Made by a program: the position numbers and the translations under genes. Shown here one piece after another: positions 1 through 64,000 of a stretch of 64,000 nt of DNA. Source of the DNA: Candidatus Hydrogenedentota bacterium (GTDB taxonomy: Bacteria; Hydrogenedentota; Hydrogenedentia; Hydrogenedentales; SLHB01); the NCBI GenBank assembly GCA_045863335.1, contig BTVY01000002.1, positions 96,462 to 160,461 on the forward strand, in the 5' to 3' direction. The first letter of the stretch is position 1; each line of letters starts with the position of its first letter. Below the pieces are notes generated by a model that ran no database searches, was not told where the DNA came from, and saw only the letters and a list, made by a program, of their open reading frames with translations.

Positions 1-38
1 AGACCGATGCAATCAGGATAGCACAGAATCGGGCAAAC

Positions 39-104
39 GTAGCGCAGGCGTCCTCGCCTGCAAAAGACCTTGGCGAAGAATGCAGGCGGGGACGCCTGCG
101 CTAC
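39..104. repeat. GTAG-type REP doublet (REPIN-like inverted pair)
   Basis: GTAGCGCAGGCGTCCTCGCCTGCA ... TGCAGGCGGGGACGCCTGCGCTAC inverted arms; second copy at 17555-17638. Confidence 0.85.
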
Positions 105-123
105 ATGGCTCTGTATCACTTCG

Positions 124-3100
124 TCAATCGACAAAATAAAACTCGTTCGTGCTCAACAGGACTTGCGCGTAGACGGCGATTGCGTCCTTCTTCGGGAAGC
201 CAAGACCGGTCAGCGCCGATTGACCCACCGAAAACTCCTCGTCCGTGGGCGTGCGTGCGAACAGGCGCAGGTAGAGTTCGGCGACGACGGCGCCTTCGGC
301 CGTGAAGTCCATTTCCTCGGCCAGGGCATGCGCCTGATCGAGCATGAAGTCATTGTTCAGGGTAAACAGTGCCTGGGGCACTACGATGGACTGGTTTCGT
401 TCCGGCGTCACGGCGGTGGGATCGGCGCCATCAAACAGCATGGTGTAGGTGCTGATGTTGGAACGCACGGTGCGCAGGTAGAGCGTGCGCCGAGGTGTGG
501 CCATCTCCACGTATGCGGGCCCGCCGGGCGTCAGATCGAGTTGGTTGGTGACAAACAAGATGCTGTCACGCAACGTCTCCGCATCCAATCTGCGCCGGTT
601 CATGCGGGCCAGGTACAGGTTGTCCGGGTCTTGCGCGATACTTTCATCGGACCCAAAGCTCGACTGTTGATAGGTTGCCGAACTCAGGATTTCCCTATGC
701 AGGGCTTTGATGCTCCAACCGGATTCGATGAAGCGTCGTGCGAGGTAGTCGAGCAACTCTGGGTGGCTGGGCGCTTCGCCTTGGGCACCAAAATCGCCGG
801 GCGTGCGGACGAGTCCTTCGCCGAAGTGATGTTGCCAAATGCGATTGACCATGACGCGGGCCGTAAGTGCGGCACAGTCATCCGTCACCCAGTCGGCGAG
901 ATCGCGGCGGCCGCTTCCCTCCGTAACTGGACGGGGTGATGAATCGGTCAGCACCGACGGCATTTGGCGTGGCACGAGATCGCCAAGCGTCGTGTACGAA
1001 CCCCGACGATGAACCTGGACGTCGTGGATGCCTTCGTGCTCGGTGCCGGGCACGCCGCCTTCCTGAATGCCCACGGCGTAATCGAGGGGCGCGGGAGTTT
1101 GTGATTCGAGTTCGCGGAGTTCGGCTTCAACGGCCGCGCGTCGCGAGCCGGCCGCGGGTGGAAGCGACCCGAGCCAGAAGGGCCCCTGGTCTGATAAGAG
1201 CGCCGCGGCACCGTCGCCTGAATTTGCTGTAACGGCCGCTTCCACATTCTTCGCGGCTTCTTCGAGCGCTTCGGGACCTCGACGCCCTGCTTCCACTTCT
1301 TCCAGGACCGCCCACCACGGCGCGAAGAGGATCGCGTCCAAAGGCGGCTTCGCGCTGCCGGCAAAGAGCCACCACACGTCCGGCCGGCCGGAGGCGTCTT
1401 GCCACGGATTGCCGCCCGTGAAATGGGGCAAGATATCGGATGCAGTGGACCACCTCTCCCCCGCTCCGTCGATTTGAAGGTCGACTACCGTCGTGTCGCA
1501 GGAATAGTCGCCGTCGGGCAGGACGGTCAACAGGAGCTGCTCGCCCGGCTTCAAGGGCACAGGCGCATCGATTGCGATGGCGCCATCGCCACCGTTCATG
1601 ATTTGTCCCTCGGCCACGATTCGTTCAAATCCACGGCCTCGGTGCGCCACGGTCCAGCGAACGCCATTGCCGCAATTGCCGTCGGCATCGGCGATCCGCC
1701 CGGAGACGGCCACCGCAACTTCGACGGGCGCGCGCCAACCGATGCCGACGCCGTCGGTGGGCGACGGATGAATGACGAGCGAATGGGGCGGTTGGGTGAT
1801 GGTGCTGTACTTCAATTCGTTATCGGTCGTGTTCGCGACGGAGGACGGGGTGGATTCCGCATCGTGGCGCGAATGGAGACCGGGGATGCTCTGGAAATCT
1901 TTGTCGACCGTCAGTAGTGCGGGCGGGCTGTCGCCGTTCAGCATGCGCGACCATTGGCGCAGCACATCGGGATGCAGCCCCTCCGCCTCGGCGGAAACGC
2001 CTCGATACGCCGCAAGGAGGTACTGCGCGGTTCTCGCGCTTTCCTGCCGCGCGAACGACGCCCGTTCTTCCGCGAGCGAGGTGTCCCGTTCCGCGCGAAG
2101 GGCATTGATGCGCTCCTCACGAGCCGACCGCGCCGCGAGTTCCTCTTTCGACGCGAGCGGCAGATGGAGGATGGGCGAGCCCTCCGTCTTGGCGCCCGGA
2201 CCGGGAAGAATGCTGCTGCTGAAGAAAATGCCGGCAAGCCCGTAGTACTCCTCCGTCGTGAAAGGGTCAAACTTGTGGTCGTGGCACCGGGCGCAGGCCA
2301 TGGTCATGCCGAGCATGGTGCGCGTGACGACGTCGATTTGGTCGTCCACGATGTCCGTGACCATCTTCTGTTTGTCGGCGTCGCCTTGAGGCCAGTTGCC
2401 GATAGCCAGCATGCCGGTGGCGATGAGACCGTCCCGGTTGAAGCCGCCGTCTAGACCGGGCAACAGGTCGCCGGCGATCTGGTAGCGCAGGAACTCGTCG
2501 TAGGGCATGTCTTCGTTGAAGGCGTTGACAACCCAGTCGCGATAGCGCCAGATTTCGACGGGATCGGTCTGCGCGCTGGCCCGGGAGTCGAAGGAATCCG
2601 TGTACCGGACCACGTCGAGCCAGTGGCGCGCCCAGCGTTCGCCGTACTGAGGGGACGCCAGCAGACGGTCCACCAGTTGCGCGTAGGCGTCGGGTCGCGT
2701 GTCAGACTCGAAGGCGTGTACTTCTTCGTGAGACGGCGGAAGCCCGGTGAGGTCGAAGGAAAGACGTCGTATCAGCGTGCGCCGGTCGGCTTGCGGTGCG
2801 GCTTGAAGTTTCTGCGACTCAATCTTGTGGAGGATGTAGCGATCGATATCGTTCTTCGGCCAATCAGAATGCTGGACGTTGGGCGCGTCCGTTTGAGCCA
2901 AGGGCTGATAGGCCCAGTGCGCCGCTTTGCGCTCGGCGAGGCTCGGAGCGGCTGCCGCGGGCTTATCCCCATACTCCGGCCATTGCGCTCCTTCGACCAC
3001 CCACGCGGTGATAGCGTCGATGGCCTCCTGTGAGAGTTTCTCGCGGGGCGGCATCTGCACGTCACCGGTATGGGCGATGACCTGTACAAGGAGGCTCTCC

Positions 3101-3342
3101 GGATTGCCCGGCTCCACGGCGGGACCCCGGCTGCCGCCTTGCAACATGGCCTCGGCGGAATCGAGGCGGAGGCCCGACTTCTGTTTCTCAGGGCCGTGAC
3201 ACGAATAGCAATGCTCGACGAGCACGGGCCGCACGTCGCGCTCGAAGCGTTCCAGCGCGGCCGAGTTTGATGGCGCGGCGTGGGACGGTCCTGTTGCGTA
3301 CACGCACACGGCAATCCAAACGCCAAACGAGTATGACTTCAT
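124..3342 (-). CDS. Planctomycete cytochrome c / DUF1549 / DUF1553 (PSD1) domain protein
   Basis: Signal peptide from ATG 3342 (MKSYSFG); CYSCH and CARCHDH heme motifs; YGERWARHWLDVVRY and TARVMVNRIWQHHFG signatures. Confidence 0.9.
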   Translation of the reverse strand: MKSYSFGVWIAVCVYATGPSHAAPSNSAALERFERDVRPVLVEHCYSCHGPEKQKSGLRLDSAEAMLQGGSRGPAVEPGNPESLLVQVIAHTGDVQMPPREKLSQEAIDAITAWVVEGAQWPEYGDKPAAAAPSLAERKAAHWAYQPLAQTDAPNVQHSDWPKNDIDRYILHKIESQKLQAAPQADRRTLIRRLSFDLTGLPPSHEEVHAFESDTRPDAYAQLVDRLLASPQYGERWARHWLDVVRYTDSFDSRASAQTDPVEIWRYRDWVVNAFNEDMPYDEFLRYQIAGDLLPGLDGGFNRDGLIATGMLAIGNWPQGDADKQKMVTDIVDDQIDVVTRTMLGMTMACARCHDHKFDPFTTEEYYGLAGIFFSSSILPGPGAKTEGSPILHLPLASKEELAARSAREERINALRAERDTSLAEERASFARQESARTAQYLLAAYRGVSAEAEGLHPDVLRQWSRMLNGDSPPALLTVDKDFQSIPGLHSRHDAESTPSSVANTTDNELKYSTITQPPHSLVIHPSPTDGVGIGWRAPVEVAVAVSGRIADADGNCGNGVRWTVAHRGRGFERIVAEGQIMNGGDGAIAIDAPVPLKPGEQLLLTVLPDGDYSCDTTVVDLQIDGAGERWSTASDILPHFTGGNPWQDASGRPDVWWLFAGSAKPPLDAILFAPWWAVLEEVEAGRRGPEALEEAAKNVEAAVTANSGDGAAALLSDQGPFWLGSLPPAAGSRRAAVEAELRELESQTPAPLDYAVGIQEGGVPGTEHEGIHDVQVHRRGSYTTLGDLVPRQMPSVLTDSSPRPVTEGSGRRDLADWVTDDCAALTARVMVNRIWQHHFGEGLVRTPGDFGAQGEAPSHPELLDYLARRFIESGWSIKALHREILSSATYQQSSFGSDESIAQDPDNLYLARMNRRRLDAETLRDSILFVTNQLDLTPGGPAYVEMATPRRTLYLRTVRSNISTYTMLFDGADPTAVTPERNQSIVVPQALFTLNNDFMLDQAHALAEEMDFTAEGAVVAELYLRLFARTPTDEEFSVGQSALTGLGFPKKDAIAVYAQVLLSTNEFYFVD

Positions 3343-3442
3343 ATTTGTATCCCAGGGTCCTTGCAGGTGAACCAAAGCTAGAATAGCAGAAGAAGTCCGC
3401 TGACGGTAGCGGGAGAATGCCGGATTTGTGGCCGATAATTCG

Positions 3443-4117
3443 TCAGAAGACGAAGGCAAAGAGCCTCATAATCGCGGCCACGATCAGGAACAACCGGGGA
3501 ATGATGCCGAGCGGATCGTCAGACACCTCGTGAAAACTACGCACCGTACGAAGGGTCTCGGGATACGCGAGGATGTCGGAAATCCCGAATTGCTCCTCGC
3601 GGCCAAACGCAACCCACAACTTGCCAGCCGAGTCTTCCGGATGATACCCGACGATGTAGTAGGTCCCCGTCGAGGGGAGCGTCACGTCTTCTTCGACATA
3701 AATCCAGGATTCCGTTCCCGTGAATGGCTCCGAGAAAAACTCGACCTCGGAACTGGAGGTCTCGAAGGTCAACGCGCCCGTTCCGTTGGGGAGATCAAAG
3801 GGAACCGTCGCGCTCGGCAACCCCGGACCCACCAGCGCAACCGCGGGCAGGTACTCGGACAGGTTCTCGATGACCGGTACGCCGAGCTGCAAGTAGACGG
3901 AGTCGCCCGCAGTCCCGCCGAACGTCAACCAGACCTCCTGATTGTTTTCGGAGACTTCGTGGAGGATCAGTTGCGATACGCCCGGTTCGACGACGGCGAG
4001 CGCGGACGCTGCGTCGACGTGCGTGCCGTCATTCTCGATGAGCCGATGTGCGAACACCTGAGGTGCGAAGAACAACACAAGCGCGGACACGACAATGACG
4101 AATCGTTTGGCGTACAT
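3443..4117 (-). CDS. Hypothetical exported protein with C-terminal membrane anchor
   Basis: Signal peptide (VFA|H), beta-rich body, hydrophobic C-terminus, AGGAGG upstream. Confidence 0.75.
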   Translation of the reverse strand: MYAKRFVIVVSALVLFFAPQVFAHRLIENDGTHVDAASALAVVEPGVSQLILHEVSENNQEVWLTFGGTAGDSVYLQLGVPVIENLSEYLPAVALVGPGLPSATVPFDLPNGTGALTFETSSSEVEFFSEPFTGTESWIYVEEDVTLPSTGTYYIVGYHPEDSAGKLWVAFGREEQFGISDILAYPETLRTVRSFHEVSDDPLGIIPRLFLIVAAIMRLFAFVF

Positions 4118-4224
4118 ACCTGAACCTCCTGATCCGCCCGTGGGGGCTCCCGATCCAGCCGTTTTTTTGTCGATACGTCGAGTATACCACGCGTATACTC
4201 AGGCACATTCGCTGGAGGGTCAAA

Positions 4225-5409
4225 ATGAGTACGCCACATATTGGTTTAATTCGAGACCGGTATCGCAATGCGCTCCTGGATGACGTCTTGCCGTTTTGGA
4301 TGCGGCACATCCGCGACGACGAGATGGGCGGGTATCTCCACCACATCGACGCGGACGGGACGGTGGTGTCGACGGACAAGTGCTTCTGGATGATCGGACG
4401 CGCGGTGTGGATGTATTCGAAGGCGTACAACGACATCGAGCCGCGGCCGGAATGGCTGGAGTTCGCGCGGCTCGGGTATGAGTTCATCCTGAAGCACGGC
4501 TTCGATTCGGACGGCCGCATGTTTTACACCGTCACGCGCGACGGGCGGCCCTTGCGGAAGCGGCGCTACCTCTTCACGGAAACCTTCGGGGTTATCGCGC
4601 TGTCGGAATACGGCAAGGCGACCCGCGACGCGGCCGCTATTGACCGGGCGCGGGCGCTTTACCGCAAGGTGATCGAACTGAACGACGCGCCGGACGCCTC
4701 CATGCCGCCGAAGTTCTACCCGACTCGGCCCATGAAGTCCCACGCCATGCCCATGATCATCATTGCGATGACGCAGGTGTTGCGACGGAACGGCGATGCT
4801 CCCTTCTACGAGGCTACGATTGATCGCTGTATCGACGAGGTATTGAATCACTTCCTGCACCACGAGAAGCGGGCTCTGTTTGAGACCGTGGGACCGAATG
4901 GCGAATTGTTGCTGGACATCCCGGAAGGGCGTTGCATCAATCCCGGTCATGCTTTGGAAACGGCGTGGTTTCTTCTGGAAGAAGCGCGCCATCGCAAGGA
5001 CGACGCACTCATCGCGAAGGCCCTCCCGATCATCGACTACTCCATGAACCTCGGCTGGGATGACGAATACGGCGGCATCCTCTACTTCGTCGATATCGAC
5101 GGAAAGCCGCCAGAACCCTACGAACACGACATGAAACTCTGGTGGGTCCACTGCGAAGCCTTGTACGCAAACCTCCTCGCCTACCACCTCACAGGCGAGC
5201 AGCGCTACTGGGACAACTTCGCGAAGATCGACGAATACGCTTTCGCCCATTTCCCCGACCCCCAGCACGGCGAATGGTTCGGCTACCTTCATCGGGACGG
5301 ATCCCTCGCCAATACGATTAAAGGGAGCAAATGGAAAGCGCCGTTCCATCTCCCGCGTATGCTGCTAAACGTCTGGCGGCTGACGGAGGAGATGTTGGAC
5401 AGGTTGTAG
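4225..5409 (+). CDS. AGE family (N-acylglucosamine 2-epimerase-like) epimerase/isomerase
   Basis: NPGHALETAWF, KLWWVHCEA, GEWFGYL, KAPFHLPR motifs; GGAGG RBS. Confidence 0.92.
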   Translation: MSTPHIGLIRDRYRNALLDDVLPFWMRHIRDDEMGGYLHHIDADGTVVSTDKCFWMIGRAVWMYSKAYNDIEPRPEWLEFARLGYEFILKHGFDSDGRMFYTVTRDGRPLRKRRYLFTETFGVIALSEYGKATRDAAAIDRARALYRKVIELNDAPDASMPPKFYPTRPMKSHAMPMIIIAMTQVLRRNGDAPFYEATIDRCIDEVLNHFLHHEKRALFETVGPNGELLLDIPEGRCINPGHALETAWFLLEEARHRKDDALIAKALPIIDYSMNLGWDDEYGGILYFVDIDGKPPEPYEHDMKLWWVHCEALYANLLAYHLTGEQRYWDNFAKIDEYAFAHFPDPQHGEWFGYLHRDGSLANTIKGSKWKAPFHLPRMLLNVWRLTEEMLDRL

Positions 5410-5509
5410 CGTCCGAGCACGGCCCCGTCTTCACAGGCAAAGTGGACATTGGCAAAGTCAGCCGGTGAATTCACCCGAATTGAATTGACTCGCGCTTCTC
5501 TCCGCAAAT

Positions 5510-5537
5510 CTGACTAAATAGTCATATGTGGTAAAAT
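5510..5537 (+). promoter_or_regulatory. Extended -10 promoter with palindromic operator for the PIN TA locus
   Basis: TGn-TAAAAT ending 7 nt before ATG 5545; TGACTA-AA-TAGTCA inverted repeat at 5511-5524. Confidence 0.55.
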
Positions 5538-5544
5538 ACGAGAC

Positions 5545-6003
5545 ATGAGGCTTAGAGTCTACACAGACACGTCGGTTTTGGGCGGTTGTGAGGACGAAGA
5601 ATTCGCGGCGCACTCTGTCCGCCTTCTGGAAGGTTTCGTCCTCGGTGAACGAACTCTCGTCCTCTCCGACCTAACACTACAGGAGTTGGCGAACGCGCCT
5701 ACCGAGGTCCGCGATAGGCTTGCTTTGGTTCCGGAAGTCTACATCGAGACAATCCGACTCGGAGCGGAGGCGGGTGAACTTGCCGATGAGTACATCTCCT
5801 CGGGCGTGCTACCCGCGAGACTGCGGGCCGATGCCCAACACATTGCTATGGCAACTGTGGCCCGGGTGGATGTGCTCGTAAGTTGGAACTTCAAACATAT
5901 CGTCAATCTACAGCGTATCCGCGGCTACAACTCGGTCAATCTGCGTCTGGGTTACCCTTTGATCGAGATTCGGACTCCACGGGAGGTCTTTAATGATGAG
6001 TAA
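5545..6003 (+). CDS. PIN-domain ribonuclease toxin
   Basis: RVYTDTSV N-terminal PIN motif, E, DAQHIA, LVSWNFKHIVN. Confidence 0.88.
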   Translation: MRLRVYTDTSVLGGCEDEEFAAHSVRLLEGFVLGERTLVLSDLTLQELANAPTEVRDRLALVPEVYIETIRLGAEAGELADEYISSGVLPARLRADAQHIAMATVARVDVLVSWNFKHIVNLQRIRGYNSVNLRLGYPLIEIRTPREVFNDE

Positions 6004-6199
6004 GCCGGCGAAGAAGTTCGACTCTGTCGCGATGATGCGCGCGGCGCGCGATAAGCTTTCCGCAACCATCGAGAAAATGTCAATAGAAGAAGAGTTGGAG
6101 TGGCTTGCCTCGCAGGATATCCAGGATCCGTTCTTGAAACGCCTTCGAGATCGTTCCAATGCGCCAAGGGATAATACGAACAAGTCTACGGCGCGGTAG
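5993..6199 (+). CDS. Small putative antitoxin partner of the PIN protein
   Basis: 68 aa, overlaps PIN 3' end; KKFDSVAMMR motif typical of small genes paired with this PIN subfamily. Confidence 0.7.
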   Translation: MMSKPAKKFDSVAMMRAARDKLSATIEKMSIEEELEWLASQDIQDPFLKRLRDRSNAPRDNTNKSTAR

Positions 6200-6212
6200 G
6201 CGGCTAGTAACT

Positions 6213-6740
6213 GTGGAACTAATCGAGGCAAAGGCAAGATATCAACTAGGGATCCTGGACAGCGACGCTATTTGTGCCCTCGCCCGCCAATGGATTGACC
6301 AGGACATCGTGTCAAATTCCCTCGCTGAGTTGTCCACGGTCAGTCGGCCGATCATGTCGGAAGTCGGTCCGTTGTTTGAATCTGCAATGGAAGAACTGGG
6401 GGTCGTTAGCCTATCGCGAATTGGGACAGTACGTCTCATCGTTCGAAGCACGCTTTCTCGGATGGTGGCCGGAGATCTGGACATCCTGGATGGAGCGGAG
6501 TTCCTATATCGTTTGCACCTGGCTCTGGGCGAGGAATTTCCGAATCAAGAGTATGTCGGGGACGCGCTCGGACTTGAATTTATTTTTTCCTGGCTGCGAG
6601 AAATCTGGGACTATCGAGATGGTTCTCCTATTGGGCACTCGGTAGACCACCCTAGCTCTGAGATTGAGCAGACGCTAAGGCAACACCTACTTGATGAGTC
6701 CAATGCATGGTTAGATCGCTTTCAGGAACCGACATGTTAA
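6213..6740 (+). CDS. Hypothetical protein
   Basis: Open frame with globular helical composition and lower GC; GTG start at 6213 uncertain. Confidence 0.6.
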   Translation: MELIEAKARYQLGILDSDAICALARQWIDQDIVSNSLAELSTVSRPIMSEVGPLFESAMEELGVVSLSRIGTVRLIVRSTLSRMVAGDLDILDGAEFLYRLHLALGEEFPNQEYVGDALGLEFIFSWLREIWDYRDGSPIGHSVDHPSSEIEQTLRQHLLDESNAWLDRFQEPTC

Positions 6741-6832
6741 AGCTACGTTCCCGGACGCATGGCGTATCTGGATTATTCCCATCACTGACATGAACGATGG
6801 ATTCCGATCGAGGAACTGTCCATCCAGAAGAG

Positions 6833-7579
6833 ATGCCCTTGGCCATGACTATGATCTCCTTCATCATCCCCGCGCATAACGAGGGGCAACTCCTCGGGCG
6901 CACGTTGGACGCGATTGATGCGGCGGCGCGGTCGCTTGCCGAATCGTACGAAGTTGTCGTCGTGGATGATGCGTCGACGGATCGCACGACTGCGATCGCA
7001 GAGGAACATGGGGCGCGAGTGATCCGGGTTGAGCATCGTCAGATTGCGGCGACGCGGAATGCGGGGGCGCGGGCATCGACAGGCGATATGCTCATCTTTG
7101 TCGATGCGGATACGGTGGTCACTGAGGCGGTAGTTGGCGCTGCAGTGAATGCGATGCGTGGCGGGGCGGTTGGCGGCGGGTGTTCGGTACGTTTTGACGG
7201 GCCTTTACCGCTATACGGCCGTATCATGGCGGCCATCGTAATCCCCCTGTATCGCGCGGCGCGACTCGCGGCCGGGTGCTTTGTGTTCTGTACCCGTGAT
7301 GCTTTCGATGGCGTAGGCGGTTTCGATGAACGACTTTATGCAGCGGAGGAAGCGGTCATGAGCCGGGCGTTGCGCCGCCATGGACGGCTTGTCGTGCTGC
7401 GCGAGACGGTGACCACATCCGGCCGAAAGTTGCGGGCGCATTCCGCGCGCGAGATCCTGGGGCTTCTGGTACGATTGGCCGCGAGCGGACCGAAGGCCAT
7501 ACAGCGGCGTGAAGGATTGGATGTCTGGTATGGCGAGCGGCGAGAAGATCATCACCATACCGGACGGGATGATTCGTGA
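6833..7579 (+). CDS. Glycosyltransferase family 2
   Basis: SFIIPAHNE, VVDDASTDRT, RNAGA, FVDAD, TSGRK motifs; start uncertain (6797-6851). Confidence 0.92.
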   Translation: MPLAMTMISFIIPAHNEGQLLGRTLDAIDAAARSLAESYEVVVVDDASTDRTTAIAEEHGARVIRVEHRQIAATRNAGARASTGDMLIFVDADTVVTEAVVGAAVNAMRGGAVGGGCSVRFDGPLPLYGRIMAAIVIPLYRAARLAAGCFVFCTRDAFDGVGGFDERLYAAEEAVMSRALRRHGRLVVLRETVTTSGRKLRAHSAREILGLLVRLAASGPKAIQRREGLDVWYGERREDHHHTGRDDS

Positions 7580-7638
7580 TTGACACGCACCGGTTCTCAA
7601 CGTGGTACGATAAGACTGAAAGAAACGGGAGACGGCAA

Positions 7639-7827
7639 ATGGACAGAAGCACGAAAATGCTCTTGATCGTGGCCCTTGTCGGCCTTCTGGTGGTCATCGG
7701 CGCGGTGATGTACGTGTGGAAGGACGCAACCGGCGAAACGGATTACGATCGACAGTACCAGGAGAACCTGCAGAAGAACAAAGCCTATTTTGATCAGATG
7801 CAACCGGATGCGCAAACTTCAGAGTAG
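7639..7827 (+). CDS. Small single-TM hypothetical protein
   Basis: GGAG RBS, hydrophobic N-terminal helix then polar tail. Confidence 0.6.
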   Translation: MDRSTKMLLIVALVGLLVVIGAVMYVWKDATGETDYDRQYQENLQKNKAYFDQMQPDAQTSE

Positions 7828-7841
7828 GCGAAGCACTATCG

Positions 7842-8291
7842 ATGGGTCCAACAACCACCAACGCGATTCCCACCGTCGAGCCGACTGGCCGTTGGGGTGC
7901 GTTGAAGTATTTGAAGAACAATCTATCCCGCGCCCATGCGATCGTGTTCGTCGTCTTGTTCATTGTCTTCACGCTATTGACGTACCGGATCACGAATGCG
8001 GGATTGGATGATGGGCCCGAACACAACTACCGGGTATACCTAACGACCTTGGGTACGATCGCTGGACCGCTTACCGGGGCAATCTCCCGCGGATTTCAGG
8101 GGTGTTGTCTCCGGTTCTCCCTGCTGGTGATGGCGTACTGCGCGCCGGTACTTCTCGTTAGCGCCGGGCTTCAGTTTATTCGCACGCCGGATTGGCGTTG
8201 GCTGCGGGTCGCGAAATTGGTGTTCTGGACGCTCGGGTGGGTCGTCTGGTTTGGCGGTGGCATCCTCTCCTTCGGCCACGCGCTTTCGTAG
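7842..8291 (+). CDS. Hypothetical membrane protein
   Basis: About four hydrophobic segments. Confidence 0.65.
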   Translation: MGPTTTNAIPTVEPTGRWGALKYLKNNLSRAHAIVFVVLFIVFTLLTYRITNAGLDDGPEHNYRVYLTTLGTIAGPLTGAISRGFQGCCLRFSLLVMAYCAPVLLVSAGLQFIRTPDWRWLRVAKLVFWTLGWVVWFGGGILSFGHALS

Positions 8292-8373
8292 CGCTCCGAC
8301 AGTCGCGCACCGGGCGCGCGTCTGTGCGCATGCGCCGCCGATAGGACAAGCAAGCAATCGCAGGAGATGTGCA

Positions 8374-9126
8374 TTGGATAATGAGAAGGTACTTGTAATC
8401 ACCGGCGCCAGCCGGGGCATTGGGGCTGCAACGGCCCTTCTTGCGGCGGAGCGGGGATACGCCGTGTGCGTCAACTACGCGAAACGACGTGACGCGGCGG
8501 AATCGGTTGTATCGCGGATCATTGCGAACGGAGGCCAAGCCCTCGCGGTCAGCGCGGATGTGTCGGTGGAGTCGGAGGTGGTCGCGCTCTTCAAGACGGT
8601 TGATAAGCATTGGGGCTCCGTATCGGCGTTGGTTAACAATGCGGGCATCCTGGAAACCCAGATGCGCGTCGAGACTATGGACGCGGCCCGGCTCACGCGG
8701 ATCCTCGCAACAAACGTTACGGGGAGTTTTCTGTGCGCGCGGGAGGCCATCCGGCGCATGTCGACGCGAAACGGCGGGAAAGGCGGGGCCATCGTCAACG
8801 TGTCCTCCGCGGCTTCACGTCTTGGCTCCGCGGGCGAATACGTCGATTATGCGGCGTCCAAAGGTGCGATGGATTCATTCACCATTGGTCTCTCTCAGGA
8901 AGTGGCCGCGGAAGGGATCCGCGTCAATGCGGTCCGGCCCGCGTTCATCTACACGGATATCCATGCCAGCGGCGGCGAACCAGGTCGCGTGGACCGCATC
9001 AAAAGCGCGATTCCCATGAAGCGTGGCGGTCAACCGGAGGAGGTCGCAGCGGCTATCCTGTGGTTGTTATCCGATGAGGCGTCGTACGTGACCGGCAGTT
9101 TTGTCGATCTCGCCGGTGGAAAATGA
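8374..9126 (+). CDS. Short-chain dehydrogenase/reductase
   Basis: TGASRGIG, NNAG, YAASK motifs; AGGAG before TTG 8374. Confidence 0.95.
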   Translation: MDNEKVLVITGASRGIGAATALLAAERGYAVCVNYAKRRDAAESVVSRIIANGGQALAVSADVSVESEVVALFKTVDKHWGSVSALVNNAGILETQMRVETMDAARLTRILATNVTGSFLCAREAIRRMSTRNGGKGGAIVNVSSAASRLGSAGEYVDYAASKGAMDSFTIGLSQEVAAEGIRVNAVRPAFIYTDIHASGGEPGRVDRIKSAIPMKRGGQPEEVAAAILWLLSDEASYVTGSFVDLAGGK

Positions 9127-9154
9127 GGGGTGGCCGGATGGCGAGCCCTGGCGA

Positions 9155-9790
9155 TCATGATGTTTTCTGCGATCGTTTCGTGGCCCGCGCGTAGATATTC
9201 ATGCCAAACTCGAAGGAGCCAACTTTCACAGCGTCGCGGGAAAAACCGGCTTCTTCCAGTAATGCGCGTACGTCTCGCGGCGTCAGTAGCGTTTTGTGTT
9301 CTTCGATTTCTTCCGGGCTGACCAAACGCAGCCTCGCCATGCCTCGCAGGATGGGATCCACCCATCGAGCCGGCGTGGTCAGAATGAGCACGCCTCCGTC
9401 TTCGAGCAATGTGGCGGCGTCTCTCAGGACGGAAACGAGGTCCGCTTCCGAGAGATGCTCAGCAACAGCCAGCATCGTGATCGCCGAGAACGAGCCTGCC
9501 GGATAACGCGACAGCGCCGCAGTGGCGATTTGCTGGCCGACCGCTTCGATGCCGTGATCCTGCGCCAATTGGCGGATGGCTTCGCCGGTCAAAGCGGGGT
9601 CCAGGGCGCACTTCTGGCCAAAGGGCGTAGCGAGAAGGAAACCCGGCCACGATCCGCATCCGATGTCCAGGATGCGTCCGGCGCGAAGTTCAGGACGAAT
9701 CAGCTTGTTCGCGATGCGATACCGCTGGCGCGCCAGGAATGGTTCCATCAAACCCGTTCCGCGCGTCGCCCGGCGCTGCGATGTTTTCAT
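9155..9790 (-). CDS. Class I SAM-dependent methyltransferase
   Basis: ILDIGCG motif I, AVAEHL, GGVLILTTP. Confidence 0.88.
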   Translation of the reverse strand: MKTSQRRATRGTGLMEPFLARQRYRIANKLIRPELRAGRILDIGCGSWPGFLLATPFGQKCALDPALTGEAIRQLAQDHGIEAVGQQIATAALSRYPAGSFSAITMLAVAEHLSEADLVSVLRDAATLLEDGGVLILTTPARWVDPILRGMARLRLVSPEEIEEHKTLLTPRDVRALLEEAGFSRDAVKVGSFEFGMNIYARATKRSQKTS

Positions 9791-10007
9791 GCTTGTAACC
9801 TATATTGGATGACTTACGGGAATCGGCAGTTCCTATCGGGCGGAGAGAGTCTATCATGTCATCGCGCTTTCTGTCCTTCCATTCAGGCGGCCGGAGATCC
9901 AAGCGTAATACCCTGGGCCGAAGGGTGTGCAAATGGAGCTGAATCCTGTAGAGTAATCCCGCAGCAGGGGTTGGGCGACGGGGCGCCATTGCGGGAGGAG
10001 TTCTGCC

Positions 10008-10706
10008 TTGTTCTACATTGTCTTTATCGTACTCCCTATCGTACTCGTACTTGGGATCGCCGTGGTGGGACGGCTCGAGAAGCGGCTCGTGTGGCCGTAC
10101 GGGCCGATGCAGGAGCGTCCGCCCTATCCGGACGCGTCGGGGTACAGCATCCGCTGGGTCCGCGAAGCGTTGCAGTTGGGCTTCGTCTTTCTCGGTTGGG
10201 CGCCGGATGCGAAAGGCGAGAAGTACAAGCTCACGTACGGACTCCTGGTATCACCGGAGCGAGACTGCTTCGTCATTGTGGGCGTGGGCACGATTATGGG
10301 GATTTCCATGCGAGGGACTTGGATCTACTCGGTCGATCGGGATGGCCGGGCGATCTATACGACCGACAACCAGTCCGCCATTGAAGTCGATGTGACTCGC
10401 CTTTGGAAGAGTCGGTTGGTGCGGGCCAAGTCGTTTACCGATCTGCTGCAACGCCATCGGGAGATGCTGCGCTTTTCCGGCTTCGACGCCTATCGATTCA
10501 CGCCGGGCCAGGAAATCGCCGAATTCCATCGCGCGCGTCAGGCGCACTACGAGTACCTGGCGAAACGCGGTCTCATCGCCTACACCGACGACACCGCGAC
10601 GTGCTGGCAGTACACCATGTGGGGCGCGCTAAAGTTTGCCGCGTTGAATTACACCATCGGCATGGTGCGCGCCGTGACGTTTGGGCGCGTGCTCCGGTTG
10701 GCGTGA
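10008..10706 (+). CDS. Hypothetical membrane-anchored protein
   Basis: GGAGGAG RBS, N-terminal TM helix. Confidence 0.7.
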   Translation: MFYIVFIVLPIVLVLGIAVVGRLEKRLVWPYGPMQERPPYPDASGYSIRWVREALQLGFVFLGWAPDAKGEKYKLTYGLLVSPERDCFVIVGVGTIMGISMRGTWIYSVDRDGRAIYTTDNQSAIEVDVTRLWKSRLVRAKSFTDLLQRHREMLRFSGFDAYRFTPGQEIAEFHRARQAHYEYLAKRGLIAYTDDTATCWQYTMWGALKFAALNYTIGMVRAVTFGRVLRLA

Positions 10707-10800
10707 TGGAGGCGACACTCCCGGCTGCTTGAATTCAGACTGGGCACCGCCCGTACCTGTCTTTGGTTGTATTTGCGCAGAATCGATGAAGGGGTTGACC

Positions 10801-11082
10801 GTGGTGATTGCTAAACTGATCTGGCCGCAAGACCGTGTCGATCATATTGCGCGTCATGGCGTTCGGCCTCATGAAGTGGAAGAAATTTGCTTCGGAAAAC
10901 CACTTATTTTGCGTGGACAGTCCAAGGGGAAGAATCCGGTCTACTACATTTTAGGCCGCACCACGGCCGGGCGATATCTATTCTGCGTTGTGATACAATT
11001 CCCTCAGGGCAAAGGTTACCCGGTGACCGCCAGACCAATGACCGAAGCCGAGAAACGTCGATTCAGACAGAGAAAACAATGA
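10801..11082 (+). CDS. BrnT-like toxin
   Basis: WPQDRVDHIARHGV..EVEE, GRTTAGRYLFCVV, VTARPMT..EKRRF. Confidence 0.8.
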   Translation: MVIAKLIWPQDRVDHIARHGVRPHEVEEICFGKPLILRGQSKGKNPVYYILGRTTAGRYLFCVVIQFPQGKGYPVTARPMTEAEKRRFRQRKQ

Positions 11083-11330
11083 CACGAATTCCAAAAACTG
11101 ATTCCGTGGATGAGTTGGCGCAGTTTTGGGACACGCATGATATTACGGAGTTCGAGGATGAACTTCGAGTAGTGTCAGAGCCCCTTTTCGTTCGCAAGGA
11201 TTCAATCGTGGTACAAATCGCGCTGGACCACAAGGAAGCGGACGCATTGCACCGGCTTGCGCAGAGCAGGGGAGTCGATGATGCCGATCTTCTCAAGGAA
11301 TGGGTCAGCGAGAAACTGGAAACTTCCTGA
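11079..11330 (+). CDS. CopG/BrnA-type antitoxin
   Basis: ATGA overlap with toxin; ELAQFWDTHD motif and C-terminal RHH-like segment. Confidence 0.8.
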   Translation: MTRIPKTDSVDELAQFWDTHDITEFEDELRVVSEPLFVRKDSIVVQIALDHKEADALHRLAQSRGVDDADLLKEWVSEKLETS

Positions 11331-11385
11331 AGACGCACGATCGATGTATCGACGCCGTCCACTATTTCAGCGCTTCTTTTGAGCC

Positions 11386-11568
11386 ATGTATACAATGCAG
11401 CAGCTTGTAGAAGCGATCGAATCGCTACCGGAGGATGCGAACGACGCTGACGCCGTGGAGCGGCTCTACCTGATCTTCAAGATCGAAAAGGGAATCGAGC
11501 AGGCAGAGGCGGGCGCGCTGATCGGCCAGGAAGAGGCGCGCCAGCGAATGGCGAAATGGCTCGGGTAA
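11386..11568 (+). CDS. Small antitoxin of RelE/ParE-associated type
   Basis: IESLPED...KIEKGIEQAEAG..IGQEEARQRMAKWL pattern; overlaps a ParE-like start. Confidence 0.75.
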   Translation: MYTMQQLVEAIESLPEDANDADAVERLYLIFKIEKGIEQAEAGALIGQEEARQRMAKWLG

Positions 11569-11600
11569 GATGGACATCGCAAGCGCTGAATGATCTGGTG
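11556..11600 (+). pseudogene. Truncated ParE/RelE toxin (N-terminal ~14 codons only)
   Basis: MARVRWTSQALNDL is a ParE-type N-terminus; the frame then runs antisense into the oxidoreductase 3' end. Confidence 0.7.
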
Positions 11601-11608
11601 TGTGTCCC

Positions 11609-12889
11609 TTACACAATCTCCTCCGCGTTCCGATCCCAGCGTGCTTCGCGTTTTTGCCGGTATGCCTCGACGCTCATGAGAAGCGTGACGACTTCGATGA
11701 AGGCCTCGTCGATGTTGCACTTGGGCTGCTCGCCCGTCCGGACGCAACGGAGGAAGTCTTGCATGTGCGTGGGCCATTCGGGGGCAGTCGTCGGGTCGAA
11801 CCGTTCGACTGGCTCGGTCGTGCCGCCCTGGAAAGGAAAGGCGGGCTTGTCGTCGAAGATGCTGTAGGTTGAGGCGTCCTGCCCGATCCCGTTGAATACG
11901 AGGCGGCCTTCCTTGCCGACGTATTCCGGCGCCTGACAGCGGCCGGAGTTCATGCAGCCCTCGAACATGACGGTGCAATTCTGCTCCTCGAAAGTGTAGG
12001 TCGCCATCCAGTTGTCCGGCACTTCGCGGTCGTCCTTGTAGTAGGTGAGTTGGCCGGTGCAGGTGCAGGAGTCCGGGATGCCCCAGCCGAGCACGCATTG
12101 GACGTGGTCCAGTTCGTGGGAAAGCAGGTCGCCTGCCTGGCCGGTGCCGTAGGGCCAGTAGCAGCGCCAATGCCAGAAGTGGCGCTCGTTGAAATCGATC
12201 TTGGGGCAATTCCCCAGCCACGCCTCCCAGTCAAGCTGTTTGATAACCTCAGCGGGATCGGGACGATCCCACCAGGTGTAGTTGCCGTACCAGCGCCACG
12301 GCGCACGCTCGAGCGTGCCGTTGAAATAGCGGCCGGTCTTGACGACCGTGACCGGACCGAGGCGCCCTTGCCGGATCAGATCGCCGGCCACGGCGGTAGC
12401 GGGATGCTGGCGCCCCTGATGGCCGAGCTGGAAGACGGTGTCTTGTTTGCGGATGACGTCGCGCATGCGTTTCGCCGATTCCACCGAAACAGTCAGCCCT
12501 TTCTCGCAATAGACGGCCTTACCCGCGTTCGCCGCGTCGATCACCATCTGCTCGTGCCAGTGGTCCGGCGTGGCGATGATGACCGCCTCCACATCAGGGT
12601 CGGCGATGAGATCGTGGTAGTTGGTGTAGCGTTTGGCATCGGGATTCAGCCCAGCGTCGAATCCTCGCTGCAGATGGGGCTCGTACACATCGCAGACCGC
12701 GACGACCTTCGCTTCCGGAATACGGCCCGTATGCTGCGCCAAATCCCAGCCTCGCGTGCCGCAGCCGATATGTCCCACGCGCACCGGGTCGTCGGTAGGT
12801 TCCGCGCCGCGAAGTATCGCGGGCGCGAGGAGCGTAGCTGCGCCGGCAGCGAGGACGGTTCTGCGGGTCATTCGATTTGGTTCAGTCAT
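11609..12889 (-). CDS. Tat-exported Gfo/Idh/MocA oxidoreductase
   Basis: TRRTVL Tat motif, GHIGCGTRG, IATPDHWH, YCEKG. Confidence 0.92.
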   Translation of the reverse strand: MTEPNRMTRRTVLAAGAATLLAPAILRGAEPTDDPVRVGHIGCGTRGWDLAQHTGRIPEAKVVAVCDVYEPHLQRGFDAGLNPDAKRYTNYHDLIADPDVEAVIIATPDHWHEQMVIDAANAGKAVYCEKGLTVSVESAKRMRDVIRKQDTVFQLGHQGRQHPATAVAGDLIRQGRLGPVTVVKTGRYFNGTLERAPWRWYGNYTWWDRPDPAEVIKQLDWEAWLGNCPKIDFNERHFWHWRCYWPYGTGQAGDLLSHELDHVQCVLGWGIPDSCTCTGQLTYYKDDREVPDNWMATYTFEEQNCTVMFEGCMNSGRCQAPEYVGKEGRLVFNGIGQDASTYSIFDDKPAFPFQGGTTEPVERFDPTTAPEWPTHMQDFLRCVRTGEQPKCNIDEAFIEVVTLLMSVEAYRQKREARWDRNAEEIV

Positions 12890-12921
12890 CGTTCGTTGCT
12901 CCATTGCGGGGTTGAGGCAAA

Positions 12922-13347
12922 CTACCACGTGGTCGATCCAGTATCCGAGAGCACGTCGATTCGGCTTTCCCCGGTGTCGAGTATCAATGTGGAGAAGGTC
13001 CATTGCCCGGCGGATTTCTGGGCCTCCAGGTAGAGGGTTCCGGAATCGTTCGGACCGGATAAGGGCACGGAGAGGCTGGCCTCGCCGGAACCGTTGTTCA
13101 CGCTGACGTTGCCGGTCACGAGCAGGCCCTCTTCAATGGGTGTGCCAAGGGCGGCTTGCACGGCGGGACTCGCCTTGGCTTGCGCCACGCCTTGCACGTA
13201 GGCTTCGGAGGATTTCATCAGGCTGAAGGCAGCGACAAGGATGAGGGCGATGAAACCAACGGCCACGGCGAGCATCCCGAGGCACCCGGCGGGGACGACC
13301 CAGAACCAGTTGCGTCCAAGCCAGCTCTTTCGTGGTTGCCCGGCCAT
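12922..13347 (-). CDS. Coa1-like (cytochrome c oxidase assembly factor 1 family) membrane protein
   Basis: WLGRNWFWVVP, TM helix, ALGTPI, LSGPNDSGTLYLEA..GQW. Confidence 0.7.
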   Translation of the reverse strand: MAGQPRKSWLGRNWFWVVPAGCLGMLAVAVGFIALILVAAFSLMKSSEAYVQGVAQAKASPAVQAALGTPIEEGLLVTGNVSVNNGSGEASLSVPLSGPNDSGTLYLEAQKSAGQWTFSTLILDTGESRIDVLSDTGSTTW

Positions 13348-13414
13348 ATTGATCCTCTCGTTGAACGAACTGGAGGTCGCCGTGAACGTGCGCAGTGCCA
13401 CGCGCGGGGTTTAA

Positions 13415-13573
13415 GAACATCCCCCTTAGTCCCCCTTCAAAGGGGGAATGGGCTATAGAAATCGCTTGAACGAGGCAAAGGCAATGACGCGAGAGTCAAG
13501 CGCCATCGATCTTCATTCTCGTAACGCTTTGCGTTGCAAGACTTCCCCTTTGAAGAGGGATCAAGGGGGATGT
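13415..13573. repeat. Inverted-arm palindromic element, intergenic copy A
   Basis: GAACATCCCCCTTAGTCCCCCTTCAAAGGGGGAAT and a slightly degenerate inverted arm; same arms at 32111-32336 and 32936-33096. Confidence 0.9.
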
Positions 13574-13635
13574 ATCTTCGACGTCCCGCGATAAGCCGCT
13601 CGCCAGCCGACGAATAATTGCCTGTGATTCCCTTG

Positions 13636-13971
13636 CTACGAACTGACCTTCTTCTTGGTCGATGCCTTGGATTTGGTCTTGGCCTTTGCCTTGCTCTTCG
13701 TCTTGGCTTTTGGCTTTGACTTCGCTTTGGCCTTCGCCTTAGCCTTCTTTTTATCGGGAACGACAGAGACCTTGGAATAGAAGTGCTTGCTGGCTTCGAG
13801 GACGTTGCCGAGGTTGCGCTTTACTTCGTCCGTGAGTTCAACGCCGGCTTTGTTCACCTGATCGAGAAAGGCTTCCCAATCCTTGTGCTCCCACTTGCCG
13901 CGTTGCTCCTCGACGAATTTACCGGCCATGTCAAGGAGTTGTTGAAGTCCGCTGCCTTTTTTCGTCGCCAT
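13636..13971 (-). CDS. Small protein with Lys/Ala-rich histone H1-like tail
   Basis: GGAG RBS; helical N-domain then KKKAKAKAKAKSKPKAKTKSKAKAKTKS. Confidence 0.75.
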   Translation of the reverse strand: MATKKGSGLQQLLDMAGKFVEEQRGKWEHKDWEAFLDQVNKAGVELTDEVKRNLGNVLEASKHFYSKVSVVPDKKKAKAKAKAKSKPKAKTKSKAKAKTKSKASTKKKVSS

Positions 13972-14122
13972 AGTCGTTTCTCCCACGCCCGGGTGATTTT
14001 GATTTCGTCCTTCCACCGGCCCGGGTTCGCGCTCCCCCGAAACCCAGTGGCCTAGTACTCAAACGATACAAGAAAGCCGCCAGAAAAGCAATGGGATTTG
14101 GGATGCGACGTCGCAGTCGCAA

Positions 14123-15385
14123 CTACTGGGGTAGTTTCAGGAAACCGCTCCCGCCTTTGAGCCAACGCTCCATAGTTTTCGGGTCGCCGGTGATTTGGTG
14201 GTGGGGTTCGTCGCTCGCCGGGAGCGTTTCCAGGCTGCCCATTTCGCGGAAGAGAGGGCTTTTGGGGTCGAAGAGATTGAAGGTGTAGATCCCACTGACG
14301 CCGGCTTCCAAGGCGGCGCGCGCTTCGGCCTGCCAGAGGGCACGGCTGTCGGGACGGCTGCCTTCGGGATTGGACGCGGAGACGATGCGGGATCCGCTGA
14401 GGCAGGCGTAGACGGGGACCTCGTACTGCTTGCCGATGGCGACCATGTTCTCCCAGGGTTCGAGGTGGAAGTAACCGGTGAGCGACACGATATCGACAAG
14501 GTCCTCTTTCAGCCAGGTTTCCCAGTCGAGCCCGATGCCCTTCGCGTATCCAAGCGAATCGGGGACACGGATGGCGATGAGAATGGGTCGCCCGCGTTGC
14601 GTGCCGATCATCTCGGTCATGATCCGTACCCGGCGGATGAGATCGGTCATCTGGTCGCAGTGCTCTTGCGTGACGGGTTCGCCAATCATTTGGGGTTTGA
14701 AGTAGACCGGATGCCGGAAGAAATCCATTTCGATACCGTCCACGTCGTAACGCGCGCAGACATCGGCGAAGATCCGGAAGACCTTATCGCGCACCTCGGG
14801 CAGGCCGTAGTTGACGGCGGACCAGCGCCCGCCGCCGTGGGGGAACTTCTCCCCCTTCTTCCCCATCAGGTACTCGGAATGATCCTGTTTCCACTGGCAT
14901 AAGAGCGCGTCGTCGCCCGAGTCATGAGTGTCGTTCATCCGCATGGACCAGAAGGCTTCCATGTCGTTGGCGTGGCAGAAGCGGACGATCTCGGTCAGCG
15001 AGTCGGTGCCTTGCTTCGTCAGTTCCCAGGCCCAGTCCAGCGCTTCGCGGTCGCCGTGGCCGCGCAATTCGGTTTCTTTGCTCGCGTGGGTGTAGAGGTT
15101 GAACACGCCCGTGCAGTAGAAGATCGCGTCCACCTGGGACCCTGCCAAGGGCGTGGTCCGGTTCGCGAGGAAATCTTCGACCGTGTGCTCCTGGTCTTTC
15201 GTGCGCGCGTCGTTACCGTCGTTGTTCATGATGATGCGGCGCGGCTGGTGGGCGGCTTCTTTCCGCGCGGCTCGGAGTTGGTCGAGCGTGAGGTTGGCGT
15301 CCTGCGCGAACGCGCAAGAAGACATCACGAGAGCGGCGAGTATCGCGAGGCGCATGCTTCTAGTCGAACTGAACAAAGGAATCAT
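14123..15385 (-). CDS. Secreted glycoside hydrolase-like TIM-barrel protein (DUF187/GHL10-like)
   Basis: Signal peptide; IIMNNDG, WSMRMNDTH, YDVDGIEMDFFRHP. Confidence 0.75.
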   Translation of the reverse strand: MIPLFSSTRSMRLAILAALVMSSCAFAQDANLTLDQLRAARKEAAHQPRRIIMNNDGNDARTKDQEHTVEDFLANRTTPLAGSQVDAIFYCTGVFNLYTHASKETELRGHGDREALDWAWELTKQGTDSLTEIVRFCHANDMEAFWSMRMNDTHDSGDDALLCQWKQDHSEYLMGKKGEKFPHGGGRWSAVNYGLPEVRDKVFRIFADVCARYDVDGIEMDFFRHPVYFKPQMIGEPVTQEHCDQMTDLIRRVRIMTEMIGTQRGRPILIAIRVPDSLGYAKGIGLDWETWLKEDLVDIVSLTGYFHLEPWENMVAIGKQYEVPVYACLSGSRIVSASNPEGSRPDSRALWQAEARAALEAGVSGIYTFNLFDPKSPLFREMGSLETLPASDEPHHQITGDPKTMERWLKGGSGFLKLPQ

Positions 15386-15460
15386 TGGGTTCCCCCTTGA
15401 TTGAATTCGAGACACAAGTAAGTCCACAGCGATACCGAACGGAACTCCTCGGTCGATGGC

Positions 15461-16024
15461 CTAGTCTTTGTAGTACCGTACCGATTCTATAATTTGGTCC
15501 GCAATCCGAGCCTCCCGCTCCGGCAAATCCGAGTACATCAAATGCAGCCGCATAGGCACCTCTTCTTTGGACTTCTGGTACGTATACAAGAACTCACGCG
15601 ACTGCAGCCCCGAATCGGAATTTGGCCTCCAAGAAACGGACCGCTTTTCCACCTTTCCCTTGCTTGCAATGTCGATCTGCGCAGTCTTGGGTGCCCGCGC
15701 CGGAAAGGGTGGAAAGGCGGCATCGTACGTGACCATGAAGGATCGAGGGGGATCTTCTCTCAGGTAAAATTCATAGCGAAAGAAATCGGCCTGCTGAGAT
15801 TCTTCGATCGTGACATTCGCGGGGATTTGCAGCCGGAACACATATGCTTCATATTCCACGAAATCCACATCATCTTCTTCGATTAAGTTCTCCGGCTCGG
15901 ACGATTCGTCGCGGGAGGAAACAAGTCCGTCGCTGCGACAGCCGCTATTAGTGGCCATGACAATTCCGGTGAGTACCATCCCGACGAGAAGACATCGACT
16001 AATTGTTCTTTGGACGTTCATCAT
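15461..16024 (-). CDS. Hypothetical lipoprotein
   Basis: Hydrophobic stretch followed by SGC; start uncertain (16048 overlaps the sulfatase stop). Confidence 0.6.
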   Translation of the reverse strand: MMNVQRTISRCLLVGMVLTGIVMATNSGCRSDGLVSSRDESSEPENLIEEDDVDFVEYEAYVFRLQIPANVTIEESQQADFFRYEFYLREDPPRSFMVTYDAAFPPFPARAPKTAQIDIASKGKVEKRSVSWRPNSDSGLQSREFLYTYQKSKEEVPMRLHLMYSDLPEREARIADQIIESVRYYKD

Positions 16025-16044
16025 TGAGAACTCCCTTACTTTCG

Positions 16045-17454
16045 TCACATCGGTTTCGCGTCACGACACCGCGCGGTTTCGGCAATTTGGTATTCGATCT
16101 GTTCCGGGGTGAGTTGTTCGGGGGACCAGGCAGCGGGTTTGGGGTCGGGGACGGTCAGGGGGACGGGGTCGTCGTATTGGCGTTGGAGTTCGGCGAGTTT
16201 GTCCATCATGGTTTGGATACGTTGCGCGTGGTCCGGATTTGACGCAAGGTCGTTCTGTTCGAGGGGGTCGTTCTGCAGGTCGAAGAGTTGGGTCTTGTCG
16301 ATGAGGGGATAGCGGATGAGCTTCCAGCGGCCGTCGGTTACGGCGCGCTGTCCTTCCTGGTAGGCGGTGTACAGCCAGTCCCGGACGCCGGAGTCGCGAT
16401 CGTCAATGACCGGCGCGAGGCTTTTCCCTTCGACGTTGGCGGGATTGGGGACGTTCGTAAGGTCGCACACCGTGGGGAAAATGTCCATGAGATAGGCGAG
16501 CGCGTCGGTGTCGCCTTCCGGAATGCCGGGTCCAGCGAAGACGAGGGGCACGTGCATGCCGCCAAACTCGTACAGATTCTGCTTGCCGAGGAGGCCGTGA
16601 TCGCCGAGGGAAAGGCCGTTATCCCCGGCGATGACGAAAAGGGTGTTGTCGTATTGGCCGGCGTCCTTCAGGGCCTGCACCACGCGACCGACCTCGGCGT
16701 CGAGATAGGCGATGGACGCGTAGTACCGCGCGAGTTTGCCCTTCACCTCCTCCGGCGTGCGTGGGAAGGGCAGGGTCATTTCGTCGCGGATGGTCATGGC
16801 GCCGTTGTCGAAGGGTTGATACGGGGCGAAGCGCGCGGGCAGCGGCACCTCCTCCGGCGGATACTGGGCGTAGAATTCGTCAGCCGCGTACTGGGGATCG
16901 TGGGGTTCGCGGCCGGCCATGTAGATGAACATGGGCGATTTCGAGGCAGTCCGGCCGATGAAGTCGATGACATCGTCGGCGACCGCCCCCGCCCAACCGG
17001 GATCGGTGGTTTCGTCGAACTCGCTCGTGATGGGTTTGGGCGAATTCCCGAACTTGCCCGCGTGCATCGTGGTGTAGCCCGCATCTTTCATGACCCGCGG
17101 GAAGGTATGCGTCGCGGGATCATCGCCGCTGGCGTCGCCGGTGGCATGGAAGAGCGAGCGCCCGGTCAGCATCATGGTGCGGCTGGGCAGGCAGACCGCG
17201 CCCACCATGGAGCCCATGGTGTAGGCCCGACGAAAACGGCAGCCGCGACTGACGAGGGCATCGAAGTTGGGCGTCTTGACGACGGGATTGCCCAGGGACG
17301 CAAAGCCATCTGGCCTGAGGTCGTCGATGAAGATGCAGACCACGTTAGGCCGGTCCGGCGTTTGCGCTATCGCGCGATTCGCCGCCATGGCCGTCATCAC
17401 GGAAGCCGAAGTGTATTTCAGAAACGATCTGCGGGTCGTTGAAGTCATCGTCAT
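16045..17454 (-). CDS. Tat-exported sulfatase
   Basis: TRRSFLK Tat motif; IDDLR, CLPSRTMMLTG (CxPxR), GDNG, GKQNLYE. Confidence 0.95.
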   Translation of the reverse strand: MTMTSTTRRSFLKYTSASVMTAMAANRAIAQTPDRPNVVCIFIDDLRPDGFASLGNPVVKTPNFDALVSRGCRFRRAYTMGSMVGAVCLPSRTMMLTGRSLFHATGDASGDDPATHTFPRVMKDAGYTTMHAGKFGNSPKPITSEFDETTDPGWAGAVADDVIDFIGRTASKSPMFIYMAGREPHDPQYAADEFYAQYPPEEVPLPARFAPYQPFDNGAMTIRDEMTLPFPRTPEEVKGKLARYYASIAYLDAEVGRVVQALKDAGQYDNTLFVIAGDNGLSLGDHGLLGKQNLYEFGGMHVPLVFAGPGIPEGDTDALAYLMDIFPTVCDLTNVPNPANVEGKSLAPVIDDRDSGVRDWLYTAYQEGQRAVTDGRWKLIRYPLIDKTQLFDLQNDPLEQNDLASNPDHAQRIQTMMDKLAELQRQYDDPVPLTVPDPKPAAWSPEQLTPEQIEYQIAETARCRDAKPM

Positions 17455-17554
17455 CCCTCCTCTCGCGCCGGAAATGTCATGAGCATGAAAGTGTAACCTC
17501 CTCAGACCGAGAATGAAACGGAGGGTGTTTCTCGCGTCAGGGGAGTCTCAACCG

Positions 17555-17638
17555 CATGTAGCGCAGGCGTCACGCCTGCTGTTTGTCTCCGGTCGATACG
17601 CTTGGCGAAGAAGCAGGCGGGGACGCCTGCGCTACATG
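17555..17638. repeat. GTAG-type REP doublet, copy 2
   Basis: CATGTAGCGCAGGCGTCACGCCTGC ... GCAGGCGGGGACGCCTGCGCTACATG; right half nearly identical to 69-108. Confidence 0.85.
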
Positions 17639-17735
17639 GGAGCCTCGGTCCTGTCACCTTTTTGGCCGCTGAAACGTCTTTCTTTAGGATAGCAAGGCCA
17701 CGTGAACTTCCTGGTGAACCAATAGGGGCTAATCG

Positions 17736-19058
17736 ATGCGAATTATCTCCATTCTAACGTTGTGTTTCGTTGGCTTCGCCGCAGGCGCCGCCGAACGCCC
17801 GGATCTGACCGGAACCATTTATGACGAAACAGAGAAGCCGTACGAGGGGGCCATGGTGAGTATCTACACGGCGAAGCCGCGTACGGGAACCGGGATTGTT
17901 TGTCCGTCCTGTTATCTGGACTGTGCGAAGCGGTCGACGACGGGTGAGGATGGCTCGTTCGAGGTGAAGGCATTGGACCCATCCCTGCTCTTTCGCGTGC
18001 TGGTAATCGCGGAGGGTTACACGCCCATGTTCGTGGACAATGTCGATCCACTCACCGGACCGATTCGCGTGAAGCTGGTCAAGCAGGATCCCTCGCGGAA
18101 CGAACCGGGCCATGTGCTGCGGGGAAAGGTGCTCGATCCGAATGGGAAACCGGTTGCAGGTGCGAAGATTGAACCCTACGCGATGCATTACGGCACCACC
18201 AATCAATACGGGGGACTGGACGGAGTCGATCCCTTGTCCGCCACGAATGCGAAGGGTGAGTTTGCGGTGACCAGTGAGAAGCCCGACCTCGTGTTGAGCG
18301 TTAAAGTCGAGGCTCGGGGTCTGGCGGCGCAGAATTTCACGCGTCTCGCCGCAGGAGACGACGTGCATGAACTGACGATGGGCTACGGGGCAACGGTATC
18401 CGGCCGCATCGAAAAGGGTGGCGAGCCCGTGCCGGGGGTCGTAATTGGAATCGTGCAAACGGACCGCAGTTCGGAGTCGTTTTTAGGGGAGATCGAGGTC
18501 GCGACTGACGACCAGGGCCGGTTTACCTTTGCGAACGTGCCGCCGAACGACGAGTATGCGGTCTACGGGCAATTGGCCGACGCGAGTTCAGTAGGGGCCG
18601 TACCCGTCAAAGTGGTCCGCACGGAAAGCGACGGTAGTCTCCTGGATGCGGGGGTGCTGTCGGTCGAGCCAGGGCATTCGGTTTCCGGGCAGGTCGTGCT
18701 GTCAGATGGCGGGGCGTTGCCGCGCGACGTGCGTATGATGATTTCGCGTGAACTCGCGTGGGACTGGCTTGAAGTGCCCGTGGACGAGTCTGGGCATTTC
18801 GAGGCACACAACTTGCCTTCCGAGGAGTACACGATTGGTTGCCGCATTCCCGATTATCACCTGTCGCCCAAGAACTACAGCCTCGATCCGCTCAACAAGT
18901 TCAGTCTCATGGGTCGCATCGACGCGGACATCGCAGACCTGACCCTGCTCTTCGAGCCCGGAAAGTTCGAGTGGCAGCAAGCGCCGCAGGAAGCCAGCAC
19001 GCGGTACACGGAACTGAAGTCCGAGCCGATCCAGGGTGCGGATTGGCCGGAACGGTAA
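17736..19058 (+). CDS. Secreted protein with tandem carboxypeptidase-regulatory-like beta-sandwich domains
   Basis: Signal peptide; repeated GxVxDxxGxPVxGA / TxxxGxF units; CPSCYLDC motif. Confidence 0.8.
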   Translation: MRIISILTLCFVGFAAGAAERPDLTGTIYDETEKPYEGAMVSIYTAKPRTGTGIVCPSCYLDCAKRSTTGEDGSFEVKALDPSLLFRVLVIAEGYTPMFVDNVDPLTGPIRVKLVKQDPSRNEPGHVLRGKVLDPNGKPVAGAKIEPYAMHYGTTNQYGGLDGVDPLSATNAKGEFAVTSEKPDLVLSVKVEARGLAAQNFTRLAAGDDVHELTMGYGATVSGRIEKGGEPVPGVVIGIVQTDRSSESFLGEIEVATDDQGRFTFANVPPNDEYAVYGQLADASSVGAVPVKVVRTESDGSLLDAGVLSVEPGHSVSGQVVLSDGGALPRDVRMMISRELAWDWLEVPVDESGHFEAHNLPSEEYTIGCRIPDYHLSPKNYSLDPLNKFSLMGRIDADIADLTLLFEPGKFEWQQAPQEASTRYTELKSEPIQGADWPER

Positions 19059-19173
19059 GGCGTAACCAAATCCGAAACATATCCGAATGACCAAAATCAG
19101 AAATGGGATTTGTCGTGGGAATGATGTCGATCAATGGAGGACTTGCTAGAATTCTCCAGCGTCGGATGCGGGC

Positions 19174-19551
19174 CTAATGCTTTCCTCCGTGCTTCGCGAC
19201 GAGATTGCGCACGGCAGGAAGCAGCTCCACGTTGATCTCGACGGCGGTGTGTTCGGGCACTTCGAATGCGGCCATGCCCACACCGCTGATCCCGGCATCG
19301 GGCCCTTGCTCGACCCAGGGCAGTTCGGTGGTTTGCCACTCGATTGCCCCGAGTACGGGCATGCTCTTGACCTCATCTGACGAGACCTCCGAAAGGGGTG
19401 GGTCGACGGTCTTGCCTTCCTTCGGCACCGCTTTCCCGGCAGCAGCGTTGGCGATGCCGTTGAAGCAGGTACACAAAACGACCAGTGCCAGAAGGACGAA
19501 TCCGTATCGTGCTGCGGCCATAGTCCGGCAGCGTTTCGTTTCCCTCATCAT
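19174..19551 (-). CDS. Hypothetical secreted protein, possibly an internally deleted remnant
   Basis: GGGGCGG upstream; clear signal peptide but only ~90 aa mature part. Confidence 0.45.
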   Translation of the reverse strand: MMRETKRCRTMAAARYGFVLLALVVLCTCFNGIANAAAGKAVPKEGKTVDPPLSEVSSDEVKSMPVLGAIEWQTTELPWVEQGPDAGISGVGMAAFEVPEHTAVEINVELLPAVRNLVAKHGGKH

Positions 19552-19705
19552 ATCCGCCCCGAATTGAGCGATTCACCCACGGCAGGGCTAACGATCACAA
19601 GGGTATTTCGGTTGCCAACAAGGGCGCAACTTTGTCCATTCACTTTTGCTGGCGGCTGAGATTCGGTACACTGCTGAGAGTCGCAGTATTCAGGAGGAAC
19701 CGGAA

Positions 19706-20938
19706 ATGACTGGCAACGAAACTACACGAGTTGGACGGCGGGAGTTCTTGAAGACGGCGTCGGCGGGGACGGCCGGATTGGTGCTGGCGTCGGCGGGGGC
19801 GGCGCAAGGCACGGGGGCGAATTCGAAGCTGCAGCTCGGCATCATCGGGTGCGGGGGCCGCGGGGCTTGGATCGGCAATCTGTTCCAGCAGAACTCGAAC
19901 ACGAAGGTGGTCGCCTTGCACGACTACTTCGAGGACCAGGTGTTGTCGACCGCGCAACGGCTCGACGTGCAGGCCGAATGCACGTACACGGGCCTCGACG
20001 GGTACAAGGAGCTGGTTGCGCGGGAAGACGTGGACGCAGTGGCGATCATCAGTCCCCCCTACTTCCATCCCGATCAGGTCGTGGCGGCGCTGGCAGCGGG
20101 CAAACACGTATACCTTGCGAAACCCATCGCGGTGGACGTGCCGGGATGTCAGGCGATTGTAGACGCCGCGAACGCCGCCCAAGGCACGCTATCGACGCTG
20201 GTGGATTTCCAGACCCGGAACAACGAGTTCTTCCGCGAGGCGGCGAAGCGGGTTCATGAAGGTCAGATTGGCGAGCCGGTCTGCGGCCAGACCTTCTACC
20301 ACACGGGGCGCTTGAACCTGAAGGCACAGCCGGGCACCGAGGTCGCGCGCGTGCGGAACTGGGTGTTCGACAAGGCGCTGTCGGGGGACATCATCGTGGA
20401 GCAGAACATCCACGTGCTGGACGTGGCGAACTGGTTTCTCGAGGCGCACCCGGTCGAGGCGCAGGGCACGGGCGGGCGGAAAGCGCGGACCGACGTGGGC
20501 GATTGCTGGGACCACTTCATCGTGACCTACCGCTACCCGAACGATGTGCTCATGGACTTCAGCTCGACCCAGTTCAACATCGGGTTCGACGACCTCTGCA
20601 CGCGGGTCTTCGGGAAAGAAGGCACGGTCGAGTCCCACTACGGCGGCGACGTTTTCATCAAGGACCGCAAGGGCGGGTGGCCCGGCGGCGCCACGTCGAT
20701 CATCTACCAGGACGGCGCCATCAACAACATCAAGGATTTCTGTGCGAGCATCGAGACCGGCGAGTATCTGAACAACTCGCAGGAAAGCGCGAACAGCACG
20801 CTGACGAGCATCCTGGGGCGGATGGCCGCGTACGAGGGCCGTCCGGTGACCTGGGATGAGATGATGGAGCGGGCCGAGCGATTGGACGCGAATCTGATCC
20901 TTCCCGAGGACGGGCCGACGACGCCGCGCCAGATTTGA
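19706..20938 (+). CDS. Tat-exported Gfo/Idh/MocA oxidoreductase
   Basis: AGGAGG RBS; GRREFLK; GIIGCGGRG; SPPYFHP; SGDIIVEQNIH. Confidence 0.92.
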   Translation: MTGNETTRVGRREFLKTASAGTAGLVLASAGAAQGTGANSKLQLGIIGCGGRGAWIGNLFQQNSNTKVVALHDYFEDQVLSTAQRLDVQAECTYTGLDGYKELVAREDVDAVAIISPPYFHPDQVVAALAAGKHVYLAKPIAVDVPGCQAIVDAANAAQGTLSTLVDFQTRNNEFFREAAKRVHEGQIGEPVCGQTFYHTGRLNLKAQPGTEVARVRNWVFDKALSGDIIVEQNIHVLDVANWFLEAHPVEAQGTGGRKARTDVGDCWDHFIVTYRYPNDVLMDFSSTQFNIGFDDLCTRVFGKEGTVESHYGGDVFIKDRKGGWPGGATSIIYQDGAINNIKDFCASIETGEYLNNSQESANSTLTSILGRMAAYEGRPVTWDEMMERAERLDANLILPEDGPTTPRQI

Positions 20939-21083
20939 ACGCCGGGAATAAAGGGCTAATCCTGATAGTTAATGTGAGGAATGGCGGCGGTTGGGGCCGT
21001 TGCGATTCAAATCAAAGTTACTCTGGCAGGGCCGTCTATGCGCCCAAATTTCAGGTAGTTGGTACGTCTGGAGGATAGTGAGA

Positions 21084-21602
21084 ATGCCCCCGATTTACGA
21101 TCCGGAAGCTGTGAAGCCCATGTGGGAAGAGTTGGTTGCCGTTGGAATTCGCCCGCTGACCTCACCGGAGCAAGTGGACGAAGTGCTTGCGAACGGCGCC
21201 AAGGGAAGCACCTTGCTGGTGATCAATTCCGTATGCGGGTGCGCGGCAGGCGCGTGCCGGCCGGGGGTGATGCTGTCGCTTCAGAACGAGGTGATTCCCG
21301 ACAATCTGGTAACGGTGTTTGCGGGGGTCGACACGGAGGCCACACAGCGGGCGCGGCAACTCATGCCGGATGTGCCGGCCTCGTCTCCGAACATCGTTCT
21401 GTTCAAAGACGGCAAACCGACGCATGCGTTACAGCGTCACCACATCGAACAGATGACGGCGGTGGACATTGCAAACACGCTGAAGCAGATCTTCGACAAG
21501 GAGTGCTCGCGAAAGGGGCCGTCGGTACCGCCGGAGCAGTTCGAGAAGATCGATCCGGTCCAGCAGTGCGGGTCTTCGATTCCCCTTTACCCCGGCAACT
21601 AA
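21084..21602 (+). CDS. BrxA/BrxB family bacilliredoxin (DUF1094)
   Basis: NSVCGCAAG motif, TVFAGVD.EAT..AR, SSP..LFKDG, RHHIE. Confidence 0.88.
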   Translation: MPPIYDPEAVKPMWEELVAVGIRPLTSPEQVDEVLANGAKGSTLLVINSVCGCAAGACRPGVMLSLQNEVIPDNLVTVFAGVDTEATQRARQLMPDVPASSPNIVLFKDGKPTHALQRHHIEQMTAVDIANTLKQIFDKECSRKGPSVPPEQFEKIDPVQQCGSSIPLYPGN

Positions 21603-21620
21603 GCGAACGAGAGAATTTTC

Positions 21621-21662
21621 AACGGCGCACGAGACGTGGTTTCGTGCGCCGTTCTTATTTTT
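21621..21662 (+). terminator. Intrinsic terminator between convergent genes
   Basis: AACGGCGCACGA/TCGTGCGCCGTT stem followed by T-rich tract. Confidence 0.7.
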
Positions 21663-22494
21663 CGGGGGCGGGGCGTTTGCCGAAGAACCGCTTCCAGATG
21701 ATCGTGAACGAGGGGCCTTCAAAATCGTCGCGCTCGTCGAAGAAGCGGTTGTAGCTCGCGTTGAAAGAAAGTTGGCTGCGCTTGCTGATGGGTACGTCAG
21801 CGCCGATGTTCGCACTGACACTCGGCAAGAGCCATTCGTCGCTTTCCGTGTAGTCGACCAGGTTGTCAAAAGGCTTGAACCCCACCTTCACCTTGGCCTT
21901 GTAGGTGGCGTTGGTCCAGGTCACTCGAGGGCCCACGTTCAGTTTCGTTCCTCGCAACCGATCCATGACCCCGTCGTACTCGCGCAGTGCCGGCATGCCG
22001 AAGGGAAAGTAGTCGGCACCGATACCTCCGTACAACGCGCCGCGCTTGATCTCGAAATCGGTGTGAAGCGGCAGAATGAGGATGCTGGGATCGTCGGCCT
22101 TCGTGCGCACTTTACCCGCCGCGTACCCGGCCTGCGCGAAAACAGCCCATTTCGGAGACATGACGCGGCCCACGCCGATGTACGGGACCCAGAGGAGGCC
22201 GCTATCACGGAGGTCGCCGACGGTCATGACGTCGTCATACGTCGGTGAAAGAAAACCCATGGTGCTGTTGAAATAGCGGTCGATGAGTTGTTCGCTCTCG
22301 ATACCGGGATGGGCGTTCGAGAAGCCCAGCAGAAAGAACCAAGGCGAGTTCTCGCGGACTTTGGATTCGTCGGCGAGAAGTTCTCGCGTCGGCGCCGTAT
22401 CGTCGGGAGGCGGCTGCGGTGGTTCGCCGGCCCAGGCATTCATTGCGATAGCGAGTGCTACGGCAAAGATGCACACCAAGACTCGCAGACGCAC
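21655..22494 (-). CDS. Outer-membrane beta-barrel-like protein
   Basis: Signal peptide (AWA|G), alternating aromatic/hydrophobic strands, terminal FTIIWKRFF. Confidence 0.65.
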   Translation of the reverse strand: MRLRVLVCIFAVALAIAMNAWAGEPPQPPPDDTAPTRELLADESKVRENSPWFFLLGFSNAHPGIESEQLIDRYFNSTMGFLSPTYDDVMTVGDLRDSGLLWVPYIGVGRVMSPKWAVFAQAGYAAGKVRTKADDPSILILPLHTDFEIKRGALYGGIGADYFPFGMPALREYDGVMDRLRGTKLNVGPRVTWTNATYKAKVKVGFKPFDNLVDYTESDEWLLPSVSANIGADVPISKRSQLSFNASYNRFFDERDDFEGPSFTIIWKRFFGKRPAPEK

Positions 22495-22680
22495 GAACCA
22501 AGATGTCCCTTCCGACAGAGATCCACCCTCCCTCAGTACATCGTGAATCGCGCTATTGACCGATGAAACCCTACCGCCGCGACCAGTTTACCGATCACCA
22601 CAGAGCGATCCAACCTGGAAGCGGGCGGTACGGGCAGGGTAAGGTCAAGGTCCATAGTCGACCTAATGAAGGGATCTCGT

Positions 22681-23079
22681 ATGAGTAAGCAGGTGACGTA
22701 TGTCCGTTTGGGGGCGGTGTTGGGCGGGCTCGCGGTGGCGGTGGGGGCATTCGGCGCGCATGGGCTGAAGGCTCGTGTGAGCGCCGAGTTGTTGGAAATC
22801 TTCGAGGTGGGGGTTCGGTACCACATGTATCACGCGCTCGCAATCCTGGCGTTAGGGGTGGCGGCTCCGGCTTTGTGGAATTCCAAGTGGGCGCGACTCG
22901 CGTGTCTGGGGTGGACTTTTGGGATCGTGGTGTTTTCGGGAAGTCTGTACCTTCTGACGTTGACGGGGTTGCGCTGGCTTGGGGCGATCACGCCCATCGG
23001 CGGCGTGGCCTTGATCGCGGGTTGGGCTATGGCGGCGATTGCCGCGGGCGGGCTTGCGCGGGGGAATGCGGAAGGATGA
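22681..23079 (+). CDS. DUF423 membrane protein
   Basis: GAFGAHGL, YHMYHA, FSGSLY, GAITPIGG. Confidence 0.92.
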   Translation: MSKQVTYVRLGAVLGGLAVAVGAFGAHGLKARVSAELLEIFEVGVRYHMYHALAILALGVAAPALWNSKWARLACLGWTFGIVVFSGSLYLLTLTGLRWLGAITPIGGVALIAGWAMAAIAAGGLARGNAEG

Positions 23080-23098
23080 GGCAGGGACAGCGAGACTC

Positions 23099-23133
23099 TA
23101 TGGACTATATGGACCGTATGGACTATATGGACT
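23099..23133. repeat. 9-bp tandem repeat (TATGGACNN x4)
   Basis: tatggacta tatggaccg tatggacta tatggact. Confidence 0.75.
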
Positions 23134-23577
23134 CGAACAAGGCGTTCACGAAGCGCTTCGTTGCCGCGTAGACCGACGGCGCTTTGCTGGATCTTGGTCC
23201 GGCGATGTTGATCACGGCGATTCGATATTGGCGAAGCCAGGCAGAGATGGCTCCAGAATCCACGGGGTCTTGCAGGTTTACGACGAGATGCGGCTTGCCG
23301 AGTTCCTGGGCGCATTCATTTGTAAACGCCGTGCCGTTGGCGGGCGGGCCCCAGGTCAATATCAAGGTTCCATCCGAGTCGCGGACATTCCAGCGGGTTC
23401 GTTCGGCGTAATCCGACGAAGGGGTTTCGATGAGGGGTATTTCGGATCGATGGGTCCATCTTCGGCGAGGCGTCCGGAGGGACACCAACCGCCGCAGGGG
23501 ATTCCACGTTCCAAGGCGACATCGAGGGCAGCGCGGTCGACGCCCGTCTGACCGCCGGAGATAATCCGATCAATCAT
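23123..23577 (-). pseudogene. Putative molybdenum-carrier-like SLOG protein, frameshifted
   Basis: [15 protein letters not shown]...GGWCP in one frame, [13 protein letters not shown]...NIAGPRSSK in another; one C missing in the run at 23434-23437. Confidence 0.85.
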
Positions 23578-26500
23578 TCGCCGTGAACGGGCTTGACGAA
23601 GCAATCGGTGAAATAAGGCAACTTGCTCAGAGCCTGTTGAACGGCCAGCGCAGATTCATGGTCGGGAAATCCGCCAACACAGGCGCGAATGATGGTACCG
23701 TCCTTCGCGGGCACGAGCGCAAGGTCATACCCCGTGGTCTTTTCGATCTCCGCCTCGTACGCTTGTGCAACGCGCTCGTTCGAGGCGGCGAACGACGAGA
23801 CTTGAATGGTGAAGGTGGTGTCATTAGTGAAAATCCCCACCGTTTCGGGTGGGGGCAAGTCGGTTGTCATAGGCGCCGCCAGTATCGCGTCGGGCATCTC
23901 CGGAGGGCCGGGCGCGTTTACGACCGTCGCCTCCTGTTCCACAGGCGGGGATTGCGCCGCAGCTTCGGCCGGAGGCGGCGCGGCCGGGGGCGCTTCAATC
24001 GGCGCACTTTCGGGCTCCGGCGACGCGGCAGGTTCCGGCGTTTCTTCCACACGCTCGGCCGGGGCTTCAGGGACTACCGGCTGCGTGACAGCGGCCTCCA
24101 ATGAAGTTTGGTCTTTTGTTCCAGATTCTTCTTCCGCCATTGGTTCCACTACCTCCGGCGGGTCCAAAGTCTGCGGAACGGCTTCTGGTACTGGCAGGAT
24201 GGGTACAGGCGTATCGGCCGGCGCAGGCTCCACTGCCTCCGGCGCGACGACTACTGGTTCGGACGGGACCAGCGGCGGTACATTGGCTTCGAAACTCGGC
24301 ACGAAGGGCAGTCGTGAATCATCCGCGACCACTTTCAAACCTGCGGCTTCCGCCGAGGCGCGTATGCTTGCCGCGACAGAAGGCGGCGCACCGGGATGCG
24401 TGCGGAGGATGATCTTCGGTTTGACTGTAGAATTACGCAGTTCTTCAAAAGCGCGGTTCAGGTCATCGACCGTGACCAGCTCTCCGTCGGAGTAAATATC
24501 ACCCGCCTGCCCAATCGCCACACTACGCTCGTTCTTTCCTTGAGCCAGCCGGTCGGCCGTGCGGCCCCAGATGTCCTTTGCGGAATGGCGCATGGTGTTG
24601 GTGGCGTCTTCGTCGAATTTCGCCAAACGTTCCGCTTCCGGTTGCGTGGTCTCGTCCACGATGGTAGGCGTGATGAACACGGCCAGTTCGCGATCCGTGT
24701 GTTCTTTGCTGGTCGTGCGGAAGAGGCGCCCAATGAATGGGAGATCGCCCAATAGCGGAACCTTCTCCAGATCATCCTGAAGACTCAGGGAGCGCAATCC
24801 GCCGATCACGATGGTCTGCCCGTCGTTGACCAGTATCTGGGTCTCTGCCTTGTTCTGAGTCTTCTGCGGAATGGTGCTTGCCAGGTCCGCGGAGATGATG
24901 GTCTTGTCCTCCGCCGTGCTGTCTTCCGCTTCGATATCCATGAGGATGTTGTTGTCCGCGCTGATACGCGGCAGCACGCGAAGTATGGTACCTACGGTAA
25001 TGAATTGTACGGACCCTGGAAGCACGCGGCTGTTGATGGAATCCTGGGGCGAATCCGGATTGATGGCACCGCCGTAGTTCGAGAATCCGATGCTTTGGAA
25101 CGGCCGGTCGGTGGTGTTTTCGAAGACGGCCTCCTCCCCATCCTGCACGGTTACGCGCGGGCGTGACAGGATAGACAACTCTCCGGTGTTGTCGAGGTAG
25201 TCGAGAACGACGGCCACGCGGTTACCCTTAAACTCGGGATCGAGAATGAAGTCGCCCGTGGCGTTGCCGGCTTCGCCACCGTTGTCGTTGCTCAATTGTT
25301 CGATGCGGGAACCCGTAATTGGATCGCGGAGATAGGCGCGATAGGGCCGCCGGCCGGCGGTCGCGCGCTGGCCACCTTCCGGACCGCTAGTGTAATCGGG
25401 TTGCACGTTTCCGCTTTGAATCGCGAAGGGCACGCCGCTGATCTCGTCGAAATAGGCCCAGTTGATGGAGAGATCGCGCATGACCGTAGTACTTGCCGAG
25501 ACCAGGTAGGCCTCGATTTGGACTTGACGCCCCTTGATATCCCAGGACTTGATGATGGCGTCGATCTCTTCGATACGGCTCGGGATCGCGGTGACGCTGA
25601 CCTGATACGTCTCCTCGTCGACCGTGATGGTTCCGAGCTCTTCGGGAAGGATGTTTTCGAGGCGCTCCACCAAGACTTCGGGATCGGCGTAATTAAGCGT
25701 CCAGGTGCGCGTTTCGAGTTTTTGATCCAGGGCTTCGAGCATGGTGCCAATCTGCTGCTGACGCGCGGGCAAGTCGGTAACGACGATGGCGTTGGTGCGC
25801 GGATCGGCCTGGGCGATGCCGCGTTCCGAGAGGAGGCTCTCGATGGTATCCAGCAGATCCTCGGCGGACAGGTAGTTGAGCGGAAACACTGCCGGTTCGA
25901 GCGGCACGTCGAGCTGATCGACGGCGGCTTCCATGGCGTCGATGTTGGCCTGGGTATCCCACACGAGGATGAGTCCCGTACGAGGATCGCTGATCAACTT
26001 GCCTGTCTGCGACATGAGGGCCATCAAGATCGTTTCCATGTCGACGACATCGGCGTGCTCCACATGAAATTCAGCGTGTGCCTGCGCGCCATACTCGCGT
26101 TCCAGGTACTCGCCGTCGAGCATGACGTACAGCAGGTTGGCCGCGGGATCGAATTCGTAGTAGACCCCTTTGAAACGCAGGGCCTCCATGACCTGCTTGG
26201 GCGTCACATTCGTGAGCCAGAGCCGAATCTTCTCTTCTTCGACTCCTTGCGAGGCGATGATGTTCCAGCCCGCGGACACGGAGACTTGATCGAGAATCTC
26301 AATGACCGGTTTTGGCGCTTGCGACGCAACCACGGACATGGGATCCCCCACTTCGGGCAGGTCGCTGGTAATCACCTGATGCTGGAGTATGGGCTCGAAA
26401 GCCTGCTGTCCCGCGACATTGACCTGCCGTCTCGCGGAGGAGCGGATGGTCTGGACGCCTTGAACCCCAGGAACCTGCGGGGGCGGTTGCGCGCTTCCCG

Positions 26501-26684
26501 TCACAACGGGCCCGACATCGACCGCGCCCGGAACACTGGGAGGGGGTTGGAGAATGATCCCCTGCACGCCGGTGGCGACGTCCGGGGTTTGTGTTGGGCT
26601 CGTCGGGGTCTGTTGGGCGATTGCGACGGACGATAGGGTCAGCACCGCAACCAGCACCGCCGTATGGAGGGAAAATCGAATCAT
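23574..26684 (-). CDS. gspD: Type II secretion secretin with C-terminal ExbD-like domain, Pro/Ala/Glu linker and SPOR domain
   Basis: Signal peptide, repeated N-domains, [37 protein letters not shown]; C-terminal FTIQVSSF...[10 protein letters not shown]. Confidence 0.9.
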
Positions 26685-26870
26685 TCTTCCGCTGCGCCAA
26701 TCCTTCTGCGGCAAGCCCCGGTAGCTCGATATGGAACCTCAACCGCGTTGAAGCGGTCACCGAGGCAGTATACCGCAATTTTCAAGAAAATAATAGCTTG
26801 TGTCAACATTAGAAACCGCAATGGGTTTCCGCGTTGGGCCGATTGCCCTAAGACATTCCCCAAGAATATC

Positions 26871-27347
26871 TTAACGCCTCGGCAAGGCGATCCCGTACTC
26901 CTGACCGCTTTGCGTCACTGTAAAGAGAACAGTCGTGCCGGTGATCTCTTTGATTACGCAGCCTTTGATCTGATCGCCGACCGCGTACCAGTTGGGTTGT
27001 CCGTCAACGCTAATCTGCACTTTCTGGGAAGCGCCGGATCCGATTCCACTGCGCGTTGGGACAACGCCATTCAGCTGCTGGGCCAGATTGGGCGGCGGCG
27101 CGGCTTGCGCCTGGGGTTTGTATAGCGGCTCCCACAACTTCGGCTGCGCGGCGATGGCCATTTGCCACCGGTCAAACTCGGGGTTCTCCGCGTCGCCGAA
27201 CTGAATCTCCGGTACGATCATTTGCTCGAGTTGATACTGAAAGTTCTGGCGCTTGTCCTTGACCGGGCTGTTGATAATGCCTAACACGATCAGTATCGCG
27301 ACTCCTGCGAACACGCCGCCGCCGAGTATGCCTGCGTAACGATTCAT
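26871..27347 (-). CDS. GspC/PilP-like T2SS assembly protein
   Basis: N-terminal TM; C-terminal VGDQIKGCVIKEI HR-like domain; operon position. Confidence 0.55.
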   Translation of the reverse strand: MNRYAGILGGGVFAGVAILIVLGIINSPVKDKRQNFQYQLEQMIVPEIQFGDAENPEFDRWQMAIAAQPKLWEPLYKPQAQAAPPPNLAQQLNGVVPTRSGIGSGASQKVQISVDGQPNWYAVGDQIKGCVIKEITGTTVLFTVTQSGQEYGIALPRR

Positions 27348-28444
27348 GGTCCGGCTTCGACCTCCGAAAGTACGACGTTGTCGAGCAGCACGACCGCGTC
27401 CGCTCCCTCAAGAACGACATGAGGCACGCGAAGGGTGACGGTCTCTCCGGTGTTTCCAGGCACTTGAAACCGGAACGTGTAGCGGTGTGGCGCGCCATCG
27501 GCGGTTAGCGGTTGCGGGTTCGCGAAGGATAGCCCGGTCGATTCGTTCAGGATCTCCACGCGAGCCTGTCCCCACGCATAGGCATCGAGCGCAAGTTCAT
27601 ACGTGGTCCCCGCGATCATTTGGAGGGACTGATAGAAGCCAGCCGGGGCGGCAACAGCCTGGAGCCTTGCACAAACGTCGCCTTCGGTCGCTTGCGCGCC
27701 ATGTTGGGTCACTTGACACTGTTCCGCCGACCATTCTGGAAACGAACCCGATGCCGGGTCCCACTCCTCGAATCCGGCGTTCGCCATCAGAACAATCGAA
27801 GACAACGGCGCAGGTTGTTCGGATGGCTCCTCGCCGGTGCCCGGGCTGGCGACATCGTCGATGATGGTGCGCGTGACCCGCATGTTCGCAGTGGCCACAG
27901 CGGCGAGGGGTTGACGAACGATTTCCAGCGTGTCAATACGGAGGGCCTGATCGCTCCGTTGCAGTCGCTCGATGAAGAGCGTGATGTTCTGGATCGGGGC
28001 CGGTTCCGTTTTGAAATTAATCTGATAGCTGCGGTAGCCGTCTTCGTGATCCACGAGGCTGCCCAGCGGCATCTGCGGAATGCTAACCAGCACGTCATTC
28101 GGGTTTGCGGCGGCAGGCATGGGACTTCCCGGCGCAGGGACATTGCGCAAAGACAATCTCGTGATCTCGCGACGAAGGCGGTCGTGAATTTCCTCTTGCG
28201 TCCATTGGCTGGAGTGCTGGGAGGCCATCGCGTCAAAGGCCCGGTTGACGGGACCCGCCTGTGCGACGAGTTCCTCGTAGGACGCCAACTGCAATTGAAG
28301 ACTGTCGATGGTCGCATCCATGAGGGCGAGGCGGTCGGTGGCAGCGCGGTAGCCCAGCATCGCCAAGGCCGCCCCGATGCAGAGTCCCGTGAGTACGAGA
28401 AGGCGTCGTTCCGACGCGGACAGGGTGTGGAATCTCCGCATCAT
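27344..28444 (-). CDS. GspM/PilO-like protein fused to a CBM4/9-like domain
   Basis: LSASERRLL+TM, coiled coil, ferredoxin-like segment; C-terminal NAGFEEW...GTTYEL...LLDNV. Confidence 0.65.
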   Translation of the reverse strand: MMRRFHTLSASERRLLVLTGLCIGAALAMLGYRAATDRLALMDATIDSLQLQLASYEELVAQAGPVNRAFDAMASQHSSQWTQEEIHDRLRREITRLSLRNVPAPGSPMPAAANPNDVLVSIPQMPLGSLVDHEDGYRSYQINFKTEPAPIQNITLFIERLQRSDQALRIDTLEIVRQPLAAVATANMRVTRTIIDDVASPGTGEEPSEQPAPLSSIVLMANAGFEEWDPASGSFPEWSAEQCQVTQHGAQATEGDVCARLQAVAAPAGFYQSLQMIAGTTYELALDAYAWGQARVEILNESTGLSFANPQPLTADGAPHRYTFRFQVPGNTGETVTLRVPHVVLEGADAVVLLDNVVLSEVEAGP

Positions 28445-29928
28445 TCTGAATCGGCCTCCGGTTCGCCTTCCGTCTCGGATGTCGCAAAGGGAATGTTGAT
28501 CTCGTATTGGATCACGGCCTGGCCTTGTTCTTGATCTTCGCGGTACGGCCCGAGACCGGCGCGGGCAAACTGCGGGATATCCTCGCGTCCGGCTTCGCGC
28601 AGGGCGTCCGCCAGCGCGTAGACGAGCGTGAGCGTTTCCGAGCGGCCGGCGAGCGTGATCTCTTCCCCGTGGGAGAAGGAATAGCGGGTAATGTTCAATC
28701 CGGAGGCCGGCGTGAGTTCGCTGATCTTTGCGAGTAGCTCCAAGGCGCTGCCACGGCGGTCGAGGTGCTGTTGGAGGCGGATCAATTGACGTCGCTTGGC
28801 CTCAACGCTGAGCGCAGTCGGTTCAATCTCCGTGATGCGGTTTTGGAGTTCGGCGATGTAGCGGGAGCGTTGGAACGCGGCCTGGCCATAAAGCGCGAGC
28901 AGCGCGATCAGGATTGCGAGCACGAATCCGCCGACCTTGGCGAATTTTCGGCGCGTTTCGCCGCGGCGGCGTGCCTGTTCCAGCGATGCCGGTACAAGAC
29001 TAATGGATACGGGAGCGCGATTCTGCGCGGCAAGGGCAGCGCCGAGCGATGCCAAAGGAAGCGTTGCCACGCGATCCGCACCCTGCGTACAAAGGCTCCG
29101 GGCGAACTGGGCGGGCTGGCACTCATATCCGAGCGTGTCGGAGAGTGCCGAAGCAATTTGTGCGGTGTCCACCCATTCCGACGACAAGTAAACGCGTTCC
29201 GCGCCGATCCCGTCTTCGGAATCGCGGCGGTGGGCGGAAACCGTTGCGCGGACTTCCGAGGCGAGTTCTTCTACCGCTTCCGATCCCACAGCGGTCGCGG
29301 CGGACCAGTCCTGCAGCGTGGCGACGGCCCGCCCGTACTCAAGCCGGTTGCCGTTGAAGACCAGCACCTCGACACCGCCGGATGCGAGGTTCGCGAGGGC
29401 GAACTTCTCCCCTTCTTTGCCGTGAGCGAGGATGGCGCTGGTCGCGATGCAGGCCGTGCTCACGGAGATCTGTTCGGGCTCAACCCCCGCCGCACGGAGA
29501 ATGGCGACGTGGAATTCGACGACATCGCGATGGGCGAAGACGGCCAGCACACGAGACTGGCCGTCGGGTAAACGCTGGAGCAGGCATTGGTCCATGACCA
29601 GTTCATGCTCGGGATAGGGCACGTAATCCTCGACCCCGAGGCGGACCATGCCGTCAAGTTCTTGTTCGTCGTGGGACGGCAGAAGGAGAATGCGCGCGGT
29701 CATGTCGTGACGCGGCATAACCGTGTGGACGCGATCCGCGGCAATGCTGCGGGTCTTGACGAACTCTTCGACAGCCAATTCGAGGCTGCCATCCTGGGCA
29801 GACCAGACGCCGAGTTTAGTTTCCCAAGAGAGGACCTCGATCCCCTTGGGAGAAGGCTTGACGCGCAGCCAGGCGATGAGGTGCTCGTCAAACTGCAAGA
29901 TACTGATATTTCCAGTTTTACGAGCCAA
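28441..29928 (-). CDS. GspL-like (PilM-PilN fusion) protein
   Basis: Actin-like cytoplasmic domain, ISLVP, TM, coiled coil and PilN-like periplasmic domain. Confidence 0.75.
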   Translation of the reverse strand: MARKTGNISILQFDEHLIAWLRVKPSPKGIEVLSWETKLGVWSAQDGSLELAVEEFVKTRSIAADRVHTVMPRHDMTARILLLPSHDEQELDGMVRLGVEDYVPYPEHELVMDQCLLQRLPDGQSRVLAVFAHRDVVEFHVAILRAAGVEPEQISVSTACIATSAILAHGKEGEKFALANLASGGVEVLVFNGNRLEYGRAVATLQDWSAATAVGSEAVEELASEVRATVSAHRRDSEDGIGAERVYLSSEWVDTAQIASALSDTLGYECQPAQFARSLCTQGADRVATLPLASLGAALAAQNRAPVSISLVPASLEQARRRGETRRKFAKVGGFVLAILIALLALYGQAAFQRSRYIAELQNRITEIEPTALSVEAKRRQLIRLQQHLDRRGSALELLAKISELTPASGLNITRYSFSHGEEITLAGRSETLTLVYALADALREAGREDIPQFARAGLGPYREDQEQGQAVIQYEINIPFATSETEGEPEADSE

Positions 29929-30859
29929 AATCCCCCTCCGACCAATTCAAAACGGTAGCGGTTCCGTTGGCTACTTGCACCGTAGCCTTCGAAACCGCGC
30001 GTACCTTACCTTGCCGCAATGTCGCAAACCCGGTGATTGTAAAGTACTCCGATTCAAACTTGCAAAACCGGGCGATGGGTTCGAGATCGTTCATGCGAAC
30101 ACCGGTGACCGAGGCAATCTCCTCGACACTTCGGAACCGGCGGTCGTCGGCGGTTTCCATCTCGCCATCGGCCCCGGCACGATAGGAGAGGACCACGGCC
30201 GCGACGGCAGGGTCCAGGTCGGGCAAGGATTCGAGCACTTCTCGCGGGGCCGTGTTGACGTTGACGCGGCCGTCGCCGTAGATGGTGAAGAGATCCCGTA
30301 ACCCGGGACGGTCTTTCGAACCGTACCAGTCCGAGTCACTGATTCCTTCGAGGAGACGGGCCTCGTCGATAGCCAGGAAGGGCATGGGCTCGTCGTTGCC
30401 CAAAGGACCGCCACGGCGGCGGAGGATCGCGGATACCGTGGTGAAGCTGAGGATATCGATCTCGTCAAAGATTTCTCGCGGCGCCGTATTCAATGAGATC
30501 TTGCCCTCCGCGTCCTCCACAGTGAAGGTGACCTCATCGTTCTCCAGAAGCGCATCGCTGCCGAGGTCAAAGAAGTTGCCCTCGGTGAGCATGTTTTTCT
30601 GCGTCTGATAAATCGCAATATACGAGTCGCCCCCGTACTGCTCGACGAGTTGCTGTACAAGGGCCTGATTTCGCATATAGGCGATCCCATACTCGACGGC
30701 GCCGCGCGCGAGGTGCTGGGTGCGTGTGTGGTCGATACTCAATGCCGCGGCGCGCTGTTCAAGGAGCGCGCGGCGTCCAAAACCGATCGCAAGCACAGTC
30801 AAAATTGCCAGCATCCAAATGACAGCCACCAACACGAATCCGTGTTCCCCGCGCTTCAT
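29918..30859 (-). CDS. gspK: T2SS minor pseudopilin K
   Basis: G|FVLVAVIW; DAEGKISLNTA; GRVNVNTAPREVL. Confidence 0.9.
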   Translation of the reverse strand: MKRGEHGFVLVAVIWMLAILTVLAIGFGRRALLEQRAAALSIDHTRTQHLARGAVEYGIAYMRNQALVQQLVEQYGGDSYIAIYQTQKNMLTEGNFFDLGSDALLENDEVTFTVEDAEGKISLNTAPREIFDEIDILSFTTVSAILRRRGGPLGNDEPMPFLAIDEARLLEGISDSDWYGSKDRPGLRDLFTIYGDGRVNVNTAPREVLESLPDLDPAVAAVVLSYRAGADGEMETADDRRFRSVEEIASVTGVRMNDLEPIARFCKFESEYFTITGFATLRQGKVRAVSKATVQVANGTATVLNWSEGDFGS

Positions 30860-31620
30860 TGGAAGGCCCCCCCCTCCGTGTCGATGGATTCTTCTTCCAG
30901 TTCCGTGGTGGCGCCGCGAAAAACGACGAACGTGGAGAAGGTCGTTTCACCGGATTCGCCGTTGTCGTCGAGCAGGGTGAGATCAATGCGAATGCCCTGC
31001 GGGATTCCGGAGCCTTTCGGATGATCGTCGCGCACGATGAACTCCGCCGGTGGAGGCGGACCCTGGTCGGTCGCGTCCTGAACGGTGGTAATGGGCGGAT
31101 TCCAGTAGTATCGTAGTTCGAAGTTTTTCACGCCATAGGCGAGTTCGAAATCCTTTTCCGCGGCCATCTTGATAATGGTGCGATCGATCTCCCCTTCCCC
31201 GGGCGGCGCGGACGGAAGCGGGCTCTTGACCAACCGTTCCTCGCGAAGGAGAATCCGGCCCTCGCCGTCAGGATCTTTTCGCGTGCGGTAATGAATCTGG
31301 ATGACCTGCGGCCTCGAATCCTCGTCCACGTCCAGCGGCGGCGACACGGCGAAGAAGGTGAAGTCGTCATTGCTGCCCTCAACGAGGTGAGCCGTGCCGG
31401 GAATCACGTTCTGGAGTTCCTGGGTCATGATGCTGAGGGCGGTGCGCGCATCCTGGTACGTTGCGATATTCGCTTCCCCGAGACGCCAGAGCCGGACGGT
31501 GGAGCTGAAACACAGAAAGACGCCGCTCATCACGATCGTGAGCAACATACATGCCACGAGAAGTTCGGCCAGGGTAAACCCCGCCTCACCGTTTCGGGAA
31601 TTGGTAACCAGCTTCTTCAT
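30856..31620 (-). CDS. gspJ: T2SS minor pseudopilin J-like
   Basis: G|FTLAELLVA; C-terminal PQGIRIDL; position before gspK. Confidence 0.75.
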   Translation of the reverse strand: MKKLVTNSRNGEAGFTLAELLVACMLLTIVMSGVFLCFSSTVRLWRLGEANIATYQDARTALSIMTQELQNVIPGTAHLVEGSNDDFTFFAVSPPLDVDEDSRPQVIQIHYRTRKDPDGEGRILLREERLVKSPLPSAPPGEGEIDRTIIKMAAEKDFELAYGVKNFELRYYWNPPITTVQDATDQGPPPPAEFIVRDDHPKGSGIPQGIRIDLTLLDDNGESGETTFSTFVVFRGATTELEEESIDTEGGAFQ

Positions 31621-32443
31621 CCTCTTTCGTGTACACTTGGTCGGGCGACACGAGGGTTTCCAGGGATCGCTCGAAGGCGCGACCCGCTCGCGACCACGAG
31701 ACGGTCACATGAATCTTGCCGAGATACGGCACGGGATACTCCACGGGTTGCGCGAGCGTGGCCGTGGCAAGCGGCGGCAGTTCCGGCTGCGGAACGGGCA
31801 CCGTAGATACGTTCCACCGGTATGAAAACTGGGGATGGTCATCGCCGAAACCACCCGATTGCGAGGCGCCCTCGATTAGCGCCCGTTGCAGTTCAAGGTC
31901 GGACATGACCTGCTCAAGCAGAAATCGCGCGGTGGTGAAATCGCGCGCCATGGCGCGGGTTATCAGGGCTTCCTGCATGGCGCGGTTGACTGCTACGCCA
32001 CCGATACTGAGCACCATCAGCGCGACCATGGTCTCCACGAGGATCCAGCCGGCGCAGGATTGGATTCGGCGCGCGGCGATAGATCGCTGGTTGTGGCATG
32101 GAGATGGGAAGAACATCCCCCTTGATCCCCCTTCAAAGGGGGAGTTAATCGATCCCAAGCCACTGGTGAGTATAGCTCGCCGCTGAGTCGACTTGAAGGT
32201 AGTGGCAACGTTCACAACGCTTAGCATTGAGAGTTGCTCAGTCGATTGCTGTACTTCGGAGCGACAGCGCGACCTGATAACTGACACGTTCAAACTGCGC
32301 AATTCCCCCTTTGAAGGGGGATTAAGGGGGATGTTCCTGATGCATTGGCGATCGCCTTCCGCTTTCGCCGATGGCATGGAGAACTCAGACCTGAGAGGTA
32401 CCGGTTTCATAGACCCAAGGGTTTGTAAATCGCGGTGCGTCAT
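31586..32443 (-). CDS. gspI: T2SS minor pseudopilin I-like with element-expanded leader
   Basis: G|WILVETMVAL, GGFG..FSYRW, IHVTVSW; ATG 32443 overlaps the gspH stop; alternative ATG 32116 lies inside the repeat arm. Confidence 0.75.
   Translation of the reverse strand: MTHRDLQTLGSMKPVPLRSEFSMPSAKAEGDRQCIRNIPLNPPSKGELRSLNVSVIRSRCRSEVQQSTEQLSMLSVVNVATTFKSTQRRAILTSGLGSINSPFEGGSRGMFFPSPCHNQRSIAARRIQSCAGWILVETMVALMVLSIGGVAVNRAMQEALITRAMARDFTTARFLLEQVMSDLELQRALIEGASQSGGFGDDHPQFSYRWNVSTVPVPQPELPPLATATLAQPVEYPVPYLGKIHVTVSWSRAGRAFERSLETLVSPDQVYTKEDEEAGYQFPKR
32111..32336. repeat. Inverted-arm palindromic element, copy B (in gspI leader)
   Basis: GAACATCCCCCTTGATCCCCCTTCAAAGGGGGAGTT ... AATTCCCCCTTTGAAGGGGGATTAAGGGGGATGTTC. 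Confidence 0.9.
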
Positions 32444-33120
32444 TCCGATTTTACCTCGAAACGGCCGAGGCGGCCTTTGGTTTCCAGTTCGAGGTCGTCT
32501 CCGTCGGCGGTTTCCATCTTGATGGTTGCGTAGTCGCAGGCGCCGGTGCCGTAGAACGAAATGAAGTGGGCTTCACGGTCCCTGTCGAAACGCGCCTTGG
32601 GCCGCTCGAACCCGATCCCTTCGGGGAGTTGCTTTACTTCCACCGGACCTTCGTCTAGATTGGCGAATTGCTTTACCCCTTCAGCGTCATTGTACTGGCG
32701 CATGACCCAATACTCGCGCGACTCTTCGCGCATGTAGAACCGGTATTCGGTGCCGTCAGTGATGGCGCGTTCCTGGGCGTACTTGAGGTAGGCCACGAAA
32801 TCGCGGGTGGCGCGGTCCTGGCGGACGCGCGTAAGTGATCCCTGGTAGATGGGCACGACGGCGGCGGTCAGCAGGGCGATGATAGTCATCACCACGATGA
32901 GTTCGATGAGCGTGAAGCCGGTTGAACGGGAAGAAGAACATCCCCCTTTGTCCCCCTTCAAAGGGGGAATTCTGCTATTCGGGTCCCTCGATAATGGGGC
33001 AGCCCTGTGCATTGAAACGTCTGCGCCGTATGCCGCGCGTGCGCCGCGAAGCGGCTGCGCCCATTCCCCCTTTGAAGGGGGACCAAGGGGGATGTTGGTC
33101 TTTGGCATCTGGGACGTCAT
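32440..33120 (-). CDS. gspH: T2SS minor pseudopilin H/FimT-like with element-expanded leader
   Basis: GGAG-N5-ATG at 33120; G|FTLIELIVV after 68 residues; LKYAQERAI, ISFYGTG. Confidence 0.8.
   Translation of the reverse strand: MTSQMPKTNIPLGPPSKGEWAQPLRGARAAYGADVSMHRAAPLSRDPNSRIPPLKGDKGGCSSSRSTGFTLIELIVVMTIIALLTAAVVPIYQGSLTRVRQDRATRDFVAYLKYAQERAITDGTEYRFYMREESREYWVMRQYNDAEGVKQFANLDEGPVEVKQLPEGIGFERPKARFDRDREAHFISFYGTGACDYATIKMETADGDDLELETKGRLGRFEVKSE
32936..33096. repeat. Inverted-arm palindromic element, copy C (in gspH leader)
   Basis: GAACATCCCCCTTTGTCCCCCTTCAAAGGGGGAAT ... ATTCCCCCTTTGAAGGGGGACCAAGGGGGATGTT. Confidence 0.9.
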
Positions 33121-33161
33121 GTTGACTCCGAAGTCCTCACTGCCTGATGGCCGTCGGGTTG

Positions 33162-33557
33162 CTACTCCGCGATGGTGCTGGCGTTGGTATCCCAAACGGA
33201 GATGTCGTCCGCGGTGCCGGACTGCGCGTCCTGGCCACGGGAGTAGAGATCGTACTTGTTCTTCTTGCCGGGATAGGCGAACACGTACGGGTTACCCCAG
33301 GGATCTTTCTCCAGCTTAATCACGTATTCTTTCTTACCGCCGACGAGTACGTCCAGGGATTTGGGATACTGATCGTTGTGTTCCAGCGCGTAGGCTTCGA
33401 CAGCTCGTTGATACACCGCCAGATCGGCGCGGGCGCGCGTGATCCGGGCCTCCGTGCCACGCCCGGCGACACTGATGGTCACCATGCCGGCGAGAATGCC
33501 GATTATGACCATGACCAAAATGAGTTCCAGCAGGGTAAACCCGCCTGATGCCTTCAT
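33162..33557 (-). CDS. gspG: T2SS major pseudopilin G
   Basis: GGAGG RBS; MKASGG|FTLLELILV; DPWGNPY; YDLYSRG.D...GTADDI. Confidence 0.92.
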   Translation of the reverse strand: MKASGGFTLLELILVMVIIGILAGMVTISVAGRGTEARITRARADLAVYQRAVEAYALEHNDQYPKSLDVLVGGKKEYVIKLEKDPWGNPYVFAYPGKKNKYDLYSRGQDAQSGTADDISVWDTNASTIAE

Positions 33558-33596
33558 CGTTTTTTCCTCCACCTCTATCGTGCGGGTTGTGCGCCG

Positions 33597-34808
33597 CTAT
33601 ACGACGTTTGCGCTCAGTGTCAACATGGGATACAGCATGGAAATCACCAGCACGCCCACGACGATCGCCATGATGACAATCAGGATGGGCTCGAGCAAGG
33701 CGGTCATCGCGCGGACGGCGCGCTCCACTTCCACGTCGTAGGCGTCGGCCATTCGCTTCGTGACCGCGCCGACGCGACCGCTTTCTTCGCCGACGGCGAA
33801 CATGTTGCACACCATGGGCGGAAAGTGGCGCGTTTGTTCAAGACCGGAACTGATGCTGTCGCCCTCGGCAACGCGTTCCTGCACGATGCCGACTTCCTGG
33901 GCGATCACCTTGTTACCAAGCGTCTCCACCGTGATTCGCAGGGATTGGAGAATCGGCACGCCGTTGTCGAGCAGGGTTCCGAGGGTACGCGCAAACTGCG
34001 CCATGACGTACTTTTGGACCACGGTGCGGAGCACGGGCACGCGCAAGATGAGTTCATCGAACTGCATGCGTCCGTTTTCGCTGCGGTACCACGACACCAG
34101 GCCGCCGGCAATCGCTGCAAGGAGCAACAAGACAAGCCACCAGAATTTTCCCATGAATCCGCAAATCGCAAGAACGACGACGGTGATCAAAGGAAGGGTA
34201 GCGTCGAAATCGTCGAAGACTTCCTGAAACATAGGGAACACGAAAGAGACCATGATGAATATGGCGACGGACCCCATCAGTAACAAGAAGGCCGGGTAGA
34301 CCATGGCCGAAACGGCTTTGCCGCGGAGTTCCTCGTCCTGTTCGCCGAAGTTGACGATGCGCCAAAGGACCTCTTCCAGCATGCCGCCAGATTCTCCGGC
34401 TCGAACGAGGCTGCATTGCATGGCGTTGAACTGTTTAGGGTGCCGCTCCAGGGCCTCCGCGAAGGTGCTGCCTTTCTGCACTTCGTCGCGCAATTGATCG
34501 ATGACGGCCACAAGCTTGGCGTTCTCCGTCTGCTGCACGAGAGTGGCGAGGGCGCGTGTCAGCGGCATGCCGGAATCGAGCAGGGTCGCGAGCTGGCGGA
34601 AGAAGATGTTCCGGTCTTTCTGCCGGATACGAATGAGCGCGCGCCGGAGGGAGTCTTTCTTTTCCTCGCCGGTGTATTCTTCGATGGAGATGGGGAAATA
34701 GCCCATCTCGCGCAGACGGCTCAGGGCTGCGCGACGGCTCTCCGCTTCCAGGACGCCCGTCGATGCTTCGCCGGGACCTTTCTTGACCTCATACTGAAAC
34801 TGGGGCAT
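33597..34808 (-). CDS. gspF: T2SS inner-membrane platform protein F
   Basis: FFRQLATLLDSG, AGESGG.L, FARTLGTLL, GEESG, LLEP. Confidence 0.95.
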   Translation of the reverse strand: MPQFQYEVKKGPGEASTGVLEAESRRAALSRLREMGYFPISIEEYTGEEKKDSLRRALIRIRQKDRNIFFRQLATLLDSGMPLTRALATLVQQTENAKLVAVIDQLRDEVQKGSTFAEALERHPKQFNAMQCSLVRAGESGGMLEEVLWRIVNFGEQDEELRGKAVSAMVYPAFLLLMGSVAIFIMVSFVFPMFQEVFDDFDATLPLITVVVLAICGFMGKFWWLVLLLLAAIAGGLVSWYRSENGRMQFDELILRVPVLRTVVQKYVMAQFARTLGTLLDNGVPILQSLRITVETLGNKVIAQEVGIVQERVAEGDSISSGLEQTRHFPPMVCNMFAVGEESGRVGAVTKRMADAYDVEVERAVRAMTALLEPILIVIMAIVVGVLVISMLYPMLTLSANVV

Positions 34809-36561
34809 GTTCCGCCTCGCTGCCGTCGAGCAGGTCGGACTCGGCGGTCACGCGGACCACTTCTTCGAAGGTCGTCCGGCCCTGACAAACGCGCATCCAA
34901 CCGGATTGACGCAGGGTGCGCATCCCCAACTCCACCGCGCGCCGCTTGATGCGCGTGGACGGCTCGCGCTGGATGGTCATCTCCTTGATGGCATTGGAGA
35001 AGGGCAGAATCTCGTAGATGGCGACGCGCCCGCGATAGCCCGTGTGGCGGCAGTTCTCGCAGCCCGCGCCTTTCTTGAAGGTCGCGCCTGCGGGCGCCTG
35101 CGGCGGCAAGCCCAATTGGGCGTAGTCCGCCGAGGTTGGATCATAGGGCTGAGCGCAGTCGGGGCAAATGCAACGGACGAGACGCTGGGCGATCGACGCG
35201 ATCATCGTGCTCGCGATCAAGAACGGTTCGACGCCCATATCCGTGAGTCGCGTGACCGCGCCGGCGGCGTCGTTCGTGTGGAGCGTGCTGAACACGAGGT
35301 GGCCGGTCAAGCTAGACCGGATGGCCATCTCAGCGGTTTCGTAGTCGCGGACCTCGCCGACGAGCATGATATCAGGATCGTGCCGAAGCATGGAGCGCAG
35401 CGCGGCGGTGAAATCGAAACCGATCTGAGACAGCACCTGCATCTGGGTAATACCCTTGAGCTGGTACTCGATGGGATCCTCGATGGTAATGATCTTGTGC
35501 TCGAGCTTATTGAGCTTGCTCAGGGCTGCGTAAAGCGTCGTGGTTTTTCCGCTACCGGTTGGCCCGGTGACAAGAATCATCCCATGAGGGCGCTGGATAA
35601 AGTTGTTGAAGAGATCCAAATCCTCTTTCATGAAACCGAGTTCTTCGAGGGTCATGAACATGGAGGACCGGTTAAGGATTCGGAGATTCACCGATTCCCC
35701 ATGGGGCGTGGGCAATACGGAGACGCGAAGGTCAAACTGTTCGTCACCGAGCGCCGCGCGGATCTTGCCGTCTTGCGGAAGCCGCTTCTCCGCGATGTTC
35801 AGGTTGGCCATAATCTTGATGCGTGAGACGATGGCGGGATGAAACCCGCGGATCGTCGGCGGCGTCGGTACCGGGTGCAACACCCCGTCCACGCGGAAGC
35901 GCACGCGCAACTGGTCCTCGAAGGGCTCCATGTGAATGTCCGTGGCGCCGGTCTTGATGGCTTCGGCGAGCAGTTCGTTCACGAACTTGATGATGCTGGC
36001 GTCGATCTGGTCGTCGCCGAGATTCATTCCCGCAGTGCTGGAATCAAGGCTCAGGACGGTGCCCACACTTTCATTGTCGCTTAAGATGCGTTCGACCGTG
36101 TCGGCGCCGACGCCGTAAAGGGCCTTGATGGCGCGGGTGATTTCGTCGGGAGTGGCGACCACGGGTTCGATGCGCTTCTTGAGAACGAGACGGATGTCAT
36201 CAAGCAATTGGTGGTTCAGGGGCTCGCAGATGGCCACCACGATCGTGCCGTTCCGGTCTTCCAGGGGGACAAAGTTGTAGTGGGTCACGTAACGCGCCGG
36301 AATCCTGGAGACAATCGATTCCGGAACGTCCATGCGCGACGGTACGACGAACCGCAACTCGCAGAACTCGGCGAGGGCGCGATAGACGGCTTCCTGGGTG
36401 GCACAGCCGGATTGGACGAGCGTATCCGCCAAAGACATGCCACGGCTGGCCGCCTCCTGCTTGATCTGGGCGAGGCGTGTTTCGTCCACGACGCCGTTAC
36501 GTACGAGTTGTTTCTCAAAGGCCAGTTCGCCAGGCACAGTCAAATCTCCGAAAAACTCCAC
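34789..36561 (-). CDS. gspE: T2SS/T4P assembly ATPase
   Basis: TDIHMEP, EKRLPQDG, GPTGSGKTT, LRHDPD, TGHLVFSTLHTND, two CxxC. Confidence 0.95.
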   Translation of the reverse strand: MEFFGDLTVPGELAFEKQLVRNGVVDETRLAQIKQEAASRGMSLADTLVQSGCATQEAVYRALAEFCELRFVVPSRMDVPESIVSRIPARYVTHYNFVPLEDRNGTIVVAICEPLNHQLLDDIRLVLKKRIEPVVATPDEITRAIKALYGVGADTVERILSDNESVGTVLSLDSSTAGMNLGDDQIDASIIKFVNELLAEAIKTGATDIHMEPFEDQLRVRFRVDGVLHPVPTPPTIRGFHPAIVSRIKIMANLNIAEKRLPQDGKIRAALGDEQFDLRVSVLPTPHGESVNLRILNRSSMFMTLEELGFMKEDLDLFNNFIQRPHGMILVTGPTGSGKTTTLYAALSKLNKLEHKIITIEDPIEYQLKGITQMQVLSQIGFDFTAALRSMLRHDPDIMLVGEVRDYETAEMAIRSSLTGHLVFSTLHTNDAAGAVTRLTDMGVEPFLIASTMIASIAQRLVRCICPDCAQPYDPTSADYAQLGLPPQAPAGATFKKGAGCENCRHTGYRGRVAIYEILPFSNAIKEMTIQREPSTRIKRRAVELGMRTLRQSGWMRVCQGRTTFEEVVRVTAESDLLDGSEAEHAPVSV

Positions 36562-36642
36562 AAACTCTTTTAATTTCTGAGTTTACCACAGGATGGGCAT
36601 GGTCGCAACCGGGAAAAGGAAGAACGACGAACAGGACTCCGC

Positions 36643-37695
36643 TCAGTCCGTGGCCGGAAGCGATTCCAGCGCATCGGTCGCACGCTTCGCGACAACCGGC
36701 GTCTCGGACGCTTCGGCCTTCCGGTAATATTGCTCCGCCGCGGCAAAGTTTCGGAAGTCGTCGCGGTACAGATCGCCGATTTTCAGGTCCAAGAGCGCGA
36801 TAGTTTCGGGACTCTCGCACCGGGTCCGGGCGATTTCCATTCCGACGAGGTACGCGGTCTGCACATCATCCGCTTGGATCTCCTCCATCAAGGCGTAGCC
36901 CATGCTTTCAGCGGCCAGATCCGCGACGAAGGTTCCGGGGTTTTCCGCGATGACCTGTTCGAGCCCGTCGATCGCATCATCCCGCCCGCGCATGGCGATT
37001 GCGATCGCGTCAAGCGGTTTGAAATCATCCTTGGCGGCCTCGGCCAACAGTTCCCGGCGTTGGACGACACGGTGCTGGGCCGGTTCGGCGCCGCCGCTCC
37101 GGTAGTAGATCGCCACAAGCGCATCATACGCGGCAAGGGCCTCCTCGTACCGCGCGAGTTCAAACGCGAGATCCGCCAGGCGTAATTGCGCATCTTGAAT
37201 CTGCGGGTCACCGGGTTGCGCCTTGACGCCGGCCACGAGGATTTCGTATGCGCGACCCGGTTGGTTTTCCGCCATGCAGCGGTCGGCTTCCCGAATGGCC
37301 TGGGCCAGCAAGGAACGCGGCCCCCCGGCACCTGAGGCGGAACCGGGCGCAGGAGCCGCGGGGTCCGCATAGTCCGAACGGAACACGGTCGCCGCTACAA
37401 CGACCATGAACACGATGCATGCCGTCGCAAGCACAAAGCGGGCCGTGCCGCGCTCCGGTTGCGGCGTATGCGCCAGGCGAGCATGCAGGATCGGCACAAG
37501 ATCCACATCAAGCGAGGGGACATCCGTGGGGATGGCGTCACTCAGCCGGCGCAATGCTTCGGCGTCGCACCGGAGATCAGTGGATTTCTCCAACGCCCGG
37601 TCGAGTTCATTACGTTCATTCACCGGCAAGGATTCGTAAAAGGATGCTGCAAGCAGTCCTTCCATTCTTCGTCGCTTCCACCACATACGCTTCAC
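36643..37695 (-). CDS. Putative anti-sigma factor with TM helix and periplasmic TPR repeats
   Basis: Directly downstream of the ECF sigma; degenerate anti-sigma N-domain, TM, TPR-like helices. Confidence 0.65.
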   Translation of the reverse strand: MKRMWWKRRRMEGLLAASFYESLPVNERNELDRALEKSTDLRCDAEALRRLSDAIPTDVPSLDVDLVPILHARLAHTPQPERGTARFVLATACIVFMVVVAATVFRSDYADPAAPAPGSASGAGGPRSLLAQAIREADRCMAENQPGRAYEILVAGVKAQPGDPQIQDAQLRLADLAFELARYEEALAAYDALVAIYYRSGGAEPAQHRVVQRRELLAEAAKDDFKPLDAIAIAMRGRDDAIDGLEQVIAENPGTFVADLAAESMGYALMEEIQADDVQTAYLVGMEIARTRCESPETIALLDLKIGDLYRDDFRNFAAAEQYYRKAEASETPVVAKRATDALESLPATD

Positions 37696-37718
37696 TCGAT
37701 TCCCTTGCCGTTTGATAC

Positions 37719-38318
37719 TCAGAGATTACCGGTCTCGTACAAATCCTTCAATTCCACTTGCAACTTCTTCAAGGCCCGGAAGAGATGCACTTTCACGCTG
37801 CCAACGGTGCAGCCCATGGATTCCGCGATCTCGTTCAATTGGAGGCCTTCGTAATGCCGAAGCACGAAGACCGTTTGCTGCGCAGGCGAAAGCACGGCCA
37901 ACGCGTGTCGAACTCGGTCATCAATCTCCTTGGCGCGTACCTGCTCTTCCGTGTTGTGGGCCGCCGATCGGTCGGGCCGATCGCTGAACCCGGTTTCGGG
38001 CTCGAGCGGTTCGTGCCGGCGCCGGTTGCGCCATCGAAGCAGGTCGATGGACTGATTGGTCGTCAGCCGTAACAGCCAAGGCAAGAACCCGCTCGTGGGC
38101 TGCCACGTGTGAATCTTTCGGTACGCTTTGAGGAACACCTCCTGGGCCACGTCCAGCGCATCGTCCCGGTTCCCGGTGACGCGATAGGCGACCGCAAACA
38201 CACGGCCCTGGTGCCGACGGACCAACTCGTCGAACGCCAGTCGATCCCCCGCTTTGAGTGCGAGGGCTAATTCCTCGTCACCCTGCGAAGTTCGGTTCAT
38301 GTCGTTTGCCGCATTCAT
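37719..38318 (-). CDS. ECF RNA polymerase sigma factor
   Basis: DALDVAQEVFLKAY, FLPWLLR, EIAESMGCTVGSVKVHLFRA. Confidence 0.93.
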   Translation of the reverse strand: MNAANDMNRTSQGDEELALALKAGDRLAFDELVRRHQGRVFAVAYRVTGNRDDALDVAQEVFLKAYRKIHTWQPTSGFLPWLLRLTTNQSIDLLRWRNRRRHEPLEPETGFSDRPDRSAAHNTEEQVRAKEIDDRVRHALAVLSPAQQTVFVLRHYEGLQLNEIAESMGCTVGSVKVHLFRALKKLQVELKDLYETGNL

Positions 38319-38373
38319 GTGTTAAACGCAACTGCCCAGAGAAAGGTTTACAGCCATATAGCTTCGCGGGGCA

Positions 38374-39384
38374 TCACGCCACGAATAGATAGTCCTCGCG
38401 CTCCCGATATCCGCGCGGATTGAGATAGGACCGAATTTCCTCACGGGCCCCGGGAGCGCCAACTGCAATGGTAACAAAGACTTGCCCTGGTGGAGGAAGG
38501 CCCTCTGGTGACAACACGTGGAAATCGTGTATCCTCGTCCCAATCTTGCGTGGATTAATGTCGATAACACCTTCCGGCACATAGGTTTTCCATTCCCGCA
38601 ACCAGATCTTGCCAACCTCCCCCGCGCCCCACTGAAAGAACCGGCGCGGCGCCGGCAGGTTACCAAGGTAACTCACTTCAAGATAATGACGTTTGAGCGC
38701 CCGGAATTGTGCCGGGTCATATCGAGGGTGGACCATGGAGTGCCGGTTGTCCCGTTCGTGCCAGTCCAAGAGAACGGCGTCCACCTTAGCGAAGCAATGT
38801 CCCGCGCGCCAGAAACGCATACAGAGGTCATAGTCCTCGGCCCAACCGGCATCACGATAGCCGCCGACCGCGTCGAAGGCATCCCGGCGCATGAAGAAGG
38901 TCGGGTGTGCAATAGGGCACTCCACAAAGATCTCGCGGACGATGGCCTCATGGGTAGTCAGGGCGTTTATCCAGGATTCGTACCGGCGGCGTCCGGAGCC
39001 GACTTGCGCGCCGCACATTTTCACGTGGGTACCGCACAATGCCACGTCCGAATCCGATTCCATGATCGCAAGCTGCCGCGCAATGCGTTCGGGGTGTGCG
39101 ATATCGTCGGCATCCATGCGAGCAATGTAGCGGCCGCGAGCGTGCGCGCAGGCGAGTTGCAGCGCAGCCACGATGCCTCCATGCGCGGTAACCGTCAGGC
39201 GGATTCGGCGGTCACGTTGTGCCCACCGCCGTGCGATATCCGGCGATCCGTCTGTCGAGCCGTCGTCCACCAGTATGAACTCAAAGTCGGAGAATGATTG
39301 GTCGAGAATGGACTGGATGGCGGAATCGAGGGAGTTTGCGGCATTCCACACCGGCATGACGATGGAGATACTGGAAGTATTCAT
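38374..39384 (-). CDS. Glycosyltransferase family 2
   Basis: SIVMPVWN, VDDGSTDGS, ARMDADD, AEDYDL. Confidence 0.9.
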   Translation of the reverse strand: MNTSSISIVMPVWNAANSLDSAIQSILDQSFSDFEFILVDDGSTDGSPDIARRWAQRDRRIRLTVTAHGGIVAALQLACAHARGRYIARMDADDIAHPERIARQLAIMESDSDVALCGTHVKMCGAQVGSGRRRYESWINALTTHEAIVREIFVECPIAHPTFFMRRDAFDAVGGYRDAGWAEDYDLCMRFWRAGHCFAKVDAVLLDWHERDNRHSMVHPRYDPAQFRALKRHYLEVSYLGNLPAPRRFFQWGAGEVGKIWLREWKTYVPEGVIDINPRKIGTRIHDFHVLSPEGLPPPGQVFVTIAVGAPGAREEIRSYLNPRGYREREDYLFVA

Positions 39385-39432
39385 CGGCCGGAGTTGCTCC
39401 TGGGTCAAGGACGGCATGCACGTCGGCACCGC

Positions 39433-40134
39433 TTATTCTGAAGGCTCCGTAGAAACATCGAACTGGGCGAGGTAGGGATATACGGATTCGTTGATGAACG
39501 CGCGGACGGTCCGCAGGTTCTCCCCCGCGGTTTCCCTGGAATCGGCGTTTATCTGCTGGTTCGCAAAAACCCCCTTGACCTCGACATACACCTCGTTTTG
39601 GCTTCGCCGATAGGACTCGATGGTTGCATTCAAGACACCCGGAAAATCTGGCGTCTCCGGGAACACGAATCGCAAACCGCCCACGCCGACGGGCCGTTGG
39701 AAGAAGGGATCGATACGCCCGTTCTGCCGGCATACGCGATCGAGGAGAAAAGCTCGCGCATCGTGGTGATGGGTCAGCGCGAAGGTCGTGCGGATTGTCG
39801 CGGTCTGCACGAGAAACGGCCCGCAATCCAGCACGGGGATGGCATGCGAAACGATGGTTTCCACCTTTTCGACGAAGTCGCGGAACGCGATGTCCACCCA
39901 TTCCTCGGCGGCCATGAGGCGGTCGGGGAGAAACAGCAGCATGGATTGCGCTTTGGGGCCGCGCCTGGAATGGAAACGGGGTGGCGTGTTGGGGGAGAAG
40001 TCGGTATTCATGTATGCGCCGCCGCGGGTCTGCGAGAGTTCGTAGTACAACCGCTGCAGTGCCTGCATCGGGATGGGCTTTGGCGCGTGGATCAACTCGG
40101 TGGAAAAGTGGATCGGACGGTCCTCGGACTGCAT
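39433..40134 (-). CDS. Hypothetical protein
   Basis: AGGAG RBS; open 233-aa frame tightly upstream of GT2. Confidence 0.7.
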   Translation of the reverse strand: MQSEDRPIHFSTELIHAPKPIPMQALQRLYYELSQTRGGAYMNTDFSPNTPPRFHSRRGPKAQSMLLFLPDRLMAAEEWVDIAFRDFVEKVETIVSHAIPVLDCGPFLVQTATIRTTFALTHHHDARAFLLDRVCRQNGRIDPFFQRPVGVGGLRFVFPETPDFPGVLNATIESYRRSQNEVYVEVKGVFANQQINADSRETAGENLRTVRAFINESVYPYLAQFDVSTEPSE

Positions 40135-40300
40135 AGGTACTCCTTTGCCGCAGAGATGTATGGCGCAATCATACCACGGCAGAACGCGGAAGCGGAACAG
40201 GCGGGGTCCCCCCCATCATGCCCGAGGCGTGAACGTCGCCCTTCCGCATGGAAGCGCTGATGCATAGCGACTCCGGATTGAGAATGACAACCGGGCTACG

Positions 40301-41410
40301 TCATCGGCCGGCGGCTCGTGCGCGACATTCTTGGGCGGCGGCTTGGTCGCCAAGATGGGCATAGAGTTCCGCCGCGCGCGTCAAGCGACGAGCGCTGAGC
40401 TTGGTAAGATGCAGGGTTCGCTCTTCAGACGCAATGTTTATAAGCGTATCGGCGGAATGGCGGAGCCGTTGCGCTGCGTCTGCGGGATTGGCGGCGCCCA
40501 ACAGTCCGGCGAGATGGATCTGAAGGAACGTGGAGAAGACGGCGTAGGACGCACGGTCGGCCACGGCAATGAGGGTCTGAAGATACTCGGCAAACGTTCG
40601 TGCGGCCTCCGGAGCTGCGTCGGCGCGCGGAACCGGAACGGGACGGATGGTGGTAAGCTCGCGGCGTATCTGATCGATCCGCTCTTGAAGTTGCTTGGCA
40701 TACAACACCGAATCCGAGTCGAGCTGGGCCGCCGTATCTGTCGGTGGAGTGGACGGAATGTCGCCGCGTTTTTCCTCTTGCCGGCGTCGATTCCGTTCAC
40801 GCAGATCCGATTCGAGTTTTGCGACGGTCTGGGTCACGGTGGCGTTGATGGCCACGTCGGCCAGTTCGAGGTAAAAATCCCTTCGCGCCGCGCTTGCGAC
40901 CGCCAGGTGCAACAAGTCTTCAAGGATGAGCACCGGCATCTCAATGGCGCGTCTCGCATTCTTACCATAGAGGAGGCAGGCGATTAGCTCGTTGCAATAG
41001 CTTCGGAAAATATTGGGGCCAATCGCTTTTCCTTCGATTTCCATTCCGCGGATGTCTCGGGAGATGTGCTGGTAGATGAAGTCAGCGGCAAGGACGTACG
41101 CGCGATCCTTCCAGTTCAGGGAACCGTCCGAAGCGATCCGCGGCATGGCATCGAGCTGGTAGCGCATCTTCGAAGCGACCACGTACAGGCCGGAGGATGC
41201 GGCAATTTGTTTGAGTTCCGCGATAGCTTCTGTTGCCTGAGGATGCTCGAGGGCCGGGGCAGTTACGAGCGCTTTGACGGTCCGTCCGAGATTTGCGGTC
41301 GAGACGGTGGGAGTCTCGTCCTGGGTGTTTTCATCAAATGCGGTCGAGAACTTCTCTTGCTTATGCGGCGGCGGGGTCAGCAGATCGGTAATGCGCTTAA
41401 AGAGGTCCAT
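40301..41410 (-). CDS. Hypothetical alpha-helical protein
   Basis: GGAG RBS; 369-aa ORF. Confidence 0.7.
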   Translation of the reverse strand: MDLFKRITDLLTPPPHKQEKFSTAFDENTQDETPTVSTANLGRTVKALVTAPALEHPQATEAIAELKQIAASSGLYVVASKMRYQLDAMPRIASDGSLNWKDRAYVLAADFIYQHISRDIRGMEIEGKAIGPNIFRSYCNELIACLLYGKNARRAIEMPVLILEDLLHLAVASAARRDFYLELADVAINATVTQTVAKLESDLRERNRRRQEEKRGDIPSTPPTDTAAQLDSDSVLYAKQLQERIDQIRRELTTIRPVPVPRADAAPEAARTFAEYLQTLIAVADRASYAVFSTFLQIHLAGLLGAANPADAAQRLRHSADTLINIASEERTLHLTKLSARRLTRAAELYAHLGDQAAAQECRARAAGR

Positions 41411-41544
41411 TCACGACTCCCGATGAATGTACGTCACGGCCTCAACACGGCTTCCCCAAGAAGCTCCCTTATTCTACCGTCAAGGGGGTGAAAATGAAAC
41501 ATCCAATCGGACACAAATTCATAATGCGAATTCTGTTGACATAT

Positions 41545-42129
41545 TCAACCTACCTGCTCTGCTATGACATCCCACAAGGCGCGGACCCCCTCTTTGGACA
41601 TGGAAGAGAACGGGATAATGAGCGCGTCATCGTCCAATTCTAAGTGCTTGCGAATGGACTCCACGCAGCCCGCGCGCTCCGATGCCTTGAGCTTGTCCCA
41701 TTTCGTTGCGACCAGAACGGCCGGTACCTCGGCCTGCTCGACCAAATCGAGGAGATGATGGTCGTTGGCCCCCGGAGTGTGACGGCTGTCCACGAGTTGC
41801 ACGATAAGTCGAAGAGGCGGCCGGCCGACGAGATAATCGGTCAGAATTCGTGCCCATTGCTGTTGCATGGCTTTTGAGACTTTGGCATAGCCGTATCCCG
41901 GAAGATCGACGAAATAGAACTTGCCATTGACGTCGAAAAAATTGACGGTCTGGGTTTTTCCGGGAGTCTTGCTGGTCTTAGCAAGGCCTTTGCGATTGAG
42001 CAGTGTGTTCAGCATGGTGGATTTGCCGACGTTTGAGCGCCCGACGAACGCAACTTCCGGACGGCCGTCTTTGGGATAATGATCCGGCCGGAGGGCGCTC
42101 TTTACGAATGTGGATGTGACGACCTTCAT
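41545..42129 (-). CDS. engB: Ribosome biogenesis GTPase YihA/YsxC
   Basis: GRSNVGKST, SKTPGKT, DLPGYG, TKWD; coupled to lon. Confidence 0.96.
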   Translation of the reverse strand: MKVVTSTFVKSALRPDHYPKDGRPEVAFVGRSNVGKSTMLNTLLNRKGLAKTSKTPGKTQTVNFFDVNGKFYFVDLPGYGYAKVSKAMQQQWARILTDYLVGRPPLRLIVQLVDSRHTPGANDHHLLDLVEQAEVPAVLVATKWDKLKASERAGCVESIRKHLELDDDALIIPFSSMSKEGVRALWDVIAEQVG

Positions 42130-44534
42130 TTTCGTGCGGGGCGCTTTGCGGTCTTGCGCGCTTTCGGCTTGATGCGTCCCTTCCGTTTCACGTCGTCGCC
42201 GAATGCCGCGTGGATGACTTCATCGACTTCTTTCACGAAGACGAAGGTGATGGCGGACTTCACGTCTTGGGGGATTTCGTGCAAGTCCTTCTCGTTTTCC
42301 TCGGGCATAATGATCGTCTTGATGCCGGCTCGGTGGGCGGCGAGGACCTTCTCCTTGATACCACCGACCGATAGCACGCGGCCGCGCAAGGTAATCTCCC
42401 CCGTCATGGCGACGGATGGGTTGGGGGCTTTGTTGCGGAGGGCGGACGCAATGGACACGGCCAGGGAAACGCCGGCCGAGGGACCGTCTTTGGGTATGGC
42501 GCCTTCCGGAATGTGAATGTGCATGTCCACGTTGCGATGGAAATGCACGGGAATACGCAAAACTTTGGCGTGAGCGCGCAGGTAAGTATAGGCCGCCTGA
42601 GCCGATTCCTTCATGACTTCGCCGAGTTGCCCCGTCAGCGAGAGACCGCCCTTGCCCGGCATAGTGCTCGTCTCAATGTGAAGGATATCGCCGCCGGCCC
42701 AGGTCCACGCCAAGCCGATCGCGACGCCGGGCTGCGGGGCTTCGTCAGCACGGATGTCGGGATACTCGGGGGGCCCCAGGAGTTCTTTCACTACCGTGGC
42801 GTCGATGGTGGCACGTTTTGAACGCTTGGTGGTGACGACCTTGTGGGCGACTTTGCGGCATACGCGGGCGATTTGGCGCTCAAGCTCGCGCACACCGGCT
42901 TCGCGCGTATAACGCTGGATGAGGGTTTGAAGCCCGTCATCCGTGAACGCAATCGCGCGATCCTTTAGCCCTGCTTCATCGCGTTGCTTGGGAACGAGGA
43001 AGAGCCGGGCAATGTGCTGTTTCTCATGCATGGTGTAACCCGAGATGCGCACCACCTCCATGCGGTCGTGCAGGGGCTCCGGGATTTCGTATTCACTGTT
43101 CGCCGTGGTGATAAAGAAAACCTCGTGGAGATCGAAGTCCACTTCGAGGTAGTGGTCGCTGAACGTTTCATTCTGTTCGGGGTCCAATACCTCGAGCATG
43201 GCCGACGAGGGATCGCCGCGGAAGTCCATGCTCATCTTGTCGATCTCGTCGAGCATGAAAACGGGATTCTTGACGCCGACCTTCTTCATGCTCTGAATGA
43301 TCCGTCCGGGCAGGGCGCCGATGTAGGTACGGCGATGGCCGCGAATCTCGGCTTCGTCGCGAACGCCGCCGAGCGAGACGCGGACGAACTTGCGGCCCAT
43401 GGCCCGCGCGATGGATTTGCCAAGGGAGGTCTTCCCCACGCCGGGAGGGCCCACGAGACAGAGAATCGGCCCTTTCGTGCTCTTGCTGAGCTTACGCACG
43501 GCGAGGAATTCGAGGATGCGCTCCTTGACCTTCTCGAGCCCGTAGTGGTCTTCATCCAGCGCCTTGCGGGCTTTGAGCAGATCGAGTGCGTCGCGGGTGC
43601 GTTTCTTCCACGGGACATCCGTGAGCCACTCGATGTACGTGCGGATAATGGCGCTCTCGGGGCTCATGGCAGGCATGCGCTCAAAGCGGCCCAGCTCGCG
43701 CAAGGCGCGTTCCTGAACCTCTTTGGGCATATTGGCCTTGTCGATCATTTCGCGAAGCTCGGTCAATTCGTCGCCGACGTCGCGCTGGCCCAGTTCCTGG
43801 TGAATGGCTTTCAACTGTTCGTGGAGGTAATACTCGCGCTGGCTACGGTCCATTTGTTCGCGGATTCGGTCGCGGACGCGCCGCTCCATATCGAGCATCT
43901 CCGTTTCGCGCATGAGCAGCGACGAGAGCAGTTCGAGGCGTTCGTTCACGGGGATGCATTCAAGCAGTTGCTGCCGTTCCTCGACCCGCAGCGGCAGGTA
44001 GGCGCAAACGAGGTCGCACAGGGAGTTGGCTTCGTTCACCCCGCGGAGCGACGCGACGACTTCCGGGGCCACGCGGCCGCTTTGCCGGGCGTATTGCTCG
44101 AACTGACCGAGGGCGGCACGCATGAGCGCTTCCGCGTTCTCTCCTTCAAAAGGCGTTTCCTCGATTCGATGGGCGGTCAGCTCGCTGAATCCATCGCGAT
44201 CCGCGAGGTCCACGACGCGCCCGCGCCCCAGACCTTCGACGACCACTTTCATGGTTCCGTCCGGCATGCGGAGGGTCTGCAGGATGCCGGCCGCCACGCC
44301 AACAGAATAGAGGTCGGCAAGTTCTGGGATTTCCACGGCGGGATCACGCTGGGTGCAGAGAAAGAGTGGGCCTCCCGTTGCCAGCGCTTCTTCGACGGCA
44401 ACCAGGGACTGTTGGCGTCCCACCAGCAGGGGCACAACCATGCGGGGAAAAACGACCACATCTTTCAGGGGCAGCAGGGGAAACCGTTCACCGCGGACGG
44501 TCTTCTTCTTTTGTCGCTTGGCAGGCATCCACAC
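42126..44534 (-). CDS. lon: ATP-dependent Lon protease
   Basis: LPLKDVVVFP, GPPGVGKT, PKDGPSAG, TGEITLRG, GGIKEK. Confidence 0.98.
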   Translation of the reverse strand: MWMPAKRQKKKTVRGERFPLLPLKDVVVFPRMVVPLLVGRQQSLVAVEEALATGGPLFLCTQRDPAVEIPELADLYSVGVAAGILQTLRMPDGTMKVVVEGLGRGRVVDLADRDGFSELTAHRIEETPFEGENAEALMRAALGQFEQYARQSGRVAPEVVASLRGVNEANSLCDLVCAYLPLRVEERQQLLECIPVNERLELLSSLLMRETEMLDMERRVRDRIREQMDRSQREYYLHEQLKAIHQELGQRDVGDELTELREMIDKANMPKEVQERALRELGRFERMPAMSPESAIIRTYIEWLTDVPWKKRTRDALDLLKARKALDEDHYGLEKVKERILEFLAVRKLSKSTKGPILCLVGPPGVGKTSLGKSIARAMGRKFVRVSLGGVRDEAEIRGHRRTYIGALPGRIIQSMKKVGVKNPVFMLDEIDKMSMDFRGDPSSAMLEVLDPEQNETFSDHYLEVDFDLHEVFFITTANSEYEIPEPLHDRMEVVRISGYTMHEKQHIARLFLVPKQRDEAGLKDRAIAFTDDGLQTLIQRYTREAGVRELERQIARVCRKVAHKVVTTKRSKRATIDATVVKELLGPPEYPDIRADEAPQPGVAIGLAWTWAGGDILHIETSTMPGKGGLSLTGQLGEVMKESAQAAYTYLRAHAKVLRIPVHFHRNVDMHIHIPEGAIPKDGPSAGVSLAVSIASALRNKAPNPSVAMTGEITLRGRVLSVGGIKEKVLAAHRAGIKTIIMPEENEKDLHEIPQDVKSAITFVFVKEVDEVIHAAFGDDVKRKGRIKPKARKTAKRPARK

Positions 44535-44620
44535 TCCTCCGTCCCGCGCTTGAAATCGGGCGTAGCGCGGGTCTCATGAGACCATTATGCCGGTGCTTTG
44601 TCTGCCATCAAAGCCGGACG

Positions 44621-44652
44621 AAAAAAGACCGGAAGGGACGAGGCCCTTCCGG
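44621..44652 (-). terminator. Intrinsic terminator between clpX and lon
   Basis: CCGGAAGGG-N6-CCCTTCCGG followed by TCTTTTTT on the minus strand. Confidence 0.75.
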
Positions 44653-44729
44653 CGAATGATGCGACCCTCTTGCGCCCGAACCTTTGGGGGTCGTATAGGA
44701 AACTGCGCGATTCGGCGGTTCAGCCGAAC

Positions 44730-46004
44730 TTAAGCCATGGCGGAACGGCCCTGGCCGCTGAAATCCTCTTCGTCGTGTTCATAGACGAGTAACGGCTCTT
44801 CGTGATTGCGTACGACTCCCGGCGTGATGACGCATTCTCGGACGTCTTTCCGGGAGGGTATCTCATACATGATGTCGTTCATGGACTCTTCCAGGATGCT
44901 GCGCAGGCCGCGCGCGCCGGTCTCCTTCTCGATGGCCAACTCGGCAATGGTGTCGATGGTTTCGTCCTGGAAGTGAAGCTTGACGTTCTCCAGTTGGAAG
45001 AGCTTCTGGTATTGACGAACGATGGCGTTCTTGGGCTCGGTCAGAATGCGAACCAGATCCGGCTTCGACAGCTCGTGCAGGGTGGCAATCACAGGAAGGC
45101 GGCCCGAAAACTCGGGGATCATGCCGAACTTAATGAGGTCTTCCGGTTCGACCAAGGCCAGGATATCGCCAATCTTACGATCGCGACGGCTCTGGATGTC
45201 TGCGTTGAAACCGATTACGGTCTTGCGGGTGCGACGTTCGATAGTCTGTTCGAGTCCGTTGAAGGCGCCGCCGCAGATGAAGAGGATGTTCGTGGTATCG
45301 ACCTGGATGCATTCCTGTTGGGGATGCTTACGGCCGCCCTGGGGCGGCACGTTGGCGACCGTACCTTCCAACAACTTCAGGAGGGCCTGTTGAACGCCCT
45401 CGCCGGAGACATCGCGCGTAATGGAGGGACTGTCGCTCTTGCGATGGATCTTGTCGATCTCATCGACATAGACGATCCCCATCTCGGCCCGGCCCTGATC
45501 GAAGTCCGCGGCCTGGAGCAGTTTCAGGATGATGTTCTCGACGTCGTCGCCAACGTACCCCGCTTCCGTCAGCGTCGTGGCATCGACCACGGCGAAGGGG
45601 ACGTCAAGGAGGCGGGCGAGGGTTTGCGCCATGAGGGTCTTGCCGCAGCCGGATGGGCCGATGAGCAAGACATTGGACTTCTGAAGTTCGACCCCGTCGA
45701 TTTCGCCGCCGGAGGCGATACGCTTGTAATGATTGTGGACCGCGACGGCGAGAATCCGTTTGGCCCGCTCCTGACCGATGACATACTGGTCGAGGAAGTC
45801 TTTGATTTCGGCGGGTTTTGGTACGCGGAGACTTTTCGTAACCCCTTTGCGAGCTCGGTCCTCGGCGACAATTTCGCCGCAGAGGCTGACACACTCGTCG
45901 CATATGTTTACGTCTGGCCCGGCGATCAGTTTGCTGACCTCATCGTGGCGCTTGCCGCAGAAAGAACAGGTATGTACATCACCTCGGGCGCGATGTGGGG
46001 CCAT
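44730..46004 (-). CDS. clpX: Clp protease ATP-binding subunit ClpX
   Basis: CSFCG/CDECV zinc domain, [21 protein letters not shown] loop. Confidence 0.98.
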
Positions 46005-46222
46005 AGAAACCTCCCTTATGAACTGCCATGTTCACCCGTCTTATAGCAGTTTAAGGCATTTTTGTCAACAGTTTTCTTGCCGAGCCGATTCAGAACCCTG
46101 TTGACTCTCCTCCATTGTGCCAGCTTAAGGGCAAAAGGTGCAACCCCTTGGCTGCAAATACCCGGCACAGGAGATATGATCCGCCGAGCAACCGGTTTGG
46201 TTGCCGGAGCGGAGCGGGCAGT

Positions 46223-46816
46223 TTAGCGGTGCAAGGTCTCGTCGACGATCCCGTATTCCCGCGCTTCCTCGGCACCCATGAAAAAGTCCCGGTCGCTGTC
46301 GCGCCGGATGTTCTCGATGGCTTGACCGGTATGCTTGACGAGTATCTCATCAATCATCTCGCCAATGCGCATGATCTCACGGGCCTGGATGTCGATGTCC
46401 GAGGCTTGCCCCTGGATACCGCCCATGGGCTGGTGAAGCAGGAATCGGGAATAAGGCAACGCGAAGCGCTTGCCTTTTTCTCCCGCGCACATGAGAACGG
46501 CGGCCATACTGGCGGCCTGACCCAGGCAGATGGTGGAGACGCTGGGGCGGATGTATTGCATGGTGTCGTAGATGGCAAGTCCGGCCGTCACGCTCCCTCC
46601 CGGGGAGTTGATGTAGAGATAGACGTCTTTATCCGGGTCCTCGGCTTCGAGGAAGAGCATCTGGGCGATGATGTAGTTCGCGACGTAGTCGTCGATGGGC
46701 ATGCCCAGGAAGATGATGCGGTCCGCGAGCAGCTTGGAGTAGATATCGTAGGGCCGTTCACCACGGCTGGTTTGCTCGTATATGGTGACGGCACGCACAT
46801 CCAGGGGATGAGTCAT
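46223..46816 (-). CDS. clpP: Clp protease proteolytic subunit
   Basis: YINSPGG, GQAASM, LHQP, DRDFFM. Confidence 0.98.
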
Positions 46817-46818
46817 AG

Positions 46819-48288
46819 TTATGCCTCGTCGGTTTGTTCGATTTCTTCGCGGGGCACTTCTTTGTCCGTGACCTTGGCATGCTCCATGATGAGGTCCATG
46901 GCCTTGGCCCGGTAGATGCGCCCTTCGTACATGCTGCGCCGGTCGGATTCCTCGGACATGTATTGGGCCACGGTGTCCGAATCGATGCCGGTCTGCATTG
47001 CAATGGTGGACGCCTCGGATTCGAAATCGGCGTCGGTCACTTCGATCCCTTCCGCGGAACCGATTTCCATGAGGGTCACGGTGCGCTTGATCTCGTCGAT
47101 GGCAGATTCTTCCGCGCCCTTCCGAAGCTCTTCCATGCGAGACTCGATCTGGTCGACGGGCACGCGCATCTGGATCAGGCGGCGAACTTCGTCTTCGTAG
47201 TGGCTGCGGGCCACGTCGTCGATGAGCGTCTTCGGAATCTCGTATTTAGATTTTTCAATGACAGCTTCCAATGCGCGGCTGCGGGCGATGCGGTCGCTGG
47301 TCTGGATGGAGTTTTCGCGGAGCTGGTTATTGACGCGTTCGCGCAAACCTTCCACGTGCTCCGCGCCGACCTGCTTCGCGAAGTCGTCGTTCAGTTCGGG
47401 CAACTGGCGGCGCTTGATCTCCTTCACGTTGATGGTGAAGGTGGCTTTTTTCCCGCGCAGATTTTCGTTGGGATGGTCGTCGGGAAACGTGACCTTGCAG
47501 GTCAGTTCGTCGCCAACTTTGCTGCCGACGAGTTTCTTCTCAAACTCGGGGAAGAACCGCTTGGTGCCGAGAATGTAGGGATAGTTCTCCGCGGAACCGC
47601 CGGGGAACTGCTCGCCGTCGATGAGGCCGTTGAAATCGATAACGACCTGGTCGCCATCCTTTGCTTTACCCTTTTCTTCGAGGGTTTCGAAAGAGGCATA
47701 GCGGCCGCGCATTTCTTCGAGGGCTTCCTCGGCGTCCTTTTCGTCTACGGTAACGACAGGCCGCTCCACTTTCACGCCGCGGTATTTTCCAAGTTCGACT
47801 TTCGGCGCGACTTCGAACTTCAGGGTGAACTCGAGAGCTTCGTCTTCCTTGCGCTCTTTGTCGTCTTCAAGGCCTTCGATATCCGGGAAGCGGATCGGCT
47901 TCATGTCCTCATCGGCGATGAGTTTGCGGAAGGCGGCGCTGACCAGCTTGGCGTCCACTTCAGAGCGCACGACTTTGGCGAACCGTTTTTCGACGATACG
48001 GCGTGGCGCGCGGCCGCGGCGGAATCCGGGGACTTCCGCTTCGTGGCGCAGTTCGTCGTACATCTCGTCGGCCTGCTGCTTTTTGTTCGCGGCCGGCACG
48101 GTGACTTTGACTTCGTACGCGCAATCGCCTTTGTAGTCGATGGTAAAGACCGGGTCTTCGACGAACTTCAGCTCGTCGTCGTGGGCGTGATCATGGTCAT
48201 GGTCATGATCGTGATCGTGGTCATGATCGTGGCCCTCATGGGAGTCTTCTTCCACTACTGCGGTCTTCTTCGATTCTTTGTCTGCCAT
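46819..48288 (-). CDS. tig: Trigger factor with His/Asp-rich N-terminal extension
   Basis: [10 protein letters not shown] ribosome-binding loop, FKBP domain, tig-clpP-clpX-lon synteny. Confidence 0.96.
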
Positions 48289-48310
48289 GGTCGTGTTGTC
48301 GCTTCATGGT

Positions 48311-48395
48311 TGGTGGGCGAGGCGGGACTTGAACCCGCACATCTTGCGATACTGGATCCTAAGTCCAGCGCGTCTGCCAATTCCGCCACTCGCCC
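48311..48395 (-). tRNA. tRNA-Leu (anticodon TAG)
   Basis: Cloverleaf with long variable arm, CTGGA-CT-TAG-GA-TCCAG, encoded CCA. Confidence 0.96.
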
Positions 48396-48481
48396 GGAGA
48401 GCCCAGGGTTTTCCATGTCGGGCCCTGCGCCGCGTTGCAGACGGCGCGCCCGGCGTCTCCGGATCTTCCTAAATGAAAAAA

Positions 48482-48557
48482 TGGTGGGCCGCGCAGGGAT
48501 CGAACCTGCGACCTTGTGATTAAGAGTCACCTGCTCTACCAACTGAGCTAGCGGCCC
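48482..48557 (-). tRNA. tRNA-Lys (anticodon CTT)
   Basis: 76 nt, GTGA-CT-CTT-AA-TCAC, GGTTCGA, CCA. Confidence 0.96.
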
Positions 48558-48608
48558 ACGCCCACAAACGGAATCACGCGCCGAATAGCACGCGCCGAAA
48601 CAAAAAAA

Positions 48609-48683
<75 letters not shown>

Positions 48684-48699
48684 TCACTGAGCGTGGCGA

Positions 48700-48728
48700 A
48701 TCTTACCATATAGGTATGGGGGTGTCAA
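48700..48728 (-). promoter_or_regulatory. Sigma70 promoter of the tRNA-tig operon
   Basis: TTGACA-N17-TAAGAT with TG extension, just upstream of tRNA-Gly. Confidence 0.8.
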
Positions 48729-48985
48729 GAAACGCACCACATTCAGGGTAAAGGCGTTAGCACGGCTTTTCGGGGGCGGAACTCCGACCCCGTATTCCAT
48801 GCAAACGAGACCATTCACCAATATGGAGCGTGTATCTTGTCGCCCCGGTCGATCATGTGCTGGCATAAGTCGTTATGAAATCGGAATCCCGGCTACTCCT
48901 TTCGGTCAAGTCGTATGAGTGCGGCAGTTTAGGATTTCCAGAGAATTTTCCTTGACATATCCGCGAGATTGTGGCCTTGTAATAC

Positions 48986-51271
48986 ATGCGGCGGGGAATG
49001 TCACGTCGTCGGCTGGAGCGAAGCGAAGTCGCGAGAGCCATGGGAACTCTTTGGAGAGAGACGTGGGACGTTCCCGGCATGTTTGTCCGCTTGGGCGGCC
49101 AAGCCATGCCTGCCACTGGGGCGCGACTTCACTGCGTTGCAGTTGCGGACAACGACATCGGGCAGCCCACGTATTACAATATCCCCAATGGGATGACGAC
49201 GAATTATACGTACGACACCCGCAATCGTCTTACGGCGATCGAGCACAAGGACGGGACCACGGTGTTGGACGGGTTTACGTATGCGTTGGATGACGCCGGG
49301 AACATTGCCACGACCACGCATGAGGATGGGTCGTTCTGGGAGTATCTCTACGATGGGCGGTATAGGCTGACGAGCGCGGTCCGGAGCAATGCGAACGAGA
49401 CCATCGAGGCGAATTATGCCTACACGTATGATGCCGGGGACAACCTGCTGACTAAAGTCGAGCCGTTTGAGGATGATTTCAATGACGGCAACTACACGGG
49501 CTGGTCGGCGTGGTCAGGGACCTGGAGCGCGGCGAGCATGGTAGGTGTCTTTCGCTATCACGCTCAGCCGCGTGATAGCTGGCGACGCGGGCGGTTTCGC
49601 TCCGCTGCAACCGCCGGCATGACGCCGGGGTCGGCGGGGACTATTGCCAAGGCGAATACGGACAACGACCTGGAGTTGCGGTTCTCCTACGTCTGCAACG
49701 ACACGAGCAACGCGGGGTATGCGTTGACCGTGAGTCCGCGCTATGCGTCGAGTGGGGACCGGATTTACGTGGAGATCAAGCCGGGCTCGATCAACCTGTC
49801 GCAACGGGTCAGTGGCGTGTGGTCGTCGTTGGATACCAGCGCCACGTCGAGCACGCAGGGCGTCGAGTACACCATCCGCGTCGTGTGCGACGGGCAAGAC
49901 GTGACAGTCTACCGGACCGCGCCGGGCGCGTTGGAAGAGGAAATCCTCTCCACGTCCAGTTGCACGGTCGCCAGCACGAACAATCTTTCCTTCACGCCCA
50001 GCCTGAACGCGGACTTCAGCATCGACAACATCCGCATCCTGTCCGATGACCTCAGCAACGCGACGACGTTTGCCGTCAACAACGCCAACGAACTCACGTC
50101 GATGACGGACTACAACGGCTCGACGACCTTCGGCTTCGACGCCTGGGGGGAGATGACGGGTAAGAGCCGAGGTAGCTACACGGCGTCCTACGCGTGGCGG
50201 TACGGTGGAATGCTTCGGAGCGTTACCTCCAACTTCCCGGGTGAGGGCGGTGCCACCTTCGAGTACGGAGGCGATGGCAACCGCCGGTCGCGCGTCGCGG
50301 GCGCCAGCGAGACCTGGTACAACTGGGGCGCGGGACTCTTAAATGAAGAAACCGGTGATGATGGGCTCGGTTCGTTGAGCCGGCTTTACCTCGCGGGCGG
50401 TCTCGGTGACCAAGTGGGCGGCACGACGCGCTACTCCACGTATGACATTGTCTCCGCCATGCGCGGCACGTACGCCCAGGACAAAAGCGCCGTCGCGAAC
50501 ATCGAATACACGCCCTACGGAAGCAGCCTATACGAAAGCGGTTCAGCGTCACCAATCGGGCATTCCGCGCATATACCGGACGTGGATACCGGCCTGACGC
50601 TCACCCCCGCTCGCCCCTACTCGCCCGAGGTGTGCCGTTGGCTGTCTCCCGAGCCCTTCGGCATTGACGGGCCTAACCTGTACCACTACGCGCTGGGAAA
50701 TCCGGTGCGCTTCTTTGATAGTACGGGCTTGGCGGCTCGAGGGTCCGGCATGTTCGACATTCTTGACCCGGATGCTCGAATCCCGACCAACGGAATGGAG
50801 TTTTACATACCAATATTCACAGATAGCCCCGTCGGCGAAAACATGGCGCAAGGCTTTGGGGGTGGATACAATGGGTTCACTAACGGCTTTAATGACGGCG
50901 CGGGAACCAACATCCCGATCCCGTTCGGCCCAGACTACATGTGTCCTAATGATCCCGACGCACAGGCAGGCGAGTGGTGGGGCTACTGGCCCGGTCTGGC
51001 GTTGGGAATTGCACTTACTGGTGCACGAAAGCCTCGGAGTATGGCTGCACGCGGAAACTTCCTGCGTTCACTCGCAGATGACCACAGGATTCCCTCTTGG
51101 ATGATACCCTGGCTAAAGCGTGGTAAAGTACCTCCCGGATACAATGTCGACCACATCAAGCCGCTTTCGGTTGGCGGTGCGGACTTGCCATCAAATATGA
51201 GGTTGATCGCTCAGGATCTCCATGTGCTTTGGCATAAACGGTTTAACCCTTGGACAAAAGTACGGAAATGA
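48986..51271 (+). CDS. N-truncated Rhs protein with inserted ConA-like domain and C-terminal HNH nuclease toxin
   Basis: YD repeats from ~49150, NPVRFFDSTGL core end, VDHIKPLSVGG....SNMRL...H..WH; true start unclear. Confidence 0.85.
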   Translation: MRRGMSRRRLERSEVARAMGTLWRETWDVPGMFVRLGGQAMPATGARLHCVAVADNDIGQPTYYNIPNGMTTNYTYDTRNRLTAIEHKDGTTVLDGFTYALDDAGNIATTTHEDGSFWEYLYDGRYRLTSAVRSNANETIEANYAYTYDAGDNLLTKVEPFEDDFNDGNYTGWSAWSGTWSAASMVGVFRYHAQPRDSWRRGRFRSAATAGMTPGSAGTIAKANTDNDLELRFSYVCNDTSNAGYALTVSPRYASSGDRIYVEIKPGSINLSQRVSGVWSSLDTSATSSTQGVEYTIRVVCDGQDVTVYRTAPGALEEEILSTSSCTVASTNNLSFTPSLNADFSIDNIRILSDDLSNATTFAVNNANELTSMTDYNGSTTFGFDAWGEMTGKSRGSYTASYAWRYGGMLRSVTSNFPGEGGATFEYGGDGNRRSRVAGASETWYNWGAGLLNEETGDDGLGSLSRLYLAGGLGDQVGGTTRYSTYDIVSAMRGTYAQDKSAVANIEYTPYGSSLYESGSASPIGHSAHIPDVDTGLTLTPARPYSPEVCRWLSPEPFGIDGPNLYHYALGNPVRFFDSTGLAARGSGMFDILDPDARIPTNGMEFYIPIFTDSPVGENMAQGFGGGYNGFTNGFNDGAGTNIPIPFGPDYMCPNDPDAQAGEWWGYWPGLALGIALTGARKPRSMAARGNFLRSLADDHRIPSWMIPWLKRGKVPPGYNVDHIKPLSVGGADLPSNMRLIAQDLHVLWHKRFNPWTKVRK
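49546..49617. repeat. Two-hairpin element in frame in Rhs1
   Basis: GCTATCACGC/GCGTGATAGC and GGCGGTT/AACCGCC stems; copies at ~51847-51918 and 54922-54993. Confidence 0.8.
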
Positions 51272-51660
51272 ATGACGAAATCAGATCTAAGAAACTACTG
51301 GTACGTTATGATGTTCATCGATGCCGTGCAGTAAACGGTGATTTTCTGGTCCCGATACTTGACGGCTCTGGTCCCCATTTTTGGGGTATGAGAAGTAAGA
51401 AATGTGCATCCATAGGTCAGGTGGTGTATGTGGGCACGGAGGTTGGCGTAACAGACCTACTGGATGAGCTTAGTGAGGCGGCCCAGGGGATAGAAGATTG
51501 CGAACGAATCCGGAGCAATCTCCTGAAGTATCTACAGGGGTTGCGGGAATTCAAGATAGGGAACATCTTGGCCATCGAAGCAATGGGTGAGGACACGAGA
51601 GACTTTCGAATTATCAAAGTCGCAGACCACGAACCTTTCGAAAAAGGAAAACTACCGTAG
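51268..51660 (+). CDS. Putative immunity protein for the HNH toxin
   Basis: ATGA overlap with Rhs1 stop; low GC; small. Confidence 0.7.
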   Translation: MNDEIRSKKLLVRYDVHRCRAVNGDFLVPILDGSGPHFWGMRSKKCASIGQVVYVGTEVGVTDLLDELSEAAQGIEDCERIRSNLLKYLQGLREFKIGNILAIEAMGEDTRDFRIIKVADHEPFEKGKLP

Positions 51661-51727
51661 ATTCCCGACCAAATTCCGACGTACGAGCACGAAGTTGGGA
51701 ATTTGAGCGAGAATTCGATGAAAGGAA

Positions 51728-53470
51728 ATGAAGGGACAGACCACGATATACACTGAGGTCGAGCCGTTTGAGGATGATTTCAATGACGGCAACTATACGG
51801 GCTGGTCTGCGTGGTCGGGTACGTGGAGCGCGGCGAATATGGTAGGTGTCTTTCGCTATCACGCTCAGCCGCGTGATAGCTGGCGACGCGGGCGGTTTCG
51901 CTGCGCTGCAACCGCCGGCATGACGCCGGGGGCGGCGGCGACGATTGCCAAAGCGAACACGGACAACGACTTGGAGTTGCGGTTCTCCTACGTCTGCAAC
52001 GATACGAGCGATAGCCAGTATTACTTGACCGTGAGTCCCCGGTATGCGTCGAGCGGCGACCGGATTTACTTGCTCATCAAGCCGGGGGTGGTCAACCTGA
52101 ACCAGCGCGTGGGCGGCGTGTGGTCGTCGCTGGACGCCCAGGTTCTCACAAGCACGCAGGGCGTCGAGTACACCATCCGCGTCGTGTGCGATGGGCAGAG
52201 CGTGCAGGTCTACCGGACCGCGCCGGGCGCGCTGGAAGAGGAAATTCTCTCCACGTCCAGTTGCACCGTCGCCAGCACGAACTACATCTCGTTCACCCCG
52301 TCTGCGAATGCAGACTTTAGTATCGACAACGTCCGCATCTTGTCTGATGACCTCAGCACCGCGACGACCTTCGCCGTCAACAACGCGAATGAACTCACCT
52401 CCATGACGGACTACAACGGCTCCACCACCTTCGGCTTCGACGCCTGGGGCCGTATGACCTCCAAAGCCCGCGGCAGCTACGCCGCCGCCTACGGCTACAA
52501 GTACGGACAGATGCTGTGTAGTGTGGCGAGCAACTGGCCGGGCGAAGGGGGGGTGACGTACGATTACGGCGGCAACCTGCAACGGCGGGAACGGATCGTG
52601 GATAGTACGACGGTCAGGTACAATTGGGACGGCGGTTTCGGCCTTGTTAGCGAAGAAGACGACTCCGGGAATCTGACGCGCACCTACACCGGCCGTCTTG
52701 CGGACGTAAACGGGAGCACCCCGGCTACGGGAACTAGCCGGTACTACCATGGAGACAATCTCGGTTCCACCCGACTAGTGACGGATAGTTCGGCAGCAGC
52801 ATTGGCCGCCAACGAATACACGCCGTACGGCTCTAGCTTTTTGACTACTGTGGAGAGTAGTAATTGGGGCTTTGCAATGCTCGGTGACGATACTTCAATC
52901 GGCATGTTCTTTGCGCCGTTCCGTTACTACTCTACGGGCACTTCTAGATGGGCCACTCGCGACCCAGTGCCCTACTTCGCCGCAACGAATAAGTTCGGGT
53001 ACGCCCATAATAATCCGGTATCGTTCAGTGATGCGTCGGGCCTTTGGCCATTAGACATAGTTGCAGGAGGCTTGTTCTCCTTTATGGACGAGCGTGCACG
53101 AGGTTGCGGTTTTGGAAGTGCGGTTTTAGCGGGGTTCATTTCCGCCGGGGTGGCTGCAGCGCCTTTGCATTGGGGTGTTTTTAGTGGTACGGCAGGTGGC
53201 GCTTTAACGTCGTGGCTGCGCGGTGGTGACTCTAACGCCATAGCCGATGCCGCCATTGCTGGCGGAATTGCAAACGGGCTTCTTGGTTCAGCAGGTGATC
53301 TCGTTGAAAGTGCAGGCTATATCGCTGCAGCGAGCGGAAACTGGGCGGTGGGGACAGCCGGAGTCGCGCTCGGAGCGATCATAGGTGGTGCCGGTGCCAG
53401 CATCGCCACGTCGTTGACAGATTCTTTGAGCCCCCGTGGTAAGTATACTGGCAATTGTCTAATAGAATGA
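51728..53470 (+). CDS. Orphan Rhs core with Gly/Ala-rich hydrophobic (pore-former-like) C-terminal domain
   Basis: ~0.8 kb closely similar to Rhs1 from VEPFEDDF; YHGDNLGSTR; NPVSFSDASGL; glycine-zipper helices after it. Confidence 0.85.
   Translation: MKGQTTIYTEVEPFEDDFNDGNYTGWSAWSGTWSAANMVGVFRYHAQPRDSWRRGRFRCAATAGMTPGAAATIAKANTDNDLELRFSYVCNDTSDSQYYLTVSPRYASSGDRIYLLIKPGVVNLNQRVGGVWSSLDAQVLTSTQGVEYTIRVVCDGQSVQVYRTAPGALEEEILSTSSCTVASTNYISFTPSANADFSIDNVRILSDDLSTATTFAVNNANELTSMTDYNGSTTFGFDAWGRMTSKARGSYAAAYGYKYGQMLCSVASNWPGEGGVTYDYGGNLQRRERIVDSTTVRYNWDGGFGLVSEEDDSGNLTRTYTGRLADVNGSTPATGTSRYYHGDNLGSTRLVTDSSAAALAANEYTPYGSSFLTTVESSNWGFAMLGDDTSIGMFFAPFRYYSTGTSRWATRDPVPYFAATNKFGYAHNNPVSFSDASGLWPLDIVAGGLFSFMDERARGCGFGSAVLAGFISAGVAAAPLHWGVFSGTAGGALTSWLRGGDSNAIADAAIAGGIANGLLGSAGDLVESAGYIAAASGNWAVGTAGVALGAIIGGAGASIATSLTDSLSPRGKYTGNCLIE
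51847..51918. repeat. Two-hairpin element in frame in Rhs2
   Basis: One mismatch versus the Rhs1 copy, in the second loop. Confidence 0.8.
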
Positions 53471-54018
53471 CACCTTTGGAGCACCTAGGCATGATGCAAG
53501 TGAGTGGTTCTCGCCTTACAATCAAGCTAAGTGCGGTTTCCAAATGGACCATAACGACAGCGCTGGTGATAGAACTCCTTTTTTTGACGACCGGGTTTGC
53601 GTGGTTGTGGCAGTCTTTCATGCTGGAAGGACCCGCTTCGCACTCGCTCGGTATTACGACGTCCCTTTTGGCAATTTTCATTCTTGTGTTGGCCACTAAT
53701 ACGGCAGTGGTGTTTAAAGATTTGTCCAATCTACAACGAGTTATCGAAGTCACTCCCAGCTATATACAAATCATTGGGCCAAGGGGCTGGAGTCGGCAGT
53801 GTGATTGGTGCTGTCTTGATCGAATAACGCGCGTGCGCAGTTGCGTCTATCTCCATTTTAGCGGTTCACCCCCTTTGGAGCTCGCTTATACCCGTTGGCT
53901 CGGACTAAGGCGGCGCGAGTTGCGGAAGGTCTTTGAAATAGCCAACAAACCATATCCACAATCATGGCTATGTACTTTAAGAGTTAAACAGTATGACAAT
54001 ACAAAGGGATCTTCATGA
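53467..54018 (+). CDS. Putative membrane immunity protein
   Basis: ATGA overlap with Rhs2 stop; two TM helices plus PH-like soluble part; low GC. Confidence 0.65.
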   Translation: MTPLEHLGMMQVSGSRLTIKLSAVSKWTITTALVIELLFLTTGFAWLWQSFMLEGPASHSLGITTSLLAIFILVLATNTAVVFKDLSNLQRVIEVTPSYIQIIGPRGWSRQCDWCCLDRITRVRSCVYLHFSGSPPLELAYTRWLGLRRRELRKVFEIANKPYPQSWLCTLRVKQYDNTKGSS

Positions 54019-54187
54019 TAGGTATAAGTGAAGGAAGGCTTCTGCGCCGCGTTTCACATAAAAGCCGAGGCACTTCTGCAAGTACGTCTCAGATGTCGTA
54101 TCTTGACGACGGCAAGCATTCAATGGCAATAAAGGGGACGGCAACTTTTGACTATTGAATAATAGGATACGGCAACCTTTTATTGCG

Positions 54188-54445
54188 TATGACAATTATG
54201 GGCGGCTTAGCAAGGTGGGCGCCGGTTCGACGGGGACCTTTGACCCGACGGAGTATTTCTTCGACTCCACGACGGGGTTGATGACGAAGATGCGGTACAC
54301 GTCGGATACGAGCACGTTTGACGCAAACTATTTCTACGACAGCCTGGCGCGGGTGACGAAGATTACGGATTGGATCACGCCTGCGGCGTCACTCACGTCC
54401 ATCACGGATTACGATAACTCGACATTGACCTACGCCTTCGACGCA
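54188..54445 (+). pseudogene. Rhs/YD-repeat remnant
   Basis: YDNYGRLSKV..FDSTTGLMT..YDSLARVTKITD..LTSITDYDNSTLTYAFDA; no toxin tip. Confidence 0.75.
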
Positions 54446-54643
54446 CGTAGTACTCGCTCGGTCGCCGACCGCGCGAGGTTTTGTAAAGGGCGAGTTGGAA
54501 GAATCCCTAATAGTTCGGGGCTATCGATAGTGTTGGCGAATGCCGCGCTCGTCGAGCGAGGCAGTACGAATGGGATTCACTCCTTTGGCGTGACGCGCGC
54601 GCCGACGAAGATTGCGCCAAAGGACGAAGCGAGCGCGCTTCGC

Positions 54644-55345
54644 TCAGGGGACATTAGGCACGTCGATACCCGGCTTCGGTATGTCGGGCGTTGGGATCGA
54701 CGGGGGTACTCCTGGAAGGCCGGGCATGAGGTCGCTGGGCATGAGTGGAGCGTTCGGGTCGTCCATCGGTGACCCGCCTGCTTGCAGGTCCGCGATGAGC
54801 CGTTGCAGTTCCGGCTGATTGGCGTCGATGGATAGACTTTGTGCGAAATACCGGTGCGCCATGGCGGGTTGGTGTTTCTCGTTGAGGTAGATCATGCCCA
54901 GTTCGCGGTAGATGCGGGCTTTGTCTCCAGGTATCACGCTCGGCCGCGTGATACCTGGCGATGCAGGCGACTTCGCTTCGCGGTAGTCGCCGGGAAAGGT
55001 GTCCATCCGCTCCAATTGCGCTATCGCCTCGTCGATACGTCCCTGCTCCTTCAGGCAGGTGAAGGCCAGCCAATTGGCCTCGGGTTCCAGGGGGTCCTGC
55101 TTCAACAGTCGCTCGAAGAGGGGCAACGCCTCGCGGTGGCGGCCGGTCTGGACGTAGACCTTGCCGAGGTTCCGCAGCGACGTGCCGTACTCCGGGTCCG
55201 CCTCCAACGCCTGCGTGTAGTACCGCTCTGCCGCTTCCAGTTGCCCGTACTCCGCGCAGACACTGCCGAGGTTGTTCAGCGTCTCCTTGCCACCCTCGCC
55301 GATGCGGAGGGCCGTGTCGAATGCCGCCATGGTCTGCGTGGTCAC
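54644..55345 (-). CDS. TPR protein (probably the 3' fragment of a longer gene) with in-frame hairpin element
   Basis: NNLG..G..EAA..Y..AL..DP TPR units; Pro-rich tail; insert YREAKSPASPGITRPSVIPGD between helices. Confidence 0.7.
   Translation of the reverse strand: MTTQTMAAFDTALRIGEGGKETLNNLGSVCAEYGQLEAAERYYTQALEADPEYGTSLRNLGKVYVQTGRHREALPLFERLLKQDPLEPEANWLAFTCLKEQGRIDEAIAQLERMDTFPGDYREAKSPASPGITRPSVIPGDKARIYRELGMIYLNEKHQPAMAHRYFAQSLSIDANQPELQRLIADLQAGGSPMDDPNAPLMPSDLMPGLPGVPPSIPTPDIPKPGIDVPNVP
54922..54993. repeat. Two-hairpin element in frame in TPR gene
   Basis: CCAGGTATCACGC/GCGTGATACCTGG and GGCGACT/AGTCGCC stems. Confidence 0.8.
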
Positions 55346-55563
55346 CTCGCTCTAGCGTCAAGGCTTTGTGGTGGCGAGGGCAAGCCCTCGCAGTCCATAG
55401 GGGGCCGCTCCGTCGTCGGGCAATAAAGGCAATAAATGGGACAGCTTATTGCATAATCGGAGCGTCACCACTGACGTGACCTTGATGGTGAAGGCCGGAT
55501 GGTTGGTGTTGAGCACGATGGCGAATACGCCGGTGAGCGGCAACTCGAATTTGTCGGCGTACA

Positions 55564-55710
55564 AAGGATTACTTATTGGATACGACGAACTACGAGCGAT
55601 GGACGTATCAGTACGACTCGACCGGCAAGCTCACGAAGGTCCTGACGCCGGCGACGAAGGTGTAGCAGGAGTACGGATACGATAGCTACTACCGTCTTAC
55701 GAAGGCGCGG
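55564..55710 (+). pseudogene. Rhs/YD-repeat remnant with internal stop
   Basis: Hand translation: WTYQYDSTGKLTKVLTPATKV*QEYGYDSYYRLTK (TAG 55663-55665); absent from the ORF track. Confidence 0.7.
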
Positions 55711-55715
55711 CCCCG

Positions 55716-56477
55716 TCAAATCACGTCGTCGTGGAGCTTTTGGGCCATGAGCGGCGGGCACCCGTTGCACCGGCGCGTCTTCTTGGAAACGCCTTCGGGG
55801 ATCTCGTGCGGAAGGGTCGAGTCGTTGATGACCGATGACAACTTCCGCTCGAAGAAATGGCCGAGCCGGAACTGTTGTTCGCCGAGCACCAGGCCGCATG
55901 TGTACATATTACCCATGGGCCCGACGCAGGTCATGGTGTGGGGCAGTTCACACTTGGGCGACACGATTTCGTCGTCGAGGCCGTCCGCGTTGTACACGCG
56001 AAATCCGTAGGCCTCCGCGAAGTGCGCCGAATCCATGTGCTCGCCATCCACGAAGAGCCGGACTTTCTCCATGTCCAGCTTCTGGAGGGCCGCGGCATCA
56101 CGATCCGTTAATGGCGTGGCGAACAGATGTATGCCGACGACCATGCCGTGGGTCATCTGCGCCCAGTCGCACAACTGGAAGAGGTGCGGGTGATCGGCAA
56201 AGGAGGAACTGATGCTGATGATGAGACTTTGCGAACCGACGGACGCGCATTCGTCGATGATGTCGAGCAGCTCATCGAGGGACAGGGGGCGTTCTTCGCT
56301 GCCGTTCGTTTCGTAGGCGGACGACTCGGGCAAGTGCATCCAGAGATATTTGATCTTGCCGTCCGGCTGCTCTTCGGACTGCTTGCAACACTGCCCGAGC
56401 CCTTCGGAAACCGATCGCACGATTCCGAAGGGATCGTCGCCTTGATAAATGCTGGTCCAACGTTTTCGAGAACTCAC
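55716..56477 (-). CDS. Degenerate radical-SAM-like protein with SPASM/Twitch domain
   Basis: LSLDELLDIIDECASVG PqqE-like segment; CELP...GPMGNMYTC...LG and CNGC; no CxxxCxxC. Confidence 0.6.
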   Translation of the reverse strand: MSSRKRWTSIYQGDDPFGIVRSVSEGLGQCCKQSEEQPDGKIKYLWMHLPESSAYETNGSEERPLSLDELLDIIDECASVGSQSLIISISSSFADHPHLFQLCDWAQMTHGMVVGIHLFATPLTDRDAAALQKLDMEKVRLFVDGEHMDSAHFAEAYGFRVYNADGLDDEIVSPKCELPHTMTCVGPMGNMYTCGLVLGEQQFRLGHFFERKLSSVINDSTLPHEIPEGVSKKTRRCNGCPPLMAQKLHDDVI

Positions 56478-56489
56478 GTCTACCCCGCC

Positions 56490-58010
56490 CTATTGCTCCA
56501 ATGCTGCCAGACGATGATTGATCGCCCCGAGCGCGCCGTACACATCCCGGTAAATGGCGTACCGGTCTGCGAACTGCTGGACGCGATCGGCGTCTGGCGT
56601 ACACACATCCTCAAATGTAACGATTCTACTCGCGGCGGCCTTCAGGTCCGGCAGTAGCCCGACCGCATGTCCCGCCAGCATGGCGACACCCAGTGAGGCT
56701 GCCTCGGAGATCTGCAGCACGGACACGGGTATGGCCATGATGTCCGCTTTCCGCTGTATCCAAGTCCTACTCTTCGCGCCGCCACCGATGGCTCGGAGCC
56801 GCGAAATTCCCACTCCCGCGTTTTGTAACATTTCCAGATTCAATTTCATTTCATAGGTCACGCCGGAAAGTATGGCGGCGACGAGATCCTCTTTTTTCGT
56901 CTGCAATGTGAGGCCCAGAAGGGCGCCGCGGCTGGCCGTATCGAAATGGGGCGTGCCGGTCACGGTGAAGTGCGGCAACACCAGCAGATTCTCGGCCTCC
57001 GGGCTGACGCCGGCGCAGATGATATCGTAGACGTCCCTCCCACTCTGTTCGGCTTCGCGCTTCTCGTCGGCGGCGAAGGTGTCGCGGTACCATTTCAGGA
57101 GCGAGCCGCCCGTAAAGTTAAAGGCGATAGAGGCATAGAGCCCCGGCACGCAACTGGGATAGCAGCAGATGTTGTTGTTCGCCATCCGCTCATCCATGGT
57201 GAAATCCGGGAAGATCGGGCAGATACACTCGACGGTCCCTGTAGCGTAGACGGCTTCGCCCCCCTCCAATATTCCCGCGCCGAGGGCGCCCGCCGGCTGG
57301 TCGTGGCCACCTGTGGCCACGACGATGCCCCGGGGCAGGCCGATGTCGTCCGCGATGGCGTCGGGAATCTCGCCGAGGGCTTGCCCGGAAGGGGCGGTCG
57401 CGGGGAGTTTAGCGGGATCCACATCGGCTATAGCGAGGATTTCGGAGGACCACTCCCCCGCTTTCGCGTCGAGCGCCATGGTGCGCCCGGCGAGGCTGTG
57501 GCTCATCGTCGGCGGGACGCCGAGACGGTACTGGACGTAGTCTTCGTAGCAGAGGAATTTGGCCGCCTTGGAATACACCTCGGGCTGGTTTTCTTTGAAC
57601 CAGAGAATCTTGTTGATCGTGTACATGCCGTGAAGGGGCATGCCGGTGTGTTGGGCGAGTTCGAGGCGGGACTTTCGTTCGAGCCACCACGCGGGCATGT
57701 CCGCCGTGCGGGCGTCGAAGGTGACGGGACTCGGCGCGAGGCAGGCGCCCTTCTTGTCCACGGGAGTGACGGCTTCGCCCTGGGCGGACATGGCCATGGC
57801 TTTGACGGGATCGGCCTTGGTCTTCGACGCGACTTCGCCCAGGACTTCGCGGACGCTCCGCCACACCTCGTCCGCGTCCAACTCCTGCCACCCCGGCCGC
57901 GGCGACCGCAAGGGATACTCCCGGTACGCCGACGCCAGCACGCGCCCGTCCAAATCGAAGGCGACCGCCTTCGTGCCCGTGGTCCCCACATCCAATCCCA
58001 ATAGACTCAT
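56490..58010 (-). CDS. FGGY-family carbohydrate kinase (xylulokinase-like)
   Basis: LGLDVGTTGTK, GGHDQ, TGT, GGGAKS, EAASLG. Confidence 0.93.
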   Translation of the reverse strand: MSLLGLDVGTTGTKAVAFDLDGRVLASAYREYPLRSPRPGWQELDADEVWRSVREVLGEVASKTKADPVKAMAMSAQGEAVTPVDKKGACLAPSPVTFDARTADMPAWWLERKSRLELAQHTGMPLHGMYTINKILWFKENQPEVYSKAAKFLCYEDYVQYRLGVPPTMSHSLAGRTMALDAKAGEWSSEILAIADVDPAKLPATAPSGQALGEIPDAIADDIGLPRGIVVATGGHDQPAGALGAGILEGGEAVYATGTVECICPIFPDFTMDERMANNNICCYPSCVPGLYASIAFNFTGGSLLKWYRDTFAADEKREAEQSGRDVYDIICAGVSPEAENLLVLPHFTVTGTPHFDTASRGALLGLTLQTKKEDLVAAILSGVTYEMKLNLEMLQNAGVGISRLRAIGGGAKSRTWIQRKADIMAIPVSVLQISEAASLGVAMLAGHAVGLLPDLKAAASRIVTFEDVCTPDADRVQQFADRYAIYRDVYGALGAINHRLAALEQ

Positions 58011-58080
58011 GGCCAAACCCCTCCCGAATGCAAAACCTCCGCCATTCTGCGTATCCGCGGAGGGGGTGTCAACCGGCGGG
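57489..58080. repeat. 592-bp direct repeat, copy 1 (kinase promoter and 5' end)
   Basis: Matches 61987-62578 at offset 4498; 7 differences seen. Confidence 0.95.
58044..58072 (-). promoter_or_regulatory. Putative sigma70 promoter of the kinase (duplicated at 62542-62570)
   Basis: TTGACA-N17-CAGAAT on the minus strand. Confidence 0.5.
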
Positions 58081-58227
58081 ACCGATGCATCTTCCATTCC
58101 GCGAACCGGGTTGGCGGTTCAATGCCGGTTCTTGCGCAATCTTCGCACAATGCTGCGCACAGGCTGTTTCCAGAAAACTTGTAACTCTAGATATGCCAAG
58201 CGCCCCACTGGACGCCTAAAATAGCTC

Positions 58228-58256
58228 TTGACAACGCGACACGAACGTGATTTCAT
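58228..58256 (+). promoter_or_regulatory. Putative island promoter
   Basis: TTGACA-N17-TTTCAT with TG extension, directly before the SSR tract. Confidence 0.45.
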
Positions 58257-58263
58257 AGCTACA

Positions 58264-58310
58264 AGTAAGTCAGTAAGTCAGTAAGTCAGTAAGTCAGTAA
58301 GTCAGTAAGT
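58264..58310. repeat. Simple sequence repeat (AGTAAGTC)x5.9
   Basis: Perfect 8-mer tandem. Confidence 0.95.
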
Positions 58311-58410
58311 TCACAGGATACCGGTTCGTATATTGAGTCACGATACTCTTACCAATAACACCGTTATTCCGGAAACATGAGGTGTGCGCAAGCCTGTGAA
58401 GGATAGACTA

Positions 58411-59613
58411 ATGACACGACCAAGACTGCTTCACTCCTGCTTCTTTTCGGCTTTGATACTCCTTGCACCTGCGCCTTTGGCGGAGGTTGGGACACCGGAT
58501 GCCTTTGACCATGTTCGCCAGAACGCCACGACGCTGATTCAGTCGGGGCAACGGCTGGAGGCGGCCCAATTGCTGCTCGAGACACTCGGATCTATTCCGC
58601 CAGACCGGGCGGACTTAGCCTATCCCGCCATTGGTTGCTTCCAACTTCTGGCGTTCACAAACGAATACCTCATGTCCGAAGTGGAATGCATCGCTTTGTA
58701 CGACCAGTCGTTGCATGACGATACAAATGAAATGCATCGCCTGATCGCGCTCCTGATGCGATACATGGACGACCAGGGATTGACACAAGAGCAGGCAAAC
58801 GAATGCTCGCGAGAACTTCACGTGCTGACTCGGAGCGAACACCAGGCTGTGAGCCTTGGCGCGCTTTTTGTTCGTTCCGATCCATACTATTTCTACGACA
58901 CGAAGTTGGGCCAACAGGCCCGTGAAGAAATCGTGACAAGGTTTCCCACCACGTATCTGGCGCGGGAAGCGCAGCGCCTGAACTTCTACACAGCCCGTAG
59001 ACAGGGCGCGGCGGGACTGAAAGAAACGCTCGAACTTACAGACGACGAGGGCCGGTTGCGCGCCCATACTCTTCGAATGCGTGCTGACCCGGTCGGCAAC
59101 GCCTTGTACCAGGCTGTCCAGGGCCAAGGGGATAAAGACGCGGCCTGCGTGACCGCGTTGGCCACGGCAGCGGATGAGGCGGAATCGTGGGAAGACGAAT
59201 ACGCCGCGCTAAACATCCTCGATGGGTTCGCCGAAACCGCAAATGCCACCCTGACCCGCGATGCGGCAAGCCGGGCGATCAGCCGGGACCGGGACCCCCG
59301 ATGCACGTTTCGCGCACTGACCCTGCGCTTGGCCGCAGACCGAAGACTTGGGGACTCAGACGCCCTCATCGCGGACGTGTATGCGCTGCTCGCTACGGAC
59401 GACATCCCAATCGTCGCCGACCGGAACAACTACGAGGAACTACGCAACCATGTTCAGCACGCCGCAGAGTTTCTCGCTACGCAGGGGCGAATCGATACGG
59501 CCTGCGACGTTCTGGACCGATTGGCGGCACGCTTCCCGAACACGCTGCTGGCCTCGAAGCTTACGGACCGGGTTGCGGAACTCAAAACTCCAGAAGCATC
59601 AGCTGCCGAGTAA
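58411..59613 (+). CDS. Secreted alpha-helical TPR-like protein
   Basis: Signal peptide (PLA|E); RFPTT.LA and RFPNTLLA TPR-type turns. Confidence 0.7.
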   Translation: MTRPRLLHSCFFSALILLAPAPLAEVGTPDAFDHVRQNATTLIQSGQRLEAAQLLLETLGSIPPDRADLAYPAIGCFQLLAFTNEYLMSEVECIALYDQSLHDDTNEMHRLIALLMRYMDDQGLTQEQANECSRELHVLTRSEHQAVSLGALFVRSDPYYFYDTKLGQQAREEIVTRFPTTYLAREAQRLNFYTARRQGAAGLKETLELTDDEGRLRAHTLRMRADPVGNALYQAVQGQGDKDAACVTALATAADEAESWEDEYAALNILDGFAETANATLTRDAASRAISRDRDPRCTFRALTLRLAADRRLGDSDALIADVYALLATDDIPIVADRNNYEELRNHVQHAAEFLATQGRIDTACDVLDRLAARFPNTLLASKLTDRVAELKTPEASAAE

Positions 59614-59640
59614 CAGGCCGCGCCCGAAAGGAGACCTACC

Positions 59641-60558
59641 ATGAGCAGAGTTCTCGTGTCACCGCGATGCTTCGGCGTGCTAGCAATCCTCGGAGCATGC
59701 ATGCTCGTTCCATTGGTTCCTGTCGCTGTCGTCGTCATGTCCTTGCCAGCCCGCGCTACTGAGCCGCCGCCGCCGGTGCAGTTTACGGTGACGGTATCCA
59801 CAGAGGAAGGCGGCGACTGCACACTGGTCAGAGTCCGGGAATGGTACGGGACGTATATAGGGGAGTGGACCAACTGGAGCACGGGACCGATTCAGCAGAC
59901 GTACGACGCGGGTGTGAACGTCGAAATAGATGCGACCGTGAATTGTCCTTGCGCCTACGAGTTTAAGGAGTGGGTGGATGAACACGGTTCCGTCCTGGAT
60001 TATCGGCGTGACGAACGACACGAGTTCACGCTTACGCATGACACAGTCGCCAAGGCGGTGTTCAAGGAACGAACAGGATCGCTTACCATATATGTCGAAG
60101 ATCCATCATCAGACGCCAGCCCACATTCATGGTTAGGCGACACCGGTCACACGATGTGGAAGTTCGAAGGTGGATGTACAGGATATGACGATTTTGTAGG
60201 TATCAGATGGGGCTTCTGGCCCGAAGATGCAACACCGTACCAATATTCAGGATCGTATAAGCTTTGGGTTGATTGCGGTGGTGTTGTGCAAAACGACAAT
60301 GATTATGATTACAACCGCACACCTAAAACCTATTCTATCAGCTATGCCGCTCTTGTAGCGGGTCTACAGTATACTGCTGCGTTAAAATTGAATCCTATGG
60401 AATACCGAGTCGAGGTGTTCAATTGTACCGATGCAGCGATTTTCGCAGCCAACGCAGCTGGCGTGACACTTCCGAGCGCAGCGGGAAGTTGCAATCACCT
60501 CACACATTCTTTTACTGGAAATTGTCCGGGTGTACTGGGCGAGAATATCCAGCAATAG
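59641..60558 (+). CDS. Secreted protein: bacterial-repeat (InlB B-repeat-like) domain plus His...Cys papain-like C-terminal domain
   Basis: AGGAG RBS; YDAG..V.I.A...YEFKEW...AKAVF; GHTMW..WGFWP..NCTDAA; GC drops at ~60080. Confidence 0.65.
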   Translation: MSRVLVSPRCFGVLAILGACMLVPLVPVAVVVMSLPARATEPPPPVQFTVTVSTEEGGDCTLVRVREWYGTYIGEWTNWSTGPIQQTYDAGVNVEIDATVNCPCAYEFKEWVDEHGSVLDYRRDERHEFTLTHDTVAKAVFKERTGSLTIYVEDPSSDASPHSWLGDTGHTMWKFEGGCTGYDDFVGIRWGFWPEDATPYQYSGSYKLWVDCGGVVQNDNDYDYNRTPKTYSISYAALVAGLQYTAALKLNPMEYRVEVFNCTDAAIFAANAAGVTLPSAAGSCNHLTHSFTGNCPGVLGENIQQ

Positions 60559-60601
60559 AGACTATACTTCGATAACACTTCACAACCAGGATTTCAGATC
60601 A

Positions 60602-61897
60602 ATGAAGCTATGGCCAATTCGTGATCGACGACTTGCATTGCCAATTCTGCTGCTCGCCACATGCTCCGTTTCCGCAGCACAAGAGAGTTCACGCGCTGTA
60701 GATTATGTGACCGTCGTTAAATCTACGAAGGCATTTGAGGGTGCGACTTCTGAACTGCGCGATGCCCTCTTATCCATCGCAAGATTGGCGTCTGAGCACG
60801 GGGAATGCACAGAGGAATTTGTGCGGGGAATGCCAAATGTAGAAGCAGAATCCGATGGCGCTTTCCTCAAAGGTACGCGGGAGGAGCCTAATGGAGCGCA
60901 TCTGGAAATCATGTACAACCTGGAAGAAGGACACGCAGACTGGGTATTGCGCACTTCTGCCGACAAGAGTGCTGTCAGTGTGGGATTTAGTCGTCGCGAA
61001 GGACAGAACGCGCTCGGTATACATTCCGGATACGTCAAGGATTCAGGTGGACAGCGCGGCGTTGAGATCTGGTTCGATGATGAGGAATTGGCGCGACCCA
61101 GATGGGCAATCTCTATTGTAGGTCCCGGTTTAGTGCTTGGCAAGGTAGTGGCCTGGGATAAAAACGGAAATATGGTTGTAGATCGAGAGATTACGAGTGC
61201 TATACCCCCCCTAGAAGTTCGTACGCGGGTGCTCGAGTCCTTGGACGCCGACGAATTCGAGGCGCTTGAAGTTTCACTTAAGGACCGTCTGCGCGCTAGC
61301 CCCGCGTTCCGCCGGATAGACGGGATGCTTCGAAGATCAATGGAGAATTTGGCCGGCTGGTCGCAAAGGTTTCTTGAGGCGGAACCGAACGAATATGTTG
61401 AAATGTTACATGGAAGAGACATGGAGGTAGCAGAGGTAGGTGATGATGTTGTATATAGAATTGACGTTGGCGAAAGTGAGCCAGAATGGACAATTTTCCA
61501 GGACCATCTCTCCGGACGATTGGAAGTCGCTACGCGAGGCGAACTCTCTTTGTACTTCGATATGTTGGATGACCAGCGCTGTCTTGCGGGAGGACGTTGC
61601 CCGGACCGGAACAACGAGGAGGCTGATTCGTACTGGCTTATCAGCTTCTATCCCGGGAAGTGTGCGCCGAGGATGGCCGTCGCCGCGAAGGGCGAACCAC
61701 CAACGGACCTGAACGTCGAGGGAAAGTTATTCGTGTGGGGTCCTGACGGCGAAATCTTGATCGAAAAGAGTATCGAAACTGCTCGTGCGGTAGCAGAAGT
61801 CGTGCAGGAGATTGACGCGGCGCTGACTGAGCAAGAGAAACAAGCGGTAAACTGGCGCGGACTCCAAGAGGCGAATTATCTTTTGGGCCAGTACTGA
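60602..61897 (+). CDS. Secreted protein with internal duplication, candidate immunity protein
   Basis: Signal peptide; two PRxA...GKxxxWxxxGxxxxxxxI units. Confidence 0.6.
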   Translation: MKLWPIRDRRLALPILLLATCSVSAAQESSRAVDYVTVVKSTKAFEGATSELRDALLSIARLASEHGECTEEFVRGMPNVEAESDGAFLKGTREEPNGAHLEIMYNLEEGHADWVLRTSADKSAVSVGFSRREGQNALGIHSGYVKDSGGQRGVEIWFDDEELARPRWAISIVGPGLVLGKVVAWDKNGNMVVDREITSAIPPLEVRTRVLESLDADEFEALEVSLKDRLRASPAFRRIDGMLRRSMENLAGWSQRFLEAEPNEYVEMLHGRDMEVAEVGDDVVYRIDVGESEPEWTIFQDHLSGRLEVATRGELSLYFDMLDDQRCLAGGRCPDRNNEEADSYWLISFYPGKCAPRMAVAAKGEPPTDLNVEGKLFVWGPDGEILIEKSIETARAVAEVVQEIDAALTEQEKQAVNWRGLQEANYLLGQY

Positions 61898-61986
61898 TAC
61901 ACCGTCTCGACTGGTGTAGCTCCGGGACCATGTGAAGGGCCGCCACGTTACCTTTCGATCTTCCGGCGTGTGTTCGGTAACGGTTA

Positions 61987-62578
61987 GGCGAGGCTGTGGC
62001 TCATGGTGGGCGGAACGCCGAGGCGGTATTGGACGTAGTCTTCGTAGCGGAGGAATTTGGCCGCCTTGGAATACACCTCGGGCTGGTTTTCTTTGAACCA
62101 GAGAATCTTGTTGATCGTGTACATGCCGTGAAGGGGCATGCCGGTGTGTTGGGCGAGTTCGAGGCGGGACTTTCGTTCGAGCCACCACGCGGGCATGTCC
62201 GCCGTGCGGGCGTCGAAGGTGACGGGACTCGGCGCGAGGCAGGCGCCCTTCTTGTCCACGGGAGTGACGGCTTCGCCCTGGGCGGACATGGCCATGGCTT
62301 TGACGGGATCGGCCTTGGTCTTCGACGCGACTTCGCCCAGGACTTCGCGGACGCTCCGCCACACCTCGTCCGCGTCCAACTCCTGCCACCCCGGCCGCGG
62401 CGACCGCAAGGGATACTCCCGGTACGCCGACGCCAGCACGCGCCCGTCCAAATCGAAGGCGACCGCCTTCGTGCCCGTGGTCCCCACATCCAATCCCAAT
62501 AGACTCATGGCCAAACCCCTCCCGAATGCAAAACCTCCGCCATTCTGCGCATCCGCGGAGGGGGTGTCAACCGGCGGG
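61987..62578 (-). pseudogene. Truncated duplicate of the FGGY kinase (repeat copy 2; ATG 62508, stop 61984)
   Basis: First ~174 codons plus promoter, then TAA. Confidence 0.9.
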
Positions 62579-62689
62579 TGATACCGCAAGCTCCGTAACC
62601 CGCGATTCCGGAAGGACCGTCCGTTGACCGTTTCATCAATTGTAGTTACATTGTAGTTATTAGGAGAATCTGGACGCGAGGTAGTAGCT

Positions 62690-62908
62690 ATGAAACCCGA
62701 ATACGATCTCAGCAAAATGCAATCACGGCGGAATCCATATGCGCGGCGGTTGAAGAAGCAGATTACGCTCCGGCTGGACCCCGAGGTGATCGAGTATTTC
62801 AAGGAGAAGTCGGAGAAGAGCGGCATCCCCTATCAGACGCTAATCAACTTGTATCTTCAGGACTGCCGTGAGAAGGGACGTGACCTGAAAATGCGGTGGT
62901 CGTCGTAG
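62690..62908 (+). CDS. Orphan BrnA-family antitoxin
   Basis: MKPEYDLSK..RNPY...KKQITLRLD.EVIEYFK...GIPYQTLIN; no toxin upstream. Confidence 0.88.
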   Translation: MKPEYDLSKMQSRRNPYARRLKKQITLRLDPEVIEYFKEKSEKSGIPYQTLINLYLQDCREKGRDLKMRWSS

Positions 62909-63268
62909 CGGGTAAAATGACCTTGCATTTCCGCTTGTACAGCTCGGCAGCGACTCGTTCCTCAGCAAAGTGAAGACCGACCTTGGCCGCCGCGTCCGCG
63001 CTGTGCCGCGCGGGTGGCCTCACGGCAGGACAGATAGCCTGCGTCGCAAACGGCAGTAAACGCTCCCGCCCACCAATCTCATTGCGCATTTCGGGCGTCA
63101 GTGCTAGTATTACCTCAGCAGAACTGATGTGCACGGATGCCGGGCATATCGGACAAGCCGTATGCAACATCAAACCCGGGGAGGAACCGCAATAAATGGT
63201 TACTGTCCCCATTTATTGCTCAGCACGTGTGGAGAACGCCAGTGGCCTACCAACCTAGGAGACCTTAC

Positions 63269-63841
63269 TTGGTGGAGCGCGCTGTGCTCACGGCACTCGG
63301 CGTGATAACAGGTGGCCTGTTCTCGTTCTATTGTTTCGCAGTGGAACTGTGGCTTGCCGGCAATCCGCTGGATGACTACGAGCCATCCTTTCCGGTTGAA
63401 CGGTTTGAGAAGGCACTCGTTGGACAGTCCGTCGAAACCTTCTTATATCTTCCGTGGTTGTCGGCGCTTTGTTTGCTGCTTGTGCTGTTGCCGCGCTCAG
63501 TACTTGGGCGGTGCAAATGGGTGGTGGCAGGTATGTTCATTTCTCAGTTTGTTGCGAGTCGCGCGTTTGCGTTCATGCTGCAGTACTTCATCAACCAAGA
63601 CGACAGCTTGCTTAGAGTAACGTTTGCGGAAATCCGGCAGGAGATGACGGCGTTGGAGCGGTGGATCTACACGCCGCTGGTGGATTTGCTGGAACGGGGC
63701 TGGGGGTATTGGGCGATTGCGCTGCATTCCATCGTGCTGGGCGCGTTTTGGACGCTGGTGATCTATGGCGTGTACCGGCTGATTTGGGGAATGGTCCAAC
63801 GGCGGCGTTCACCCGAACGGGCGCCGGAACAGGCGGCGTAG
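63269..63841 (+). CDS. Hypothetical multi-TM membrane protein
   Basis: AGGAG before TTG 63269; four hydrophobic helices. Confidence 0.65.
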   Translation: MVERAVLTALGVITGGLFSFYCFAVELWLAGNPLDDYEPSFPVERFEKALVGQSVETFLYLPWLSALCLLLVLLPRSVLGRCKWVVAGMFISQFVASRAFAFMLQYFINQDDSLLRVTFAEIRQEMTALERWIYTPLVDLLERGWGYWAIALHSIVLGAFWTLVIYGVYRLIWGMVQRRRSPERAPEQAA

Positions 63842-63911
63842 TCATCGCGGCATCTTAGGAAAGGAAATTGCTGACCACGGGGACACGGGGGTCACGGGGA
63901 AAAGCGAGGGA

Positions 63912-64000
63912 TGGATACCCGCTTTCGCGAGTATGACGGTTTTGGTGGATACCCGCTTTCGCGAGTATGACGGTTTTGGTGGATACCCGCTTTCGCGAGT
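63912..64000. repeat. 34-bp tandem CGTC-type REP/RS3-like palindromes (cut by window end)
   Basis: TGGATACCCGCTTTCGCGAGTATGACGGTTTTGG x2.6 with identical linkers. Confidence 0.85.

Follow-up and report, generated by a model that had tools for sequence, protein, structure and literature searches.

In-frame copies of a MITE-like palindromic repeat in the leaders of two adjacent pseudopilin genes, possibly tolerated because the leaders are cut off

Selfish palindromic DNA that survives in frame within genes has been known chiefly from Rickettsia, in which the mature protein retains the insert. Specifically, Rickettsia palindromic elements (RPEs) are described as ~150-bp palindromic repeats that lie in frame inside genes and are translated while the host protein remains intact (excerpts of PMC10969869, citing Ogata et al., 2000). 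The same excerpts of PMC10969869 place RPEs mainly inside ORFs, in unrelated metabolic genes, and mention bacterial MITEs whose occasional intragenic copies make in-frame fusions. A further described group, the SMRs of Haloquadratum, comprises repeats of about 110 bp that end in prominent inverted repeats and lack a target duplication (passages of PMC3119063).

The DNA examined here, a stretch of 64,000 nt (hereafter the window) from a genome that most probably belongs to Hydrogenedentota, carries two palindromic inserts, termed e1 and e2, in the leader-coding portions of adjacent minor pseudopilin genes that resemble gspI and gspH (Table 1). Leaders of type IVb prepilins reach about 25-30 aa, and to our knowledge no processed prepilin leader longer than about 30 aa is known. 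The wording ‘unusually long’ in the excerpted text of PMC8578077 does not concern a leader. In contrast, translation of the two frames from their upstream starts gives leaders of 68 aa for gspH and 132 aa for gspI, compared with 6 aa for gspG, 14 aa for gspJ and 7 aa for gspK. This confirms a preliminary description of the locus, which had placed both inserts upstream of the cleavage Gly in stop-free frames. The ATGA overlap between the gspH stop and the gspI start and the GGAG-N5-ATG arrangement preceding gspH, both claimed there, can be read directly in the sequence. Also recovered were the inverted arms said to bracket 226 bp in gspI and ~160 bp in gspH, which are 36-40 nt long and 93-94% complementary. 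An inverted-repeat search of the window found e1 arms of 36 nt that are 94% complementary and separated by 154 nt. The e2 arms, when extended to 32931-32970 and 33063-33102, are 40 nt long, 93% complementary and separated by 92 nt, and the arms of e1 and e2 are 92-94% alike. Peptide stretches that translation of this locus would yield include NIPLGPPSKGEW and IPPLKGDKGGCSS.

Table 1. Features of the gspG-gspH-gspI region, with positions in the window (↓, prepilin cleavage site)
Feature	Positions	Strand	Description
gspI-like minor pseudopilin gene	31586..32443	-	ATGA-coupled start at 32443; 132-aa leader; G132↓W133 at 32050-32045
Extra 58 nt, gene-downstream side of e1	32053..32110	-	encodes FFPSPCHNQRSIAARRIQSCA just before G↓W
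e1	32111..32336		226 bp in gspI leader; arms 32111-32146 and 32301-32336
In-frame ATG, terminal GGGGGATGTTC of e1 downstream arm	32114..32116	-	gspI frame; would give a 23-aa leader, MFFPSPCHNQRSIAARRIQSCAG
Extra 64 nt, gene-upstream side of e1	32337..32400	-	in G000 and G005; missing from the e1-less G003 orthologue
gspH-like minor pseudopilin gene	32440..33120	-	native ATG at 33120; 68-aa leader; G68↓F69 at 32919-32914
e2	32936..33097		162 bp, typical family size, in gspH leader
In-frame TTG, hairpin loop of e2 downstream arm	32959..32961	-	gspH codon 54; possible start, with a 15-aa leader, (M)KGDKGGCSSSRSTG
gspG major pseudopilin gene	33162..33557	-	T2SSG 5.8e-16; TIGR01710 89.5 bits, above cut-off 88.85

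Chance pairing of these arms is excluded because the genome, a 6.75-Mb assembly of 105 contigs, contains 291 arms of this kind and 99 complete pairs. Most pairs (80 of 99) span 151-167 bp and the remainder 188-699 bp. Each 33-36-nt arm holds its own 7-bp hairpin, and 68 of the 80 typical copies carry one small inner hairpin as well, with the remaining ~65 nt differing from copy to copy; the family consensus and its polarity were built from 68 oriented copies. According to our own gene finder, 81 of the 99 copies lie between genes, and no copy was placed deep within one. Among the other 18, ten overlap a longest ORF at its 5′ end, six are contained near such an end and two overlap a 3′ end. Where neighboring genes are in tandem, copies lie a median of 51.5 nt after the upstream stop codon. 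Copies number 22 between convergent genes (~14 expected) and 6 between divergent genes (~20 expected), both expectations having been obtained by hand arithmetic. The family consists of short units that lack coding capacity of their own, bear terminal inverted repeats and are dispersed in copies that vary between relatives, as is characteristic of MITEs. Both e1 and e2 are copies of this MITE-like palindromic repeat of ~160 bp.

Across the 99 pairs of flanks, no consistent target-site duplication was found beyond a conserved GAA/TTC extension. At the empty sites corresponding to gspI, C62:2667, C1:102013 and C66, no duplication is readable because each of these sites differs by more than the element. 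No autonomous IS sharing the ends was found in the assembly, in which many contig ends have unassembled repeats, such that a partner may be missed. Repeats interrupting arms at contig ends were recovered as contig-end fragments only, and the single internal case of an interrupted arm, located on C42, has no clear transposase frame. A consensus-like copy used as the query gave zero matches in plasmid and phage collections. Similarly, an Rfam scan of positions 31900-33300 with E values up to 10 returned no family: the top match, mir-2545, reached 24.7 bits and the gathering score is 94. Identity with the REPIN/RAYT system was rejected, as none of 11 PF01797 Y1-transposase matches has the arm hairpin within 1.5 kb.

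Comparison of the genome studied here (G000) with five congeners (G001 to G005) reveals insertion polymorphism. The e2 copy is carried by G000, G003, G005 and G004 and is absent from G001, G002 and six other genera, and e1 is present in G000 and G005 and absent from G003, G004, G001 and G002. Filled and empty orthologous sites are seen for the copies at C66, C10 and C25 as well. Arms counted with an exact pattern number 155 in G004, 128 in G005, 83 in G003, 21 in G002 and 13 in G001, with a range of 13-158 among congeners. The preliminary description had proposed that orthologues be aligned in search of empty sites, and those without arms prove to have short leaders of about 6-26 aa (about 8-26 aa for gspH and 6-20 aa for gspI).

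The 154-nt interior of e1 is unique, with no other copy in the genome and no match in five congeners. Furthermore, e1 is bordered on both sides by extra segments of 64 and 58 nt, each of them unique in the genome. G005 has the same 58-nt downstream segment, where it reads RGMFFPSPCHNRRPFAARRVPACAG↓W. In the alignment, the gspI leader of G000 exceeds that of G003 by 354 nt, which corresponds to 64 + 226 + 58 + about 6 nt; the last ~6 nt belong to the portion at the beginning of the leader that can be aligned, where the alignment has a gap of 8 columns. An 11-nt direct repeat, TCTCCATGCCA, is common to both extra segments, and its score was reached by 3 of 2000 shuffles. A search within the genome for a donor of the e1 interior and its extra flanks found none. 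These 64 + 58 nt of added unique sequence are not explained by the element itself and count against the explanation that we favor below.

The class III signal-peptide core, in which Gly at -1, a hydrophobic residue at +1 and Glu at +5 precede a hydrophobic helix, is present in both host genes (G↓FTLIEL in gspH and G↓WILVET in gspI) and is kept in their orthologues. Specifically, the gspI motif G↓W-I-L-V/L-E is retained in five congeners and in G012 and G021, with G↓Y occurring in G013, G024 and G020. The gspH product matches Pfam N_methyl (E 2.5e-7) and scores 52.8 bits with NCBIfam GspH, which is under the cut-off of 80, and the gspI product reaches just 17 bits with NCBIfam GspI. Two Peptidase_A24 (prepilin peptidase) genes, scoring 65 and 50.9 bits, are encoded in the genome, at the loci C48:52502-52864 and C17:71762-72067. 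The short basic leader of a few to ~30 aa that is usual for this signal class is found in the arm-less orthologues and is not found in gspH and gspI when these are read from their upstream starts. A 70-aa gspH leader query matched one protein, 226 aa long and 81% identical, among the proteins of 124-396 aa in a 5.8-billion-protein collection, and no second protein in that size range was matched.

Leaders of unprecedented length, coupled with the lack of any Pfam match for gspI, N_methyl included, might be taken to mean that gspH and gspI lost their function through the insertions and that their open frames are leftovers. The evolution of the mature parts makes this hardly credible. Among element-bearing genomes, dN/dS after insertion is 0.04-0.22 for mature gspH at dS values of 0.35-0.86, and it is 0.10 for gspI in G000 versus G005. 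Full-length mature parts of 477 nt and 462 nt are kept by all six congeners. Mature gspH and gspI are under purifying selection.

We propose that the repeats are translated in frame within leaders that are subsequently cut off, and that they are tolerated for this reason. Taken as a whole, this explanation appears moderately probable on the basis of comparative sequence data. The repeat family normally sits in intergenic DNA, tens of bases past a stop codon, and in the packed gspG-gspH-gspI operon such a position already coincides with the beginning of the following gene, which codes for a leader. The e2 copy follows the gspG stop codon at a distance of 64 nt, which matches the usual spacing of the family. 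Copies at these positions would have survived because they comprise a whole number of codons, contain no stop and add residues to a leader that is cut at G↓F or G↓W. Prepilin peptidase would remove such a leader, leaving the mature pseudopilin unchanged. Most likely, translation of gspH begins at its own ATG and continues across e2 to give the 68-aa leader; gspI would be translated either from the ATGA-coupled start, with the 132-aa leader, or from the ATG of the arm, with a 23-aa leader. The same process probably operated in four further genes with N-terminal hydrophobic export-type signals.

Among the other copies of the family, 140 of 582 frames are stop-free and 21 of 97 lengths are divisible by 3. 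Simple arithmetic from these rates gives a chance of roughly 0.002 that both e1 and e2 preserve the frame and are open. Six of the 99 copies are embedded in ORFs, without exception in N-terminal export signals, of which two belong to prepilins and one to a lipoprotein, and three are Sec-like. A hydrophobic export signal follows each of the six, compared with a baseline of 1907 of 4713 genes. In each of the three Sec-like cases, the copy sits in an open frame that precedes a hydrophobic N-terminus of Sec-like type, and at the two of these loci that have empty orthologues, the native N-terminus is not formed by the stretch upstream of the insert. For the lipoprotein gene on C66, the insert is downstream of the native start, and the site is empty in G005 and filled, in frame, in G000 and G003. 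The conserved peptides of the embedded copies are those encoded by the arms only (NIPLxPPSKGE, then SPFEGGSRGMF or PPLKGDxGGC), and interior peptides differ.

Alternatively, translation may restart within the element because the downstream arm supplies an in-frame ATG in gspI and an in-frame TTG in gspH. It had been claimed that gspH has no in-frame ATG between the downstream arm and the cleavage site. This holds for both ATG and GTG between e2 and G↓F in the alignment of all four carriers, although the TTG inside the arm (32961-32959) had been overlooked. The arm-terminal ATG in the gspI frame (32116-32114) had likewise escaped notice. If these codons were used, the precursors would begin at the arm, the element would act as a portable ribosome-binding site, and the open frame upstream would be fortuitous or would serve to melt the stem. 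Both codons are in frame, and the resulting leaders would be short and basic as in normal prepilins. An SD-like GAAGGGGGAT is located 9 nt upstream of the gspI arm ATG, and the arm resembles a real ribosome-binding site because AAGGGGGA-N6-ATG serves an ordinary gene of a relative. Moreover, in the C10 orthologues of G005 and G003, whose ATG codons were checked, and in the C66 lipoprotein gene, no ATG other than that of the arm shortly precedes the hydrophobic core, and an Arg-rich peptide follows this ATG; the C66 gene of G000 has no in-frame ATG, GTG or TTG from the element to the middle of the hydrophobic core.

Despite these features, we consider a restart fairly unlikely. Untranslated elements would have nothing to keep their frame, yet e2 is in frame and stop-free in four of the four congeners that carry it, and it is still open after in-place inversion of its interior (G000 and G004). 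At five loci, the copies of relatives are open in 10 of 10 cases, compared with a neutral-expectation product of 5.6e-4 over the nine that were counted; both figures overstate independence because the relatives are kin, and some of the element ends are misplaced by about 10 nt. The gspH TTG has no purine-rich or SD-like stretch just upstream of it, and the C66 gene retains its native upstream start and the 24 codons that follow in both G000 and G003.

The repeats are also predicted to form strong RNA structures. The e2 region has a predicted fold of -119.5 kcal/mol (z -6.1, equaled by 0 of 200 shuffles) and the e1 region one of -163.5 kcal/mol (z -5.2, equaled by 0 of 100 shuffles). The predicted e2 stem, of roughly 35-40 bp, begins 24 nt past the gspH AUG and could hinder read-through. 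Such stems might themselves have been selected, whether for attenuation, for processing or for stabilization of the 3′ end, so as to keep GspH and GspI low relative to GspG, with the in-frame state as a side condition. The placement of copies after stop codons, their enrichment in convergent gaps and their depletion in divergent gaps fit such a role, as does the comparison of orthologous e2 copies in G000 and G003, in which 69 of 70 arm positions are identical versus 47 of 67 in the remaining interior. However, two congeners and six other genera have the same operon without the element, the stem is not followed by a U-tract, and the arms of the C66 copy are conserved no better than its flanks. 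The conservation of arms could equally stem from a role at the DNA level or from homogenization among more than 100 copies. A selected RNA device is, on balance, quite improbable.

In invertons (invertible DNA switches), the segment between inverted repeats occurs in both orientations. In the present family, the interior may be inverted between species. By-eye reading indicates that the interior of the copy at C62:17935 is inverted in G003 relative to G000 and G005. The e2 interior of G004 aligns with a score of 4 when inverted and -11 when direct, with shuffles at -10.9 (sd 5.1). Contigs of four public runs revealed neither both interior orientations within one sample nor an e2-less allele. 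One RNA-library contig carries gspH with e2 together with an e1-less, short gspI leader; this contig is no evidence on transcription or processing because such a library can hold DNA and the contigs lack transcript ends. A more elaborate proposal, which we hold to be speculative and rather unlikely, is that the repeat serves as a portable 5′ module for exported-protein genes. The arm would provide an SD-like box and ATG, the open frame would let upstream ribosomes melt the ~35-40 bp stem, prepilin peptidase and signal peptidases I and II would still recognize and remove leaders of 68-132 aa, and flips of the interior would alter expression without loss of frame.

Returning to cleavage as the probable reason for tolerance, the preliminary description had viewed the leader as a safe harbor for the insert and had called for a test of enrichment in class III leaders. 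The notion of a harbor is supported by the short leaders of arm-less orthologues, purifying selection on the mature parts, the four of four open e2 frames and the four additional N-terminal copies. The predicted enrichment, however, failed to appear. Genome-wide, an arm is nearby in just 2 of 59 prepilin-like genes, and when 133 genomes of the order were scanned with a pattern for further leader cases, only the four gspH orthologues were returned. A general link to genes for secreted proteins was rejected as well, since 30 of 73 element neighbors are signal-like compared with 1907 of 4713 genes genome-wide (Fisher p 0.91). Cleavable leaders look like permissive sites rather than targets because copies also occur in four other export-signal genes, yet arms adjoin so few of the prepilin-like genes.

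All of the in-frame copies that survive occupy N-terminal signals whose removal is expected, which suggests a simple rule for where genes can accommodate such DNA. Should the long leaders indeed be made and cleaved, prepilin peptidase would accept leaders far past the known length range, with a bearing on substrate recognition and on the engineering of pilin and pseudopilin fusions. At loci of this type, start-codon choice and signal-peptide prediction will err during annotation.

The family described here resembles RPEs in being a palindromic repeat with in-frame copies within coding genes. Unlike RPEs, only 6 of its 99 copies occupy open frames, all of them in N-terminal export signals, and 81 are intergenic; no family-wide interior peptide exists, and the host organism is unrelated. 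The repeat shares with MITEs such as Correia, ERIC, BOX and RUP its short, non-autonomous and multi-copy nature, its terminal inverted repeats, a mostly intergenic location, probable co-transcription and the ability to form RNA stems. It differs from them in that neither a target-site duplication nor a same-ended IS was found and in that the interior is largely copy-specific, though conserved in length. As in REP and REPIN sequences, hairpin modules occur singly or in inverted pairs, after genes and in hundreds of copies. No RAYT lies beside the arms, however, and the spacer, at ~97 nt, is longer than is known for REPINs. The SMRs are archaeal and unrelated in sequence, and in-frame leader insertions are not reported for them in the passages of PMC3119063. 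Finally, the two pseudopilins resemble type IVb prepilins, in which a cytoplasmic basic leader is removed by prepilin peptidase after a conserved Gly, but they differ from these in having predicted leaders of 68 and 132 aa that were created by an inserted repeat.

The minus strand of the window carries a type II secretion-like operon, in an assembly (G000) of 6.75 Mb, 105 contigs and 60% G+C. Family support for its genes is uneven, so that gspH and gspI are named chiefly from gene order and the prepilin motif. A repeat search located two inverted-repeat structures, a 226-bp element in gspI (e1) and a 162-bp element in gspH (e2), where the preliminary description had placed them, and translation reproduced the long leaders it had claimed: 68 amino acids for gspH (G|FTLIEL) and 132 for gspI (G|WILVET), versus 6, 14 and 7 for gspG, gspJ and gspK. 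A six-frame motif scan (G-[FWY..]-x-L-x-E, then a hydrophobic helix) also found 59 prepilin-type N-termini in G000, a large pseudopilin-like repertoire.

Locations of operon genes, elements and related repeats (window = G000:C2:96462-160461; C, contigs of G000; L, loci from other genomes)
Feature	Location	Strand	Remark
gspE	window 34789-36561	-	operon gene
gspF	window 33597-34808	-	operon gene
gspG	window 33162-33557	-	above its NCBIfam cut-off
gspH-like	window 32440-33120	-	NCBIfam 52.8 bits, cut-off 80
gspI-like	window 31586-32443	-	NCBIfam only 17 bits
gspJ	window 30856-31620	-	operon gene
gspK	window 29918-30859	-	operon gene
pilM-like	window 28441-29928	-	operon gene
e1 arms	window 32111-32146, 32301-32336		
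e2 arms	window 32931-32970, 33063-33102		
Extra segments, gspI	window 32337-32400, 32053-32110		64 nt, 58 nt
Extra segments, C66	C66:8471-8490, 8654-8711		20 nt, ~58 nt
Interior inversion	C62:17935-18214		versus L169/L177 (G003), L172/L174 (G005)
Interior inversion, e2	window 32971-33062		versus L004 (G004)
Near-identical e2 interior	window 32971-33062; L002, L003		
Interrupted arms, examples	C27:1-69, C32:84535-84590, C57:1-56, C84:14052-14120, C66:26584-27144, C47:1-78, C55:38355-38411, C28:30404-31102		
Second family, examples	C7:37800-37945, C5:35565-35705, C21:81961-82105, C76:6616-6755		~145 nt
31-nt arm outside phylum	L046 (Maribacter halichondriae NZ_CP107030.1:1571572-1572202), L033 (Solitalea agri), L013, L018, L020, L024, L038, L039, L084		

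Both elements are members of a repeat family dispersed through the genome. With a 33-nt arm as query, blastn-short recovered 291 arms; of these, 93 are unpaired, many at contig ends, and the rest make up 99 left/right pairs, of which 80 measure 151-167 bp and 19 are longer (maximum 699 bp). The consensus of 68 oriented typical copies reads (GAA)GAACATCCCCCTTGATCCCCCTTCAAAGGGGGAAT - CGCAACGCTTCGCGTTGCG - ~65 variable nt - CAATTCCCCCTTTGAAGGGGGATCAAGGGGGATGTTC(TTC), with a separate 7-bp hairpin in each arm. Neither the e1 nor the e2 interior recurs elsewhere in G000, and no matching Rfam family, plasmid record or phage record was found. Exact-pattern arms number 158 in G000 and 155, 128, 83, 21 and 13 in its congeners G004, G005, G003, G002 and G001; in the taxonomic family, no more than 15 of 54 genomes have any. 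When one genome per species was scanned, a 31-nt arm was found chiefly in records whose titles name Hydrogenedentota or Hydrogenedentes, with single copies in other phyla; the pattern occurs in Bacteroidota, Chlamydiota, Calditrichia, KSB1 and Saccharibacteria records, mostly singly and in AT-rich intergenic DNA.

In many G000 arms the hairpin loop is interrupted by the end of another repeat, of which there are at least two (starting TGCAGTTCTGTGAGTACCGC and GTGCTGTCCTAAACA), and contigs break there; the intruders look like insertion sequences with a specificity for the arm hairpin, their bodies being absent from the assembly. A second short repeat family, present at ~20 places, has one arm-like module (GGGAACATCCCCCTAAATCCCCCTTCAAAGGGGGACTTT) with conserved sequence on either side.

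Copies were positioned against 5159 genes called with a custom gene finder built on ORFs and hexamers. Among the 99 pairs, 81 are intergenic, 10 lie over the 5' end of a longest ORF, 6 are contained near a 5' end, 2 lie over a 3' end and none is deep inside a gene. Of the intergenic copies, 78 have a gene to either side and occupy tandem, convergent and divergent contexts 50, 22 and 6 times, versus ~44, ~14 and ~20 expected from the shares of intergenic bases (57%, 18% and 25%; chi-square ~15 by arithmetic from these shares). Tandem copies begin a median of 51.5 nt past the upstream stop codon; e2 begins 64 nt past the gspG stop and the whole e1 insertion ~40 nt past that of gspH, so both sit at the family's usual landing place, which in the gsp operon is already the leader of the next gene. 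A preference for class III leaders was not borne out: of the 59 prepilin-like motifs, only those of gspH and gspI are preceded by an arm within 400 nt. Among 133 genomes from the order, five have an arm end followed after 5-35 nt by a prepilin motif, at six places in all: four e2 orthologues, one ordinary ribosome-binding site and one non-prepilin gene. Signal-like genes adjoining any element (30/73) show no enrichment over the genome baseline (1907/4713).

Comparison with relatives, in which gspH was matched in 39 of 41 genomes and 11 loci (L002-L012) were taken into the orthologue comparison, upheld the reading of both elements as insertions into short leaders. Element e2 occupies the identical site in G000, G003, G005 and G004, and is absent from G001, G002 and six other genera, where leaders are ~8-26 amino acids. 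Element e1 occurs in G000 and in G005, whose contig breaks within it (other half on L132), and absent from G003, G004, G001 and G002, where leaders are 14-20 amino acids (e.g. MSACKRLVFETASG|W in G003). The gspI gene of G000 is 354 nt longer than that of G003; e1 accounts for 226 of these, and the remainder comprises two flanks of e1, unique in sequence and 64 and 58 nt long, which have an 11-nt direct repeat in common, and ~6 nt within the alignable leader start. At both intragenic sites with an empty counterpart, gspI and contig C66, the insert exceeds the arm-bounded element by unique segments on either side; at C66 the 58-nt segment of G000 matches that of G003 at only 40 of 58 positions.

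Between the e2 copies of G000 and G003, the arms are 69/70 identical and the non-hairpin interior 47/67, near the synonymous divergence of 0.28. The e2 interiors of G003 and G005 are 66/67 identical, yet gspH synonymous divergence is 0.29, which suggests that these lineages recombined around the gspG-gspH junction. Interiors are also inverted between species, clearly by eye at C62:17935 and modestly for e2 in G004; the former copy carries an internal tandem duplication in G000 (280 versus 165 bp).

Judged from their sequences, gspH and gspI are functional: dN/dS is 0.04-0.22 for mature gspH among the four e2 carriers (dS 0.35-0.86) and 0.10 for gspI between G000 and G005. No stop codon interrupts the frame in any of the four e2 copies, nor does one arise in G000 or G004 when the interior is inverted in place. 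Under simulated neutral mutation of the interior, the frame survived in 39% of trials at a divergence of 30% and in 27% at 50%; among other family copies, 140 of 582 frames are open and 21 of 97 lengths are divisible by 3.

These maintained open frames argue that ribosomes would read through the elements, rather than restarting inside the downstream arm to yield normal short basic leaders. Restarting may still occur, most plausibly for gspI. The downstream arm (...GAAGGGGGATCAAGGGGGATGTTC) offers an in-frame ATG to gspI and to the genes on C66, C10 and C80, a loop TTG to gspH and the gene on C25, and TGA in its third frame. As claimed earlier for ATG, in-frame ATG and GTG codons are absent between e2 and the G|F cleavage site in every e2 carrier, and the loop TTG is the sole alternative gspH start. 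Folded as RNA, the arms are predicted to form long stems (e2, -119.5 kcal/mol, z -6.1; e1, -163.5 kcal/mol, z -5.2), which might tune expression.

All six ORF-embedded copies in G000 (gspH, gspI, a TroA/ZnuA-like lipoprotein gene on C66 and genes on C10, C25 and C80) precede a hydrophobic export signal; 1907 of 4713 genes have such an N-terminal stretch. The C66 site is empty in G005, exposing the native N-terminus MMMRLIRDFDRKVRRVVARLNAIAALLAIAVLIAGC, and in G000 and G003 the element lies in frame between the native start and the lipobox. The C10 site is empty in G004 and G001 and filled and open in G000, G005 and G003; C25 is empty in G001 and filled and open in four genomes; C80 is filled and open in G005. 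At C10 and C25 the stretch upstream of the element differs from the native N-terminus of empty orthologues. In relatives alone, 10 of 10 copies are open, and multiplying the simulated neutral expectations for the nine counted gives 5.6e-4, a rough figure since these genomes are related to one another and certain element ends are mislocated.

The family has most features of a MITE, but no consistent target duplication was evident in 99 flank pairs and no partner IS was found in this assembly. It lacks the RAYT association that marks REPINs, no arm hairpin lying within 1.5 kb of any of 11 Y1-transposase matches in G000. Full-text literature of partial coverage, which leaves absence unproven, yielded no account of such elements within signal peptides or of prepilin leaders this long. 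The family resembles Rickettsia palindromic elements and rare intragenic ERIC or BOX copies in mechanism (PMC10969869); unlike those, its in-frame survivors sit in signals expected to be removed.
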